Source: Burkholderiales bacterium (GTDB lineage: Bacteria; Pseudomonadota; Gammaproteobacteria; Burkholderiales; Burkholderiaceae_C). Taken from it: a stretch of DNA of 60,882 bases. The notes under the pieces were generated by a model, which was given only the letters and a program-made list of their open reading frames with translations, ran no database searches and was not told the origin of the DNA. The position numbers were made by a program, and so were the translations under genes. The stretch is from the NCBI GenBank assembly GCA_028868875.1, contig JAGWTS010000001.1:1-60882 (forward strand), read 5' to 3'. Positions 1 through 60,882 of this stretch are shown in pieces. The first letter of the stretch is position 1, and each line of letters starts with the position of its first letter.

Positions 1-185
1 CCATCCGGCAAGCATGCCGGATGGCCCTCGCGGGCGAGGAACAGTCCGCAGGGACTGTTCCTCGTCGCCGCTCGGCCCCCTGGGGGGGCGCGGCCGGACG
101 CCAGGGCGCGGAAGCGGCCTGGCGCCTGCTGTGCGCCCGACCGCCTGCAAGCGGTCGGGCAGCGCCGAAGGCGCTACGGGGGGGA
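1..185. repeat. Structured intergenic repeat (REP/REPIN-like), family A copy 1
   Basis: Stacked hairpins (ccatccggca-agca-tgccggatgg; gaggaacagtcc-gcag-ggactgttcctc; gcccgaccgc-ctgcaa-gcggtcgggc; agcgcc-gaa-ggcgct). Positions ~76-185 align with ~51989-52100. Confidence 0.7.
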
Positions 186-1085
186 CGTCCAATACTCGGC
201 GTCGCCGTAGCTGTGCTTGATGAAGTCGATCCACAGCCGCACCCGCAGCGGCAGGTGCTTGCGCTGCGGAAACACGGCGTAGATGCCGTTGGGCGGGGCC
301 GCGAAGTCCTCCAGCACCGCCTGCAGGCGCCCGCTCGCGATCTCGCCTTCGACCTCCCAGGTGCTGCGCCAGGCGATGCCCAGGCCGCCCAGGCACCATT
401 CGTGCAGCACCTGGCCGTCGCTGCAGTCCAGGCGCCCGCTCGGGCGCAGGTGCGTGACCTCGCCGTCGACCAGGAAGGCCCAGCCGCGCGACTGGCTCGC
501 GTCCGATGACAAGGTGAGGCATTCGTGGCGGCCGAGCTCGGCCGGAACCACCGGCACGCCGGCGCGCTGCAGGTAGGCCGGCGTCGCCACGCATTGGCGC
601 CGGTTGTCGGCCAGGCGCACGCTGACCAGGCTCGAATCGGGCAGGTCGCCGACGCGCACGGCGCAGTCGAAGCCCTCGTTGACGATGTCGACGACGCGGT
701 CCGAAAGGTTCAGCGACAGGCTCACGTCCGGGTGCTGGGCGATGAAGCGCGGCACCAGCGGCGCGACGTGGCGGCGCCCGAAGCCGGCCGGCGCCGTGAC
801 GCGCAGATGGCCGCTGGCCTTGACCCCGCCGGCGCTGACGCTGGCCTCGGAGTTGGCCAGGTCGGCGAGCACGCGCTGGCAGTCTTCGAGGAAGGCGCTG
901 CCTTCGTGGGTGAGCGAGATCTTGCGCGTCGTGCGCACCAGCAGCTTGACCCCGAGCCGGCCTTCGAGCGCATCGATGCGCCGCCCGATCACCGCCGGGG
1001 CCACGCCTTCGGCATGGGCGGCGGCGGTGAGGCTGCCTTTGACGGCCACGGCGACGAACGACTCGATTTGCTTCAAGCGGTCCAT
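174..1085 (-). CDS. LysR-family transcriptional regulator (CrgA/DmlR-like)
   Basis: N-terminal HTH (GSLTAAA...LEGRLGVKLLVRTTR), substrate domain (VDIVNEGFDCAVRVG), 303 aa, divergent from HAD-glcB. Confidence 0.95.
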   Translation of the reverse strand: MDRLKQIESFVAVAVKGSLTAAAHAEGVAPAVIGRRIDALEGRLGVKLLVRTTRKISLTHEGSAFLEDCQRVLADLANSEASVSAGGVKASGHLRVTAPAGFGRRHVAPLVPRFIAQHPDVSLSLNLSDRVVDIVNEGFDCAVRVGDLPDSSLVSVRLADNRRQCVATPAYLQRAGVPVVPAELGRHECLTLSSDASQSRGWAFLVDGEVTHLRPSGRLDCSDGQVLHEWCLGGLGIAWRSTWEVEGEIASGRLQAVLEDFAAPPNGIYAVFPQRKHLPLRVRLWIDFIKHSYGDAEYWTSPP

Positions 1086-1105
1086 GGCTCGGGATTATGC
1101 GTGGA

Positions 1106-1128
1106 ATTCGCACAAATCCAATGCGAAT
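1106..1128. promoter_or_regulatory. Inverted repeat in divergent lysR/HAD promoter, probable operator
   Basis: ATTCGCA-N9-TGCGAAT in an AT-richer 87-bp intergenic region. Confidence 0.5.
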
Positions 1129-1172
1129 CCAGGTCTTAATGCTGGTCCGCATATCGAATAGATTCACCGGCT

Positions 1173-1841
1173 ATGCAGCCCAAAGCGGTTCTCTTCGATG
1201 CCTACGGCACCTTGTTCGATGTCTACAGCGTCGCGCTGCTGGCCGAGCAGATCTTTCCCGGCCGCGGCGAGCGCCTGGCCCAGCTCTGGCGCGACAAGCA
1301 GATCGAGTACACGCACCTGGTCTCGATGAGCGGGCGCTACAAGCCGTTCTGGGAACTCACGCGCGCCGGCCTGCGCTTCGCCGCGCTGCGCCTGGGGCTG
1401 GCGCTGGACGCCGCGGCCGAAGAGCGGCTGATGAACGAATACCGCCACCTCTCGGCCTTCCCCGAGAACCGCGAGGTGCTCGACGATTTGGCGCGGCGCG
1501 GCGTCCCGGCCGGCATCCTGAGCAACGGCGACCCCGAGATGCTGGGCGTCGCGGTGCGCAGCGCCGGCTTCGGCGACCGCCTCGCCCATGTCCTGAGCGT
1601 GCACGCGCTGCAGCGCTACAAGACCGACCCCGCGGCCTATGCGCTGGGCCCGGCCGCGTTCGGCTGCGCCGCCCGGGACATCCTCTTCGTCTCCAGCAAC
1701 GGCTGGGACGCGATCGGCGCCACCTGGTTCGGCTACACCACGCTCTGGGTGAACCGCGCCGGTGCGCCCCTGGACCAACTCGACACCGAACCCACCCGCA
1801 GCGGGCGCAGCCTGCGCGACGTGCTCGGCTTCTTTTCCTGA
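1173..1841 (+). CDS. Haloacid dehalogenase type II (HAD superfamily)
   Basis: [10 protein letters not shown] motif [23 protein letters not shown]. Confidence 0.92.
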
Positions 1842-1863
1842 CCGACCCCGGAAGACCCCCGCC

Positions 1864-4053
1864 ATGCGAACCACCCACCACCGCCTGCAAGTCGACTCGC
1901 TGCTGTCCAGCTTCATCGAGAACCAGGTCCTGCCCGGCACCGGCATCAGCCCGGAAGCCTTCTGGGCCGGCTTCGATGCCCTCGTCGCCGACCTCGCACC
2001 GAAGAACGCCGAACTGCTCGCCGAGCGCGATCGCCTGCAGACGGAACTCGACGCCTGGCACCGCAAGCACCCGGGGCCGATCCGCAACATGGCGCGCTAC
2101 CAGGCCTTTCTGCGCAAGATCGGCTACCTCGTGCCGGTGCCCGAGAAGGTGCGGGTGACGACGCGCAACGTCGACAGCGAACTCGCGGTGCAGGCCGGGC
2201 CGCAGCTCGTGGTGCCGATCACGAACGCGCGCTACGCCCTGAATGCGGCGAACGCGCGCTGGGGCTCGCTCTACGACGCGCTCTACGGTACCGACGCCCT
2301 GCCCGAGGGCGACGGCGCCGAGCGCGGTGCGGCCTACAACCCGGTGCGCGGGGCCAAGGTCATCGACTACGCGCGCCACGTGCTCGACCGCACCGCGCCG
2401 CTGGCGCGCGGCTCGCACGTCGGCTCGACCGGCTACCGGGTCGAGGACGGCCAGCTCCTGGTGCGCCTGGCCGACGGCAGCCACGCGCTGCTGAAGAACC
2501 GCGGCCAGTTCGTCGGCTTCCAGGGCGATGCGGCGGCGCCCACGTCGGTGCTGCTGGCGCACCACGGCCTGCACCTCGATATCCGCATCGACCGCAGCAC
2601 CCCGATCGGGCGCAGCGACGCCGCCGGCGTCTCGGACCTGGTGGTCGAGGCGGCTCTGTCCACCATCCTCGACCTCGAAGACTCGGTCGCGGTCGTCGAC
2701 GGCGCCGACAAGGTGCTGGCCTACGGCAACTGGCTCGGCATCCTCAAGGGCACGCTGACCGAGGAAGTGAGCAAGGGCGGCAAGACCTTCACGCGCGGCC
2801 TCAACCCGGACCGCCGCTACAACGGACCCGGCGGCGAAGACGTGGTGCTGCACGGGCGCTCGCTGCTCTTCGTGCGCAACGTCGGCCACCTGATGACGAA
2901 CCCGGCCGTGCTCTGGGGCGACGAAGGGCGCGAGATTCCGGAAGGCATCCTCGACGCGGTGGTCACGGTGACGATCGCGCTGCACGACCTGCAGCGCCAC
3001 GGCGCGAACGGCCTCGTCAACTCGCGCCGCGGCTCGGTCTACATCGTCAAACCGAAGATGCACGGCCCGGCCGAGGTGGCTTTCGCGAGCGAGCTCTTCG
3101 GCCGCGTCGAGCAGATGCTGGGCCTGCCCAGGGCGACCGTGAAGCTGGGCATCATGGACGAGGAGCGCCGCACCAGCGTCAACCTCAAGGCCTGCATCGC
3201 CGCCGCCGCCGACCGCGTCGCCTTCATCAACACCGGCTTCCTCGACCGCACCGGCGACGAGATGCACACCGCGATGCAGGCCGGGCCGATGCGGCGCAAG
3301 GGCGACATGAAGACGAGCGAGTGGATCCTGGCCTACGAGCGCAGCAACGTGCTCGTCGGGCTGGAATGCGGCTTGCGCGGCAAGGCCCAGATCGGCAAGG
3401 GCATGTGGGCCATGCCCGACCTGATGGCGGCCATGCTGCAGCAGAAGATCGGCCACCCGCTGGCCGGCGCCAACACCGCCTGGGTGCCGAGCCCGACGGC
3501 GGCGACGCTGCACGCGCTGCACTATCACCAGGTGGACGTGGCCAAGGTGCAGAAGGCGCTCGAGCGCGAGGACGTGAACGCCCTGCGCCCGGCCCTGCTC
3601 GAAGGCCTGCTCACGGTTCCGGTGGTGAAGAAGCCCAAGTGGAGCGAGGCCGAGCGCCAGCAGGAGCTGGACAACAACGCCCAGGGCATCCTCGGCTACG
3701 TCGTGCGCTGGATCGACCAGGGCGTGGGTTGCTCCAAGGTGCCCGACATCCACAACATCGGCCTCATGGAAGACCGGGCGACGCTGCGCATCAGCAGCCA
3801 GCACATGGCGAACTGGCTGCACCACGGCGTCGTCACCAAGGCCCAGGTGCGCAGCACCTTGAAGCGCATGGCCAAGGTCGTCGACCGCCAGAACGCGCTC
3901 GACCCGGCCTACCGCAACATGGCCGGGCGCTTCTCGGAATCGGCCGCCTTCCAGGCCGCGAGCGACCTCGTGTTCAAGGGCCTGGCCCAGCCCAGCGGCT
4001 ACACCGAGCCGCTGCTGCACGCCGCGCGCCTGAAGGTCAAGGCGGCGGGCTAG
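1864..4053 (+). CDS. glcB: Malate synthase G
   Basis: [64 protein letters not shown]. Start taken at ATG 1864. Confidence 0.97.
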
Positions 4054-4096
4054 GCCGACCCCGCTCGCCCGCGCGGGCGGCTGCGCGCCGATTCAT

Positions 4097-4200
4097 GAGT
4101 TGAACCGGCTTTGCCGGGCGACTCATGCCCCATGGCCACGAAGGGGCCCCAGGTGGCCCTCGGGGGGCCTGACGCGAAGCGGCAGGTCTGGGGGCGCTCT
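4097..4200. repeat. Structured intergenic repeat, family B copy 1
   Basis: Between convergent genes. cccatggccacgaaggggccccaggtggccct...ctgggggcgctc matches 46328-46370; also carries ccggctttgccgg, seen again at ~51964. Confidence 0.6.
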
Positions 4201-4580
4201 CAACTCGGCGTCGGCCGCCCTTCCATCCGGTCGTGGGCGAGGAAGAACTTGCGCGCGAGCGCGATGATCTGGTTCTCGCTTTGCTGCTCGCTCGTCTGGT
4301 AGGCGACGATGTGCTGCGCCGTCGCCGGCCGGTGCTTCTTCGCGTAATGCTGGAAGTCGGCCAGGCCGGTGTGCGGCCCCAGGACCAGCACTTCGGCGAT
4401 GCCTTCGAGCGCATCGCAGACATGGGCGAAGAACTCGTGCTCGGTGCGCACCTGGCTGCCGTGGGTGCGCGAATGGCGGCTGCTCGCCTTCACGGTATGG
4501 GCTTGGACGTGTTCGAGGTCGAATTGAAGGATCTGGGCACTCTGGTGGTCGATCCAGAGCGCAGCATGAAAAGTGGTCAT
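4200..4580 (-). CDS. Small eRF1-domain-like 'translational machinery' protein
   Basis: MTTFHAALWIDHQSAQIL...EVLVLGPHTG...QIIALARKFF, 126 aa, resembles bacterial release-factor-like small proteins. Confidence 0.7.
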   Translation of the reverse strand: MTTFHAALWIDHQSAQILQFDLEHVQAHTVKASSRHSRTHGSQVRTEHEFFAHVCDALEGIAEVLVLGPHTGLADFQHYAKKHRPATAQHIVAYQTSEQQSENQIIALARKFFLAHDRMEGRPTPS

Positions 4581-4612
4581 CGGGTCTTTCGTCTCGGTTT
4601 CGGGTGGGGGGG

Positions 4613-4990
4613 TCAGGCGCGCCGGGCGCGCTCGTCGAGGCTTTCGCATTCCACGCAGCGCAGGGCCCAGGGTTCGGCCTTCAGGCGGTCGAACGGGATT
4701 TCGCCTTCGCAGTCGCGGCACAGGCCGTAGCGGTCGCTCCGGAGCCGGGCGAGCGCCGCCGACACCTCGCCCGCCTCGCGCAGTTCGAGGTCCGACAGCG
4801 CCATGTCGATCTCGCGCGCGCCTTCGCGCTGCGGCGCTTCGCGCACGTCTTCGAGCAGCACCTCGCGCGCGTGCTCGGCTCGCGACAAGCCTTGCTGCAG
4901 CGCATCCAGGCTGCGCTCGAGCTGGTGCTGGCGTTGCACCAGTGCGGCTTCGAGCAAGGCCTTCTGGCCGGGCGTCAGGTGGGCACTCAT
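4613..4990 (-). CDS. TraR/DksA C4-type zinc finger protein
   Basis: Coiled coil followed by YGLCRDCEGEIPFDRLKAEPWALRCVEC. ATG 4990 with GGAG upstream. Confidence 0.9.
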   Translation of the reverse strand: MSAHLTPGQKALLEAALVQRQHQLERSLDALQQGLSRAEHAREVLLEDVREAPQREGAREIDMALSDLELREAGEVSAALARLRSDRYGLCRDCEGEIPFDRLKAEPWALRCVECESLDERARRA

Positions 4991-5085
4991 CGTATTTCTC
5001 CAGGTTCCGCGTCGATCATGCGCCGTGCACCGGTCGCCCCGCTTGAGGCCGGTCAAGGAGTTGCGCTGCCTACAATCGTGGCTCC

Positions 5086-6330
5086 ATGACGACGAACGAA
5101 ACCGCGCCCGGGCTTGCTGTCGAACCCCCGTTCGCTTGCGAGGTGCTCGTCGTCGGCGCCGGCCCGGCCGGCAGCGCCTGCGCGCGCCAGCTCGCGGAGC
5201 GCGGCCACGAGGTGGTGCTGGTCGACCAGCACGTGTTTCCGCGCGACAAGATCTGCGGCGACGGCCTCATCCCCGATGCCCACGCCGCGCTCCAGAAGCT
5301 GGGCAGCTACGACGAGGTGATGGCGGCGGCACTGCCGGTCTCGCTGGTGCGCTGCGTCGCGCCGCGCGGCGGCTACGTCGACGTGCCCGGGCGCATGGCG
5401 GTGCTGCCGCGCAGGCAGCTCGACCTGATCCTGTGCAACGCGGCGCAGCAGGCAGGCGCCCGCCTCGTCGCCCCGGCGCGCTTCGAGGCGCCGATCGTCG
5501 AAGGCGAGCGCGTCGTCGGCGCGCGCCTGAAGCTGGGCGAGCGCACGCATGAAATCCGCGCGCGCTGGGTCGTGCTCGCCACCGGTGCCGTGCCGCGCGC
5601 CCTCATCGCCGCCGGCGTCTGCGAGCGCCAGACGCCCAGCGGCGTGGCCTTGCGCGGCTACGTCAAGAACGAGGCCATGGTCGGGCGCATCAGCCAGCTC
5701 CAGCTCGTCTGGCATCCGCGGCTGTCGGGCGGCTACGGCTGGATCTTCCCGGCCCCGGGCGGCGTCTTCAACATCGGCGCCGGCCTCACCGGCAGCCACC
5801 TGCCCGGGCGCAATGGCCGCCACGCGATGCAGGACGTGAACCTGCGCCAGATGTTCGACGCCTTCTGCGAGGTCCACGCCCCGGCGCGCGAACTCATGGC
5901 CGGCGGCACCGTGGTCGGCGAAATCAAGGGCGCGCCGCTGCGCTGCTCGCTCGTCGGCGCGAAGTGGTCGCGCCCGGGCCTGCTCGTCACCGGCGAGGCC
6001 GCCGGCAGCACCTATGCGTTCTCGGGCGAAGGCATCGGCAAGGCGCTCGAGACCGGGTTGCTCGCGGCCGAGGCCCTGGCGCCGGGCCTGGCCGACGCCG
6101 CCGCGGTGCGCGAGCGCTACGAAGCCTCGATGCGCGCTTTGCGCCCGCGCTTCGCCTTGTACGAAAAGGCGGCGCACGTGAACCACCGGCCCTGGCTCGC
6201 CGACCTCGTGGTCTGGCGCGCCAACAAGAGCCCGCGCATCCTGCGCCGCATGAGCGGGGTGCTCGAGGAAACCCAGAACCCGGGCCGGCTGCTGAGCTGG
6301 CGCGGCCTCACCAAGCTGATGTTCGAATGA
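5086..6330 (+). CDS. Geranylgeranyl-reductase-family FAD-dependent oxidoreductase
   Basis: VVGAGPAG, PRDKICGDGL, GYGWIFP, GEAAG...GEGIGKAL. Confidence 0.88.
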   Translation: MTTNETAPGLAVEPPFACEVLVVGAGPAGSACARQLAERGHEVVLVDQHVFPRDKICGDGLIPDAHAALQKLGSYDEVMAAALPVSLVRCVAPRGGYVDVPGRMAVLPRRQLDLILCNAAQQAGARLVAPARFEAPIVEGERVVGARLKLGERTHEIRARWVVLATGAVPRALIAAGVCERQTPSGVALRGYVKNEAMVGRISQLQLVWHPRLSGGYGWIFPAPGGVFNIGAGLTGSHLPGRNGRHAMQDVNLRQMFDAFCEVHAPARELMAGGTVVGEIKGAPLRCSLVGAKWSRPGLLVTGEAAGSTYAFSGEGIGKALETGLLAAEALAPGLADAAAVRERYEASMRALRPRFALYEKAAHVNHRPWLADLVVWRANKSPRILRRMSGVLEETQNPGRLLSWRGLTKLMFE

Positions 6331-6345
6331 AAGCCGGCTGACGCG

Positions 6346-7101
6346 ATGTGCCAACTGCTGGGCATGAACGCGAACACGCCGACCGACGTGATGTTCAGCT
6401 TCGCCGGCCTCGCCTGCCGTGCCGACGAGCACAAGGACGGCTTCGGCATCGCCTTCTTCGAAGACCGCGGGCTGCGCCACTTCATCGACCACCACAGCGC
6501 GCGCACGAGCCCGGTGGCCGAGCTCGTCAAGCGCTACCCGATCAAGAGCGACAACGTCATCGCCCACATCCGCAAGGCGACGCAGGGGCGGGTGGCGCTG
6601 GAGAACGCGCACCCCTTCGTGCGCGAGCTCTGGGGCCGCTACTGGGTGTTCGCCCACAACGGCGACCTGAAGGACTTCAGACCGCGCCTGCACGGCGCCT
6701 TCCGCCCGGTGGGCGACACCGACAGCGAGCGCGCCTTCTGCTGGTTGATGCAGGAGCTGGCGAAGTCGCACGCCGGCGTGCCGAGCGTGGCCGAGCTCAC
6801 GCGCACCTTGGCCGAGTTGCTGCCGCAGCCGGCGCGCCACGGCACTTTCAACGTGCTGCTCTCGAACGGCCAGGCCTTGTGGGCGCGCTGTTCGACCCAT
6901 CTTCATGCGCTGGAGAGACGCCATCCCTTCGGTGCGGCCCAGCTCGCCGACGAGGACCTGAGCGTCGATTTCGCCGCCCTCACGACGCCGGGCGACCGCG
7001 TCGCCGTCGTCGCGACCGAGCCGCTCACCACCGGCGAGCCCTGGTCGGCGTTCGCGCCGGGCGAGCTGCGCGTGTTCCGCGGCGGCTGCGCGGTGGCCTG
7101 A
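6346..7101 (+). CDS. Class II glutamine amidotransferase (YafJ-like)
   Basis: N-terminal MCQLLGM (Ntn Cys), DGFGIAF, AHIRKATQG, HPFVRE, FAHNG, GDTDSE. Confidence 0.92.
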   Translation: MCQLLGMNANTPTDVMFSFAGLACRADEHKDGFGIAFFEDRGLRHFIDHHSARTSPVAELVKRYPIKSDNVIAHIRKATQGRVALENAHPFVRELWGRYWVFAHNGDLKDFRPRLHGAFRPVGDTDSERAFCWLMQELAKSHAGVPSVAELTRTLAELLPQPARHGTFNVLLSNGQALWARCSTHLHALERRHPFGAAQLADEDLSVDFAALTTPGDRVAVVATEPLTTGEPWSAFAPGELRVFRGGCAVA

Positions 7102-7123
7102 GCGCATCCCGGAGCCTGCCTTC

Positions 7124-8821
7124 ATGCCGATGCTTCCCGTCCCGCGCTTCGACCAGTTCTACCGCCACGCCGAACTCACGCGCCTGCTGCAGGACTACGC
7201 CGCGGCGCTGCCCGGCCTCGTGACGCTGGCCGCGCTCGGCCGCAGCCACGAGGGGCGCGAGATCTGGCTCGTCACGCTGACCGAGGCCGCGACCGGCGCC
7301 GACACCGACAAGCCGGCGATCTGGATCGACGGCAACATCCACGCCGCCGAGCTCACCGCCGGCACCGCCTGCCTGTACTGGCTGCACCAGCTCGCGAGCG
7401 GCTTCGAAGCGAACGACCCGACAGTGCGCCATCTGCTGGCCACGCGCACGGTCTACCTCTGCCCGCGCCTGAACCCCGACGGCGCCGAACTCGCGCTCGC
7501 CGACCGGCCGCGCCATATCCGCTCGTCGACCCGGCCCTACCCCTACGACGAACAGCCGGTCGATGGCCTCACCGTCGAGGACGTGGACGGCGATGGCCGC
7601 ATCCTCTACATGCGCCTGCCCGATCCGCACGGCCCCTGGAAGAAGCACCCCGACGAGCCGCGCCTGATGGTGGCGCGCGAGCCGGGCGAGTTCGGCGGCG
7701 AGTACTACCGGGTGCTGCCAGAAGGCACGCTGCAGAACTGGGACGGGCTGACCCTGCGCGCCAACAAGGACCGCGAAGGGCTGGACCTGAACCGCAACTT
7801 CCCTGCCTTCTGGCGCCAGGAGTTCGAGCAGGCCGGCGCCGGCCCCTACCCGACGAGCGAGCCCGAGGTGCGGGCGATGGTCGACTTCGTCGCGCGGCAC
7901 CCGAACATCGGCGCCGCGGTGAGCTTTCACACCCACAGCGGCGTGATCCTGCGGCCGATGGGCACGCAAAGCGACACCGACATGACGCCCGAGGACTTGT
8001 GGCTCTACAAGCGCTTCTCGGACATCGGCAGCAAGCTCAGCGGCTACCCGGCGATCAGCATCTTCCACGACTTCAAGTACCACCCGAAGGAAATCATCAC
8101 CGGCACCCAGGACTGGATCTACGAGCACCTGGGCGCGCTGTTCTGGACCGTCGAGCTCTGGGCCCCGAACCGCGAAGCCGGCATCACCGGCTACCAATGG
8201 GTGGAGTGGTACCGCGAGCACCCGGTCGAAGACGACCTGAAGCTGCTGAAGTGGAGCGACGAGCAGTGCGGCGGCCAGGCCCATGTGCCCTGGACGCCGT
8301 TCGAGCACCCGCAGCTGGGGTCGGTCGAGATCGGCGGCTGGGACCGCATGAACTACTGGCGCAACCCGCCGCCGGCGCTGCGCGAGCGCGAAGCCGCGCG
8401 CTTTCCGGCCTGGCTGACGCAGATCGCCTTGTCGCTGCCGCGCCTGGAAGTGCTGCGCACGGAGGTGCATGCCCTCGGCCCCGACACGTGGCGCGTGCGC
8501 TTCGCGGTCGCCAACAGCGGTTGGCTGCCTTCGAACGTGACGCGGCGCGCGATCGAGCGCAAGACGGTGCGCGGCACGGTGTTCCAGATCCACCTGCCGG
8601 CGGGCGTGACGCTGGTGGGCGGGCGCGAGCGCGTCGAGGGCCCGCACCTCGAAGGCCATGCGCCCAAGGCCTCGCTCCAGGCCTTCCTGCCGAACCGCGA
8701 GCTCAGCGCCGACCGCGCCGTCGTCGAATGGGTGGTGCAGGGCGCGCGCGGCAGCGCGGTCGCGCTCAGCGCCACGGCCGATCGCGCGGGCAGCGTCCAC
8801 ACCACCGTCACGCTGGACTGA
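7124..8821 (+). CDS. M14 family zinc carboxypeptidase
   Basis: DGNIHAAE (HxxE), NPDG, DLNRNFP, SEPE, SFHTH. Confidence 0.9.
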   Translation: MPMLPVPRFDQFYRHAELTRLLQDYAAALPGLVTLAALGRSHEGREIWLVTLTEAATGADTDKPAIWIDGNIHAAELTAGTACLYWLHQLASGFEANDPTVRHLLATRTVYLCPRLNPDGAELALADRPRHIRSSTRPYPYDEQPVDGLTVEDVDGDGRILYMRLPDPHGPWKKHPDEPRLMVAREPGEFGGEYYRVLPEGTLQNWDGLTLRANKDREGLDLNRNFPAFWRQEFEQAGAGPYPTSEPEVRAMVDFVARHPNIGAAVSFHTHSGVILRPMGTQSDTDMTPEDLWLYKRFSDIGSKLSGYPAISIFHDFKYHPKEIITGTQDWIYEHLGALFWTVELWAPNREAGITGYQWVEWYREHPVEDDLKLLKWSDEQCGGQAHVPWTPFEHPQLGSVEIGGWDRMNYWRNPPPALREREAARFPAWLTQIALSLPRLEVLRTEVHALGPDTWRVRFAVANSGWLPSNVTRRAIERKTVRGTVFQIHLPAGVTLVGGRERVEGPHLEGHAPKASLQAFLPNRELSADRAVVEWVVQGARGSAVALSATADRAGSVHTTVTLD

Positions 8822-8828
8822 GCCCGGA

Positions 8829-8933
8829 CACAAGGCCCCGACTGCTCGGGGCCTTGTGCCAGGCGAAGGCCCTTGCGCGTCCCGCGCGCAAGGGCGCCGA
8901 GCCCGCGCGGCAGGCCCCGACTGCTCGGGGCCT
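8829..8933. repeat. Cluster of three hairpins with a duplicated REP-like palindrome
   Basis: aggccccga-ctgc-tcggggcct occurs at ~8833-8854 and 8912-8933, flanking a third hairpin (gcccttgcgcg...cgcgcaagggc). Confidence 0.7.
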
Positions 8934-9000
8934 TCTGATCGTCGCAGCCTCGTCCCGCGCCGCCGATCCGGCCTCGGATTGCCATTCCGAGATGCCGGGC

Positions 9001-9080
9001 AAGTTTTATAACTAATTGATTTAATTAGTAAAAATGCAATCACAACAGCGGCATGCCGCTTTTGTGACAAACGTTGTCGA
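9001..9080 (+). promoter_or_regulatory. AT-rich promoter region of the ABC/catabolic operon with two palindromes
   Basis: ACTAATT-N5-AATTAGT (9011-9029) and CACAA-C-AGCGGC-AT-GCCGCT-T-TTGTG (9041-9066). Confidence 0.5.
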
Positions 9081-9173
9081 GCCCGTGCTAACGAGCTCAC
9101 AGACCCCGCGCCTATCCTTTTCGCCAGAGCAGTTCAACGCCAAAGAGAGCCCTTCGGGAGCTCAGGAGACATC

Positions 9174-9895
9174 GTGGAAACCCTTGCGTTCATCTGGGAC
9201 AACCTGGCCCCGATCGGCAGGATGACCGTCGATCACATCGAGATCGTCGGCGTCGGTGTCGGCTTCGCCATCCTCACCGGCGTGCCGCTGGGCATCGCCA
9301 TCACGACCAACGAGCGCGCGGCCAAGCTCGTCCTGTACATCGCCTCGATCATCGTCACGGTTCCGTCGGTGGCGCTGTTCGGCTTCATGATCCCGGTGCT
9401 CTCGCTCATCGGCCAGGGGATCGGGTTCCTGCCCACGGTCATCGCGCTGTTTCTCTACTCGCAGTTGCCGATTGTGCGCAACACCTACGCGGCGATCACG
9501 AACATCGACCCCGCCTTGCGCGAAGCCGCGCGCGGCATGGGCATGAAGACTGGCGAGCGCCTGCGCAAGGTGGAGATCCCGATCGCGCTGCCGATCATCA
9601 TGGCCGGCGTGCGCATGGCCGTCGTCATCAACGTCGGCATCGCGGCGATCGCGGTCTACATCGGCGCCGGCGGCCTGGGCAAGCTCATCAGCCGCGGCAT
9701 CTCGCAGTCCGACCCGCGCCAGCTCATCGCCGGCGCCATCCTCATCAGCGTGCTGGCGATTGCGGCCGACTTCGCCCTCGGCTGGGTTCAGTGGCTGCTC
9801 ACGTCCAAAGGCCTTCGCAGTCCGTCCCTCGCGGCCCGCATCGCCCGGCGCTTCGGCGCGTCGGCGGGCCCCCGCAGCCAACCCCAACAGGCGCA

Positions 9896-9899
<4 letters not shown>
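9174..9899 (+). CDS. Osmoprotectant/quaternary-amine ABC transporter permease
   Basis: PSVALFG, EAA loop (EAARGMGM), IGAGGLG. GTG start after AGGAG. Confidence 0.92.
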
Positions 9900-11016
<1,117 letters not shown>

Positions 11017-11020
<4 letters not shown>

Positions 11021-11739
11021 AAAAAAGCGCCCGACACCCCGGCGCCGCGATCGGCCTGCTGCTCGCGTTCGCCTGCACCGCGGCGCGCGCCGAGGGCTTG
11101 CTCGCGGGCATCGCCCAGTACCGCAGCGACATCGTCCACCAGTCGGTCCAGATGATGACGATGGTGGCAGTCGCCGGCGTCCTCGCCATCCTCGTGGCGG
11201 TGCCGGCCGGCATCTACCTGAGCCGGCCTTCGCAAAAGCATGGCGCCGCCGTGCTGATGCAGGTGCTCAACGTCGGCCAGGCGGTGCCCAAGCTGGCCTT
11301 GCTGGCGCTCGCGATGAGCGCGATGGGCATCGGCGCGAAGCCGGCGATCTTCGCCCTCTGGGTGGCGACGCTGCTGCCGATCGCGCTCAACACCTACGAA
11401 GGCCTGCGTGCCGTGCCGCGCACGCTGATCGAGGCGGCCACCGGAATGGGGATGACGCCGCTGCAGATTCTCTGGCGCGTCGAACTGCCGAACGCGATGT
11501 ACGTGATGTTCGCGGGCGTTCGCACGGCGCTGGCCATCACCGTCGGCACCGCGCCGCTGGCCTTCCTGATCGGCGGCGGCGGCCTGGGCGAGCTGATCTT
11601 CACCGGCATCGACCTCAACGATTTTCCCATGCTGCTCGCGGGCGCCGTACCGACGGCCTTGCTGGCGATCCTCACCGACGCCTTTGTCGGCCAGATGCAG
11701 CGCCGGCTCGTTCCGCGCGGCGTCAACCCCCAGCGTTGA
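11017..11739 (+). CDS. Osmoprotectant ABC transporter permease 2
   Basis: EAATGMGM, IGGGGLGELIF. ATGA overlap with the ATPase stop. Confidence 0.9.
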
Positions 11740-11774
11740 AGCGCTGTTCTTTCCATCCCTTGATCGAGGAGACC

Positions 11775-12671
11775 ATGAAGAAGTCAATCTTTGCGCGCAC
11801 GCTTGCGCTGATCTGCGTCCTGCTGGCGACATGCTGGGCCGTCCCATCCTCCGCCGCAACCGTCGTCGTCGGCGGCAAGAACTTCACCGAGCAGCAGCTG
11901 ATGACGGAGATGACGACGCAGTTGCTGCAAGCCAAGGGGTTCACCGTGAACAAGAAGGACGGCATGGGCAGCGCCGTGCTGCGCCAGGCGCAGGAAAACG
12001 GCCAGGTCGACATTTACTGGGAATACACCGGCACCTCGCTGATCACCTACAACAAGATCACCGAGCGCATGAGCCCCGAAGACACCTACAAGAAGGTCAA
12101 GGAGCTGGACGCCGCCAAGGGGCTGGTGTGGCTGGATCCTTCGCGCGCCAACAACACCTACGCCTTCGCGATGAACGAGGACGAAGCCAAGAAACTCGGC
12201 ATCACGACGATGAGCGAACTCGCGGCGGCGATCAAGGGCGGCAGGAACCTCAGCTTCGCCTGCAATTCCGAGTTCTACGCCCGCCCCGACGGCCTGCGCC
12301 CGCTGCAAAAGGCCTACGGCTTTGAATTCAGCCAGGACCAGGTCAAGCGCATGGATTCGGGCCTGACCTACCAGGCGCTGAAGGACCGCCAGGTGGACAT
12401 CGCGCTGGTCTTCGCCACCGATGGCCGCATCCCCGCGTTCCACTTCGAGGTGCTGAAGGACGACAAGGGCTTCTTCCCCTCCTATGCGCTCACGCCCGTG
12501 ATCCGCAAGGCCACGCTCGATGCCAACCCGACGCTCGGCCCGATCCTGAATTCGCTCTCGGCCAAGCTCGACGCGAAGACGATGGCGCGGCTGAACGCGA
12601 GCGTCGACGTCTCGAAGAAGTCGTTCCACGACGTGGCGCACGACTTCCTCAAGGAGTCCGGCCTCATCTGA
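11775..12671 (+). CDS. Glycine betaine/OpuAC-type substrate-binding protein
   Basis: Signal peptide, GGKNFTEQ, YWEYTGT, NNTY, VFATDGRI, DDKGFFPSY. Confidence 0.93.
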   Translation: MKKSIFARTLALICVLLATCWAVPSSAATVVVGGKNFTEQQLMTEMTTQLLQAKGFTVNKKDGMGSAVLRQAQENGQVDIYWEYTGTSLITYNKITERMSPEDTYKKVKELDAAKGLVWLDPSRANNTYAFAMNEDEAKKLGITTMSELAAAIKGGRNLSFACNSEFYARPDGLRPLQKAYGFEFSQDQVKRMDSGLTYQALKDRQVDIALVFATDGRIPAFHFEVLKDDKGFFPSYALTPVIRKATLDANPTLGPILNSLSAKLDAKTMARLNASVDVSKKSFHDVAHDFLKESGLI

Positions 12672-12711
12672 GGCCGGCCCTCGCCATCCCGCAACCAGGC
12701 AAGGAGACGTC

Positions 12712-13590
12712 GTGAACACGAAGGCCGGAGCGCAGGGCACGCGGGCATCGATCAAGGTGGCCGCGGCCCAGATCGACGGTATCTACGGCGACCTCGACGC
12801 CAATGCGGCCAGGCACCTGGCTTGGATCAGCGAGGCGCGCGCGCAGCAGGTCGACCTGCTCGTGTTTCCCGAACTCTCCTTGTGCGGCCACAGCGCCGGG
12901 CGCGACGCGCCGCGCCTGGCGCTCGGAGTCGAAGAAGCGCTGATCGCGAAGCTGGCGCAGGCCTGCACCGACCTGCATGCGGTGATCGGCTTCATCGAGG
13001 AGGCGCCCGCCGGGCAGTTCTACAACAGCGTGGCGACGCTGGCGGACGGCGCGGTCGTGCGCGTGCATCGCAAGCTGCAGCTCGCCACCTACGGCCAGCT
13101 CGGCGACGGGCTGTATTACGCCGCCGGCAACGAGCTCGGCCATTTCGGGCTCGGTCCGCGCTGGCAGGTGGCGACGCCGATCTGCGCCGATCTCTGGACC
13201 CCGGCCCTCGTCGACGCCCTGGCCTGCGACGGCGCGACGCTGATCGCCGCGCCGATCAGCTCGGCCCGCGAAGCCGTGGGCGAGGGCTTCGACAACCCCG
13301 CGGGCTGGGACCTCAACCTGCGCTTCTACGCGATGACCTACGGCCTGGGCATCGTGATGGCGAACCGCGTCGGCAGCGAAGGGCCGATGAGTTTCTGGGG
13401 CGGATCGCGAATCCTGGATGCCTTCGGCAAGACGGTCGCGCTCGGCTCCGGCACGCGCGAAGAACTCGTCGTTGGCGAGCTCGACTACGAGACCGTGCGC
13501 CGCGCGCGCTTTCTGCTGCCGACGGTTCGCGACGCCCGCGCCTTCGCAGCGCGCCGGCGCGCCGGCGCCGTCACCCGACAACCTGAATGA
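12712..13590 (+). CDS. Nitrilase/carbon-nitrogen hydrolase
   Basis: E-K-C triad: FPELS, HRKLQL, PICADLW; FWGGSRILD. Confidence 0.92.
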   Translation: MNTKAGAQGTRASIKVAAAQIDGIYGDLDANAARHLAWISEARAQQVDLLVFPELSLCGHSAGRDAPRLALGVEEALIAKLAQACTDLHAVIGFIEEAPAGQFYNSVATLADGAVVRVHRKLQLATYGQLGDGLYYAAGNELGHFGLGPRWQVATPICADLWTPALVDALACDGATLIAAPISSAREAVGEGFDNPAGWDLNLRFYAMTYGLGIVMANRVGSEGPMSFWGGSRILDAFGKTVALGSGTREELVVGELDYETVRRARFLLPTVRDARAFAARRRAGAVTRQPE

Positions 13591-13600
13591 GGGAGCCCTG

Positions 13601-14791
13601 ATGTCAGACTTTCTACTGGACGAAGCCGACCGCGGCTTCCGCGCCGAGGTCCGAGCCTTTCTGCAGCGCGAACTCGCGCCGCGCGCGAGCGACATCGAAG
13701 ACCGGCAGGACTGGTCCGCCGTCAAGCAGGTGGTGCGCGCCCTCGGCGAGGCGGGCTACCTGCGGCTGATGTTCGCCGACCTGTACAAAGGCTCGCTCGC
13801 CAAGCCCGGCCTCACCCACGCGACGATCCTGTCGGAGGAAGCCGCGTACCTCAACTACGCCTTCGAGACGACGATCGCGACCGCGCTCAGCTGTGCCTAT
13901 CCGCTGCACCGCCATGCGGGCGAGAGCCTGCAAAGCGCGTATCTGGCGCCGATTCTCGACGGCCGCGCAATCGGCGCCATCTGCGTCACCGAACCCAACG
14001 TCGGCAGCGATTCCGCCGGCATGAGCACGCGCATCGAATTCGACGCGGCCATGGGCGAATGGGTCATCAACGGCTTCAAGCGCTACATCTCGAACGCTTC
14101 GGTCGCCGATGTCTACATCGTCTACGGCATCGCGGCCGGCGCCGACCCGGCAAAGGCCGGGATGACGGCGGTGGCGGTGCCGGCGACGGCGCCCGGACTG
14201 CGGTTTCCGCGCAACTACACCTTCATGGGCCGGCGCGGCTGCATCGTCGGCGAGGTGGAGTTCGACAACTGCCGGGTGCCGGCCGACCACTTGCTGGGCG
14301 AGGCCGGCGGCGGCTTCAAGATCATGCGCGGCATGTTCAATTTCGAGCGCGCCATCCTCGGCGGCTCGGGCCTGGGCGTGGCGCGCAGCGCCTTCGACAT
14401 CGCGACCGCCCATGCCCAGCGCCGCCATGCATTCGGGCAATTGCTCGGCTGCAAGCAATTGATCTGGGACAAGGTCGCCCAGATGAGCTGGCGCATCGAT
14501 GCCGCCGAACTCCTCACCTATCGCGCCACCAAGATGTACGACGCCGGCATCGACGGCAAGGCGTTGATGAAGGAAGCGGCGATGGCCAAGCTCGTGGCCA
14601 CCGAAACCGCCAATTTCTGCGCCAACGAGACGGTGCAGATTCTCGGCGGCGACGGCATCACCAAGGAATACGGCCGTGCCGAGCAGCTGTATCGCGATGC
14701 GCGCGCGCTGACCATCGTCGGCGGCACCTCCGAAGTCGCGAAATACCTGATTGCGAGCCGCGACCTGCCGCAAATCAGGATCCAACTCTAA
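13601..14791 (+). CDS. Acyl-CoA dehydrogenase
   Basis: CVTEPNVGSD, WVINGFKRYISN, QILGGDG, YRDAR, IVGGTSE. Confidence 0.93.
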   Translation: MSDFLLDEADRGFRAEVRAFLQRELAPRASDIEDRQDWSAVKQVVRALGEAGYLRLMFADLYKGSLAKPGLTHATILSEEAAYLNYAFETTIATALSCAYPLHRHAGESLQSAYLAPILDGRAIGAICVTEPNVGSDSAGMSTRIEFDAAMGEWVINGFKRYISNASVADVYIVYGIAAGADPAKAGMTAVAVPATAPGLRFPRNYTFMGRRGCIVGEVEFDNCRVPADHLLGEAGGGFKIMRGMFNFERAILGGSGLGVARSAFDIATAHAQRRHAFGQLLGCKQLIWDKVAQMSWRIDAAELLTYRATKMYDAGIDGKALMKEAAMAKLVATETANFCANETVQILGGDGITKEYGRAEQLYRDARALTIVGGTSEVAKYLIASRDLPQIRIQL

Positions 14792-14808
14792 ACAGCCTAT
14801 CCAGCACC

Positions 14809-16383
14809 ATGCTGACCATCACATCCCTTTTCGAGAACACGGTGGCGAGATACCCGGACCGGCCGGCGATCGTCTGCGGCGAGCTTGCGCTGACCTATGC
14901 CGAATGGGACCGGCGCGTGCGGCGACTGGCCCAGGCGCTGTTCGACCTGGGCGTGCGCCAGATGGACCGCGTCGGCATCCTGCAGAAGACCTCCGAGGCC
15001 ACGCCCACCGCCTTCATGGCCTGCCAGCTGCTCGGCGCGGTCGCGGTGCCGATGAATTTCCGCCTCTCGGCCAACGAGGCGGCCTTCATCCTGCGCGATG
15101 CCGGTGCGCGTGCCCTGGTCTACGACGAGTCGATGCAGCCGGTCATCGGCAAGATCGAGCAGGCCTTGCCCGACCTGGGCCTCTTCGTTCGCGTCGGCGG
15201 CGAAGAGCCGCTGCCGGCCGGCCACCATGATTTCGAGGCGCTCATCGCGGCGGTTTCCCAGCTCGACGCCCCGCTGCCGCAGTTGAAGCCCGAGGACATC
15301 TCGGCCTTCGTCTACACCTCGGGCACCACGGGCCGGCCCAAGGGCGCGATCCACACCCATGGCAACGATGTCGCCATCGCCAGCAATTGCGTGATGGAGT
15401 ACAGCCTGACGAGCACCGACGCGGCCCTGCACATCGCGCCGCTCTATCACGTCGGCGGCATGCAGGCTTATTTCATGCCGCATCTGATGGTGGGCGCGGC
15501 GAACGTGATCCTGCCGCGCTACGAGCCGCTGGCCACGCTCGAGGCGATCGCGCGCCATCGCATCACGACCTTGTTCGCGGTGCCGACGCAGATCCAGGAC
15601 ATGCTGTTCCATCCCCGGTTCGCCTCGATCGACGTGAGCAGCCTGCGCATGATCACGACCGGCGGCGCGGCGATTCCGGCCGCGACCATGGAGCGCGTGA
15701 TCCGCGAGTTCTGCCCCAACATCTTCAACGGCTACGGCATGACCGAAGCCAGCCTCACGCTGCTGCTGCACCCGCGCGACGCCCTGACCTGTCTGGGCTC
15801 CTGCGGCAAGCCGACGTTGATCAGCAGTTGCCGTGTCGTGAAGAACGACCCCGAGCGCACGGTGCCGCCGGCCGAGACGGTGGGCGTGGGCGAAGTCGGG
15901 CAGTTGATCGTCAAGGGGCCGCAAATGGTCGACCGCTATTGGAACAATCCGGCCGAGACCGAGAAGAAGTTCAAGGGCGGCTGGCTTTACACGGGCGACC
16001 TCTTCAGCATCGACGAAGCCGGCTATTTCCATTTCCAGGGCCGCGCCGACGACATGATCGTCTCCGGCGGCGAGAACATCTATCCGCGCGAGGTCGAGGA
16101 AGTGCTGTACCGCTGCCCCGGCGTGCAGGAAGCCGCCGTGATCGGCGTACCCGACGCCAAATGGGGCCAGGCCGTCACGGCCTTCGTGGTGCGCAGCGAT
16201 GCCGCGCTCGCCGAAGCCGATGTCGTCTCGTTCTGCAAGGCGAGCGACGACCTCGCGCCCTACAAGCGACCGAAGAAGGTGCTCTTCGTCGACCAGTTGC
16301 CGCTCAACCCGAGCGGCAAGGTGCTGCGCCACGAACTGGCCGGCGCAATCTATCAAAAACTCACGGCAGGAGCCACCCAATGA
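14809..16383 (+). CDS. Acyl-CoA synthetase (AMP-forming CoA ligase)
   Basis: YTSGTTGRPKG, YGMTE, TGD, GRADDMIVSGGENIYPREVE, LPLNPSGK. Confidence 0.95.
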   Translation: MLTITSLFENTVARYPDRPAIVCGELALTYAEWDRRVRRLAQALFDLGVRQMDRVGILQKTSEATPTAFMACQLLGAVAVPMNFRLSANEAAFILRDAGARALVYDESMQPVIGKIEQALPDLGLFVRVGGEEPLPAGHHDFEALIAAVSQLDAPLPQLKPEDISAFVYTSGTTGRPKGAIHTHGNDVAIASNCVMEYSLTSTDAALHIAPLYHVGGMQAYFMPHLMVGAANVILPRYEPLATLEAIARHRITTLFAVPTQIQDMLFHPRFASIDVSSLRMITTGGAAIPAATMERVIREFCPNIFNGYGMTEASLTLLLHPRDALTCLGSCGKPTLISSCRVVKNDPERTVPPAETVGVGEVGQLIVKGPQMVDRYWNNPAETEKKFKGGWLYTGDLFSIDEAGYFHFQGRADDMIVSGGENIYPREVEEVLYRCPGVQEAAVIGVPDAKWGQAVTAFVVRSDAALAEADVVSFCKASDDLAPYKRPKKVLFVDQLPLNPSGKVLRHELAGAIYQKLTAGATQ

Positions 16384-17180
16384 CCGAACCGGTGCTTTAC
16401 GAACAGCAGGACTCGATCGTCACGCTGACGCTCAACCGCCCGGCGACGCGCAATGCGCTGACCGAGATGGAAGTGGTCGACGCGCTCGTCGCCTGCCTCG
16501 AGCGCGCGCAGGCCGACGGCAGCGTCCGCGTCCTCATCCTCACCGGTGCCGGGCCGGCCTTTTCTTCCGGCGGCAACATCAAGCACATGCGCGACGAGCT
16601 CGGCACCTTCGGCGGCAGCTCGGCGCAGATCCGCGAGAACTACCGCCGCGGCATCCAGCGCATTCCGCGTGCCTTCCATGAACTGGACGTGCCCTGCATC
16701 GCGGCGGTGAACGGCCCGGCGCACGGCGCGGGCTGCGACCTGAGCTTGATGTGCGACATCCGCATCGCCGCCCAGAGCGCCCTGTTTGCCGAGAGCTTCG
16801 CCAAGGTCGGCATCATCCCCGGCGACGGCGGGGCCTGGCTGCTGCCGCGCGCGATCGGGCTTTCGCGCGCCTGCGAGATGATCTTCACCGCCACCCCGAT
16901 CGATGCCCGGCGCGCCCTCGAATGGGGATTGGTGTCGCGCGTCGTGCCGGATGCCGAATTGATGGCGGCCGCGCGCGAGCTCGCGCAGGCGATCGCCGCC
17001 AATCCGCCCGGCGTGCTGCGCATGTCCAAGCGCCTGGTGCGCGAAGGCCAGAGAATGGAACTGGTGAGCCTGCTGGAAATGTCGGCCGCCTTCCAGGGCA
17101 TTGCCCACCGCACCGCCAACCACCGCGAGGCGATCGCGGCGACCTTCGAAAAGCGCCCGCCGCGCTTCACCGGAGACTGA
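16380..17180 (+). CDS. Enoyl-CoA hydratase/crotonase family protein
   Basis: LTLNRPATRNAL, FSSGGNI, AAVNGPAHGAG, GIIPGDGG, KRPPRFTG. Confidence 0.93.
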   Translation: MTEPVLYEQQDSIVTLTLNRPATRNALTEMEVVDALVACLERAQADGSVRVLILTGAGPAFSSGGNIKHMRDELGTFGGSSAQIRENYRRGIQRIPRAFHELDVPCIAAVNGPAHGAGCDLSLMCDIRIAAQSALFAESFAKVGIIPGDGGAWLLPRAIGLSRACEMIFTATPIDARRALEWGLVSRVVPDAELMAAARELAQAIAANPPGVLRMSKRLVREGQRMELVSLLEMSAAFQGIAHRTANHREAIAATFEKRPPRFTGD

Positions 17181-17183
17181 GCC

Positions 17184-18521
17184 ATCGCCGCGCCCGCCGT
17201 CGATTTCATTCAGGGCCTGGGCTTCGGCGACCTGCCCGAGGGCGTCGTCGAGCAGGCCCGGCTGTGCCTGCTCGACCTGTTGGGCGTCGCGCTCTCGGGC
17301 CGGCGCACCGCGATGTCGCGCATCGCCTGCGATCACGCGGTCGAGTTCTTCGGGCCCGGCCGGCTGCGCTCGCGCCTCTTATTCGACGGCCGCTCGGCGA
17401 GCCCGATCGGCGCCGGCTTCGCGGGCGCGGCCACCATCGACAGCTGCGACGGCCACGACGGCCATGCGCTGACCAAGGGTCATGCCGGCGTCGCCGTGCT
17501 GCCGGCGCTGCTTGCGCTGGCCGAGCAGCGGCCGCAGATGAGCGGCCGCGAGTTCATCGCCGCGCTCGTGCTCGGTTACGAAATCGGCACCCGCGCCGGC
17601 ATCGCCCTGCACGCGAGCGCGAGCGACTATCACAGCTCCGGCGCCTGGAATGCGCTGGCGGCCGCCGCGCTCGCGGCGCATCTGCTGCCGCTGGACGCGC
17701 AGCGCACGCGCGAGGCGCTGGGCATTGCCGAATACCACGGGCCGCGCAGTCCGATGATGCGCTGCATCGACCACCCGACGATGGTCAAGGACGGCTCGGC
17801 CTGGGGCTGCCTGGCCGGCTTGAGCGCGGGCTATCTGGCCGAGCGCGGATTTACCGGCGCCCCTGCTTCGACCGTCGAGCAGCTGCAACTGCAGGACCTG
17901 TGGGGCGATCTCGGCGCGCGCTGGCGCATCCTCGAGCAGTATTTCAAGCCGCACCCGGTTTGCCGATGGGCGCATCCGGCCATCGACGCGGCGCTGGCGC
18001 TCGCGCGCCAGCATGGCCTGGCGAGCGGCCAGATCCGCGCCGTGCGCGTGAAGACCTTTCACCACGCCACACGGCTTGCCCACGCCTGCCCGCAGACGAC
18101 CGAGCAGGCGCAATACAGCCTGCAGTTTCCGGTTGCGGCCGCACTCGTTCATGGCGAGGTCGATTTCGCGACGCTCGACGGCGTCGGCCTGGGGGATGCC
18201 GAAGTGCTGCGCCTCGCCCGCCTGATGCGGGTGGAGGAATGGCCACCTTACAGCGCGCGCTTTCCGGGCGAGCGCATCGCCGAAGTGTGCGTCGAGACGG
18301 CCGACGGCCGCTGCCTCGAATCGGGGCCGACACGGGCGCGCGGGGATCCGGACCTGGCGCTGGGCGCCGCGGCCTTGCGCGCCAATTTCCGGCATTCCTT
18401 CGCGGCCGCCAGCGCGCCGGGGCTGGCGACGGAACTCGAGGACTGCGTGTCCAGGCTGGGCGCGGACGAAGCGCCGGTGGCGCCCTTGCTCGATCGGGTG
18501 TTGGATAAAGTCAGGGTCTAG
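17184..18521 (+). CDS. MmgE/PrpD family protein (start non-canonical or lost)
   Basis: DLPEGVVEQARLCLLDLLGVALSG, DGHDGH...GH, YFKPHPVCRWAHP, QYSLQF. Family-like sequence begins upstream of the first TTG (17280); in-frame ATC at 17184 lies 7 nt after GGAGA. Confidence 0.85.
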   Translation: MAAPAVDFIQGLGFGDLPEGVVEQARLCLLDLLGVALSGRRTAMSRIACDHAVEFFGPGRLRSRLLFDGRSASPIGAGFAGAATIDSCDGHDGHALTKGHAGVAVLPALLALAEQRPQMSGREFIAALVLGYEIGTRAGIALHASASDYHSSGAWNALAAAALAAHLLPLDAQRTREALGIAEYHGPRSPMMRCIDHPTMVKDGSAWGCLAGLSAGYLAERGFTGAPASTVEQLQLQDLWGDLGARWRILEQYFKPHPVCRWAHPAIDAALALARQHGLASGQIRAVRVKTFHHATRLAHACPQTTEQAQYSLQFPVAAALVHGEVDFATLDGVGLGDAEVLRLARLMRVEEWPPYSARFPGERIAEVCVETADGRCLESGPTRARGDPDLALGAAALRANFRHSFAAASAPGLATELEDCVSRLGADEAPVAPLLDRVLDKVRV

Positions 18522-18526
18522 CCTCG

Positions 18527-19510
18527 ATGGGCCCGCCGGAAATCGCCAAGACGCCTCCCACCACCCAGCGCATCGGCTTCTTCCTGGTGCCGCAGTTCTC
18601 GATGATGGCGCTCAGCTCGGCCACCGAGCCGCTGCGGGCAGCCAACCGGGTGGCCGGCACGACGCTGTACAGCTGGCATCTGATCAGCGTCGACGGCGAG
18701 CCGGTGGCCTCGAGCTCAGGCTTTGCGATGCAGCCTGAATACTCGATCGCCGCGCCGGCTCGGCTGAGCCATCTTTTCGTCGTCGCCAGCATCGGCGTCT
18801 CGGACTACCGCAACGCGCAGGTATTCGATTGCCTGCGCCAGCGCGCGGCCGAGGGCCTGACGCTGGGCGGGATCAGCCTGGGCACGATGATCCTGGCGCG
18901 CGCGGGCGTGCTCGACCGGCGCCGCTGCACGATCCACTGGGAGGCCTGCCGGGAATTGTCGGACGAGTTTCCGTCGCTCGAGGTCACGCGCGACATCTAT
19001 TGCATCGACGGCGACCGCATGACCTGCAGCGGCGGCACGGCCGCCATCGACATGATGCTCGACCTCGTCGCGCGCCAGCACGGCCGCCAGCTCGCCGGCG
19101 AGATCGCCGACCAGTTCATCCATTCGCGCATGCGCACGGCGCAGGAGAGCCAGAAGATGGCGATCCAATGGCGCTATGGGGTCAAGGACCGGCGCATCGT
19201 CAACGCCATCACGCTGATGGAACAGAACATCGAGCGGCCGATTCCGATCGCGACGATCGCGTCGCTGGCGGGCATTTCGGCGCGCACCTTCGAGCGCATG
19301 TGGCTCAAGCATTTCGCCATCCGGCCTTCGCAGTTCTATCTCGAGCTGCGCTTGAAGGCGAGCCAGAAGCTGATCCGCGAATCCACCTGTTCGCTGCTCG
19401 ACGTCGCGATGCAAAGCGGGTTCGCGAGCGCGTCGCACCTGGGGCGCTGCTACAAGCAGTTCTTCGGTATCACGCCGGGCCGGGAGCGCGCTGCGGGCCC
19501 GGCGCAATGA
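18527..19510 (+). CDS. GlxA-family AraC regulator (GbdR/CdhR-like)
   Basis: FSMMALSSATEPLRAAN, CTIHWE, TCSGGTAAIDMML, C-terminal double HTH (GFASASHL). Confidence 0.93.
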   Translation: MGPPEIAKTPPTTQRIGFFLVPQFSMMALSSATEPLRAANRVAGTTLYSWHLISVDGEPVASSSGFAMQPEYSIAAPARLSHLFVVASIGVSDYRNAQVFDCLRQRAAEGLTLGGISLGTMILARAGVLDRRRCTIHWEACRELSDEFPSLEVTRDIYCIDGDRMTCSGGTAAIDMMLDLVARQHGRQLAGEIADQFIHSRMRTAQESQKMAIQWRYGVKDRRIVNAITLMEQNIERPIPIATIASLAGISARTFERMWLKHFAIRPSQFYLELRLKASQKLIRESTCSLLDVAMQSGFASASHLGRCYKQFFGITPGRERAAGPAQ

Positions 19511-19547
19511 ACGGGCCTGCGCCCGCGCCCACGGGACCGTCGCTCAG

Positions 19548-20348
19548 TCAGGCGGCCGCAGCCTTGGTCGCGACGATGACCTGGAAGTTGCCGAACAAGG
19601 CCGTCCGGCGTTCGCAGTGGATGCCGTCGATGGCGTCGAGCTGCAGAACTGGGTCTTGCACGTCCCAGAGCGCGAGGCCAAACGGCTCGAAGCACTTGAA
19701 GTACAACCAGCCGAGCGCGCGCAGGGCCCAGACTTCGGGCCTGTGGAACTCGGCCAGAAGGAGCTTGCCGCCCGGCGTCAGCACGCGCGCCGCCTCGCTG
19801 AGGGCCTTGCGCTTCATCTCGGGCTCCAGTTCGTGCAGCAGAAAGAACAGCACGTTGGCCGTCACCGACGCATCGGGCAGGCTCATCGCCGTGGCGTCGC
19901 CCTGGAAGCAGTCCACCTGGCCGCCTGGCTGCGCCAGCTTGCTGCGGGCGTGGACGAGTTCGTTCTCGATGAGGTCGACGATCCGGACCTTGCGTGCGCC
20001 CGAGGCCAGCGACACCTGGACGACGCGCGGCACGACATCGCCGAAGGCGCAGGAGGTGATCAGCACGTCCTGCCCGCGCAGCGACATCTGCTGCAATTCG
20101 GTCGTGATGCTCGAAACCAGGCGGCTGTACTGGAAGAGCAGGATCGCCGAGATCACGGGCTGGAAGTCCACCAGCCGTATCAGCCACAGCGTCGAATAAA
20201 GCGGGTAGACATGCGACGACGGGCTGCGCGCCTGATGGCGCAGCTGGCGCAGAATCAAGGCCCCTTTCGTGAAAGCGTAGAAGAACAACCCGATCGCGAG
20301 CGGAATCAGCAGGAGCGGCAGGACGAACTCCAGGATCCAGGAACGCAA
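19548..20348 (-). CDS. Class I SAM-dependent methyltransferase-fold protein, RquA-like, with N-terminal TM helix
   Basis: ITSCAFGD in place of GxGxG, QGDAT, FFLLHEL, RVLTPGG, EFHRP. TTG start at 20348 inferred. Confidence 0.75.
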   Translation of the reverse strand: MRSWILEFVLPLLLIPLAIGLFFYAFTKGALILRQLRHQARSPSSHVYPLYSTLWLIRLVDFQPVISAILLFQYSRLVSSITTELQQMSLRGQDVLITSCAFGDVVPRVVQVSLASGARKVRIVDLIENELVHARSKLAQPGGQVDCFQGDATAMSLPDASVTANVLFFLLHELEPEMKRKALSEAARVLTPGGKLLLAEFHRPEVWALRALGWLYFKCFEPFGLALWDVQDPVLQLDAIDGIHCERRTALFGNFQVIVATKAAAA

Positions 20349-20523
20349 GGCAGGGTCTTTCCGAAAGGGGTCGAAAGCGCGCACTCGGGCTCGGGTGGCC
20401 GCGCATCGACACGGATGATGGGGCGGCGCCGGCAGGGGCGCGCGATGGGCTCCAGTCTGACACGGGGAGTGCGCCAGGACGCGCCGCCGGGGCCCCGTGT
20501 GTCCCGGGCCGCAGCTCCGCACC

Positions 20524-20748
20524 TCAGGCCCGGCCATCGCGGCCGCGCAAGGGATCGAGCAGTTCGCGCAGGCCGTTGTGGTCGATCTCCTGCATCAGCG
20601 CCAGCAGCCGGCCGATCTCGCCTTTCGGGAAACCTTCCCTGGCAAACCAGTTGAGGTAATTGCAGGGCAGATCGGCGAGGACGATTCCCTTGTGTTTGCC
20701 GAATGGCATGGTCATCGCGACCAGCTTGCAGAGGTCTTCGGGATTCAT
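20524..20748 (-). CDS. DUF3820 family small protein
   Basis: MPFGKHKG...LADLP..YLNWFAREGFPKGEIG...EIDHNGL. Confidence 0.88.
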   Translation of the reverse strand: MNPEDLCKLVAMTMPFGKHKGIVLADLPCNYLNWFAREGFPKGEIGRLLALMQEIDHNGLRELLDPLRGRDGRA

Positions 20749-20803
20749 GTTGTATTCGGTCAAGCTGCATGCGGGCAGGCGGCCCGCCGCAGAGCCTGCG
20801 CCC

Positions 20804-23800
20804 TCAGCCGCGCTTGACCCAGCGCAGCAGCGCCTCGCGCAGGCGCTCGGCGTCGATCGGCTTGGTGAGGAAATCGTCCATTCCGGCTTCGAGCGCGGTC
20901 TCGCGTTCGCCGACGAGCGCCGCGGCGGTCAGCGCAATGATCGGCAAGCCCTGGCCGGCGCTGCGTTTGCGCAGCTCGCGCGTCGCCTGGTAGCCGCTCA
21001 TCTCGGGCATCTGCACGTCCATCAGCACGGCGTCGTAGGGCAGGCCGACCTCGGCCGCGCGCAGCACGGCGTTGATGGCTTCGCGCCCGTCGACCGCCTG
21101 GTCGACGGCGATGCCCCAGCGTTCGAGCAGCGCCACCGCAATCATCATGTTGACGGCGTTGTCTTCCACCATCAGCACGCGCCGCCCCTGCAGCGCGGCA
21201 TCGAACGGCAGCGCCGGCGGGCTCGGCGCCGGGGTGCCGTGGGCCGGCAGCGGCAGCTCGGCCCAGAACACGCTGCCGCGTCCGGGACCGCTGTCCACGC
21301 CGACTTCGCCGCCCATCAGCAGCGCGAGCTCGCGGCAGATCGACAGGCCCAGGCCGGTGCCCCCGAAGCGGCGCGTGGTCGAGTCGTCGGCCTGGGTGAA
21401 GGGGGTGAAGAGCCGGGCCTGGGTTTCGGAGTCGATGCCGGGGCCGGTGTCGCTGACCTCGAAGCGCACGCGCTCGGCGCCGCTGCGCCGGGCGGCGAGG
21501 CGCACGTGGCCGGCGGCGGTGAACTTCAAGGCGTTGCTGAGGAAGTTGTTGAGCACCTGGCGCACGCGCAGCGGGTCGCCGACGACGACGCCGGCCACGC
21601 CCGGCCCCGTCTCGAGCTCGATCGCGAGCCCGCGCGCCGCGGCCAGCGTCGCGTAGGTGCGCTGCAGGCCGTGCAGCAACTCGCCGAGGTCGAAGCGGGT
21701 GGATTCGAGGCCGAGCTTGCCGGCCTCGATCTTCGAGAGGTCGAGGATGTCGGTGATGATCTCGGCCAGGGTGCGCGCGCTCTCGACCACCTGGTCCAGG
21801 TACTGCTGGCGCCGCTCCTCGGCCAGCCCCGGCTCGCGCGCCATCTGCGCCAGGTGCAGCAGGCCGTTGAGCGGGGTGCGCAGCTCGTGGCTGGTGTTGG
21901 CGAGAAAGGCGCTCTTGGCCCGGCTCGCGTCCTCGGCGGCGTCGCGCGCTGCCGCCAGCTCCTGCTCGAAGCGGTGGCGCTCGGTCACGTCCTCGACGAT
22001 CCAGATCGTGCCGCCCTGCTCGGTGCGGTTCGGGTCGATCGCCTTGGTGCGGATGCGGGCCATGAAGGTGCTGCCGTCGCGCCGCTGCATCGCGCGCTCG
22101 ATGTCGCAGGACTCGCCGCGCGCGAGCGGCCCCCCGGTCGCGGCGCCGATCTCGGCATAGGCCTCGTCGCTGGGCCAGACCTCGCGCGCCGGGCGCCCGT
22201 CCAGCGTGCCCGGCGCCCAGCCGAACATCTGCTCGAAGCGCGGGTTGACGATGACGAAGCGGCGCTCGCGCGTCGCGGCGATGCCGATCGAGGCGTTCTG
22301 CAGGATCGCCTCGCGCTCGAGGCGCCCGCGCTCGGCCTCGGTCACGTCGCGCGCGTTGATGACGAGGTAGTGGCGGCGGTCGAGCAGGAAGCGCGCGCCC
22401 GAGACCAGCACCGAGGCCTGGTGCCCGCCGCGGCCGATGAACACGGTGGCCAGGTCGGCCACGGGCCCCTGATTGCGCACGCGCTCGATGAAGCGCTCGC
22501 GCTCGGCCGGATCGAGCCAGAGCCCGAACTCGGCCATGGTCTTGCCGACGACCTCCACCGCGCTCCAGCCGCTGACGCGCTCGAAGGTCTTGTTCACCAT
22601 TGCGCAGCGCCCGGTCGCGAGGTCGGCGAGCAGGATCAGGTCGGGGCTGGTCGCGACCAGGTGCGAGAGCATGGTCTCGGAGCGCCGCAAGGCCTCCTCG
22701 GCGGCACGGCGTTCGGTGTCGTCGACGTAGATCGAGAGCGTGGCCGGGCCGCCCGCGGCGTCGACCCGCACCCCGGTGGCGCGCACCGAGACGCGGGGGC
22801 CCTGGCGCGGCAGCAGGTGGAAGTCGGCCACCGCCAGCGCGGCCCCGGCGGGCTGGCGCGACAGGTCGTCGATGCGCCGGCGCTCGCGTTCGCGCGAGTC
22901 GCCGCTTTCGTAGGCGCCGAGCAGGTCGCGCCCGTGCAGCGCCGCCAGGTTCTCGTAGCCCAGCAGGCCGATCGCGGCCGGGTTGGCGTCGATGATGCGG
23001 CCTTCGCGGTGCAGCACCAGCGGCGTCGGGATGCGCGCGAACAGCTCCTGGTAGCGCGTTTCGGTGGCTTCCAGCGCGCGCCGCGCGGCGAGCTCGGAGC
23101 TCACGTCGCGCAGCACGCCCCAGTAGCCGAGGAAGACCCCGCGCTCGTCGAAGCGCGGCTCGCCGCTGGCTTCGAGCGAGAGCCAGGCGCCGTCGTGCGC
23201 CTGCCAGTGGATCAGGCGGTCGCGAAAGGGCAGGCGGCGGTCGAGGTCGGCGATCAGCAGGTCCAGCGCCTCGGGCTCGCAGTGGAACTGCGGCAGGTCC
23301 CAGGCGCGCCGCCCGAGGCCGTCGTCCAGGCCGAGGGCGAAGGCGTCGGCGCGCTGGCTCACGCCGGCGATGAGCGCGTAGTCGTCGTCGATCTCCCAGT
23401 AGGCGTCGGCGGCGATCGCGAGCAGGCCGCGAAAGCGCTGCTCGCGGTCGTCGGCCGAGCGCGTGTAGCGGCCGACGACGTAGGACAGGACCATGCCGCT
23501 GGCGAGGCCGGCGGCGATGAGCATGAGCGTGACGATGAAGCGCAGCGCATCCGGCGGCGCCACCACAGGGGCGGCGCGCGGCGCCAGCCTCATCGCCAGC
23601 TCGAGGGCGCAGGCGGCGCCGACGGCCAGCCCCGCCATCGCCAGCCCCATGCGGCGCGAGACCGCGGCGCAGGTGACGCAGGCGAAGAGGCCGTAGAAGC
23701 CGATGCCCGGCGCGTCCAGGCCCCAGCCGAAGAGCCAGGCCGAGGCCGCGATGCCGACGGTGGCGAGCGCGAGCAGGCCGAACATCGAGCGCTCGATCCA

Positions 23801-24061
23801 GACCCCGCGCAGCCGCTTTGCGCCCAGCGCGAGCAGCATGAGCAGCAGGAAGCCGATCGAGACCGAGAGCCGCTCGCCCCGGCCGGGCGCGCCCGGCGCC
23901 TGCGCGAACAGCAGCGCGCCGAGGCCCGAGGCCAGCGCCACCGTGCCGAAGAAATAGCCCGGGATGTGGCGCCGCACGTCGCGCCGGGCGTCGACCGCGC
24001 GCTGCAGGGGCGGGCGCGGCAGCGGGTGCAGCGCGGTGTCTTCGGGCGATTCGGCGTACAA
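20804..24061 (-). CDS. Membrane-bound multi-PAS hybrid sensor histidine kinase/response regulator
   Basis: TM helices, about 4 PAS domains, FLANTSHELRTPLNG, NALKFT, DTGPGI, GGTGLGL, receiver LMDVQMP. Start uncertain (TTG 24061). Confidence 0.9.
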   Translation of the reverse strand: MYAESPEDTALHPLPRPPLQRAVDARRDVRRHIPGYFFGTVALASGLGALLFAQAPGAPGRGERLSVSIGFLLLMLLALGAKRLRGVWIERSMFGLLALATVGIAASAWLFGWGLDAPGIGFYGLFACVTCAAVSRRMGLAMAGLAVGAACALELAMRLAPRAAPVVAPPDALRFIVTLMLIAAGLASGMVLSYVVGRYTRSADDREQRFRGLLAIAADAYWEIDDDYALIAGVSQRADAFALGLDDGLGRRAWDLPQFHCEPEALDLLIADLDRRLPFRDRLIHWQAHDGAWLSLEASGEPRFDERGVFLGYWGVLRDVSSELAARRALEATETRYQELFARIPTPLVLHREGRIIDANPAAIGLLGYENLAALHGRDLLGAYESGDSRERERRRIDDLSRQPAGAALAVADFHLLPRQGPRVSVRATGVRVDAAGGPATLSIYVDDTERRAAEEALRRSETMLSHLVATSPDLILLADLATGRCAMVNKTFERVSGWSAVEVVGKTMAEFGLWLDPAERERFIERVRNQGPVADLATVFIGRGGHQASVLVSGARFLLDRRHYLVINARDVTEAERGRLEREAILQNASIGIAATRERRFVIVNPRFEQMFGWAPGTLDGRPAREVWPSDEAYAEIGAATGGPLARGESCDIERAMQRRDGSTFMARIRTKAIDPNRTEQGGTIWIVEDVTERHRFEQELAAARDAAEDASRAKSAFLANTSHELRTPLNGLLHLAQMAREPGLAEERRQQYLDQVVESARTLAEIITDILDLSKIEAGKLGLESTRFDLGELLHGLQRTYATLAAARGLAIELETGPGVAGVVVGDPLRVRQVLNNFLSNALKFTAAGHVRLAARRSGAERVRFEVSDTGPGIDSETQARLFTPFTQADDSTTRRFGGTGLGLSICRELALLMGGEVGVDSGPGRGSVFWAELPLPAHGTPAPSPPALPFDAALQGRRVLMVEDNAVNMMIAVALLERWGIAVDQAVDGREAINAVLRAAEVGLPYDAVLMDVQMPEMSGYQATRELRKRSAGQGLPIIALTAAALVGERETALEAGMDDFLTKPIDAERLREALLRWVKRG

Positions 24062-24080
24062 GCTTCGCCCCTCGGCTGGG

Positions 24081-27136
<3,056 letters not shown>

Positions 27137-27194
27137 TCATCGCCGACCCCCGCTTTGCCGTTGTCCAGGTTTCCGCCACCCAGCTTTCGACACC

Positions 27195-27533
27195 ATGAAG
27201 AACCTTGCCGTCACGAAGGTCGCCGCAGTGGCCGCGATCGCGCTGGCTTCGCTTTCAGGCTGTGTGGTGGCGCCGCTGCCGCAGCCCTATTACGGCGCCC
27301 CCGGTCCGGTCGTCAGCGTCGCCCCGCCGCCGCCGCGGTTCGAGGTCGTCGGCCCGCCCCCGGTCGTCGGCTCGATCTGGATCGGCGGCTTCTGGGACTG
27401 GGACGGCGGGCGCCACGTCTGGCGCGGCGGCCACTGGGATGCGCCGCGCCCGGGCTATCGCTACGTGCCTCACGCCTGGGAGCATGGCCAGGGCGGCTGG
27501 CGCCCGCATCCGGGCCATTGGGAACGGCGCTGA
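27195..27533 (+). CDS. YXWGXW-repeat lipoprotein
   Basis: Lipobox LSGC, Pro-rich segment, WIGGFW/WRGGHW/YVPHAW/HPGHW repeats. Confidence 0.88.
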   Translation: MKNLAVTKVAAVAAIALASLSGCVVAPLPQPYYGAPGPVVSVAPPPPRFEVVGPPPVVGSIWIGGFWDWDGGRHVWRGGHWDAPRPGYRYVPHAWEHGQGGWRPHPGHWERR

Positions 27534-27602
27534 AGGCCCGTTCCCGGCTTGCTGGAGCCTCGTGAGCGGGCCTGCCGGCACCAGCCGGGACCCGCCCAAA
27601 GC

Positions 27603-27727
27603 GCCCGCCGGGCGCGCTTCAAACCATGCCCGCCGGGCGCGTTTCAAACCATGCCCGCCGGGCGCGCTTCAAACCATGCCCGCCGGGCGCGCTTCAAACC
27701 ACGCCCGCCGGACGCGCCTCAGACCAC
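27603..27727. repeat. 25-bp tandem repeat x5 (VNTR) overlapping the gdhA stop
   Basis: Unit GCCCGCCGGGCGCGCTTCAAACCAT at 27603, 27628, 27653, 27678, and a divergent copy at 27703; no spacers. Confidence 0.95.
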
Positions 27728-29062
27728 GCCTTGCGCGAGCATCGCGTCGGCCACCTTGACGAAGGCGGCGACGTTGGCGCCGTCCACGTAGCTCACGCTG
27801 CCGTCGGCGCGCCGGCCGTGCCGCAGGCAGGCTTCGTGGATGCTTCTCATGATGTGGTGCAGGCGCGCGTCCACCTCTTCGCGCGGCCAGTTCAGGCGCA
27901 CCGCGTTCTGGCTCATTTCCAGGCCCGAGGTTGCCACGCCGCCGGCGTTGCTGGCCTTGCCGGGCGCATACAGCACGCCGGCCGCCTCGAAGGTCTTCAC
28001 GGCCTCGGCGGTGCAGGGCATGTTGGCGCCTTCGGCGACGCAGATCGCGCCGTTGCTGACCAGGAGGGCGGCGTCGCCGGCGTCGAGTTCGTTCTGGGTT
28101 GCGCAGGGCAGCGCCACGTCCACCGCCACCTGCCAGGGGCGCACGTCGGCATGGAAGGGCACGCCGGCGCGTTCGGCGTAGTCGCTGACGCGGCCGTACA
28201 AGTGGTTCTTGACCTCCATCAGCTCGGCCAGCTTGGCCGGGCTGAAGCCTTCGTCGTCGACCACGGTGCCGCTGGAGTCCGACACCGTCACCACCTTGGC
28301 GCCCAGCGCCATCGCCTTCTCGACCGCGTACTGGGCCACGTTGCCCGAGCCCGAGACGGCGACGCGCAGGCCCTGGAGCGAGCGCCCCGTCTGCTCGAGC
28401 ATCTCTTCGGCGAAGTAGACGGTGCCGTAGCCGGTGGCTTCGGGACGGATGAGCGAGCCGCCGTAGCTCAGGCCCTTGCCGGTGAAGACGCAATCGGCGC
28501 GGTTGGTGATTCTCTTCATCATGCCGGTCATGAAGCCGATCTCGCGCCCGCCGACGCCGATGTCGCCGGCCGGCACGTCGGTGTCGGCGCCCACGTGGTG
28601 CACCAGCTCGCTCACGAAGGCCTGGCAAAAGCGCATGACCTCGCCCGGGCTCTTGCCCTTGGGGTCGAAGTCGCTGCCGCCCTTGGCGCCGCCCATGGGC
28701 AGGGTGGTGAGGGCGTTCTTGAAGGTCTGCTCGAAGGCCAGGAATTTCAGGATCGACAGGTTCACCGAAGGGTGCAGGCGCAGCCCGCCCTTGTACGGGC
28801 CGATGGCCGAGCTGTGCTGGATGCGAAAGCCGCGGTTGACGCGCACCTCGCCGTGATCGTCGACCCAGGAGACGCGGAAGATGATGGCGCGTTCGGGCTC
28901 CGTCAGGCGCTCGAGCAGGCCGTGGCTGCCGTACTTCGGATGCTTCTCGATGTAGGGCCACAGGCTCTCCATCACTTCCGTCACGGCCTGCAGGTATTCG
29001 CTCTGGCCGGGGTTGCGCTCGGCCACGTGGCCGAGGAACGCTTGAAGGGTCGGGAATCTCAT
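27719..29062 (-). CDS. gdhA: NADP-specific glutamate dehydrogenase
   Basis: GPYKGGLR, FEQTFKNALTTLPMGGAKGGSDF, DVPAGDIGVG, RPEATGYG, GSGNVA; 447 aa. Confidence 0.97.
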   Translation of the reverse strand: MRFPTLQAFLGHVAERNPGQSEYLQAVTEVMESLWPYIEKHPKYGSHGLLERLTEPERAIIFRVSWVDDHGEVRVNRGFRIQHSSAIGPYKGGLRLHPSVNLSILKFLAFEQTFKNALTTLPMGGAKGGSDFDPKGKSPGEVMRFCQAFVSELVHHVGADTDVPAGDIGVGGREIGFMTGMMKRITNRADCVFTGKGLSYGGSLIRPEATGYGTVYFAEEMLEQTGRSLQGLRVAVSGSGNVAQYAVEKAMALGAKVVTVSDSSGTVVDDEGFSPAKLAELMEVKNHLYGRVSDYAERAGVPFHADVRPWQVAVDVALPCATQNELDAGDAALLVSNGAICVAEGANMPCTAEAVKTFEAAGVLYAPGKASNAGGVATSGLEMSQNAVRLNWPREEVDARLHHIMRSIHEACLRHGRRADGSVSYVDGANVAAFVKVADAMLAQGVV

Positions 29063-29098
29063 CGATCGTCTTTCGCTTGGGGTTTCATGCATGGGTCG

Positions 29099-29113
29099 AT
29101 GCGAAAAACGCAT
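29099..29113. promoter_or_regulatory. LysR-type T-N11-A box upstream of gdhA
   Basis: ATGCG-AAAAA-CGCAT perfect dyad, ~37 bp upstream of the gdhA ATG. Confidence 0.55.
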
Positions 29114-29216
29114 TGTGCATGACGCTAACCCGCTATGCGATGTGTGATCGATTCGACCGTGCGACGGCCTGCGCCGGCCGCGGCCCGGCCCGCGCTGCGC
29201 CCGGCAGCGCCCGGCT

Positions 29217-29966
29217 TCAGTAGCCGTGATCGGCGCGCGCCGGCACGACGCCGGCGCCGAGGCGGGCTTCGATGTCGTCGAGCAGGCTGCTTGCGCCGAT
29301 GCGAAAACGCTCGGGCCCGGCGCTGCCCATCGCTTCTTCGGCCAGCTCGAGGTAGACCGCGGCGTCGGCGACCGTGCGGATGCCGCCCGCGGCCTTGAAT
29401 CCGACCTTCGAATGGCCGCCACGCGCAATGGCTTCGAGCACCCAGCGCGCCGCCTGCGGCGTCGCGTTGACGGCGACCTTGCCGGTGCTGGTCTTGAGGA
29501 AATCGGCGCCGGCGTCGAGCGCCATCGCGGCGGCGCGCCGCAGCGCCGCCTCTTCGCGCAACGCGCCGGTCTCGAGGATGACCTTGAGCGTGAGCCCGGG
29601 GCAGGCCCTTCGCACCGCGGCCAGCAGCGCGGGCGCGGCCTCGGGATCGCGATAGGGCATCACGACATCCACCTCCTGGGCCCCGGCTTGGACGATGGCC
29701 CGCGTGTCGGCGAGCGCGGCCTCGACATCGCGGCCGCCGTCGGGAAAGTTGGCGACCGCGGCGACCTTCACGGCCGCCGGCAGGCGCGCCCTTGCCAACG
29801 CTGCCCGTCGCGGCCAGACGCAGACCGCGGCCGTCGTGCCGAAGCGCCCCTGCGCGCGCCGGCACAGGCGCTCGATGTCGGCCTCGGTGTCGGCATCGTC
29901 CAGGCGCGTCAAGTCCAGGCAGGCCAGGGCCTGGCGCGCACGCCGGATGAGGGTTTCGTGGTTCAT
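29217..29966 (-). CDS. deoC: Deoxyribose-phosphate aldolase
   Basis: LDLTRL, AVCVWP, ANFP, LKVILETG, GADFLKTSTGK, GFKAAGGIR, FRIGASSLL. Confidence 0.95.
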   Translation of the reverse strand: MNHETLIRRARQALACLDLTRLDDADTEADIERLCRRAQGRFGTTAAVCVWPRRAALARARLPAAVKVAAVANFPDGGRDVEAALADTRAIVQAGAQEVDVVMPYRDPEAAPALLAAVRRACPGLTLKVILETGALREEAALRRAAAMALDAGADFLKTSTGKVAVNATPQAARWVLEAIARGGHSKVGFKAAGGIRTVADAAVYLELAEEAMGSAGPERFRIGASSLLDDIEARLGAGVVPARADHGY

Positions 29967-30772
29967 GTCCATTCCAGTCGGGCGACCACGGCTTCGAGCA
30001 GGTCGGCAGCGCGCGCGCCCGCCCGCTCGGCTGCAGCCAGGGTGTGGGCGTGGCTCAGCGCTTGGGCCTCCATGCCTGCCGCCATGTTGGTGATGAGCGA
30101 GAACGCGAGCACGCGCAGTCCGGCGTGGCGCGCGATGATCGTCTCCGGCACCGTGCTCATGCCGACCGCGCGCGCGCCGATCCCGCGCAGCCAGCGGATC
30201 TCGGCCGGGGTCTCGAACTGCGGCCCCAGCACCCAGGCGTAGACCCCGCCCGCGAGCGCGATGCCGCGCGCCGCGGCCGCCGCCAGCGCCTGCTCGCGCA
30301 AGAGCGGGTCGTAGGCCGCGCAGAGATCGACGAAGCGCGCATCGCCGCTCTCGCCCACCAGCGGCGAGCGCTGGGCGACGTTGAGGTGGTCCTCGATCAG
30401 CATCAGCTCGCCCGGCCGCAAGGCGGGGTCGAGGCTGCCCGCGGCGTTGGTCTGCACCAGCACCTCGACCCCGGCCGCGGCGAGGCAGCGCAGCGCCGCC
30501 TTCATGCCGTCGGCGCGGCCGTCTTCATAGGCGTGGCGGCGCCCGGCCAGCAAGGCGACTTCGCGCCCGCCGAGCCGGCCCAGGTGCACGCGTGCGGCAT
30601 GGCCACCGACGCCCGGTGCCGGAAAGGCCGGCAGCTCGGCGTAATCGATCGCGATGCTGCCCGCGAGCCGGTCGACGAGCCCGCCCCAGCCCGAGCCCAG
30701 CAGCACCGCGATGCGCGGCGCGAAGCCGCTCGCGCGCAGGCGCGCGGCGCTGGGGGAGAGGGCTTCGCTCAT
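29963..30772 (-). CDS. punA: Purine-nucleoside phosphorylase (trimeric PunA/XapA type)
   Basis: LGSGWG, GRRHAYE, TNAAGSL, GPQFETPAE, AVGMSTVPE, ITNMAAG. Confidence 0.93.
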   Translation of the reverse strand: MSEALSPSAARLRASGFAPRIAVLLGSGWGGLVDRLAGSIAIDYAELPAFPAPGVGGHAARVHLGRLGGREVALLAGRRHAYEDGRADGMKAALRCLAAAGVEVLVQTNAAGSLDPALRPGELMLIEDHLNVAQRSPLVGESGDARFVDLCAAYDPLLREQALAAAAARGIALAGGVYAWVLGPQFETPAEIRWLRGIGARAVGMSTVPETIIARHAGLRVLAFSLITNMAAGMEAQALSHAHTLAAAERAGARAADLLEAVVARLEWT

Positions 30773-30948
30773 GGCAAGGGCTGGGCACGGGGCGCGGGCT
30801 GCGCCAGGGCTTCGAGGTCCAGCGGCGCGAAGCCCGCCTGCAGCAGCTGGCGCGGGCGCTGGCGCGCGCCCACGCGGGGCGCGTCGACCGGCCCGACGAC
30901 AACGCTCGCGGCGGCAAGGCGGGCCTCCACGAGGAGCTGGGGCTTCAT
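30769..30948 (-). pseudogene. 59-aa ORF coupled to PNP, possible internally deleted cytidine deaminase remnant
   Basis: MKPQLLVEARLAAAS...PRVGA...RQLLQAGFAPLDL. ATGA overlap with the PNP start. Ends resemble Cdd termini; no HAE/CAE or PCxxC core. Confidence 0.4.
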
Positions 30949-31043
30949 GGCGGGCAGGATAGCAAGGCGGGCCGGGAACGGGGAACCGGTGCTGCGCGTC
31001 CAGCCCTTAAACTTCAGGCGTCGGCTCCTTCGGGTGCCGGCAG

Positions 31044-31209
31044 CGTTGTCTCAGGGCGGGGCGAAATTCCCCACCGGCGGTATTCGCGCAGGATGCAAGT
31101 CACCGAGCGAGAGCCCGCGAGCGCTTGCCGCAGCCCCAGCCGCGGCGAGGTCAGCAGACCCGGTGCGATGCCGGGGCCGACGGTCACAGTCCGGATGAAA
31201 GAGAAAACG
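31044..31209 (+). ncRNA. FMN riboswitch (RFN element)
   Basis: TCAGGGCGGGGCGAAATTCCCCACCGGCGGTA...AGCCCGCGAGCG...GTCAGCAGACCCGGTG.GATGCCGGGGCCGACGGTCACAGTCCGGATGAAAGAGA. Downstream GCCCTGA (31265-31271) can pair with the 5' TCAGGGC. Confidence 0.96.
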
Positions 31210-31301
31210 CGTCGCCCGTGGCGGGACGGTTCGTCGAGGACCGCGTCCGCACGCGGGTGCGTGTGCCCTGATTCAGGTCTTCAACCTCGCAGAGGAAAAC
31301 C

Positions 31302-31778
31302 ATGAATCAGCCCGTATCCCCTTCTTCCCCTTCTTCCCCTCCCCCGCGCCTGGCCATCGTCAGCGCGCAGTGGCATGCCGACATCGTGGCGCGCGCGCGC
31401 GAATCGGCGATCGACGAACTCGCGCGCAGCGGCTGGCCGCCCGACCGCGTCGACTGCTTCGAGGTGCCGGGCTCGTTCGAGATCCCGCTCGTCGCCCAGC
31501 GCCTCGCGCGCCAGGGCCGCCACGCCGCCATCGTCGCCTGCGGCCTCGTCGTCGACGGCGGCATCTACCGCCACGACTTCGTCGCCGCGGCCGTCATCGA
31601 CGGCCTGATGCGGGTGCAGCTCGACACCGGCGTGCCGGTGCTCTCGGTCGTGCTCACGCCCCATGCCTTTCACGAACACGGCGACCACCGGCGCTTCTTT
31701 GGCGAGCATTTCGTGATCAAGGGGCGCGAAGCGGCGCAGGCCGTGCTCGCCCTGCTCGGCGTTGCTCCCGCGGCTTGA
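31302..31778 (+). CDS. ribH: 6,7-dimethyl-8-ribityllumazine synthase, type II (RibH2-like)
   Basis: AQWHADIV, VPGSFEIP, VVDGGIYRHDFVA, VLTPH.FHEH, KGREAA; downstream of the FMN riboswitch. Confidence 0.92.
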   Translation: MNQPVSPSSPSSPPPRLAIVSAQWHADIVARARESAIDELARSGWPPDRVDCFEVPGSFEIPLVAQRLARQGRHAAIVACGLVVDGGIYRHDFVAAAVIDGLMRVQLDTGVPVLSVVLTPHAFHEHGDHRRFFGEHFVIKGREAAQAVLALLGVAPAA

Positions 31779-31864
31779 ATCCCGATGCGCGGCGCGAGGT
31801 GCGGGCCGATTGGCGTATCTTCGCGCCTTCGCCCCCCCACAACGCCGCTTCGCCGCCGCCAGCC

Positions 31865-33118
31865 ATGGACAGCCCCCAGCCAAGCAGCCATATCCGCCTG
31901 ACCTCCCATCCCGGCCAGGGCGCGGCCGGGGCGCCGGCGCTGCGCTGGGGCGAAGCCGATCCGGCCGCGCGCGGCCCGGTCGTCGGCAGCACCGCCCAGC
32001 GCAGCCAGCGCAACGTCATCGGCGCCCACAGCGGCAGCTACGGCGTCTACCGGGCGCTCGCGGTGGCGGCGGGCAGCCTGCCGCGCGGCCACGTCGCCGA
32101 CCTCACCAACACCGCCCCGACCGACCCGGTCGGCCCCTACCCGGCCTGGGGCGACGCCCAGCGCATCGTCTCGATCGACCCCTGGGGCGCGAGCGTGCAA
32201 TCGGTCTTCGCCGACTACCTGGCCCGGGGCTACGACATCCGGCCCACGATCGCCGTCACCAAGGCCCATATCCACCTGCCCGAGATCCGCCAGGCCATCG
32301 CCTTCCAGCGCCTCGCCCCCGACGGACGCATCCTGCTCGAGGACGGCTCGGCCGCAGTCACGAAGATCGCGATCGAGCCCGTCTGGTGGCTGCCTGGAGT
32401 CGCCGCACGCTTCGGCGTCGCCGAGGCCGACCTGCGGCGCGCGCTGTTCGAGGAGACCGGCGGCATGTACCCCGAGCTCGTCACGCGCAGCGACCTCGAG
32501 GTCTTCCTGCCGCCGATTGGCGGCCAGACCCTGTACGTCTTCGGCGCGCTGCGCGCCCTCGCCGACCCGTCGATCACGCTCACCGCGCGCGTGCACGACG
32601 AATGCAACGGCAGCGACGTCTTCGGCTCGGACATCTGCACCTGCCGGCCCTACCTCACCCATGCCATCGAGGAATGCGTGCAAGGCGCGCAGCAGGGCGG
32701 GGTCGGCCTCATCGCCTACAGCCGCAAGGAAGGGCGGGCGCTGGGCGAGGTGACCAAGTTCCTGGTCTACAACGCGCGCAAGCGCCAGGAAGGCGGCGAC
32801 CGCGCCGACCGCTATTTCCTGCGCACCGAATGCGTCGCCGGGGTGCAGGACATGCGCTTCCAGGAATTGATGCCCGACGTGCTGCATTGGCTGGGCATCC
32901 GAAAAATCCACCGACTGGTGAGCATGAGCAACGACAAATACGACGCGATCACCGCCAGCGGCATCGAGGTCGGCGAGCGCGTGAAGATCCCCGACGCGCT
33001 GGTTCCGGCCGACGCCCGGGTCGAGATCGAGGCCAAGATCGCGGCCGGCTATTTCACCGACGGCAGCGTTCCCAGCGACGACGACCTCGCCCGCATCAAG
33101 GGGCGTGCTCTTGAATGA
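31865..33118 (+). CDS. GTP cyclohydrolase II-like protein with long N-terminal extension (Urc1-type)
   Basis: RNVIGAHSGSY N-domain, RVHDECNGSDVFGSDICTC Zn motif, KEGRALGEVTKFLVYNAR, DMRFQELMPD. Confidence 0.92.
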   Translation: MDSPQPSSHIRLTSHPGQGAAGAPALRWGEADPAARGPVVGSTAQRSQRNVIGAHSGSYGVYRALAVAAGSLPRGHVADLTNTAPTDPVGPYPAWGDAQRIVSIDPWGASVQSVFADYLARGYDIRPTIAVTKAHIHLPEIRQAIAFQRLAPDGRILLEDGSAAVTKIAIEPVWWLPGVAARFGVAEADLRRALFEETGGMYPELVTRSDLEVFLPPIGGQTLYVFGALRALADPSITLTARVHDECNGSDVFGSDICTCRPYLTHAIEECVQGAQQGGVGLIAYSRKEGRALGEVTKFLVYNARKRQEGGDRADRYFLRTECVAGVQDMRFQELMPDVLHWLGIRKIHRLVSMSNDKYDAITASGIEVGERVKIPDALVPADARVEIEAKIAAGYFTDGSVPSDDDLARIKGRALE

Positions 33119-34349
33119 GTCGAGTGATTCGCTCGCCGCCTTGCGCGACCCGGCGACGATCCGCCTGCGCTCGGCCGCGATCGCGCGCGCCGTGGCCGAC
33201 GGCCGATCGGGCCTGTTCCGCCTCGACCGCAGCCGCCTCGCCGAGGTTGCAGAGCGCGTCGCCGCGCTCACGCTGCGGCGCTTCCCCGACCTGAATGTGC
33301 CGATCCACGGCCGCTGGCGCCACTTCGAGGCCGGCGGCGTCGACCGCAAGGCGCGCTTCGATGCCGCGCTCGCCGGGCGCGACGTGGCCGAGGCCGCGCG
33401 CGCGCGCTTCGACCTCACGGTGCTCGCCGTGCTGCTCGATGCCGGCGCCGGCGGCGCCTGGCGCTACGAGCAGGACGGGCGCGAATACCGGCGCAGCGAA
33501 GGCCTGGCGGTGGCGAGCTTCGAGGCCTTCGTCGGCGGCGCCTTCTCGGAGCGGGCCGATGACTTGTTGCGCGCCGACGCGGCGCGGCTGCAGCGCGTCG
33601 ATGCCGAGACCCTCGGCCCCCTCTTCCAGGTCGGCAACGGCAATGCGATGGTCGGGCTCGAGGGCCGCGCCGCGCTCTTGTCGCGCCTGGGCGCGACGCT
33701 CGTGCGCGAGGCCGAGCGCGACGGGCTCGAGGCGCGCCCGGGGCTGATCTACGACCGCCTCGTCGCCGGCGGCAGCAAGCAGGTGCAGGCGGCGCAGCTC
33801 CTGGGCGAGCTGCTGCGCTGCCTGGGCCCGATCTGGACCGCGGGCAGCCGCATCAAGGGCGTGGCCGCGGGCGATGTCTGGCCGCACCGCTTCGCCGGCG
33901 CCGAGACCGCGGCCGGTGCCGACTTCACCAGCGCCGGCTACGTGCCCTTGCACAAGCTCAGCCAATGGCTGGCGTATTCGCTCGTCGAGCCGCTGCAATG
34001 GGCCGGAATCGAGGTCGTCGGGCTCGACGCCTTGACGGGCCTGGCCGAATACCGCAACGGCGGCCTGCTGCTCGACGCCGGCGTCATCGTCGCGCGTGAC
34101 GCCCGCCTGCTCGCCAGGCCCTGGAAGCCGGCGGACGAGCTCGTCGTCGAATGGCGGGCGCTGACGGTTGCCCTGCTCGACGAGCTCGCCCCGCTCGTGC
34201 GCCAGCGCCTCGGCCCCGGCGCCGCGGCGCTGACGCTGGCCCAGCTGCTCGAAGGCGGCACCTGGGCCGCCGGGCGCGAGATCGCCGCCGAGCGCCGCGC
34301 GGGGGGCGTGCCGCCGCTGCAGATCGAGAGCGACGGAACGATTTTCTGA
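33105..34349 (+). CDS. URC4/Urg3 (DUF1688) family protein
   Basis: HGRWRHFEAGG, VLLDAGAG..W.Y, RSEGLAVAS, HKLSQWLAYSL, TGLAEYRNGGL, LEGGTW, SDGTIF. Confidence 0.92.
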   Translation: MLLNESSDSLAALRDPATIRLRSAAIARAVADGRSGLFRLDRSRLAEVAERVAALTLRRFPDLNVPIHGRWRHFEAGGVDRKARFDAALAGRDVAEAARARFDLTVLAVLLDAGAGGAWRYEQDGREYRRSEGLAVASFEAFVGGAFSERADDLLRADAARLQRVDAETLGPLFQVGNGNAMVGLEGRAALLSRLGATLVREAERDGLEARPGLIYDRLVAGGSKQVQAAQLLGELLRCLGPIWTAGSRIKGVAAGDVWPHRFAGAETAAGADFTSAGYVPLHKLSQWLAYSLVEPLQWAGIEVVGLDALTGLAEYRNGGLLLDAGVIVARDARLLARPWKPADELVVEWRALTVALLDELAPLVRQRLGPGAAALTLAQLLEGGTWAAGREIAAERRAGGVPPLQIESDGTIF

Positions 34350-34367
34350 AACGGAAAGACCGAGCCG

Positions 34368-34994
34368 ATGAGCGTCACCACCATCACCCACCCGCTGGTC
34401 CAGCACAAGCTCACGCTGATGCGCCAGAAGGACCGCAGCACCAACAGCTTCCGGCGCCTGCTGCACGAGATCGGCATGCTCATGGCCTACGAGGTCACGC
34501 GCGAGATGCCGGTGCAGATGATCGAGATCGAGACCCCGCTCGAGAAGATGAGGGCCCCGGTCATCGACGGCAAGAAGACGGTCTTCGTCGTCGTCATGCG
34601 CGCTGGCGACGGCTTTCTCGACGGCATGCTCGAGGTCGTTCCGGGCGCCCGCGTCGGCCACATCGGGCTCTACCGCGACCCCAAGACCCTGGTCGCGGTG
34701 GAGTACTACTTCAAGATGCCGCAGGACATGCACGAGCGCGATGCGATCGTGCTCGACCCGATGCTCGCCACCGGCAACTCGGCGGTCGCCGCGGTCGACC
34801 GCCTGAAGGAAACGCGGCCGCGCTCGATCCGCTTCGTGAGCCTGCTCGCCGCGCCCGAAGGCCTGGCCAAGTTCCAGGCGCATCACCCCGACGTGCCGGT
34901 CTACACCGCGGCCATCGACCGCCAGCTGAACGACCACGGCTACATCGTCCCCGGACTCGGCGACGCCGGCGACCGCATCTTCGGCACCAAGTAA
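34368..34994 (+). CDS. upp: Uracil phosphoribosyltransferase
   Basis: [43 protein letters not shown]. Confidence 0.97.
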
Positions 34995-35006
34995 GGCCGC
35001 GCGGCG

Positions 35007-36281
35007 ATGCTGGTGCGCAATGCGACCCTGGTCGACGGCCGCAGCGGCATCGACCTGCTCGTCCAGGAAGGCCGCATCGCCGCGCTCGGCCCGAGTCTCG
35101 CGGCGCCGCCCGAGGCCGAGGTCGTCGAAGCCGGCGGCTGGCTGCTGAGCCCCCCTTTCGTCGACGCCCATTTCCACATGGACGCGACGCTCAGCCACGG
35201 CCTGCCGCGCGTCAACGAAAGCGGCACCCTGCTCGAAGGCATCGCCCTGTGGGGCGAGTTGAAGCCGATGCTGACGCAGGAGGCCCTCGTCGAGCGCGCC
35301 CTCGCCTATTGCGACTGGGCGGTGGCGCGCGGGCTGCTTGCGATCCGCTCGCATGTCGATGTCTGCGATCCGCGGCTGCTCGCGGTCGAGGCCTTGCTCG
35401 AAGTGCGCCGGCGCGTCGCGCCGTACATCGACTTGCAGCTCGTCGCGTTTCCGCAGGACGGGTTGCTGCGCGCGCCCGGGGCCTGGGACCAGCTCGTGCG
35501 CGCGCTCGACCTCGGCGTCGACGTCGTCGGCGGCATTCCGCATTTCGAGCGCAGCGCCGCCGACGGCACTGAGAGCGTGCGCCGGCTGTGCGAGCTCGCG
35601 GCCGAGCGTGGCCTGCGCGTGGACCTGCATTGCGACGAGACCGACGACCCGCAATCGCGCCACGTCGAGACCCTGGCCTATCACGCGCAACGCCTGGGCC
35701 TGCAGGGCCGGGTCACGGGCTCGCACCTCACGTCGATGCATTCGATGGACAACGACTACGTCGCCAAGCTGCTGCCCTTGATGGCCGAAGCCGGGCTGCA
35801 CGCGGTGGCGAACCCGCTCATCAACATCACGCTGCAGGGCCGGCGCGACGGCTATCCGAAACGGCGCGGCATGACGCGCGTGCCCGAGCTGCTTGCGGCC
35901 GGGGTGAATGTCGCTTTCGGTCACGATTGCGTCATGGACCCCTGGTACGCGCTCGGTTCGGCCGACATGCTCGAGGTCGCCTCGATGGGCCTGCACGTCG
36001 CGCAGATGACCTCGGCCGCAGCGATGCGCCAATGCTTCGACGCGGTGACGACGAACGCGGCGCGCGTGCTCGGCCTCGAAGGCTACGGCCTCGAGCCCGG
36101 ATGCCGCGCCGATTTCGTGCTGCTGCAGGCGCGCAGCCCGGCCGAAGCCCTCCGCCTGCGCGCGCAACGCCTCGTTGTGGTGCGCGGCGGCAAGGTCCTG
36201 GCGCGGGCCCCGCAAGCGGTCATGTCGCTGAACCTCGCGGGCCGTCCCGCGGCCGTGGATTTCACGCGACACCCGGGCTGA
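35007..36281 (+). CDS. codA: Cytosine deaminase-like amidohydrolase
   Basis: DAHFHMD, NESGTLLEGI, VAFPQDG, GGIPHFE, HCDETDD, SHLTSM, FGHDCVMDPWY. Confidence 0.88.
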   Translation: MLVRNATLVDGRSGIDLLVQEGRIAALGPSLAAPPEAEVVEAGGWLLSPPFVDAHFHMDATLSHGLPRVNESGTLLEGIALWGELKPMLTQEALVERALAYCDWAVARGLLAIRSHVDVCDPRLLAVEALLEVRRRVAPYIDLQLVAFPQDGLLRAPGAWDQLVRALDLGVDVVGGIPHFERSAADGTESVRRLCELAAERGLRVDLHCDETDDPQSRHVETLAYHAQRLGLQGRVTGSHLTSMHSMDNDYVAKLLPLMAEAGLHAVANPLINITLQGRRDGYPKRRGMTRVPELLAAGVNVAFGHDCVMDPWYALGSADMLEVASMGLHVAQMTSAAAMRQCFDAVTTNAARVLGLEGYGLEPGCRADFVLLQARSPAEALRLRAQRLVVVRGGKVLARAPQAVMSLNLAGRPAAVDFTRHPG

Positions 36282-36357
36282 TTCGATCCCGACCCGCCGA
36301 GGGGGGCTTCGCTAGAATCGATTCGACAACCCGGCCGGACGCCTTCCCCTCCCGCTC

Positions 36358-36975
36358 ATGAAACTCATCGGTTCGCTCACCAGCCCCTACGTCCGCAAGG
36401 TGCGCGTCGTCATGGCCGAGAAGAAGCTCGACTTCCAGCTCGTGCTCGAAGACCCCTGGAACACCGACGCGGTGCTCAAGCTCAACCCGCTGGGCAAGGT
36501 GCCCTGCCTGGTGATGGAAGGCGGCGAGGCGGTCTTCGATTCGCGCGTCATCGTCGAGTACCTGGACACGCTCTCGCCGGTGGGCAAGCTCATTCCGCCG
36601 CCGGGGCGCGAGCGCATCGAGGTGCGCACCTGGGAGTCGCTGGCCGACGGCACGCTCGACGCCCTCATCCTCGCGCGCCTCGAGGCCACCTGGCCCGGCC
36701 GCGCCGAGGCCGAGCGCTCGCCGGCCTGGATCGAGCGCCAGATGCGCGCCGTCAACGCCTCGCTCAAGGCCATGAGCCAGGGCCTGGGCGAGAAGGCCTG
36801 GTGCTGCGGCACGCATTTCTCGCTCGCCGATGTCGCCGCCGGCTGCGCCCTGGGTTATCTCGATTTCCGCTTTCCGCAGATCGACTGGCGCGGTTCGTAT
36901 CCGAACCTGCAGCGCCTGGCTGAAAAACTCGCCGCACGCCCGAGCTTCGCCGACACCCTGCCGCCCGCGGCCTGA
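36358..36975 (+). CDS. Glutathione S-transferase
   Basis: SPYVRKVR, NPLGKVP, DSRVIVEYLD, SLADVA. Confidence 0.94.
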   Translation: MKLIGSLTSPYVRKVRVVMAEKKLDFQLVLEDPWNTDAVLKLNPLGKVPCLVMEGGEAVFDSRVIVEYLDTLSPVGKLIPPPGRERIEVRTWESLADGTLDALILARLEATWPGRAEAERSPAWIERQMRAVNASLKAMSQGLGEKAWCCGTHFSLADVAAGCALGYLDFRFPQIDWRGSYPNLQRLAEKLAARPSFADTLPPAA

Positions 36976-37595
36976 TGTTCACGGACCGGCACAGCTACGA
37001 GCCGCGCCACGGCCACGGCCTGGCGCACGATCCGTTCAATGCCATCGTCGGCCCGCGACCGATCGGCTGGATCTCGACGCGCAGCCGTGCCGGAGCCCTC
37101 AACCTCGCGCCCTACAGCTTCTTCAACGCCTTCAACTACACGCCGCCGATCATCGGTTTCGCGAGCCTGGGGCTGAAGGACACGCTGCGCAACCTCAACG
37201 AGACCGGCGAGTTCGTCTGGAACCTCGCCACGCGGCCGCTGGCCGAGGCGATGAACCAGACCTGCGCCGCGGTGCCGCCCGAGGTCGACGAATTCGCCCT
37301 CGCCGGGCTCACCCCGGTGGCGTCGTCGCTGGTCGCGCCGCCGCGCGTCGGTGAGAGTCCGGTCGCCTTCGAATGCCGGCTCACGCAGCAGATCCAGCTC
37401 CAGGGCCTGGACGGCAGGCCGGTCGCGACCTGGCTCAACCTGGGCGAGGTGGTGGCCGTGCACATCGCACGCGAGTTCATCGTCGAGGGCGTCTACGACA
37501 CCGCGCTGGCCAGCCCGGTTCTGCGCGGCGGCGGGCCGGCCGACTATTTCGGCATCGGCGCGGCCCAGCGCTTCAGGATGCTCAGACCGGCTTAG
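36975..37595 (+). CDS. Flavin reductase-like (DIM6/NTAB) protein
   Basis: PRPIGWIST, NLAPYSFFN, KDTLRN..ETGEF, ESPVAFEC. Confidence 0.92.
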   Translation: MFTDRHSYEPRHGHGLAHDPFNAIVGPRPIGWISTRSRAGALNLAPYSFFNAFNYTPPIIGFASLGLKDTLRNLNETGEFVWNLATRPLAEAMNQTCAAVPPEVDEFALAGLTPVASSLVAPPRVGESPVAFECRLTQQIQLQGLDGRPVATWLNLGEVVAVHIAREFIVEGVYDTALASPVLRGGGPADYFGIGAAQRFRMLRPA

Positions 37596-39255
37596 CGTAG
37601 CGGTTGTCGTCGGCGGGCGCGAAGCGGTCGGCGCGCGCCGCCGGCCAGTAGAAGCGGTAGACGTTGTGCGGCCAGTCGCTGCGGCCTTCGACCGCGTCGA
37701 TCAGCGCCCCGGGCGTGAGCAGGTGCAGCTCGTTGGCGAGCAGCCGGATCTCGCTGTCCGAGACCCGGTGCACGATGTGCGAGGCGGTGATGCGGTTCGG
37801 GTGCTCGAGCCCGGCCGCCTGCACCAGCTCCTTCAAGGCCTTGAGCGTGTTCTCGTGGAAGCGCCAGACGCGCTCGGCCTTGTCGGGCACGACCAGCGCC
37901 CGCTGGCGCTGCGGATCCTGCGTCGTGACCCCGGTCGGGCAGTTGCCGGTGTGGCAGGTCTGGGCCTGGATGCAGCCGAGCGCGAACATGTAGCCGCGCG
38001 CGGCGTTGCACCAGTCGGCGCCGATCGCCAGCATGCGCGCGATGTCGAAGGCGCCGATCACCTTGCCCGCGGCGCCGAGCTTGATGCGGTGGCGCAGGTT
38101 CAGCCCGGTGAGCGTGTTGTGCACCAGCAGCAGCCCTTCCTGCAGCGGCGCACCGACGTGGTCGGTGAACTCCAGCGGCGCCGCGCCGGTGCCGCCTTCG
38201 GCGCCGTCGACGACGATGAAGTCGGGCAGCAGCCCGGTCTCGAGCATGGCCTTGGCGATCGCGAACCATTCCCAGGGGTGGCCGATGCAGAGCTTGAAGC
38301 CGGTGGGCTTGCCACCCGAGAGCTGGCGCAGGCGCTCGACGAACTGCATCAGCCCGATCGGGTTGTCGAAGGCGCTGTGCTGGGCCGGGCTGATGCAGTC
38401 CACGCCCGCCGGCACGCCGCGCGCGTTGGCGATCTCGATCGTCACCTTCGGCCCGGGCAGCATGCCGCCGTGGCCGGGCTTGGCGCCCTGGCTGAGCTTG
38501 ATCTCGATGAGCTTGACCTGCGGGTCGGCCGCGGTCGCGGCGAAGCGCTCGGGGCTGAAGCTGCCGTCGTCGTTGCGGCAGCCGAAATAGCCCGAGGCCA
38601 CTTCCCAGATCAGGTCGCCGCCGTGCACGCGGTGGTGCTGGCTGATCGAGCCTTCGCCGGTGTCGTGCGCGAAGCCGCCCTTCTTCGCCCCGGCGTTGAG
38701 CGAGAGGATGGCGTTCGCGCTCAAGGCGCCGAAGCTCATGGCCGAGATGTTGAACAGGCTCGCGCTGTAGGGCTGGGTGCACGAGGTGCCGCCGCCGCCG
38801 ATGAGGACGCGGAAGTCGTGCGAGTCGATCTTCGTCGGCGCGAGCGAATGGTTCATCCACTCGTAGCCGCCGGCGCCGACGTCGAGCTGGGTGCCGAAGG
38901 GCCGCTTGTCGGAATCGTCCTTCGAGCGCTGGTAGACGAGCGAGCGCTGGGTGCGCGAAAAGGGGTTGGCCTCGGTGTCGCTTTCGATGAAGTACTGGCG
39001 GATCTCCAGGCGCACGAACTCGAGCAGGAAGCGGATGTGGCCGATCACCGGGTAGTTGCGCAGGATCGAATGGCGGCGCTGGCGCGAATCGCGCCAGCCC
39101 AGGCCGACCAGGAAGAGGCACAGCAGCGCGATCCCGCCGCCCATGTCGAAGGCGATCCAGGTGAAGGTGGCCAGCAGCAGGCCGATGGCGGCGCCGAGCC
39201 AGGCCAGGTAGCGCACCGGAAAATGGCGGTCGATTCGGTGCAACCACTCGTGCAT
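37582..39255 (-). CDS. FMN-binding glutamate synthase family protein (membrane-anchored)
   Basis: N-terminal TMs, NISAMSFGALS, TGEG, EIKLSQGAKPGHGG, DGAEGGTGAAP, CIQAQTCHTGNCPTG. Confidence 0.93.
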   Translation of the reverse strand: MHEWLHRIDRHFPVRYLAWLGAAIGLLLATFTWIAFDMGGGIALLCLFLVGLGWRDSRQRRHSILRNYPVIGHIRFLLEFVRLEIRQYFIESDTEANPFSRTQRSLVYQRSKDDSDKRPFGTQLDVGAGGYEWMNHSLAPTKIDSHDFRVLIGGGGTSCTQPYSASLFNISAMSFGALSANAILSLNAGAKKGGFAHDTGEGSISQHHRVHGGDLIWEVASGYFGCRNDDGSFSPERFAATAADPQVKLIEIKLSQGAKPGHGGMLPGPKVTIEIANARGVPAGVDCISPAQHSAFDNPIGLMQFVERLRQLSGGKPTGFKLCIGHPWEWFAIAKAMLETGLLPDFIVVDGAEGGTGAAPLEFTDHVGAPLQEGLLLVHNTLTGLNLRHRIKLGAAGKVIGAFDIARMLAIGADWCNAARGYMFALGCIQAQTCHTGNCPTGVTTQDPQRQRALVVPDKAERVWRFHENTLKALKELVQAAGLEHPNRITASHIVHRVSDSEIRLLANELHLLTPGALIDAVEGRSDWPHNVYRFYWPAARADRFAPADDNRYAKPV

Positions 39256-39390
39256 GCGGCTTCCCCTGGGGTTTGTCCCCGGCTCGATCCGGCGCATCGT
39301 AGCGAAGCCCGCCGCGGCCCGGCACGCGGCTTACCCGGTGTCGGGGTGAAGGCAGGGCGGCCGCGGCTGGCTATACTCACGCCCACTGAC

Positions 39391-39444
39391 AGCGCCGATT
39401 TGTTCCGGATTGCGGGCGCTCTAACAAATGCCGCTAAAGAGGGA
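39391..39444 (+). ncRNA. SAM-II riboswitch
   Basis: AGCGCCGATTTGTT-CCGGA-TTGCGGGCGCT-CT-AACAAAT-GCC-GCTAAAGAGGGA fits the SAM-II pseudoknot (P1 AGCGCC/GGCGCT; ATTTGTT/AACAAAT; GCTAAA). Upstream of metX, with TATACT -10 at 39372. Confidence 0.88.
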
Positions 39445-39446
39445 CC

Positions 39447-39480
39447 ACCCGGCTCCCGCTTTCGCGTTGCCGGGTTTTTC
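39447..39480 (+). terminator. Intrinsic terminator-like hairpin between SAM-II and metX
   Basis: ACCCGGC...GCCGGGT followed by TTTTCATT, directly before ATG 39485. Confidence 0.5.
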
Positions 39481-39484
39481 ATTC

Positions 39485-40606
39485 ATGGCAGCTATCGGCC
39501 CCGTCACTCCCCAGCGAATGGATTTCAGCGAGCCGCTGCCCTTGCGCAGCGGCGCCGTGCTCGCGCCTTATTCGCTCGTCTACGAAACCTACGGCCGCTT
39601 GAGCGCCGACAAGAGCAACGCGGTGCTGGTTTGCCACGCGCTCAACGCCAGCCACCATGTGGCCGGCGTCGACGAGAACGGCGCCACCGGCTGGTGGGAC
39701 AACCTCGTCGGCCCGGGCAAGCCGCTGGACACCGACCGCTTCTTCGTCATCGGCGTCAACAACCCCGGCTCCTGCTTCGGCTCGACCGGGCCGGCCGACT
39801 TCAACGCGGTGACGGGACGCGCCTGGGGCGCCGACTTTCCGGTGGTCACGGTCGAGGACTGGGTCGATGCCCAGGTGCGGCTCATCGACCGCCTGGGCAT
39901 CGGCCAGCTCGCCGCGGTCATCGGCGGCAGCCTGGGCGGCATGCAGGCCCTGGCCTGGACCCTGCGCCACCCGCAGCGGCTGCGCCACTGCATCGCGGTC
40001 GCGACCGCGCCCAACCTGTCGGCGCAGAACATCGCCTTCAACGAGGTGGCGCGGCGCGCCATCGTCACCGACCCCGAATTCCACGGCGGCCATTTCTACG
40101 AGCACGGCGTGGTCCCGAAGCGCGGCCTGCGCGTGGCGCGCATGATCGGCCACATCACCTACCTCTCGGACGATGCGATGGAAGCCAAGTTCGGGCGCGA
40201 GTTGCGCGCCGCCGAGCTCGGCTACAGCACGCAGGAGATCGAGTTCCAGATCGAGAGCTACCTGCGCCACCAGGGCGACAAGTTCAGCGAGTACTTCGAC
40301 GCCAACACCTATCTGCTGATCACGCGCGCGCTCGACTACTTCGACCCCGCGCGCGAGTTCGGCGGCGACCTCGCGCGCGCCTTTGCCGCGGCGCGCGGCC
40401 ACCGCTTCCTGCTCGTGAGCTTCACGACCGACTGGCGCTTCTCGCCCGCGCGCTCGCGCGAGATCGTCAAGGCCCTCGTCGACAACCGCATCGAGGTGAG
40501 CTATGCCGAGATCGACGCGCCGCACGGCCACGACGCCTTCCTGCTCGACGACGCGCGCTACCACGGCGTGCTGCGCGCCTATTTCGCGGGGATGAGCGAT
40601 GTCTGA
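39485..40606 (+). CDS. metX: Homoserine O-acyltransferase MetX
   Basis: [44 protein letters not shown]. Confidence 0.96.
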
Positions 40607-41183
40607 GCGGCGCGACCTGGAGATCCTCGCCGAGCTCGTTCCCGCGGGCTCGCGCGTGCTCGACCTCGGCTGCGGCAGCGGCGAGTTCCTCGCCCACCTG
40701 AAGCGCCACAAGGGCTGCAGCGGCTACGGCGTCGAGATCGCCGACGCCGACGTGCTCGGCTGCGTGCAGCGCGGCGTCGACGTGATCCAGCTCAACCTCG
40801 AGGAAGGGCTGGCGCTGTTCGAGGACCGCAGCTTCGACGTCGTGCTCCAGATCGACACCCTGCAGCACCTGCGCAATACCGAGCGCATGCTGCGCGAGAC
40901 CGCGCGCGTGGGCCGCATCGGCATCGTGAGCTTTCCCAACTTCGCCCACTGGCCGAACCGCCTGCGCGTCGTCGGCGGGCGCATGCCGGTGACGCGGACG
41001 CTGCCCTACCAGTGGTACGACACGCCCAACATCCGCGTCGGCACCTTCGCCGATTTCGAGGTGCTGGCGCGCAAGACCGGCCTCGCGGTGAGCGACAGCT
41101 TCGGCCTGCAGGGCGGACGCGTCGTGCGGCGCTGGCCGAACCTGCTCGCCAGCGTCGCGGTCTTCAAGTTCGAGCGCGAGTAA
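40599..41183 (+). CDS. metW: Methionine biosynthesis protein MetW
   Basis: [29 protein letters not shown]; follows metX. Confidence 0.95.
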
Positions 41184-43086
41184 GCGCCGCCGCCGGCAGC
41201 GGCGAGGCCGCCAGCCGCAGCGTGAACGCCGAACCGACGCCGGGCTGGCTGCGCACGTCGATGTGCCCGCCCATGGCTTCGGCGAGCTGGCGTGAGAGCG
41301 CCAGGCCGAGCCCGGTTCCGGCGATTTTGCTGTTCTGCGCGCCGGCGCGCTCGAAAGGGTTGAACAGGCGCTCGATCTGGCTCGGCACCAGGCCGATCCC
41401 GGTGTCGCGGACCGTGATCGCCTGCGCTGCGCCGTCGCCGGCGGCTTCGAATTCGATCCGGCCCAGCGGCCGGTTGTACTTGATGGCGTTGGACACCAGG
41501 TTGCTGAAGACCTGCTTGAGCCGCACCGTGTCGGCGCGCACCCAGGCCGTCGCCGGCAGGCGGTCGACCAGGCTCAGGCCGGCGGCGGCGGCATCGGCGG
41601 CGTGCATGGTCCAGACGCTGCGCAGCAGCGCCACCGCGTCGAGCGGGGCCAGCACGACCGGGAGCTGGCCGGTCTGCGCGCTCGACAGGTCGAGCAGGTC
41701 GTTCACCAGCGCCAGCAGGTGGCGGCTGCTGTCGATCAGGTGGTGCACCCAGTCCTGCTGGCGCGGCGTGCCCGCGCCTTCGAGCTCGAGCAGCTGGGCG
41801 AAGCCCATGATCGCGTTCAGGGGCGTGCGCAACTCGTGGCTCACGCGCGAGAGGAAGGCGCTCTGCGCCTTCTGGGCGGCGGCGTTGCGCTCGCGCTCGC
41901 GCCGCAAGGTCTCGGCTTCATGGCGCTCGCTGATGTCGGTGTGGGTGCCGATCATGCGCAAGGGTCGGCCGGCGCCATCGCGCTCGATCACGAGGCCGCG
42001 CGTCAGCACCCATTTCCAGCTCCCGTCGCGGCAGCGCATGCGGTGCTCGCTGCGGTAGGCCGGGGTCTCGCCGCGCAGGTGGGCTTCGCGCGCCTGCAGC
42101 TTGGCGCCGCGATCTTCCGGATGGGTCAGGGCGTCGAGCGCGTCGCTGCGGTTGCCGTGGTCGGCGGCCTCGAGCCCGTACATCTGCAGCAGCCCGGGCG
42201 AGACCACCTCGTAGCCGGCGTCGATGGCCCAGTCCCAGAAGCCGTCGCCGGTGCTCTCCAGCGCCAGCTTCCAGCGCGCCTCGTTGTCGCGCAGCGCGCG
42301 TTCGGCTTCCTGGCGCGCGCTGATGTCGACGATGACGCCCACGCGCGTGCCGCCGCTCTCGTCCGCGTGGACCGAGGACGAGGTGTGCTGGACCCAGCGC
42401 ACGCTGCCGTCGGCGCGCACGATCCGGAATTCCGCCAGCGCCGCGCGCCCGCCGTCGTCCGCCGCTTCGATCGCCGCGACCGCGGCGGCGTGGTCGGCGG
42501 GGTGGTTCATGCGGCGCAGGGCCTCGCCGTCGGCCAGCACCTCGGCCGGGTCCAGGCCGTAGAGCGCGCGCACGCCTTCGCTCACGAAACTGAAGCGGCG
42601 CCGGCCGTCGCGCCCGAGGTGCTGGCGATAGACGACGCCCGGCACCTGGTTCGCGATCTCGCGCAGGCGCTGCTCGCTCGCGGCGAGCGCGGCCTGGGCC
42701 GTGACGCGGTCGGTCACCTCCTCGACCGTGCCTTCGTAGCAGAGCACGTGGCCCTGGGCGTCGCGCAACGTGTAGGCGTTCTCGCTGATCCAGACGCGCT
42801 CGCGCGTGCGGTGGCGGTAGACCTCGGAGACGAAGCCGCGCACGAAGCCGTCGCGCTGCATCGCGGCGCTGAACTGCTGCCGCCGCTCGGGCAGGACGTA
42901 CCACTCGCGCTCGATGTCGTGCACCGCGGCGAGCAGCTCGGCCTCGCTCGCGTAGTCGTTGAAGCGCACCAGCACCGGGTTGGCGCGCAGCATGCGGCCG
43001 CCCGGGACCGAGCGATAGGCGCCGATCGGCAGATGGTCGAAGAGGGAGGATCGCGGCTCGTCGCCGGCATCCGTCGGCCTGTCCAT
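41164..43086 (-). CDS. Cytoplasmic multi-PAS sensor histidine kinase
   Basis: Three PAS/PAC domains, FLSRVSHELRTPLNAI, NAIKYN, DTGIG, GTGLGL; no receiver domain. Confidence 0.92.
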   Translation of the reverse strand: MDRPTDAGDEPRSSLFDHLPIGAYRSVPGGRMLRANPVLVRFNDYASEAELLAAVHDIEREWYVLPERRQQFSAAMQRDGFVRGFVSEVYRHRTRERVWISENAYTLRDAQGHVLCYEGTVEEVTDRVTAQAALAASEQRLREIANQVPGVVYRQHLGRDGRRRFSFVSEGVRALYGLDPAEVLADGEALRRMNHPADHAAAVAAIEAADDGGRAALAEFRIVRADGSVRWVQHTSSSVHADESGGTRVGVIVDISARQEAERALRDNEARWKLALESTGDGFWDWAIDAGYEVVSPGLLQMYGLEAADHGNRSDALDALTHPEDRGAKLQAREAHLRGETPAYRSEHRMRCRDGSWKWVLTRGLVIERDGAGRPLRMIGTHTDISERHEAETLRRERERNAAAQKAQSAFLSRVSHELRTPLNAIMGFAQLLELEGAGTPRQQDWVHHLIDSSRHLLALVNDLLDLSSAQTGQLPVVLAPLDAVALLRSVWTMHAADAAAAGLSLVDRLPATAWVRADTVRLKQVFSNLVSNAIKYNRPLGRIEFEAAGDGAAQAITVRDTGIGLVPSQIERLFNPFERAGAQNSKIAGTGLGLALSRQLAEAMGGHIDVRSQPGVGSAFTLRLAASPLPAAALTRART

Positions 43087-43117
43087 GGCGGCTATTGTGC
43101 GGCGCCGCGCCGCGGCG

Positions 43118-43951
43118 TCAAAGCGGCGGCAGCGCGCCCAGCGCCTCGAAGCGGCCGGGCTCCTTGGCCTTCCAGGCCGCAATCGCCCGCTCCATCTCGC
43201 CGAGGTCGAAGATCGCGCTTTGCAGCAGCGTCATCTGGTCCAGGGCCTCGGCGGTCGGGTGGTCGACCGCGTAGTTCAGCGCCATCTTGCTGCCGGCGAT
43301 CGCCAGCGGCGACTTCGCGGCAATGGCCGCGGCAAGCTTCAGCGCATGCGCGCGCGTGGCCTCGGCGTCGGCGAGCACGGCGTTGACCAGGCCCACGGCG
43401 AGCGCGCGCTCGGCGCCGAGGCGCTCGCCGGTGTAGGCCATCTCGCGCGCGATGCCGGGCGCGACGATCTTCGGCAGTCTTTGCAGGATGCCCAGGTCGG
43501 CGGCCATGCCGATGTGGATCTCCTGCAGCGTGAAGAAGGCGTCGGCCGAACAGACCCTGATGTCGCAGGCCGCCGCGAGGTCGAGTGCGCCGCCGATGCA
43601 GCCGCCCTGGACCGCGGCGATGACGGGGAATCGCGCCTCTTCGAGCGCATCGAAGCAGCGCATGAGCCGGCGCAGCCCATCCTGGAACGCGAGGCGCGAG
43701 CGCGCGCTCGAGGTGTCGAGCATCGCCATCCCGCCGGCGAAGACCTCCAGCGCCATGCCGGCGCTGAAATGGCGGCCGGTCGAGGCGATCACGAGGCAGC
43801 GCACCTGGCCTTGCGCGTTCATGGCCTGGACCGCATCGCGCAACGCCGGGAAGAACGGCGGCGCCATCGTGTTCAGGCGCTCGGGCCGGTTCAGTTCGAG
43901 CAGGGCGACGCCGTCGGCGCCGGTCTCGATGCGGAAGTAGTCGGTGTTCAT
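43118..43951 (-). CDS. Enoyl-CoA hydratase/dienoyl-CoA isomerase-like crotonase
   Basis: LNRPERLN, HFSAGM, GGCIGGALDL, IGMAADLGILQRLP. Confidence 0.92.
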   Translation of the reverse strand: MNTDYFRIETGADGVALLELNRPERLNTMAPPFFPALRDAVQAMNAQGQVRCLVIASTGRHFSAGMALEVFAGGMAMLDTSSARSRLAFQDGLRRLMRCFDALEEARFPVIAAVQGGCIGGALDLAAACDIRVCSADAFFTLQEIHIGMAADLGILQRLPKIVAPGIAREMAYTGERLGAERALAVGLVNAVLADAEATRAHALKLAAAIAAKSPLAIAGSKMALNYAVDHPTAEALDQMTLLQSAIFDLGEMERAIAAWKAKEPGRFEALGALPPL

Positions 43952-43996
43952 CGGGAGAGCTTAGCGCCATCCACGGCGCCGATCCACAATCGGCCG

Positions 43997-44853
43997 ATGG
44001 ACAGCCTGCGTGCCGGCGACGGCACCGATCTTCACCTGCGGCGCTGGCCCGCGAGCGGCGCGGCGCGCGGCGACGTGCTCCTCGTGCACGGCCTGGGCGA
44101 GCACAGCGGGCGCTACGGCGCGCTGGCCGCGGCGCTCAACGCCGCGGGCTGGCACGTCACCGGCTTCGACCAGCGCGGCCATGGCGCGAGCGCGGGTGCG
44201 CGCGGCGTGATTCCAGCGCCCGAGGCGCTGCTCGCCGACCTCGCCCTCGTGATCGACGCCGTGCGCGGCCCCGGGCCGCTGGTGCTGCTCGGCCACAGCA
44301 TGGGCGGGCTCGTCGGCGCGCGCTTCGCGGCCGAAGCCCTGGCGCCGGCGCCCGCGCCCTGGTCGCGCCCGCTCGACGGCCTGGTGCTGTCCTCGCCCGC
44401 GCTCGACCCGGGCATGAACGCGGCGCAGAAGGCCTTGCTCGCCCTGCTCGGGCGCCTGGCGCCGAACCTGGCCGTCAACAACGGCCTGAAGCCGGAGTGG
44501 ATCAGCCGCGACCCCGCGGTCGTTGCCGACTACGTCGCCGACCCGCTGGTGCACAACCGCATCGCGGCACGCCTGGTGCGCTTCATCGTCGACGGCGGCG
44601 CCTGCGCACGCGCGCTCGCGCCGCGCTGGCGCGTGCCGACGCTGCTGCTGTGGGCCGGGGCCGACCGCTGCGTCGCTCCCGCCGCCAGCGCCGCCTTCGC
44701 CGCCGCGGCGCCGCCAGGGGTCGTCACGGCCCAGGCCTGCCCCGGCCTGTTCCACGAAATCTTCAACGAACCCGAGAAGGCCGGGCCGCTGGCGCGGCTC
44801 ATGGGCTGGCTTGCCCGCTTCTCCGATCCCACCGTCCCCGAGGAGACCCCCCG

Positions 44854-44857
<4 letters not shown>
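43997..44857 (+). CDS. Alpha/beta hydrolase (lysophospholipase-like)
   Basis: VHGLGEHSGRY, DQRGHGAS, GHSMGG, ISRDP, FHEIFNE. Confidence 0.92.
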
Positions 44858-46290
<1,433 letters not shown>

Positions 46291-46370
46291 GTCTCGAGCA
46301 AATGGGGCTTCGCCACCTTGCTTGAACCCCATGGGCCACGAAGGGGCTCCAAGTGGTCCTGGGGGCGCTC
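46291..46370. repeat. Structured intergenic repeat, family B copy 2
   Basis: cccatgggccacgaaggggctccaagtggtcctgggggcgctc matches 4129-4160 plus 4188-4199; between convergent genes. Confidence 0.6.
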
Positions 46371-47442
46371 AGAAGGTGAAGCCGACCTCGACCTTGGTGC
46401 CCGACAAGGGTTCGAGCAGGCCCAGCAGCGGCGCCAGCGGCCGGTAGCGCATTGCCACCTTGGTGGCGTAGGCGAGGAAGCGCGGCAGGTCCTCGGCATA
46501 GCGCGGCTTGGCGTCGCGGTGCTTGAGGCGGCAGAAGATGCCCATCACCTTCAGGTGCCGCTGCAGCCCCATCCATTCGAGAGCGCGCCAGGTCTCGCCG
46601 AAGTCGCTGCCCCAGGGCTCGCCCAGCGCGACGCCGGCACGGCGCGCCTGCTCCCACCAGCGCACCGCCCAGTCGATCTCGCGTTCCTCGTCCCAGGACA
46701 GGAAGGCGTCGCGCAGCAGGCAGGCGATGTCGTAGGTGAGCGGGCCGCGCACCGCATCCTGGAAGTCGAGGATGCCGGGGTTCGCACCCTCGCACACCAT
46801 CAGATTGCGCGGCATCCAGTCGCGGTGCACGGCGACCGTCGGCTGGGCCAGGGCGCTGGCCACGAGCAGCGCGCAGATGCGCTCCCAGGCGGCGCGCTCG
46901 TCGGCGTTCCAGCGCAGGCCGAATTCGCGCTCGACGCACCAGTCCGGAAAGAGCGCCAGCTCGCGCTGGAGCAGGGCGGCGTCGAAGGGCGGCAGGCTCG
47001 CCGCCGGCACGCGCGCCTGGAACTGCACCAGGGCCTTGATCGCGTCGCGCATCAGCGCGTCGGCGCGCGCCGCGTCGGCCTCGCGCAGGGCGTCGAGATA
47101 CAGCGTGCGGCCGAGGTCGGCGAGCAGCAGAAAGCCCTGGTCGGCATCGGCTTCGAGCACCGCCGGCGCGTTCAGCCCGGCCTCTGCGATGAGCCCGGCG
47201 ATGTGGACGAAGGGCCGCACGTCTTCCTGCGGCGGCGGCGCGTCCATCACGATGAAGCTGCTGCCGCCCGCGCCGGCGATGCGCAGGTAGCGCCGGAAGC
47301 TGGCGTCGGCCGAGGCCGGCTCGAGGCTGGCGCGGTCGAGCCCGCGGCGCGCGGCGATGCCGTCCAGCCAATGATTGAAGGCCTGCTCGCGGGCCGCGTC
47401 GGGCCAGGCGATCGCGGCGGGAATAGCTGATTCGACCCTCAT
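46369..47442 (-). CDS. amgK: Anomeric MurNAc/GlcNAc kinase (APH family)
   Basis: ASADASFRRYLR, MDAPP, HRDWMPRNLM, LDFQDA, LQRHLKVMGIFCRL; divergent from lptD. Confidence 0.9.
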   Translation of the reverse strand: MRVESAIPAAIAWPDAAREQAFNHWLDGIAARRGLDRASLEPASADASFRRYLRIAGAGGSSFIVMDAPPPQEDVRPFVHIAGLIAEAGLNAPAVLEADADQGFLLLADLGRTLYLDALREADAARADALMRDAIKALVQFQARVPAASLPPFDAALLQRELALFPDWCVEREFGLRWNADERAAWERICALLVASALAQPTVAVHRDWMPRNLMVCEGANPGILDFQDAVRGPLTYDIACLLRDAFLSWDEEREIDWAVRWWEQARRAGVALGEPWGSDFGETWRALEWMGLQRHLKVMGIFCRLKHRDAKPRYAEDLPRFLAYATKVAMRYRPLAPLLGLLEPLSGTKVEVGFTF

Positions 47443-47460
47443 GGATAATCGATTCTACAA

Positions 47461-49851
47461 ATGCCAATCAAACCGCTGGCCCTGGCGGCGGGACTGTTGT
47501 CGGGCGGTGTCGCTGCGTGGGCCCAAATCGCTCCCGCCGCTCCTGCTGCAACCGGCGCAGCGCCCGCCGAAGCCCTGGAGCCGAGCCTCGCGCTGCAGCC
47601 GGCGCCGAGCGGCGAGGCCGCCAAGAAGTTGCCGATCATCCTGCGCGCGCGCGAATTGCGCGCCCGGCCCGACCTCGAGGCGATCGCCGAAGGCGATGTC
47701 GACTTCCGCATCGGCGGCACCCGGATCGACGCCGACCGCCTGAGCTACGACCAGTCCGACGACCTCGCGGTGGCGCGCGGCGGCGTGCGCATCACCCGCC
47801 CCGGCGCGGTCTACAGCGGCCCCGAGGTGCAATTGCACGTCCAGCGCTTCGAGGGCTTCTTCCTCCAGCCCGACTACGAGTTCACGCAACTCGGCGCCGG
47901 CGGCCACGCCGACCGCATCGACTTCATCGACAGCGCGCGCTCGGTCGCGACCAACGCCAGCTACACGAGCTGCCCGCGCGACGGCTCGGGCGACCCGGCC
48001 TGGATCCTCCAGACCCAGCGCCTGAAGCTCGACCTCGACACCGACGAAGGCATCGCCGAAGGCGCCGTGCTGCGCTTTCTCGGCAAGCCCATCCTGGCCC
48101 TGCCCGAGGTCTCGTTCCCGCTTTCCGATGCCCGCCGTTCGGGCTGGCTGCCGCCGACGGTCGTTCCGGTGGACAGCCGCAGCGGCCTCACCGTGTCAAT
48201 GCCCTACTACTGGAACATCGCGCCGAACCGCGACCTCACGGTCGAGCCGCGCCTGAGCCTGCGCCGCGGCTTCGCCGCCGATACCGAGTTCCGCTACCTC
48301 GAGCCGGGCTATTCGGGCCGGCTCGACCTCAACCTGCTGCCCAACGACCGGGTCGCGGGTCGCGCGCGCGGCGCGCTGCGCTGGCAGCAGGACGCCAGGC
48401 TGCCGCAAGGGCTGCGCTTCTCGGCCAACGTCGCGCGCGTGTCCGACGACGGCTGGTGGCAGGATTTCCCCGACGCCGGCCGCAGCCCGACGCCGCGCCT
48501 GCTGTCGCAGCGGGTCGCGCTCGAGCGGCCTATCGGCCTCGCTGGCGGCGAAGGCCTGGTCTACGCGCGCGAGCAGCGCTGGCAGGCGTTGCAGGGCAGC
48601 GACCAGCTCGTCACCCCGCCCTACCAGCGCAGTCCGCAGCTCGGCGTGCAGCTGCACGGACGCCTGGCGCAGGGGTTCCGGTACCGCTTCGAGACCGAGC
48701 TCAACCACTTCACCCTGCCCGACGCGAACCCCGACCCCAGCCTGCCCACCGGTTACCGGGTGCACGCCCTGGGCTCGCTGAGCCGGCCCCTGCACGAGCC
48801 GGGTTGGTGGGCCGTGCCCAAGGTCTCGTTCAACGGCGCCAGCTACCGCGTCGACGAACCCGGCTCGACGTTCCGGCGCAATGTCTCGCGCCTCATCCCC
48901 ACGTTCAGCGTCGACGGCGGGCTCCAGTTCGAGCGCAAGGCCCATGTGTTCGGCCGCGACCTGCGCCAGACCCTGGAGCCGCGCGTCATGTTCGTCGAGA
49001 CGCCCTACGTCAACCAGACCGGGCTGCCCGACTTCGACGCCGCGGCCAAGGATTTCGATCTCAGCTCGATCTATTCCGAGAACAGCTTCTCGGGGATCGA
49101 CCGGGTTTCGGATGCGCGCCAGATCACGGCCGGCGTGACGAGCCGCTTCATCGACGAGAAGACCGGTGCCGAGGCGATGCGCCTGGGCGTGGCCCAGCGC
49201 TACCTGCTGCGCCAACAGCTCACCGCGCCCAAGTCCGACGGCACGCCCGACGGGCCGCCGCTGCAGCGCCATTTCTCGGACCTGCTGCTGTTCGGCTCGA
49301 GCACGATGCAGCCACGCTGGACCCTGGACGGCTCGCTCGAATACAGCCCCGACCTCTCGCGCCCGGTGCGAACGGTGGCGGGGCTGCGCTACAGCCCGGG
49401 GCCGTTTCGCACGCTGAGCCTGACCTACCGGCTCGCGCGCGGCCTCAACGAGCAGGTCGAGCTCGGCTGGCAATGGCCGCTGCGCTTCACCTTGCCCGAC
49501 ACGCGCGGCCCAGCGGCGACGGTGGGCGAAGCGTTGCGGCGCCACAGCGGCGGCTCCAGTTGCAGCGGCACCTGGTACGCCGTCGGCCATGTGAACTACA
49601 GCATGTTCGACAGCCGGATGACGGATTCGCTGATCGGCGCCGAATACGATGCCGGCTGCTGGATCGGCCGCGTCGTCGCCGAGCGCGTGTCCACCGGCAC
49701 CAGCACCGCCACCACCCGGCTCATGCTCCAGCTCGAATTGGTCGGCTTATCCCGGCTGGGTTCGAACCCGCTCCAGGTCTTGAAGGACAATATCCCCGGC
49801 TACCGCCTCCTACGCGAAAGCCGCAGCGCACCGACCCTGAGCGACGAATGA
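47461..49851 (+). CDS. lptD: LPS-assembly protein LptD
   Basis: Signal peptide, YTSCP, RRSGWL, PYYWNIAPN, QTLEPR, FSGIDR, EYDAGCW, C-terminal LELVGL. Confidence 0.95.
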   Translation: MPIKPLALAAGLLSGGVAAWAQIAPAAPAATGAAPAEALEPSLALQPAPSGEAAKKLPIILRARELRARPDLEAIAEGDVDFRIGGTRIDADRLSYDQSDDLAVARGGVRITRPGAVYSGPEVQLHVQRFEGFFLQPDYEFTQLGAGGHADRIDFIDSARSVATNASYTSCPRDGSGDPAWILQTQRLKLDLDTDEGIAEGAVLRFLGKPILALPEVSFPLSDARRSGWLPPTVVPVDSRSGLTVSMPYYWNIAPNRDLTVEPRLSLRRGFAADTEFRYLEPGYSGRLDLNLLPNDRVAGRARGALRWQQDARLPQGLRFSANVARVSDDGWWQDFPDAGRSPTPRLLSQRVALERPIGLAGGEGLVYAREQRWQALQGSDQLVTPPYQRSPQLGVQLHGRLAQGFRYRFETELNHFTLPDANPDPSLPTGYRVHALGSLSRPLHEPGWWAVPKVSFNGASYRVDEPGSTFRRNVSRLIPTFSVDGGLQFERKAHVFGRDLRQTLEPRVMFVETPYVNQTGLPDFDAAAKDFDLSSIYSENSFSGIDRVSDARQITAGVTSRFIDEKTGAEAMRLGVAQRYLLRQQLTAPKSDGTPDGPPLQRHFSDLLLFGSSTMQPRWTLDGSLEYSPDLSRPVRTVAGLRYSPGPFRTLSLTYRLARGLNEQVELGWQWPLRFTLPDTRGPAATVGEALRRHSGGSSCSGTWYAVGHVNYSMFDSRMTDSLIGAEYDAGCWIGRVVAERVSTGTSTATTRLMLQLELVGLSRLGSNPLQVLKDNIPGYRLLRESRSAPTLSDE

Positions 49852-51158
49852 GATTCCCGAGCCTTTTGCGGCGCAGCCTTGCGCTGGTCCTTCTGTGGTC
49901 GGCCGCCTGCGGCGCCGCCGTGGCCGCGCCGATGCAGAACGGCGACTACATCGCCGCGATCGTCAACTCCGAACTCGTCACCGCGGGCGAGGTCGAGCAG
50001 CGGGTCGAGCACGCGCGCGCCGAGGCGGCGCGCAGCGGCGCCAAGCTGCCGCCCGACGCGGTGCTGCGCAAGGAGGCGCTCGACCAGCTCATCGAGGAGC
50101 GCGTCATCGTCACCCACGCCCGCGAAAGCGGCGTGCGCATCGAGGAACCCGAACTCGACCGCGCGGTGCAGAACGTGGCACAGCAGAACCAGCTCACGCT
50201 GGACCAGTTGCGCAGCCGGCTGCGCCAGGACGGCATCGACTACGCGCGCTTCCGCTCCGACCTGCGCGACCAGCTGCTCATCGAGCGCGTGCGCGAGCGC
50301 GAGGTCAACGACCGCATCGTCGTGAGCGAGCAGGAAATCGACAAGTACATCGCCGAGCAGCGCCAGGCCGCCCAGTCCGACCCGGTGCTCGACATCGCCC
50401 AGATCCTGGTCACGGTGCCCGAAGGGGCGGACGCCGCCACCGTGCAGGCGCGCCGCGCGCGGGCCCAGCAGGCGCTCGACCGCGTCCTCGACGGCGCCGA
50501 TTTCGCCACCGTGGCGCGCGAAGTCTCGGAAGACGGCAACCGCGCCAACGGTGGCGACATCGGCCCGAAGCCCGCCTCGCGCCTGCCCGACCTCTTCGTG
50601 AGCGGGGTCGCCGGGCTCGCGAACGGCCAGATCCGCCCGACCCTGGTGCGCAGTGGCGCCGGTTTTCACGTCCTGAAGCTGGTCCGGCGCCAGGACGGCC
50701 AGGCCATGCGCGTGACCCAGACCCGGGTGCGCCACATCCTGATCCGGACCTCGCCTGAACTGCCCGTCGACGTGGCGGAACGCCGGCTCAGCCAGTACCG
50801 CAGCGAGATCGAGAGCGGCCAGCGCAGCTTCGAGAGCGTGGCGCGCGCGGTCTCCGAAGACGGGTCGGCGGCGGCCGGAGGCGACCTGGGCTGGACCTCG
50901 CCCGGGATGATGGTGCCCGAGTTCGAACAGGCGATGGACGCGCTCGAGCCGGGCCAGATCTCGCAGCCGGTGGTCACGCGCTTCGGCGTTCACCTGATCC
51001 AGGTCGTCGAGCGGCGCGAAGTCACCCTCGACATGAAGCAGGTGCGAGCCCAGGCGCGCAACGTGCTGCGCGAGCAGAAGTTCGCGAAGGCCTACGACGA
51101 ATGGGCGCGCGACCTGAGGGCGCGCGCCTACGTCGAACTGCGCGACCCGCCGCAGTGA
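49848..51158 (+). CDS. surA: Periplasmic chaperone/PPIase SurA
   Basis: IAAIVNSE, two parvulin domains (GFHVLKL; [19 protein letters not shown]); after lptD. Confidence 0.95.
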
Positions 51159-51934
51159 GCGGGCATCAGGCGCGCAAGCGTTTCGGCCAGCATTTCCTGA
51201 GCGACGAATCGGTGCTCGCGGCGATCATCGCCGCGATCGACCCGCGTCCGGGCGACGCCCTGGTCGAGATCGGCCCCGGCCTGGGTGCGCTTACGCATCC
51301 GCTGCTCGAATGCGTCGACCGGCTCACCGTGATCGAGCTCGACCGCGACCTCGCGGCGCGCCTGAGGCGCAACCCGCGCCTGGACGTGATCGAGGCCGAC
51401 GTGCTGACGGTCGATTTCGAGGCCCTGGCCACGGCGGCCGGGCGGCCGCTGCGCGTCGTCGGCAACCTGCCCTACAACATCTCGACGCCGATCCTGTTCC
51501 ACCTGCTCGGCGCGGCCGGGCGCATTGCCGACCAGCATTTCATGCTGCAGAAGGAAGTCGTCGAACGCATGGCTGCCGGGCCCGGCAGCAAGAACTACGG
51601 CCGCCTCTCGGTGATGCTGCAGTGGCGCTACGACATCGAGAGCGTGCTCGACGTGCCGCCCGAAGCCTTCGACCCCCCGCCGCGCGTCGATTCGGCCGTG
51701 GTGCGCATGCAGCCGCTCCCGGCGCCGCCCGAAGTCGATGCCGCGCTGCTCTCGGAACTGGTGCTGGTGGCCTTCTCGCAGCGCCGCAAGCTGCTGCGCC
51801 ACACCCTGGGCCGCTGGCTCGCCGAGCGCGCCCTCGCCCCCGGATTCGACCTTCAGCGCCGCGCCGAAGAGGTGCCGGTCGCGGAGTACCTGGCGCTGGC
51901 CGCGCAGGCGACCGAAAAAGCCGCTCGCGCCTGA
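51155..51934 (+). CDS. rsmA: 16S rRNA m6(2)A dimethyltransferase
   Basis: [44 protein letters not shown]. Confidence 0.96.
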
Positions 51935-52100
51935 GCGACGCTCCTCAAGCGAACGCCGCGGATCCGGCTTTGCCGGTCCGCTGGCGTTGCCCCCCCGGGT
52001 GGGCTGCGGCCGGACACAGGGGCGCGGCAGCGGCCCTGTGCCTGCCGCAGGCTTGGCCGCCTGCAAGCGGCCAAGCGCGCCGAAGGCGCTTCGGGGGGGA
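51935..52100. repeat. Structured intergenic repeat, family A copy 2
   Basis: gcggccggac...gcttggccgc-ctgcaa-gcggccaagc...gcgccgaaggcgct.cggggggga is homologous to 76-185, with compensatory stem changes. Confidence 0.7.
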
Positions 52101-52105
52101 TCCTG

Positions 52106-52303
52106 TCATGCGGCGTTGAGCCAGGCGGCCGTATCGAATGCGCTGCACATCATCGGCATGTTCATGCCGAAATTGGGGTTCACGCCGTTCTTCGGCACGA
52201 CCTTGGCGGCCGGCTTCGCCGCACCACCGTTCTGGGCCACTTCCGTAGCCCGCTCCCATGACCCGTTTTCCTGGGAGCGGGCTACTGAAAAGAATAGAAA
52301 CAC
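52106..52303 (-). CDS. Small ORF in the -1 frame overlapping the barstar 3' end, ending AAWLNAA (possible frameshift extension)
   Basis: Open 65 codons, mostly G/C third positions downstream of the hairpin; no SD before GTG 52303. Confidence 0.55.
   Translation of the reverse strand: MFLFFSVARSQENGSWERATEVAQNGGAAKPAAKVVPKNGVNPNFGMNMPMMCSAFDTAAWLNAA
52234..52285 (-). other. Predicted mRNA hairpin/H-type pseudoknot at the barstar stop codon
   Basis: 14-bp stem GUAGCCCGCUCCCA/UGGGAGCGGGCUAC; loop GGGUCA complementary to downstream UGGCCC; no U-tail on either strand. Confidence 0.6.
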
Positions 52304-52677
52304 CTGAACGGTATTCGTCGCTCCGCCCAGAAGTCGGCGGCGTCGCGGAAAACGTCCAGCAATTGCTCGCGCGCCTCGCGGTCGAAACGCGGGTTGTCGG
52401 GCAGTTGTTCGAGCACGACCACGAAGCCCGGCTGCGGGCCGGCCTTGTGGACGAGATCGGTCATGCAGTCGTAGAGCGCATCCAGGTTCTTGCCGAAATG
52501 CGGCGGGAACAGGAACGCCGCGGCGATCGCCTCGAGCACGTCCTGCTTGGACTGCGCCTGCGTCAGGCTGGCGTACAGGAAGTGCTGCCCGGCGCTCGCG
52601 GCGGCCTCCATCAAATCGTCGACGCGGTACGCTCGTATCGCCTGGACGATGTTCGGTCGGACGGTCTGCAACTCCAT
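52282..52677 (-). CDS. Barstar family RNase inhibitor
   Basis: FPPHFGKNLDALYDCMTD; AAGGAGG SD upstream of ATG 52677; follows the RNase gene. Confidence 0.92.
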   Translation of the reverse strand: MELQTVRPNIVQAIRAYRVDDLMEAAASAGQHFLYASLTQAQSKQDVLEAIAAAFLFPPHFGKNLDALYDCMTDLVHKAGPQPGFVVVLEQLPDNPRFDREAREQLLDVFRDAADFWAERRIPFRCFYSFQ

Positions 52678-52739
52678 GGTCGCCTGCCTCCTTGTTCGAT
52701 CAACGATGAAATGGGTGTCGCCGCTGCCAGTGCCTGCAT

Positions 52740-53153
52740 TCATGGAACGATCCGGCTGAAGCTCGAATAATGGTCGGCGGTGTAATAACAAATGTCGGGC
52801 TGGGTCGGTGGCACGCCCCCGCAGACGATGCGCCGCGCTCCGCGGTTCGGGGCGCCCGGAGTCCGCACCGTGTACTCGTGGTAGAAACCGCGAGACCGGC
52901 GCGGCAGCAGGCGCTCGCGATTGCCGAACACGACGCCGTCCTGTTGGTAGCGGAACGGCCCGCCGTTCAAGATGCGCTGGTAGGTCTGCTGCGCTGCGGG
53001 TGGGAGTTCGGAAAGAGCCACCGGATCCGTTGCGCCGCGGGCCTGAACCCCTGTTCCGGCTACCAAGCCCGAGGCCAGCGCGAGCGCCAGCCCCGACTTG
53101 TGAACCGCCTGCCGGAGCTTGCTGCCCTCCGCGGCCAGACCGAACCAGAACAC
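52740..53153 (-). CDS. Secreted guanyl-specific ribonuclease (barnase/RNase Sa family)
   Basis: Signal-like N-terminus, GGPFRY..DGVVFGNRERLLP, YHEYTV, RGARRIV, YYTADHY. Start uncertain. Confidence 0.92.
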   Translation of the reverse strand: MFWFGLAAEGSKLRQAVHKSGLALALASGLVAGTGVQARGATDPVALSELPPAAQQTYQRILNGGPFRYQQDGVVFGNRERLLPRRSRGFYHEYTVRTPGAPNRGARRIVCGGVPPTQPDICYYTADHYSSFSRIVP

Positions 53154-53298
53154 GGGTTAACCCTGAAAAATCAAACCCGAATGGTACCGGAACCCCCCCG
53201 AAAACTCAAGCCGCTGCCTAAATTTCAGGCAGTTCGACTCGGAAATCAGTGGGTGCTCACATTGTCTTTGGGAAGATCAGGGCGTTTTCGCGCGCGCT

Positions 53299-55623
<2,325 letters not shown>

Positions 55624-55715
55624 GGTCTCCTGGAGTGTTCCGCCGGCACTGCCGCGGTGGGGCCGGAATTCTACGGTGCGGTCCGGGCCTGGCTGCTGCG
55701 AGAATGCGCGCCGAC

Positions 55716-56672
55716 ATGATCGGCGAATTCGAACTCATCGAGAAGTACTTCAACCGTCCGGCGCGGCGCGCCGCGCTCGGCGTCGGCGACGACTGCGCGC
55801 TCATCGAACCCGACCCCGGGATGCAGCTCGCGATCTCCTGCGACATGCTGGTCGAAGGCCGCCATTTCCTCTCGACCGTGGCGCCGCAGCGGCTGGGCCA
55901 CAAGGCGCTGGCGGTGAACCTGTCGGACCTCGCGGCCTGCGGCGCCGAGCCGCTGGCCTTCACGCTGGCGCTGGCGCTGCCGCGCGCGGACGAAGCCTTT
56001 CTCGCGCCTTTTGCGCAGGGGCTGTTCGCGCTCGCCGAACGCCACGGCTGCGAGCTCGTCGGCGGCGACACGACGGCCGGGCCGCTCAACCTCGCGATCA
56101 CGGTATTCGGCCAGTTGCCCGCGGGCCAGGCCCTGCTGCGCAGCGGCGCGCGCCCCGGGCACGACATCTGGGTCAGCGGCCGGCTCGGCGACGCGCGCCT
56201 CGCGCTCGAGGTGTTCCGCGGCCGCGTCAGCCTGCCGGGTGACGAATTCGAACAGGTGCGCCGGGCCATGGAATGCCCCGAGCCCCGCGTCGCCCTGGGG
56301 CTGGCCTTGCGCGGCCTGGCAACGAGCGCGATCGACCTCAGCGACGGGCTCGTCGGCGACCTCGGCCAGGTGATGCGGCGCTCGGGCGTGGGCGCCACGA
56401 TCGAGGTCGACGCCCTGCCGCGCAGCGACATCCTCGCGGCCCAGGGGCCCCTGCTGCAGCGCGAATGCCTCCTCGCCGGCGGCGACGACTACGAGCTGCT
56501 GTTCACCGCCCCGCGCTCGCGCCGCGAAGCCGTGCTGGAAGCGGCCGCCGCGGCGAACACCGAGGTCAGCCGCTGCGGCACGATCGACGCGGGCGAGGCG
56601 CTGCGCGTCGTCGACGCGCGCGGCGCCGTGGTCGCGATGCCCTGGCAGGGCTACGACCACTTCCGCTCATGA
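55716..56672 (+). CDS. thiL: Thiamine-monophosphate kinase
   Basis: GEFELI, GVGDDCA, VNLSDLAACGA, LVGGDT, IDLSDGL, GGDDYELLFT. Confidence 0.96.
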   Translation: MIGEFELIEKYFNRPARRAALGVGDDCALIEPDPGMQLAISCDMLVEGRHFLSTVAPQRLGHKALAVNLSDLAACGAEPLAFTLALALPRADEAFLAPFAQGLFALAERHGCELVGGDTTAGPLNLAITVFGQLPAGQALLRSGARPGHDIWVSGRLGDARLALEVFRGRVSLPGDEFEQVRRAMECPEPRVALGLALRGLATSAIDLSDGLVGDLGQVMRRSGVGATIEVDALPRSDILAAQGPLLQRECLLAGGDDYELLFTAPRSRREAVLEAAAAANTEVSRCGTIDAGEALRVVDARGAVVAMPWQGYDHFRS

Positions 56673-56745
56673 GCCGGCGCGGCGGCGACCCGGCTTCGCA
56701 CCGGCGCCAACGCCGCGTGGCGGGCGCGGGCGCCAGGGGAGGCCG

Positions 56746-57270
56746 GTGAGCTCGCTGCGCCCGAGCGCGTCTTTCATGCTGGGCCATCCGGCGCGCTGGT
56801 TCGCGCTGGGTTTCGGCAGCGGCCTCTCGCCCGTCGCGCCCGGCACCGTGGGCACGCTCCTGGGCTGGGCCGCGTTCGCCGCCGCCGATCGCTGGTTCGG
56901 CCCGCTGGCCTGGGGCTGGGTCATCGCCGCGGCATTGCTGCTCGGGCTCTGGGCCTGCACGCGCACGGCCCAGCACCTCGGGCTGGCCGACCCCGGTGCG
57001 ATCGTCTGGGACGAGATCGTCGCGATCTGGATCGTGCTCTGGTTCGTCACCCCCGGGTCGTTCGCGCTGCAGGCGGCCGGCTTCGTCCTGTTCCGGATCT
57101 TCGACGCCGCCAAGCCCGGACCCGTCGGCTGGGCCGACCGCCTGTTCAAGCTGCGCCCGGGCGAGGCCATCGGCTGGCGCCAGGGCTGGGGCATCCTCTT
57201 CGACGACCTCGTCGCCGCCGGCTGCACGCTGCTGTGCATCGCGCTCGGAGTCTGGCTGTGGCGCTGGTGA
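56746..57270 (+). CDS. pgpA: Phosphatidylglycerophosphatase A
   Basis: GFGSGLSPVAPGTVGT, DPGAIVWDEI, FRIFDAAKP, DDLVA. Confidence 0.95.
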   Translation: MSSLRPSASFMLGHPARWFALGFGSGLSPVAPGTVGTLLGWAAFAAADRWFGPLAWGWVIAAALLLGLWACTRTAQHLGLADPGAIVWDEIVAIWIVLWFVTPGSFALQAAGFVLFRIFDAAKPGPVGWADRLFKLRPGEAIGWRQGWGILFDDLVAAGCTLLCIALGVWLWRW

Positions 57271-57746
57271 AGTTCGAAGCGGCGGTGACGGCGCTCGGCG
57301 ACGCCTTGCGCACGCGCGGCTGGCGCATCGCCTGCGCCGAGAGCTGCACCGGCGGGCTGATCGCTGCGGCCTGCACCGCGGTCGCCGGCTCGAGCGACTG
57401 GTTCGAGCGCGGCTTCGTCACCTACAGCAACGAGGCGAAGACCGATCTGCTCGGCGTGCCGGCCGCGCTCATCGCCGCCGAAGGGGCGGTCAGCGAGGCG
57501 GTGGCGCGGGCCATGGTGGCCGGGGTGCTGGCGCGCGCGCCGGTTCAGCTCGCGGCAGCCGTCACCGGCATCGCCGGCCCCGGCGGCGCGGTGCCGGGCA
57601 AGCCGGTCGGCACGGTCTGGCTCGCCTGGGGCACGGCCGCGGGCGTTCAGGCGGAACGGCTGCAACTCGACGGCGACCGCGGCGCGGTGCGCGAGGCCAG
57701 CGTCTCCGCGGCGCTCGCCCGCCTGGACGAGGCCGCGCGCCCATGA
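57258..57746 (+). CDS. cinA: CinA/PncC family NMN deamidase
   Basis: AESCTGG, GFVTYSNEAK, GAVS, TGIAGPGG, KPVGTV. Confidence 0.93.
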   Translation: MALVKFEAAVTALGDALRTRGWRIACAESCTGGLIAAACTAVAGSSDWFERGFVTYSNEAKTDLLGVPAALIAAEGAVSEAVARAMVAGVLARAPVQLAAAVTGIAGPGGAVPGKPVGTVWLAWGTAAGVQAERLQLDGDRGAVREASVSAALARLDEAARP

Positions 57747-58612
57747 AGATCCTGCTTGCCGGTGAGATCGACGCAGGCTGGCGCCGCAACCTGGCCGCGG
57801 CCCTGCCCGAGGCCGACTGGGCCTACCGCGGCGACGCGGCCGACGTCGCGGTCGTCGCGAATCCGGCGCGCGGGGCGCTCGCCGGACAGCGCCGGCTCGG
57901 CTTGATCCAGTCGCTCTGGGCCGGGGTCGAAGGCCTGCTCGCCGACCCCACGCTGCCGCCGGGGGTGCCGATCGCGCGCATGGCCGATCCGGCGATGAGC
58001 GCGGCCATGGCCGAGACCGCGCTCTGGGCCGTGCTCGCGCTGCATCGCGGCTTCTTCGCCTATGCGCGGCGCCAGCGCGAAGGTGTCTGGCAGGCCCATG
58101 CCCAGCGCCGCGCCGACGAAGTGGGGGTGGTGGTGCTGGGCCAGGGCGAGATGGGGCGCGCGGCGGGGGCGCGCCTGGCGCAGCAGGGCTACCGCGTCGC
58201 CGGCTGGCGCCGCGGCGTCGAGCTCGCGCCGCTGCTGGCGGCGAGCGAGATCGTCGTCAACCTGCTGCCGCTCACCGAAGCCACGCGCGGCCTGCTCGAC
58301 GCCCGCTTCTTTGCGGCGATGGCGCCGGGTTCGGCGCTCGTCAACCTCGGCCGGGGCGGCCATGTGGTGGAGGCCGACCTGCTCGCCGCACTCGATGCCG
58401 GACAGGTGCGTGAAGCCGTGCTCGACGTCTTCGCCCAGGAGCCGCTGCCCGCCGGCCACGCCTTCTGGCGCCATCCGCGGGTGCAGATGCTGCCGCACGC
58501 GGCGGCGGCGACCGATCCACGCAGCGCTTCGCAGGTGGTGGCCGCCAATCTGCGCGCCTGGCGCGACGGGCGCGAGCCGGCTTACCTTGTCGACCGCGGG
58601 CGCGGCTACTGA
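57743..58612 (+). CDS. ghrA: Glyoxylate/hydroxypyruvate reductase A-like 2-hydroxyacid dehydrogenase
   Basis: SLWAGVE, LGQGEMG, NLLPLT, NLGRG, LDVF.QEPLP, PHAAA. Confidence 0.85.
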   Translation: MKILLAGEIDAGWRRNLAAALPEADWAYRGDAADVAVVANPARGALAGQRRLGLIQSLWAGVEGLLADPTLPPGVPIARMADPAMSAAMAETALWAVLALHRGFFAYARRQREGVWQAHAQRRADEVGVVVLGQGEMGRAAGARLAQQGYRVAGWRRGVELAPLLAASEIVVNLLPLTEATRGLLDARFFAAMAPGSALVNLGRGGHVVEADLLAALDAGQVREAVLDVFAQEPLPAGHAFWRHPRVQMLPHAAAATDPRSASQVVAANLRAWRDGREPAYLVDRGRGY

Positions 58613-58646
58613 AGGCGCCGCGTCACGGAACCGCGCCGGCTCGGCT

Positions 58647-59714
58647 TCAGGCCGCGAGCGCCAGCCGCGTCCGTCCGTTGGCCTGCAGCAGCATCAGCAC
58701 GAGGCGGCGCAGCCCGTCCCAGGGGTCCTGCGGCCAGTCGGGGTGGCGCAAGCCCTTGACGAGGCCGTCGCAGACGCTCGCGGCCTCGACGAGCTGCTCG
58801 ATCTGGTGCGCTTCGAGCTGCGGCAGCGCGCGTTCGAAGAGCTTTTCCTTGAGCCCCCAGACCCGGGCTTCGCGCAGGGCCAGCGGCAGCGGCTTGCCGG
58901 CGTCGAGCGCGTTGCGGGCGCGGGCGAGGCCGCGGATGTCCTCCGCCAGGGTCCAGTGCACCAGCACCGGCGCCTCGCCTTCGGCGCGCAGGCCGTCGAG
59001 CATGCGCAGCGCGCGCGCCACCTGGCCCGCGAGCACCGCCTCGCCGAGCCTGAAGACGTCGTAGCGCGCGACGTCGAGCACCGCGGCCTCGATCTGGTCG
59101 AAGCTCAGCTCGCCCGCCGGGTACAGCAGCGCGAGCTTTTGCAGCTCCTGGTGCGCGGCGAGCAGGTTGCCTTCGACGCGGTCGGCGAAGAAGGCGAGCG
59201 TGCGCTGGCCTTCTTCGCCGTCGGCGACGCGCTGACCCTGCGCGGCGAGGCGCTTGGCGATCCACGCCGGCAGTTCGCGCCGCTCGACCGGCTCGACCTT
59301 GAGCATCACGCCGGCGGCGTCGAGGGCCATGAACCAGCCGCTCTTGGCCTGCTGCCAGTCGAGCTTGGGCAGGTGGATCACGGTCACGACGTCGTCGCAG
59401 AGCGTTTCGCAATAACGCTGCAACGCCGGCGACCCCTCCTTGCCCGGCTTGCCGTTCGGGATGCGCAGCTCGATCAGCTGGCGCTCGGCGAACAGGCTCA
59501 TCGCCTGCGACGCGCCGATGAAGCCGTCCCAGTCGAAATGCGCGGCGTTGCCGACGGTGAAGACCTTGCGCTCGCCATAACCCGCGGCGCGGGCGGCGGC
59601 GCGGATCGCGTCGCCCGCTTCCTGGGCGAGCAGCGGCTCGTCGCCGTGGATCGTGTAGAGCGGCTTGACGCCCTTGGCGAGGTGCGCAGCGAGCTGGTCG
59701 GGCTTGAGGTTCAT
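58647..59714 (-). CDS. holA: DNA polymerase III delta subunit
   Basis: GDEPLLAQE, MSLFAERQLIELRIP.GKPGKEG, VEGNLLAAHQEL; after lptE. Confidence 0.96.
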   Translation of the reverse strand: MNLKPDQLAAHLAKGVKPLYTIHGDEPLLAQEAGDAIRAAARAAGYGERKVFTVGNAAHFDWDGFIGASQAMSLFAERQLIELRIPNGKPGKEGSPALQRYCETLCDDVVTVIHLPKLDWQQAKSGWFMALDAAGVMLKVEPVERRELPAWIAKRLAAQGQRVADGEEGQRTLAFFADRVEGNLLAAHQELQKLALLYPAGELSFDQIEAAVLDVARYDVFRLGEAVLAGQVARALRMLDGLRAEGEAPVLVHWTLAEDIRGLARARNALDAGKPLPLALREARVWGLKEKLFERALPQLEAHQIEQLVEAASVCDGLVKGLRHPDWPQDPWDGLRRLVLMLLQANGRTRLALAA

Positions 59715-60199
59715 GCCGGCTTGATCGCCCCCAGGCGGCGCAGCACCTGGGCCACGACGTCCTCGTCCATCGCCCGAAAGAGCAGCGTCTCTTCCTGCTG
59801 CTTGGCCAGCGCCGCCGTCTCGTTGTAGCTGAGATCGCGCGTGAGCAACAGCTCGGCCGGCGGCAGCAGCAGCGCGCCCGCCGGTGTGGCGGCGCGAAAA
59901 CGCAGGCGCACGCGCAACTGCACTTCGCGCACCTGGCCCGCGGCGGTGAAGGCGGCCACCGTCTTCGTCCGCGCGTCGGCGAGCGCGTCGAACACGACCT
60001 CGGCCTGCGCCGGGTTGTCGCGCAGCGCGATGCCGGCGGCGCGCAGCTCGCGTTCGAGCGCAACCCGCAGCGGCGAGTCGGCGGCAAAGCCGACGAGCGC
60101 GATCGACTTGAAGGCCAGCGGCTGCGGGCGGCGCAGCTCGAAGCCGCAGGCGGCCAGCACGACGGTGCCAAGGAAGCAGAGAGCGATGCGTCGCCGCAT
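59711..60199 (-). CDS. lptE: LPS-assembly lipoprotein LptE
   Basis: Lipobox LAACGFELR, GQVRE, RDLSYNE..ALAK; leuS-lptE-holA context. Confidence 0.94.
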   Translation of the reverse strand: MRRRIALCFLGTVVLAACGFELRRPQPLAFKSIALVGFAADSPLRVALERELRAAGIALRDNPAQAEVVFDALADARTKTVAAFTAAGQVREVQLRVRLRFRAATPAGALLLPPAELLLTRDLSYNETAALAKQQEETLLFRAMDEDVVAQVLRRLGAIKPA

Positions 60200-60201
60200 G
60201 T

Positions 60202-60384
60202 TCAATCGCCGCGCGCCGCGATGGCGCGCCGGAGCACGACCGTGATGTCGGTGGTCGCGCGCTGGTCGCCGTGCGCGAACAGCGCATAGGCGCCGATCGG
60301 CAGGCAGCGCGCGCCGCCGGCATTGAGTGCTGCGACGAGCCGCTTCAGGTCGGCGGCGGTCGCGGGGCGGCTGCAGTCGCTCAT
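60202..60384 (-). pseudogene. Truncated nucleotidyltransferase (DUF6036/AbiEii-like N-terminus)
   Basis: SRPATAADLKRLVAALN...IGAYALFAHGDQRATTDITVV is a degenerate GG.A...HG..R.T.D.D motif; stops at 60 aa. Confidence 0.65.
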
Positions 60385-60602
60385 GCGGTGCGTGCGGCCA
60401 TCGCCCGGGCAAGGCAGTCGATGAGATGCTGCTCCATCGCTTCGAAAGTCTTGAATCGATAGACGCCCTTGCGCTGGCCCGTGCTCGTGGCCCAGCCGAA
60501 CGTGGCGGCCGCATCCACCACGGCCATGCCGCGCCGAAGGGCGTCGGCGCTGGCCTGCACTTCGAGGCGCGGTTCGGTGGCGCGGTGGCCCACGGTGTGC
60601 AT
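60381..60602 (-). CDS. Small hypothetical protein, probable partner of the nucleotidyltransferase
   Basis: 73 aa with KGVYRFKTFEAME..L..CLARAMA; ATGA-coupled to the NTase fragment. Confidence 0.6.
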   Translation of the reverse strand: MHTVGHRATEPRLEVQASADALRRGMAVVDAAATFGWATSTGQRKGVYRFKTFEAMEQHLIDCLARAMAARTA

Positions 60603-60608
60603 GCGCTG

Positions 60609-60882
<274 letters not shown>

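Follow-up and report, generated by a model that had tools for sequence, protein, structure and literature searches.

A probable programmed −1 ribosomal frameshift at the 3′ end of a single-copy Burkholderiaceae_C barstar gene, predicted to append a disordered tail with a candidate ClpXP degron

Introduction

Does the barstar gene of Burkholderiaceae_C end at its stop codon, or do some ribosomes leave the frame just before it and continue? The question is raised by a 60,882-nucleotide stretch of DNA, called the window below, which comprises positions 1-60,882 of contig JAGWTS010000001.1 from a Burkholderiales bacterium of this family (GCA_028868875.1). On its minus strand a barstar ORF closes with the codons TGT TTC TAT TCT TTT CAG TAG at the base of a strong stem, and the −1 frame is open across the stop. 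An initial annotation proposed that a −1 frameshift at this point yields a second barstar of about 190 residues. Comparison with relatives supports that proposal through the slip site, the stem, the register of the junction and the existence of fused orthologs, and it places the frameshift in competition with several other explanations that we weigh below.

Results

An even draw of 301 genomes from the family gave a barstar match in 291 (tallies here include the window's own genome and G145); close relatives are Rubrivivax, Rhizobacter, Piscinibacter, Ideonella and Roseateles. Around the barstar stop, 226 of the 301 carry the exact 19-nt signal in a single copy; the reversed control has no occurrence, and this number of genomes rules out an assembly error. 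We examined 230 loci, chosen and not random, of which 223 were distinct after seven duplicates were dropped. In 174 of these the tail lies out of frame as in the window (split loci; 169 complete and 5 cut by contig ends), and in 44 it is fused to barstar in frame; two short-only loci (L151, L165) and three distant ones (33-40% identity) were kept out of the split and fused counts. The junction of the fused proteins has the register expected from a −1 shift in 41 of 44 cases, and in 17 of the 44 it is exactly YSFSVAR, the predicted −1 junction, in agreement with the junction peptide FYSFSVAR that had been anticipated. A second route to fusion is seen in L174 and L203, where the junction F/C-Q-Y-P appears as if UAG had become UAC and the frame had been repaired further downstream. 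We considered whether the fused genes might themselves be frameshift artefacts and rejected this, since their codons are recoded.

Gene order on the minus strand of the window is maeB (55623-53299), a PF00545 ribonuclease (53153-52740) and the PF01337 barstar (52677-52282), with rsmA convergent, and the barstar locus is single-copy and chromosomal in conserved synteny with maeB and rsmA. The ribonuclease is a 137-residue member of the Barnase/T1 family (52740..53153, minus strand; E=3.9e-22), and a crude hydropathy scan gives it a signal-like hydrophobic segment at the N-terminus in 143 of the 145 split loci scored and in all 29 fused ones. Among complete split loci 165 of 169 have it immediately upstream of barstar, as do 34 of the 44 fused loci. 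The 0-frame barstar ORF (52282..52677, minus strand; 131 aa; E=1.2e-29) has the barstar fold, and the NxDAxxD motif of its RNase-binding helix is retained in all 165 split loci that have the RNase. By families, motif and fold the locus is a Barnase-barstar pair, with inhibition itself predicted. Between the tail stop and rsmA lies a palindromic intergenic repeat of about 155 nt (window 51945-52100), REP- or MITE-like and represented in the source genome by about 21 copies of full length and 79 partial ones; relatives carry different inserts at this position. A terminator-like hairpin with a U run overlaps the rsmA stop (window 51920-51939, minus strand) and is a candidate end for the RNase-barstar transcript. 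RNA-library contigs span the site into the tail (52077-53138 and 52167-52327); the sequencing runs contain only 4-10% of the source words, so the reads come from relatives, and strand, level and continuity as a single transcript are not resolvable in them.

The predicted slip site, U_UCU_UUU (52288..52294, minus strand), is kept as a heptamer in 173 of 174 split loci. The codons TCT TTT occur in 174/174 split against 1/44 fused loci, in genes that otherwise use TCT for 30 of 688 Ser and TTT for 273 of 1421 Phe codons; the sole fused locus with TCT TTT (L162) reads TCT TTT TCG, with a natural extra T. The heptamer does not have the canonical X_XXZ_ZZN form, as the initial annotation had cautioned, but that caveat now carries less weight: the tetramer U_UU.U within it, present in 173-174 of the 174 split loci, is known to be shift-prone in E. 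coli together with a pseudoknot, ranks there with U_UU.C after A_AA.G (PMC4066793, in the part available), and tRNA-Ser(GGA) could re-pair from UCU to UUC with one G-U pair. This tRNA is missing from the source assembly and present in a genome of the same genus. Six tetramers combined with the IS3 pseudoknot gave 0.26-5.6% frameshifting in E. coli (PMC4066793, same part), so the long barstar may be scarce. The 0-frame UAG (52282..52284, minus strand), two codons past the slip site and at the base of stem 1, is TAG in 173 and TGA in 1 of the 174 split loci.

Ten nucleotides before the UUU codon lies an SD-like AGGUG (52301..52305, minus strand), a candidate 5′ stimulator found in 86 of 111 Rubrivivax-type split loci, 10 of 61 split loci of the second type and none of the 44 fused loci; AGGKG placed 6-17 nt upstream is a proven −1 stimulator (PMC4066793, in the part available). 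This element overlaps the −1 frame GTG at 52303 and had been overlooked: the statement that no SD precedes that GTG holds, but the AGGUG across it was missed. Further upstream (52306-52320, minus strand), rare codons accumulate in split loci: codon −9 is the Ile codon ATA in 94 of 172 of them and in none of the 44 fused loci, and codon −11 is the Arg codon CGA in 64 of 172; they might slow or space ribosomes. These A-rich codons had no clear effect as an unstructured zone (unpaired probability 0.37-0.38 in split and 0.34 in fused loci), and a sigma-70 promoter was rejected as the source of the TATTCT constraint, with no promoter-like site in 51900-53400.

Downstream of the slip site the window contains a perfect 14-bp stem (52285-52272 / 52258-52245) with a 13-nt loop, whose folding z-score is −4.95 and which none of 200 shuffles matched in stability. 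The 14-bp stem reported earlier is thus present in the window, but conservation is confined to an 11-bp core (52282-52272 / 52258-52248); of the three pairs outside it, two are kept in 58/172 and 112/172 split loci. The 5′ arm of the core (52272..52282, minus strand) begins 5 nt after UUU, the loop (52259..52271) is 13 nt long in 169 of 172 split loci, and the 3′ arm (52248..52258) has 99.2% of cells paired, with two-sided changes at 4 of the 11 pairs. Ten core pairs are 99.0% paired across the 172 split loci, against 36-48% in slid controls, and no shuffle out of 500 attained the covariation score of stem 1 on 58 chosen rows, where the compensatory changes fall mostly between the two large clades and therefore represent few independent events. 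Over +4..+48 the folding energy is −25.0 ± 2.8 kcal/mol for split loci, against −15.1 ± 4.0 kcal/mol for fused ones. With its start at +5/+6, the stem lies within the 5-8 nt downstream at which frameshift-stimulating structures begin (PMC4066793, in the part available). The only two matches to Rfam were at chance level (E 0.5 and 0.75).

A second stem, of the pseudoknot kind, is also supported downstream of the slip site by pairing conserved among relatives. Five nucleotides beyond the 14-bp stem lies UGGCCC (52239-52234), which can pair with the 3′ part of the loop, GGGUCA (52264-52259); the two would form stem 2 of an H-type pseudoknot (3′ strand 52234..52239, minus strand). In the Rubrivivax type, the clade of the window, five pairs are each kept in 94-102 of 108 loci, and the best stem 2 averages 5.32 pairs against 4.12-4.39 in controls. 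The U here pairs with G or A alike, and the paired G and C are kept though the encoded residues vary (V/T/G/A; Q/P/H). The pseudoknot of the initial annotation is therefore upheld beyond coding needs in the window's own clade, but it is weak in the second type, where stem 2 has 3-4 bp in a different register (three pairs in 61 of 61 loci, one with a two-sided change) and is no longer than downstream controls (mean 3.85 and 3.87). The layout of slip site plus stem is not rare by itself: among 3954 long ORFs of the source genome, 47 U_UUY-plus-stem sites fall in the 3′ 330 nt. It is conservation that raises the barstar site above chance.

The −1 frame extension (52106..52288, minus strand; 169 complete split and 44 fused loci) runs for 60 codons and a stop and encodes SVARS...WLNAA, a variable linker followed by a conserved C-terminal motif (52109..52165, minus strand). 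Its host-like third positions, as first described, are confirmed, with a GC3 of 0.76 over the 66-codon ORF from the GTG and 0.86 for barstar. Synonymous cells outnumber non-synonymous ones by 372 to 99 in the second type and 310 to 209 in the Rubrivivax type, and the invariant residues of the motif have varied codon third positions; from its codons, the tail is evolving as a protein. The −1 frame thus bears the marks of coding selection, and the frameshift signal is lost in orthologs that read through in one frame. Ala-Ala closes the tail in 163 of the 169 complete split loci and in 35 of the 44 fused ones, nine fused tails lacking it; in the source genome as a whole, 5% of long ORFs (152 of 2987) end this way. 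An AlphaFold model of a natural fused protein, built on a 44-row alignment, has a barstar fold over residues 1-130 followed by a low-confidence tail (pLDDT <50 over residues 134-165, then about 53-55 at the C-terminus) whose motif is not packed on the barstar body; we accordingly describe the tail as predicted to be disordered. The features whose conservation the annotation proposed to test among relatives, namely the U-tract codons, stem covariation, the −1 ORF and the terminal Ala-Ala, are conserved.

A free Ala-Ala on a predicted disordered tail is what a ClpXP degron presents, and the source genome encodes clpX, sspB and a tmRNA with the tag ANDTSYALAA. A degron screen in E. coli gave the consensus [LFYW][LAR]LAA, with short polar residues disfavoured at position 3 of the final five and Ala-Ala alone insufficient (PMC10862746, in the part available). 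The barstar tails fit at positions 1, 2, 4 and 5 in 153 of 169 split loci ([LFYW][LAR]xAA; 30 of 44 fused) but mostly have N/S/A/T at position 3. In the second type the tail ends N-x-x-Y-W-L-A-A-A, resembling the tmRNA tag of the source genome. We consider the chances slightly in favour of the tail, ending W-L-N-A-A in the window, being a ClpXP degron. A mobile origin of the tail was rejected, there being no match in plasmid or phage collections, and a weak search of proteins of 330-2000 aa gave no match to it. One source labels the −1 ORF 'IMP dehydrogenase/GMP reductase' (P0005, P0040, P0064, P0094, P0099), without Pfam support and probably by mis-annotation.

The evolutionary order of these states can be approached through relatives outside the family. 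Among 20 loci from other families of the order none has the signal, and the six most similar (59-69% identity) terminate as FYSF[AEQ]-stop and lack both slip motif and tail; because these barstars end alike without a tail, the 0-frame length appears ancestral and the tail a family innovation. A tree of 44 chosen rows rejected a single clade of fused rows (p-AU 8e-16), with 9 changes on 41 rows; the larger FastTree, of 147 rows and without most split rows of L001-L080, needs 16 changes between split and fused states. Since the split arrangement with this slip site is shared by both large clades and by L133, the outermost row, we infer that the frameshift is ancestral within the family and was later fixed in frame repeatedly, a direction that falls short of proof: the trees have modest resolution and gappy outgroup rows, and the fused row L167 also branches deeply. 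L133 (G047) stops at TGA; its stem differs, the loop region being 10 nt, and its 42-residue tail looks unrelated yet is still AA-terminated.

Barstar is also kept where no such RNase was found. We searched 22 chosen genomes, 15 without PF00545 at the locus and 7 controls, and PF00545 was not found in 14 of them, including the 1-2-contig genomes G111, G119 and G185; the others with barstar and no PF00545 are G059, G076, G001, G023, G156, G132, G168, G182, G135, G390 and G418. The tail is intact in 12 genomes without a PF00545 match (10 fused, 2 split). In several of the 14 genomes the RNase-binding helix has drifted, with the remaining barstar and the tail kept. Retention of barstar without RNase suggests a second role or orphan immunity.

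Discussion

Our analysis indicates that a programmed −1 ribosomal frameshift at the 3′ end of barstar very likely occurs. The signal elements seen in the window are AGGUG, U_UCU_UUU, a spacer of 5-6 nt, the 11-bp stem capped by its 13-nt loop, and a −1 frame that stays open; by comparison they persist in loci with an out-of-frame tail and are missing or eroded in loci with a fused one. We envisage that ribosomes pause at the stem or pseudoknot with UUU in the A site, that tRNA-Phe re-pairs on UUU in the −1 frame and tRNA-Ser(GGA) on UUC, and that SD-16S pairing assists the shift in one lineage, giving ...FYSF-SVAR.... A fraction of ribosomes would then make the 190-residue form and the others stop at UAG after 131 residues. 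ClpXP may read the W-L-x-A-A end as a moderate degron, so that the rate of shifting would set the share of short-lived barstar, a step that we hold to be little better than an even bet. The tail would have been gained by an ancestral short barstar through frameshifting and later fixed in frame several times. The account as a whole, in which slip site, stem and −1 frame give a tailed 190-residue barstar besides the 131-residue form, is in our judgement probable.

The chief competitor holds that the −1 frame is a separate 65-residue protein translated by coupling at GUG/AUG (52303), the stem regulating initiation and the fusions being ordinary. A −1 frame GTG, ATG or TTG is present in 106 of 111 Rubrivivax-type and 43 of 61 second-type split loci (149 of 172), as a possible start 20 nt before the stop at the Arg/Cys junction, and since this junction supplies such a codon, with CTG in 20 of the remaining 23 loci, dual coding of a separate peptide could explain part of the constraint. 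The Arg codon of the start is purine-ending here and mostly CGC elsewhere in the gene, a bias that is also explained because the AGGUG stimulator uses the same bases. The A-richer rare codons upstream (ATA in 94/172 split, 0/44 fused) also count in favour of coupling; gene callers give the −1 ORF as a stand-alone hypothetical protein (836 hits), and fused homologs can mislead, clusters with both coupling and frameshifting being described (PMC3711429, in the part available). Against coupling, no SD precedes the start codon, the means there being −1.9 and −2.9 kcal/mol by comparison with −10.9 kcal/mol for the SD of the barstar start in the Rubrivivax type. Moreover, 23 of the 172 split loci have no ATG, GTG or TTG in the −1 frame within 45 nt upstream and still keep the tail and slip site; they carry CTG (20) or GGT (3), and in 22 of these loci 9-10 of the 10 stem pairs are intact. 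The invariance of TCT (174/174) is unexplained by a putative N-terminus in which changes would give only F to L/V/I and the neighbouring F/L position varies freely, and 41 of the 44 fusions preserve precisely the −1 register. We regard initiation at this codon as quite unlikely to be the whole explanation; it could also act alongside the frameshift, or replace it. It is nevertheless stronger than the alternative offered at the outset, a peptide coupled to a buried GGGAG, which loses ground because the next −1 frame GTG, 12 nt away, is present in only 58 of 105 Rubrivivax-type loci and GGGAG is missing from second-type stems.

Transcriptional slippage, or a terminator or processing hairpin, could be suspected from a U-rich tract beside a strong hairpin, but the run has only 4 U, the RNA-library contigs cross the hairpin, and among the contig rows listed none has an indel at 52288-52294. 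The hairpin has no U tail and was not called by terminator prediction, as the earlier reading of the stem had it. We consider this explanation very improbable.

If the frameshift is accepted, its purpose is a separate matter. The proposal that it makes a degradable antitoxin, tuning RNase inhibition in the manner of a toxin-antitoxin module, draws on the RNase directly upstream, the retained NxDAxxD motif, the Ala-Ala end and the presence of clpX and sspB, and it fares poorly in our comparisons. The RNase looks exported, which would leave little in the cytoplasm to release; in place of the cytoplasmic toxin of a type II module, 172 of 174 RNases have the signal-like segment by the crude scan, and the tie of antitoxin to toxin is broken in the 12 genomes that keep the tail without a PF00545 match. 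Exported RNase and tails kept without PF00545 together argue against a simple toxin-antitoxin dial, as do the 34 fused loci beside an RNase that encode the tailed form only. We think such tuning unlikely. The tail might instead be mainly a binding motif for a housekeeping partner. About 18-20 of its residues are conserved, against 5 for a ClpX degron (PMC10862746, in the part available), S-x-F, W and M are near-invariant across both clades, and the motif persists where the RNase is no longer found and, in some lineages, where the RNase-binding motif of barstar itself has been lost; in the model it is unpacked from the barstar body. Terminal Ala-Ala in 198 of 213 tails over a 5% background and the likeness of the second-type end to the tmRNA tag speak against this view, and an adaptor site upstream of a degron would equally explain the longer motif. 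We see a binding role as the main function as a possibility with the odds well against it. A combined hypothesis, in which a pseudoknot-driven frameshift writes a tmRNA-like tag with an adaptor site and so sets half-life, the tagged barstar having an RNase-independent second job that has preserved the tail throughout the family, strikes us as a plausible speculation with somewhat less than an even chance of being right.

The predicted signal resembles those of IS3-family elements such as IS3 and IS911, which have U_UU.U, AGGKG 6-17 nt upstream and a structure 5-8 nt downstream (PMC4066793) and make a shift product longer than the 0-frame protein (PMC4066793, PMC5009743; both in the parts available). 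Barstar differs in being a single-copy chromosomal gene in conserved synteny rather than a transposase, and in adding a predicted disordered tail, with no phage or plasmid match, rather than a catalytic domain. Like dnaX (tau/gamma) and csoS2, it is a chromosomal gene with two forms sharing their N-terminal part, and in some dnaX genes it is the long form that is predicted from the shift (PMC5009743, available part). In E. coli dnaX and csoS2, by contrast, the shift shortens the protein and the slip motif is another, and barstar is set apart from dnaX and csoS2 by orthologs that repeatedly acquire the long form in one frame. The −1 frameshift of magnesium/cobalt chelatase shares overlapping ORFs, a conserved shift site and fused homologs in related clusters (PMC3711429, PMC5009743, available parts), but uses A_AAA_AAR and joins folded domains. 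With the ssrA tag and native Ala-Ala degrons of ClpXP the barstar tail shares an aromatic-L-x-A-A end on a predicted disordered segment (PMC10862746, available part); unlike the ssrA tag, it is encoded in cis by the shifted frame and not by tmRNA, and position 3 is mostly N/S/A/T. Compared with Barnase-barstar (Imm-Barstar) systems, the Pfam families, the fold, the DxxxD motif and the order of exported RNase then inhibitor are the same (PMC3482391, available part), whereas the source barstar is longer by about 30 residues at its N-terminus and bears the frameshift tail, and barstars of this type are kept without RNase in several lineages.

A barstar frameshift was not found in the literature searched, most subscription papers lying outside its scope. 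Barstar is absent from the main text of PMC4066793, from the main text of PMC3711429 and two of its three supplement files (file 1, outside the scope, may list relevant clusters) and from the first 300,000 of the 449,034 characters of PMC5009743, and a frameshift-appended degron was not among the matches listed.

Few programmed frameshifts are conserved in bacterial genes outside mobile elements (PMC5009743, available part), and one in an ordinary chromosomal barstar would be a rare case. Because its signal is family-wide and single-copy and natural in-frame controls have arisen several times, it should be easy to test. If the frameshift is confirmed, a cellular gene with an IS3-like signal of tetramer, SD and pseudoknot would join the known cases, possibly with recoding that appends a degron, and hundreds of database entries (836 hits) would prove to be mis-modelled as a barstar plus a separate hypothetical protein. 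For the family itself, the persistence of tailed barstars gives a hint that this type of inhibitor may have a role independent of its RNase.
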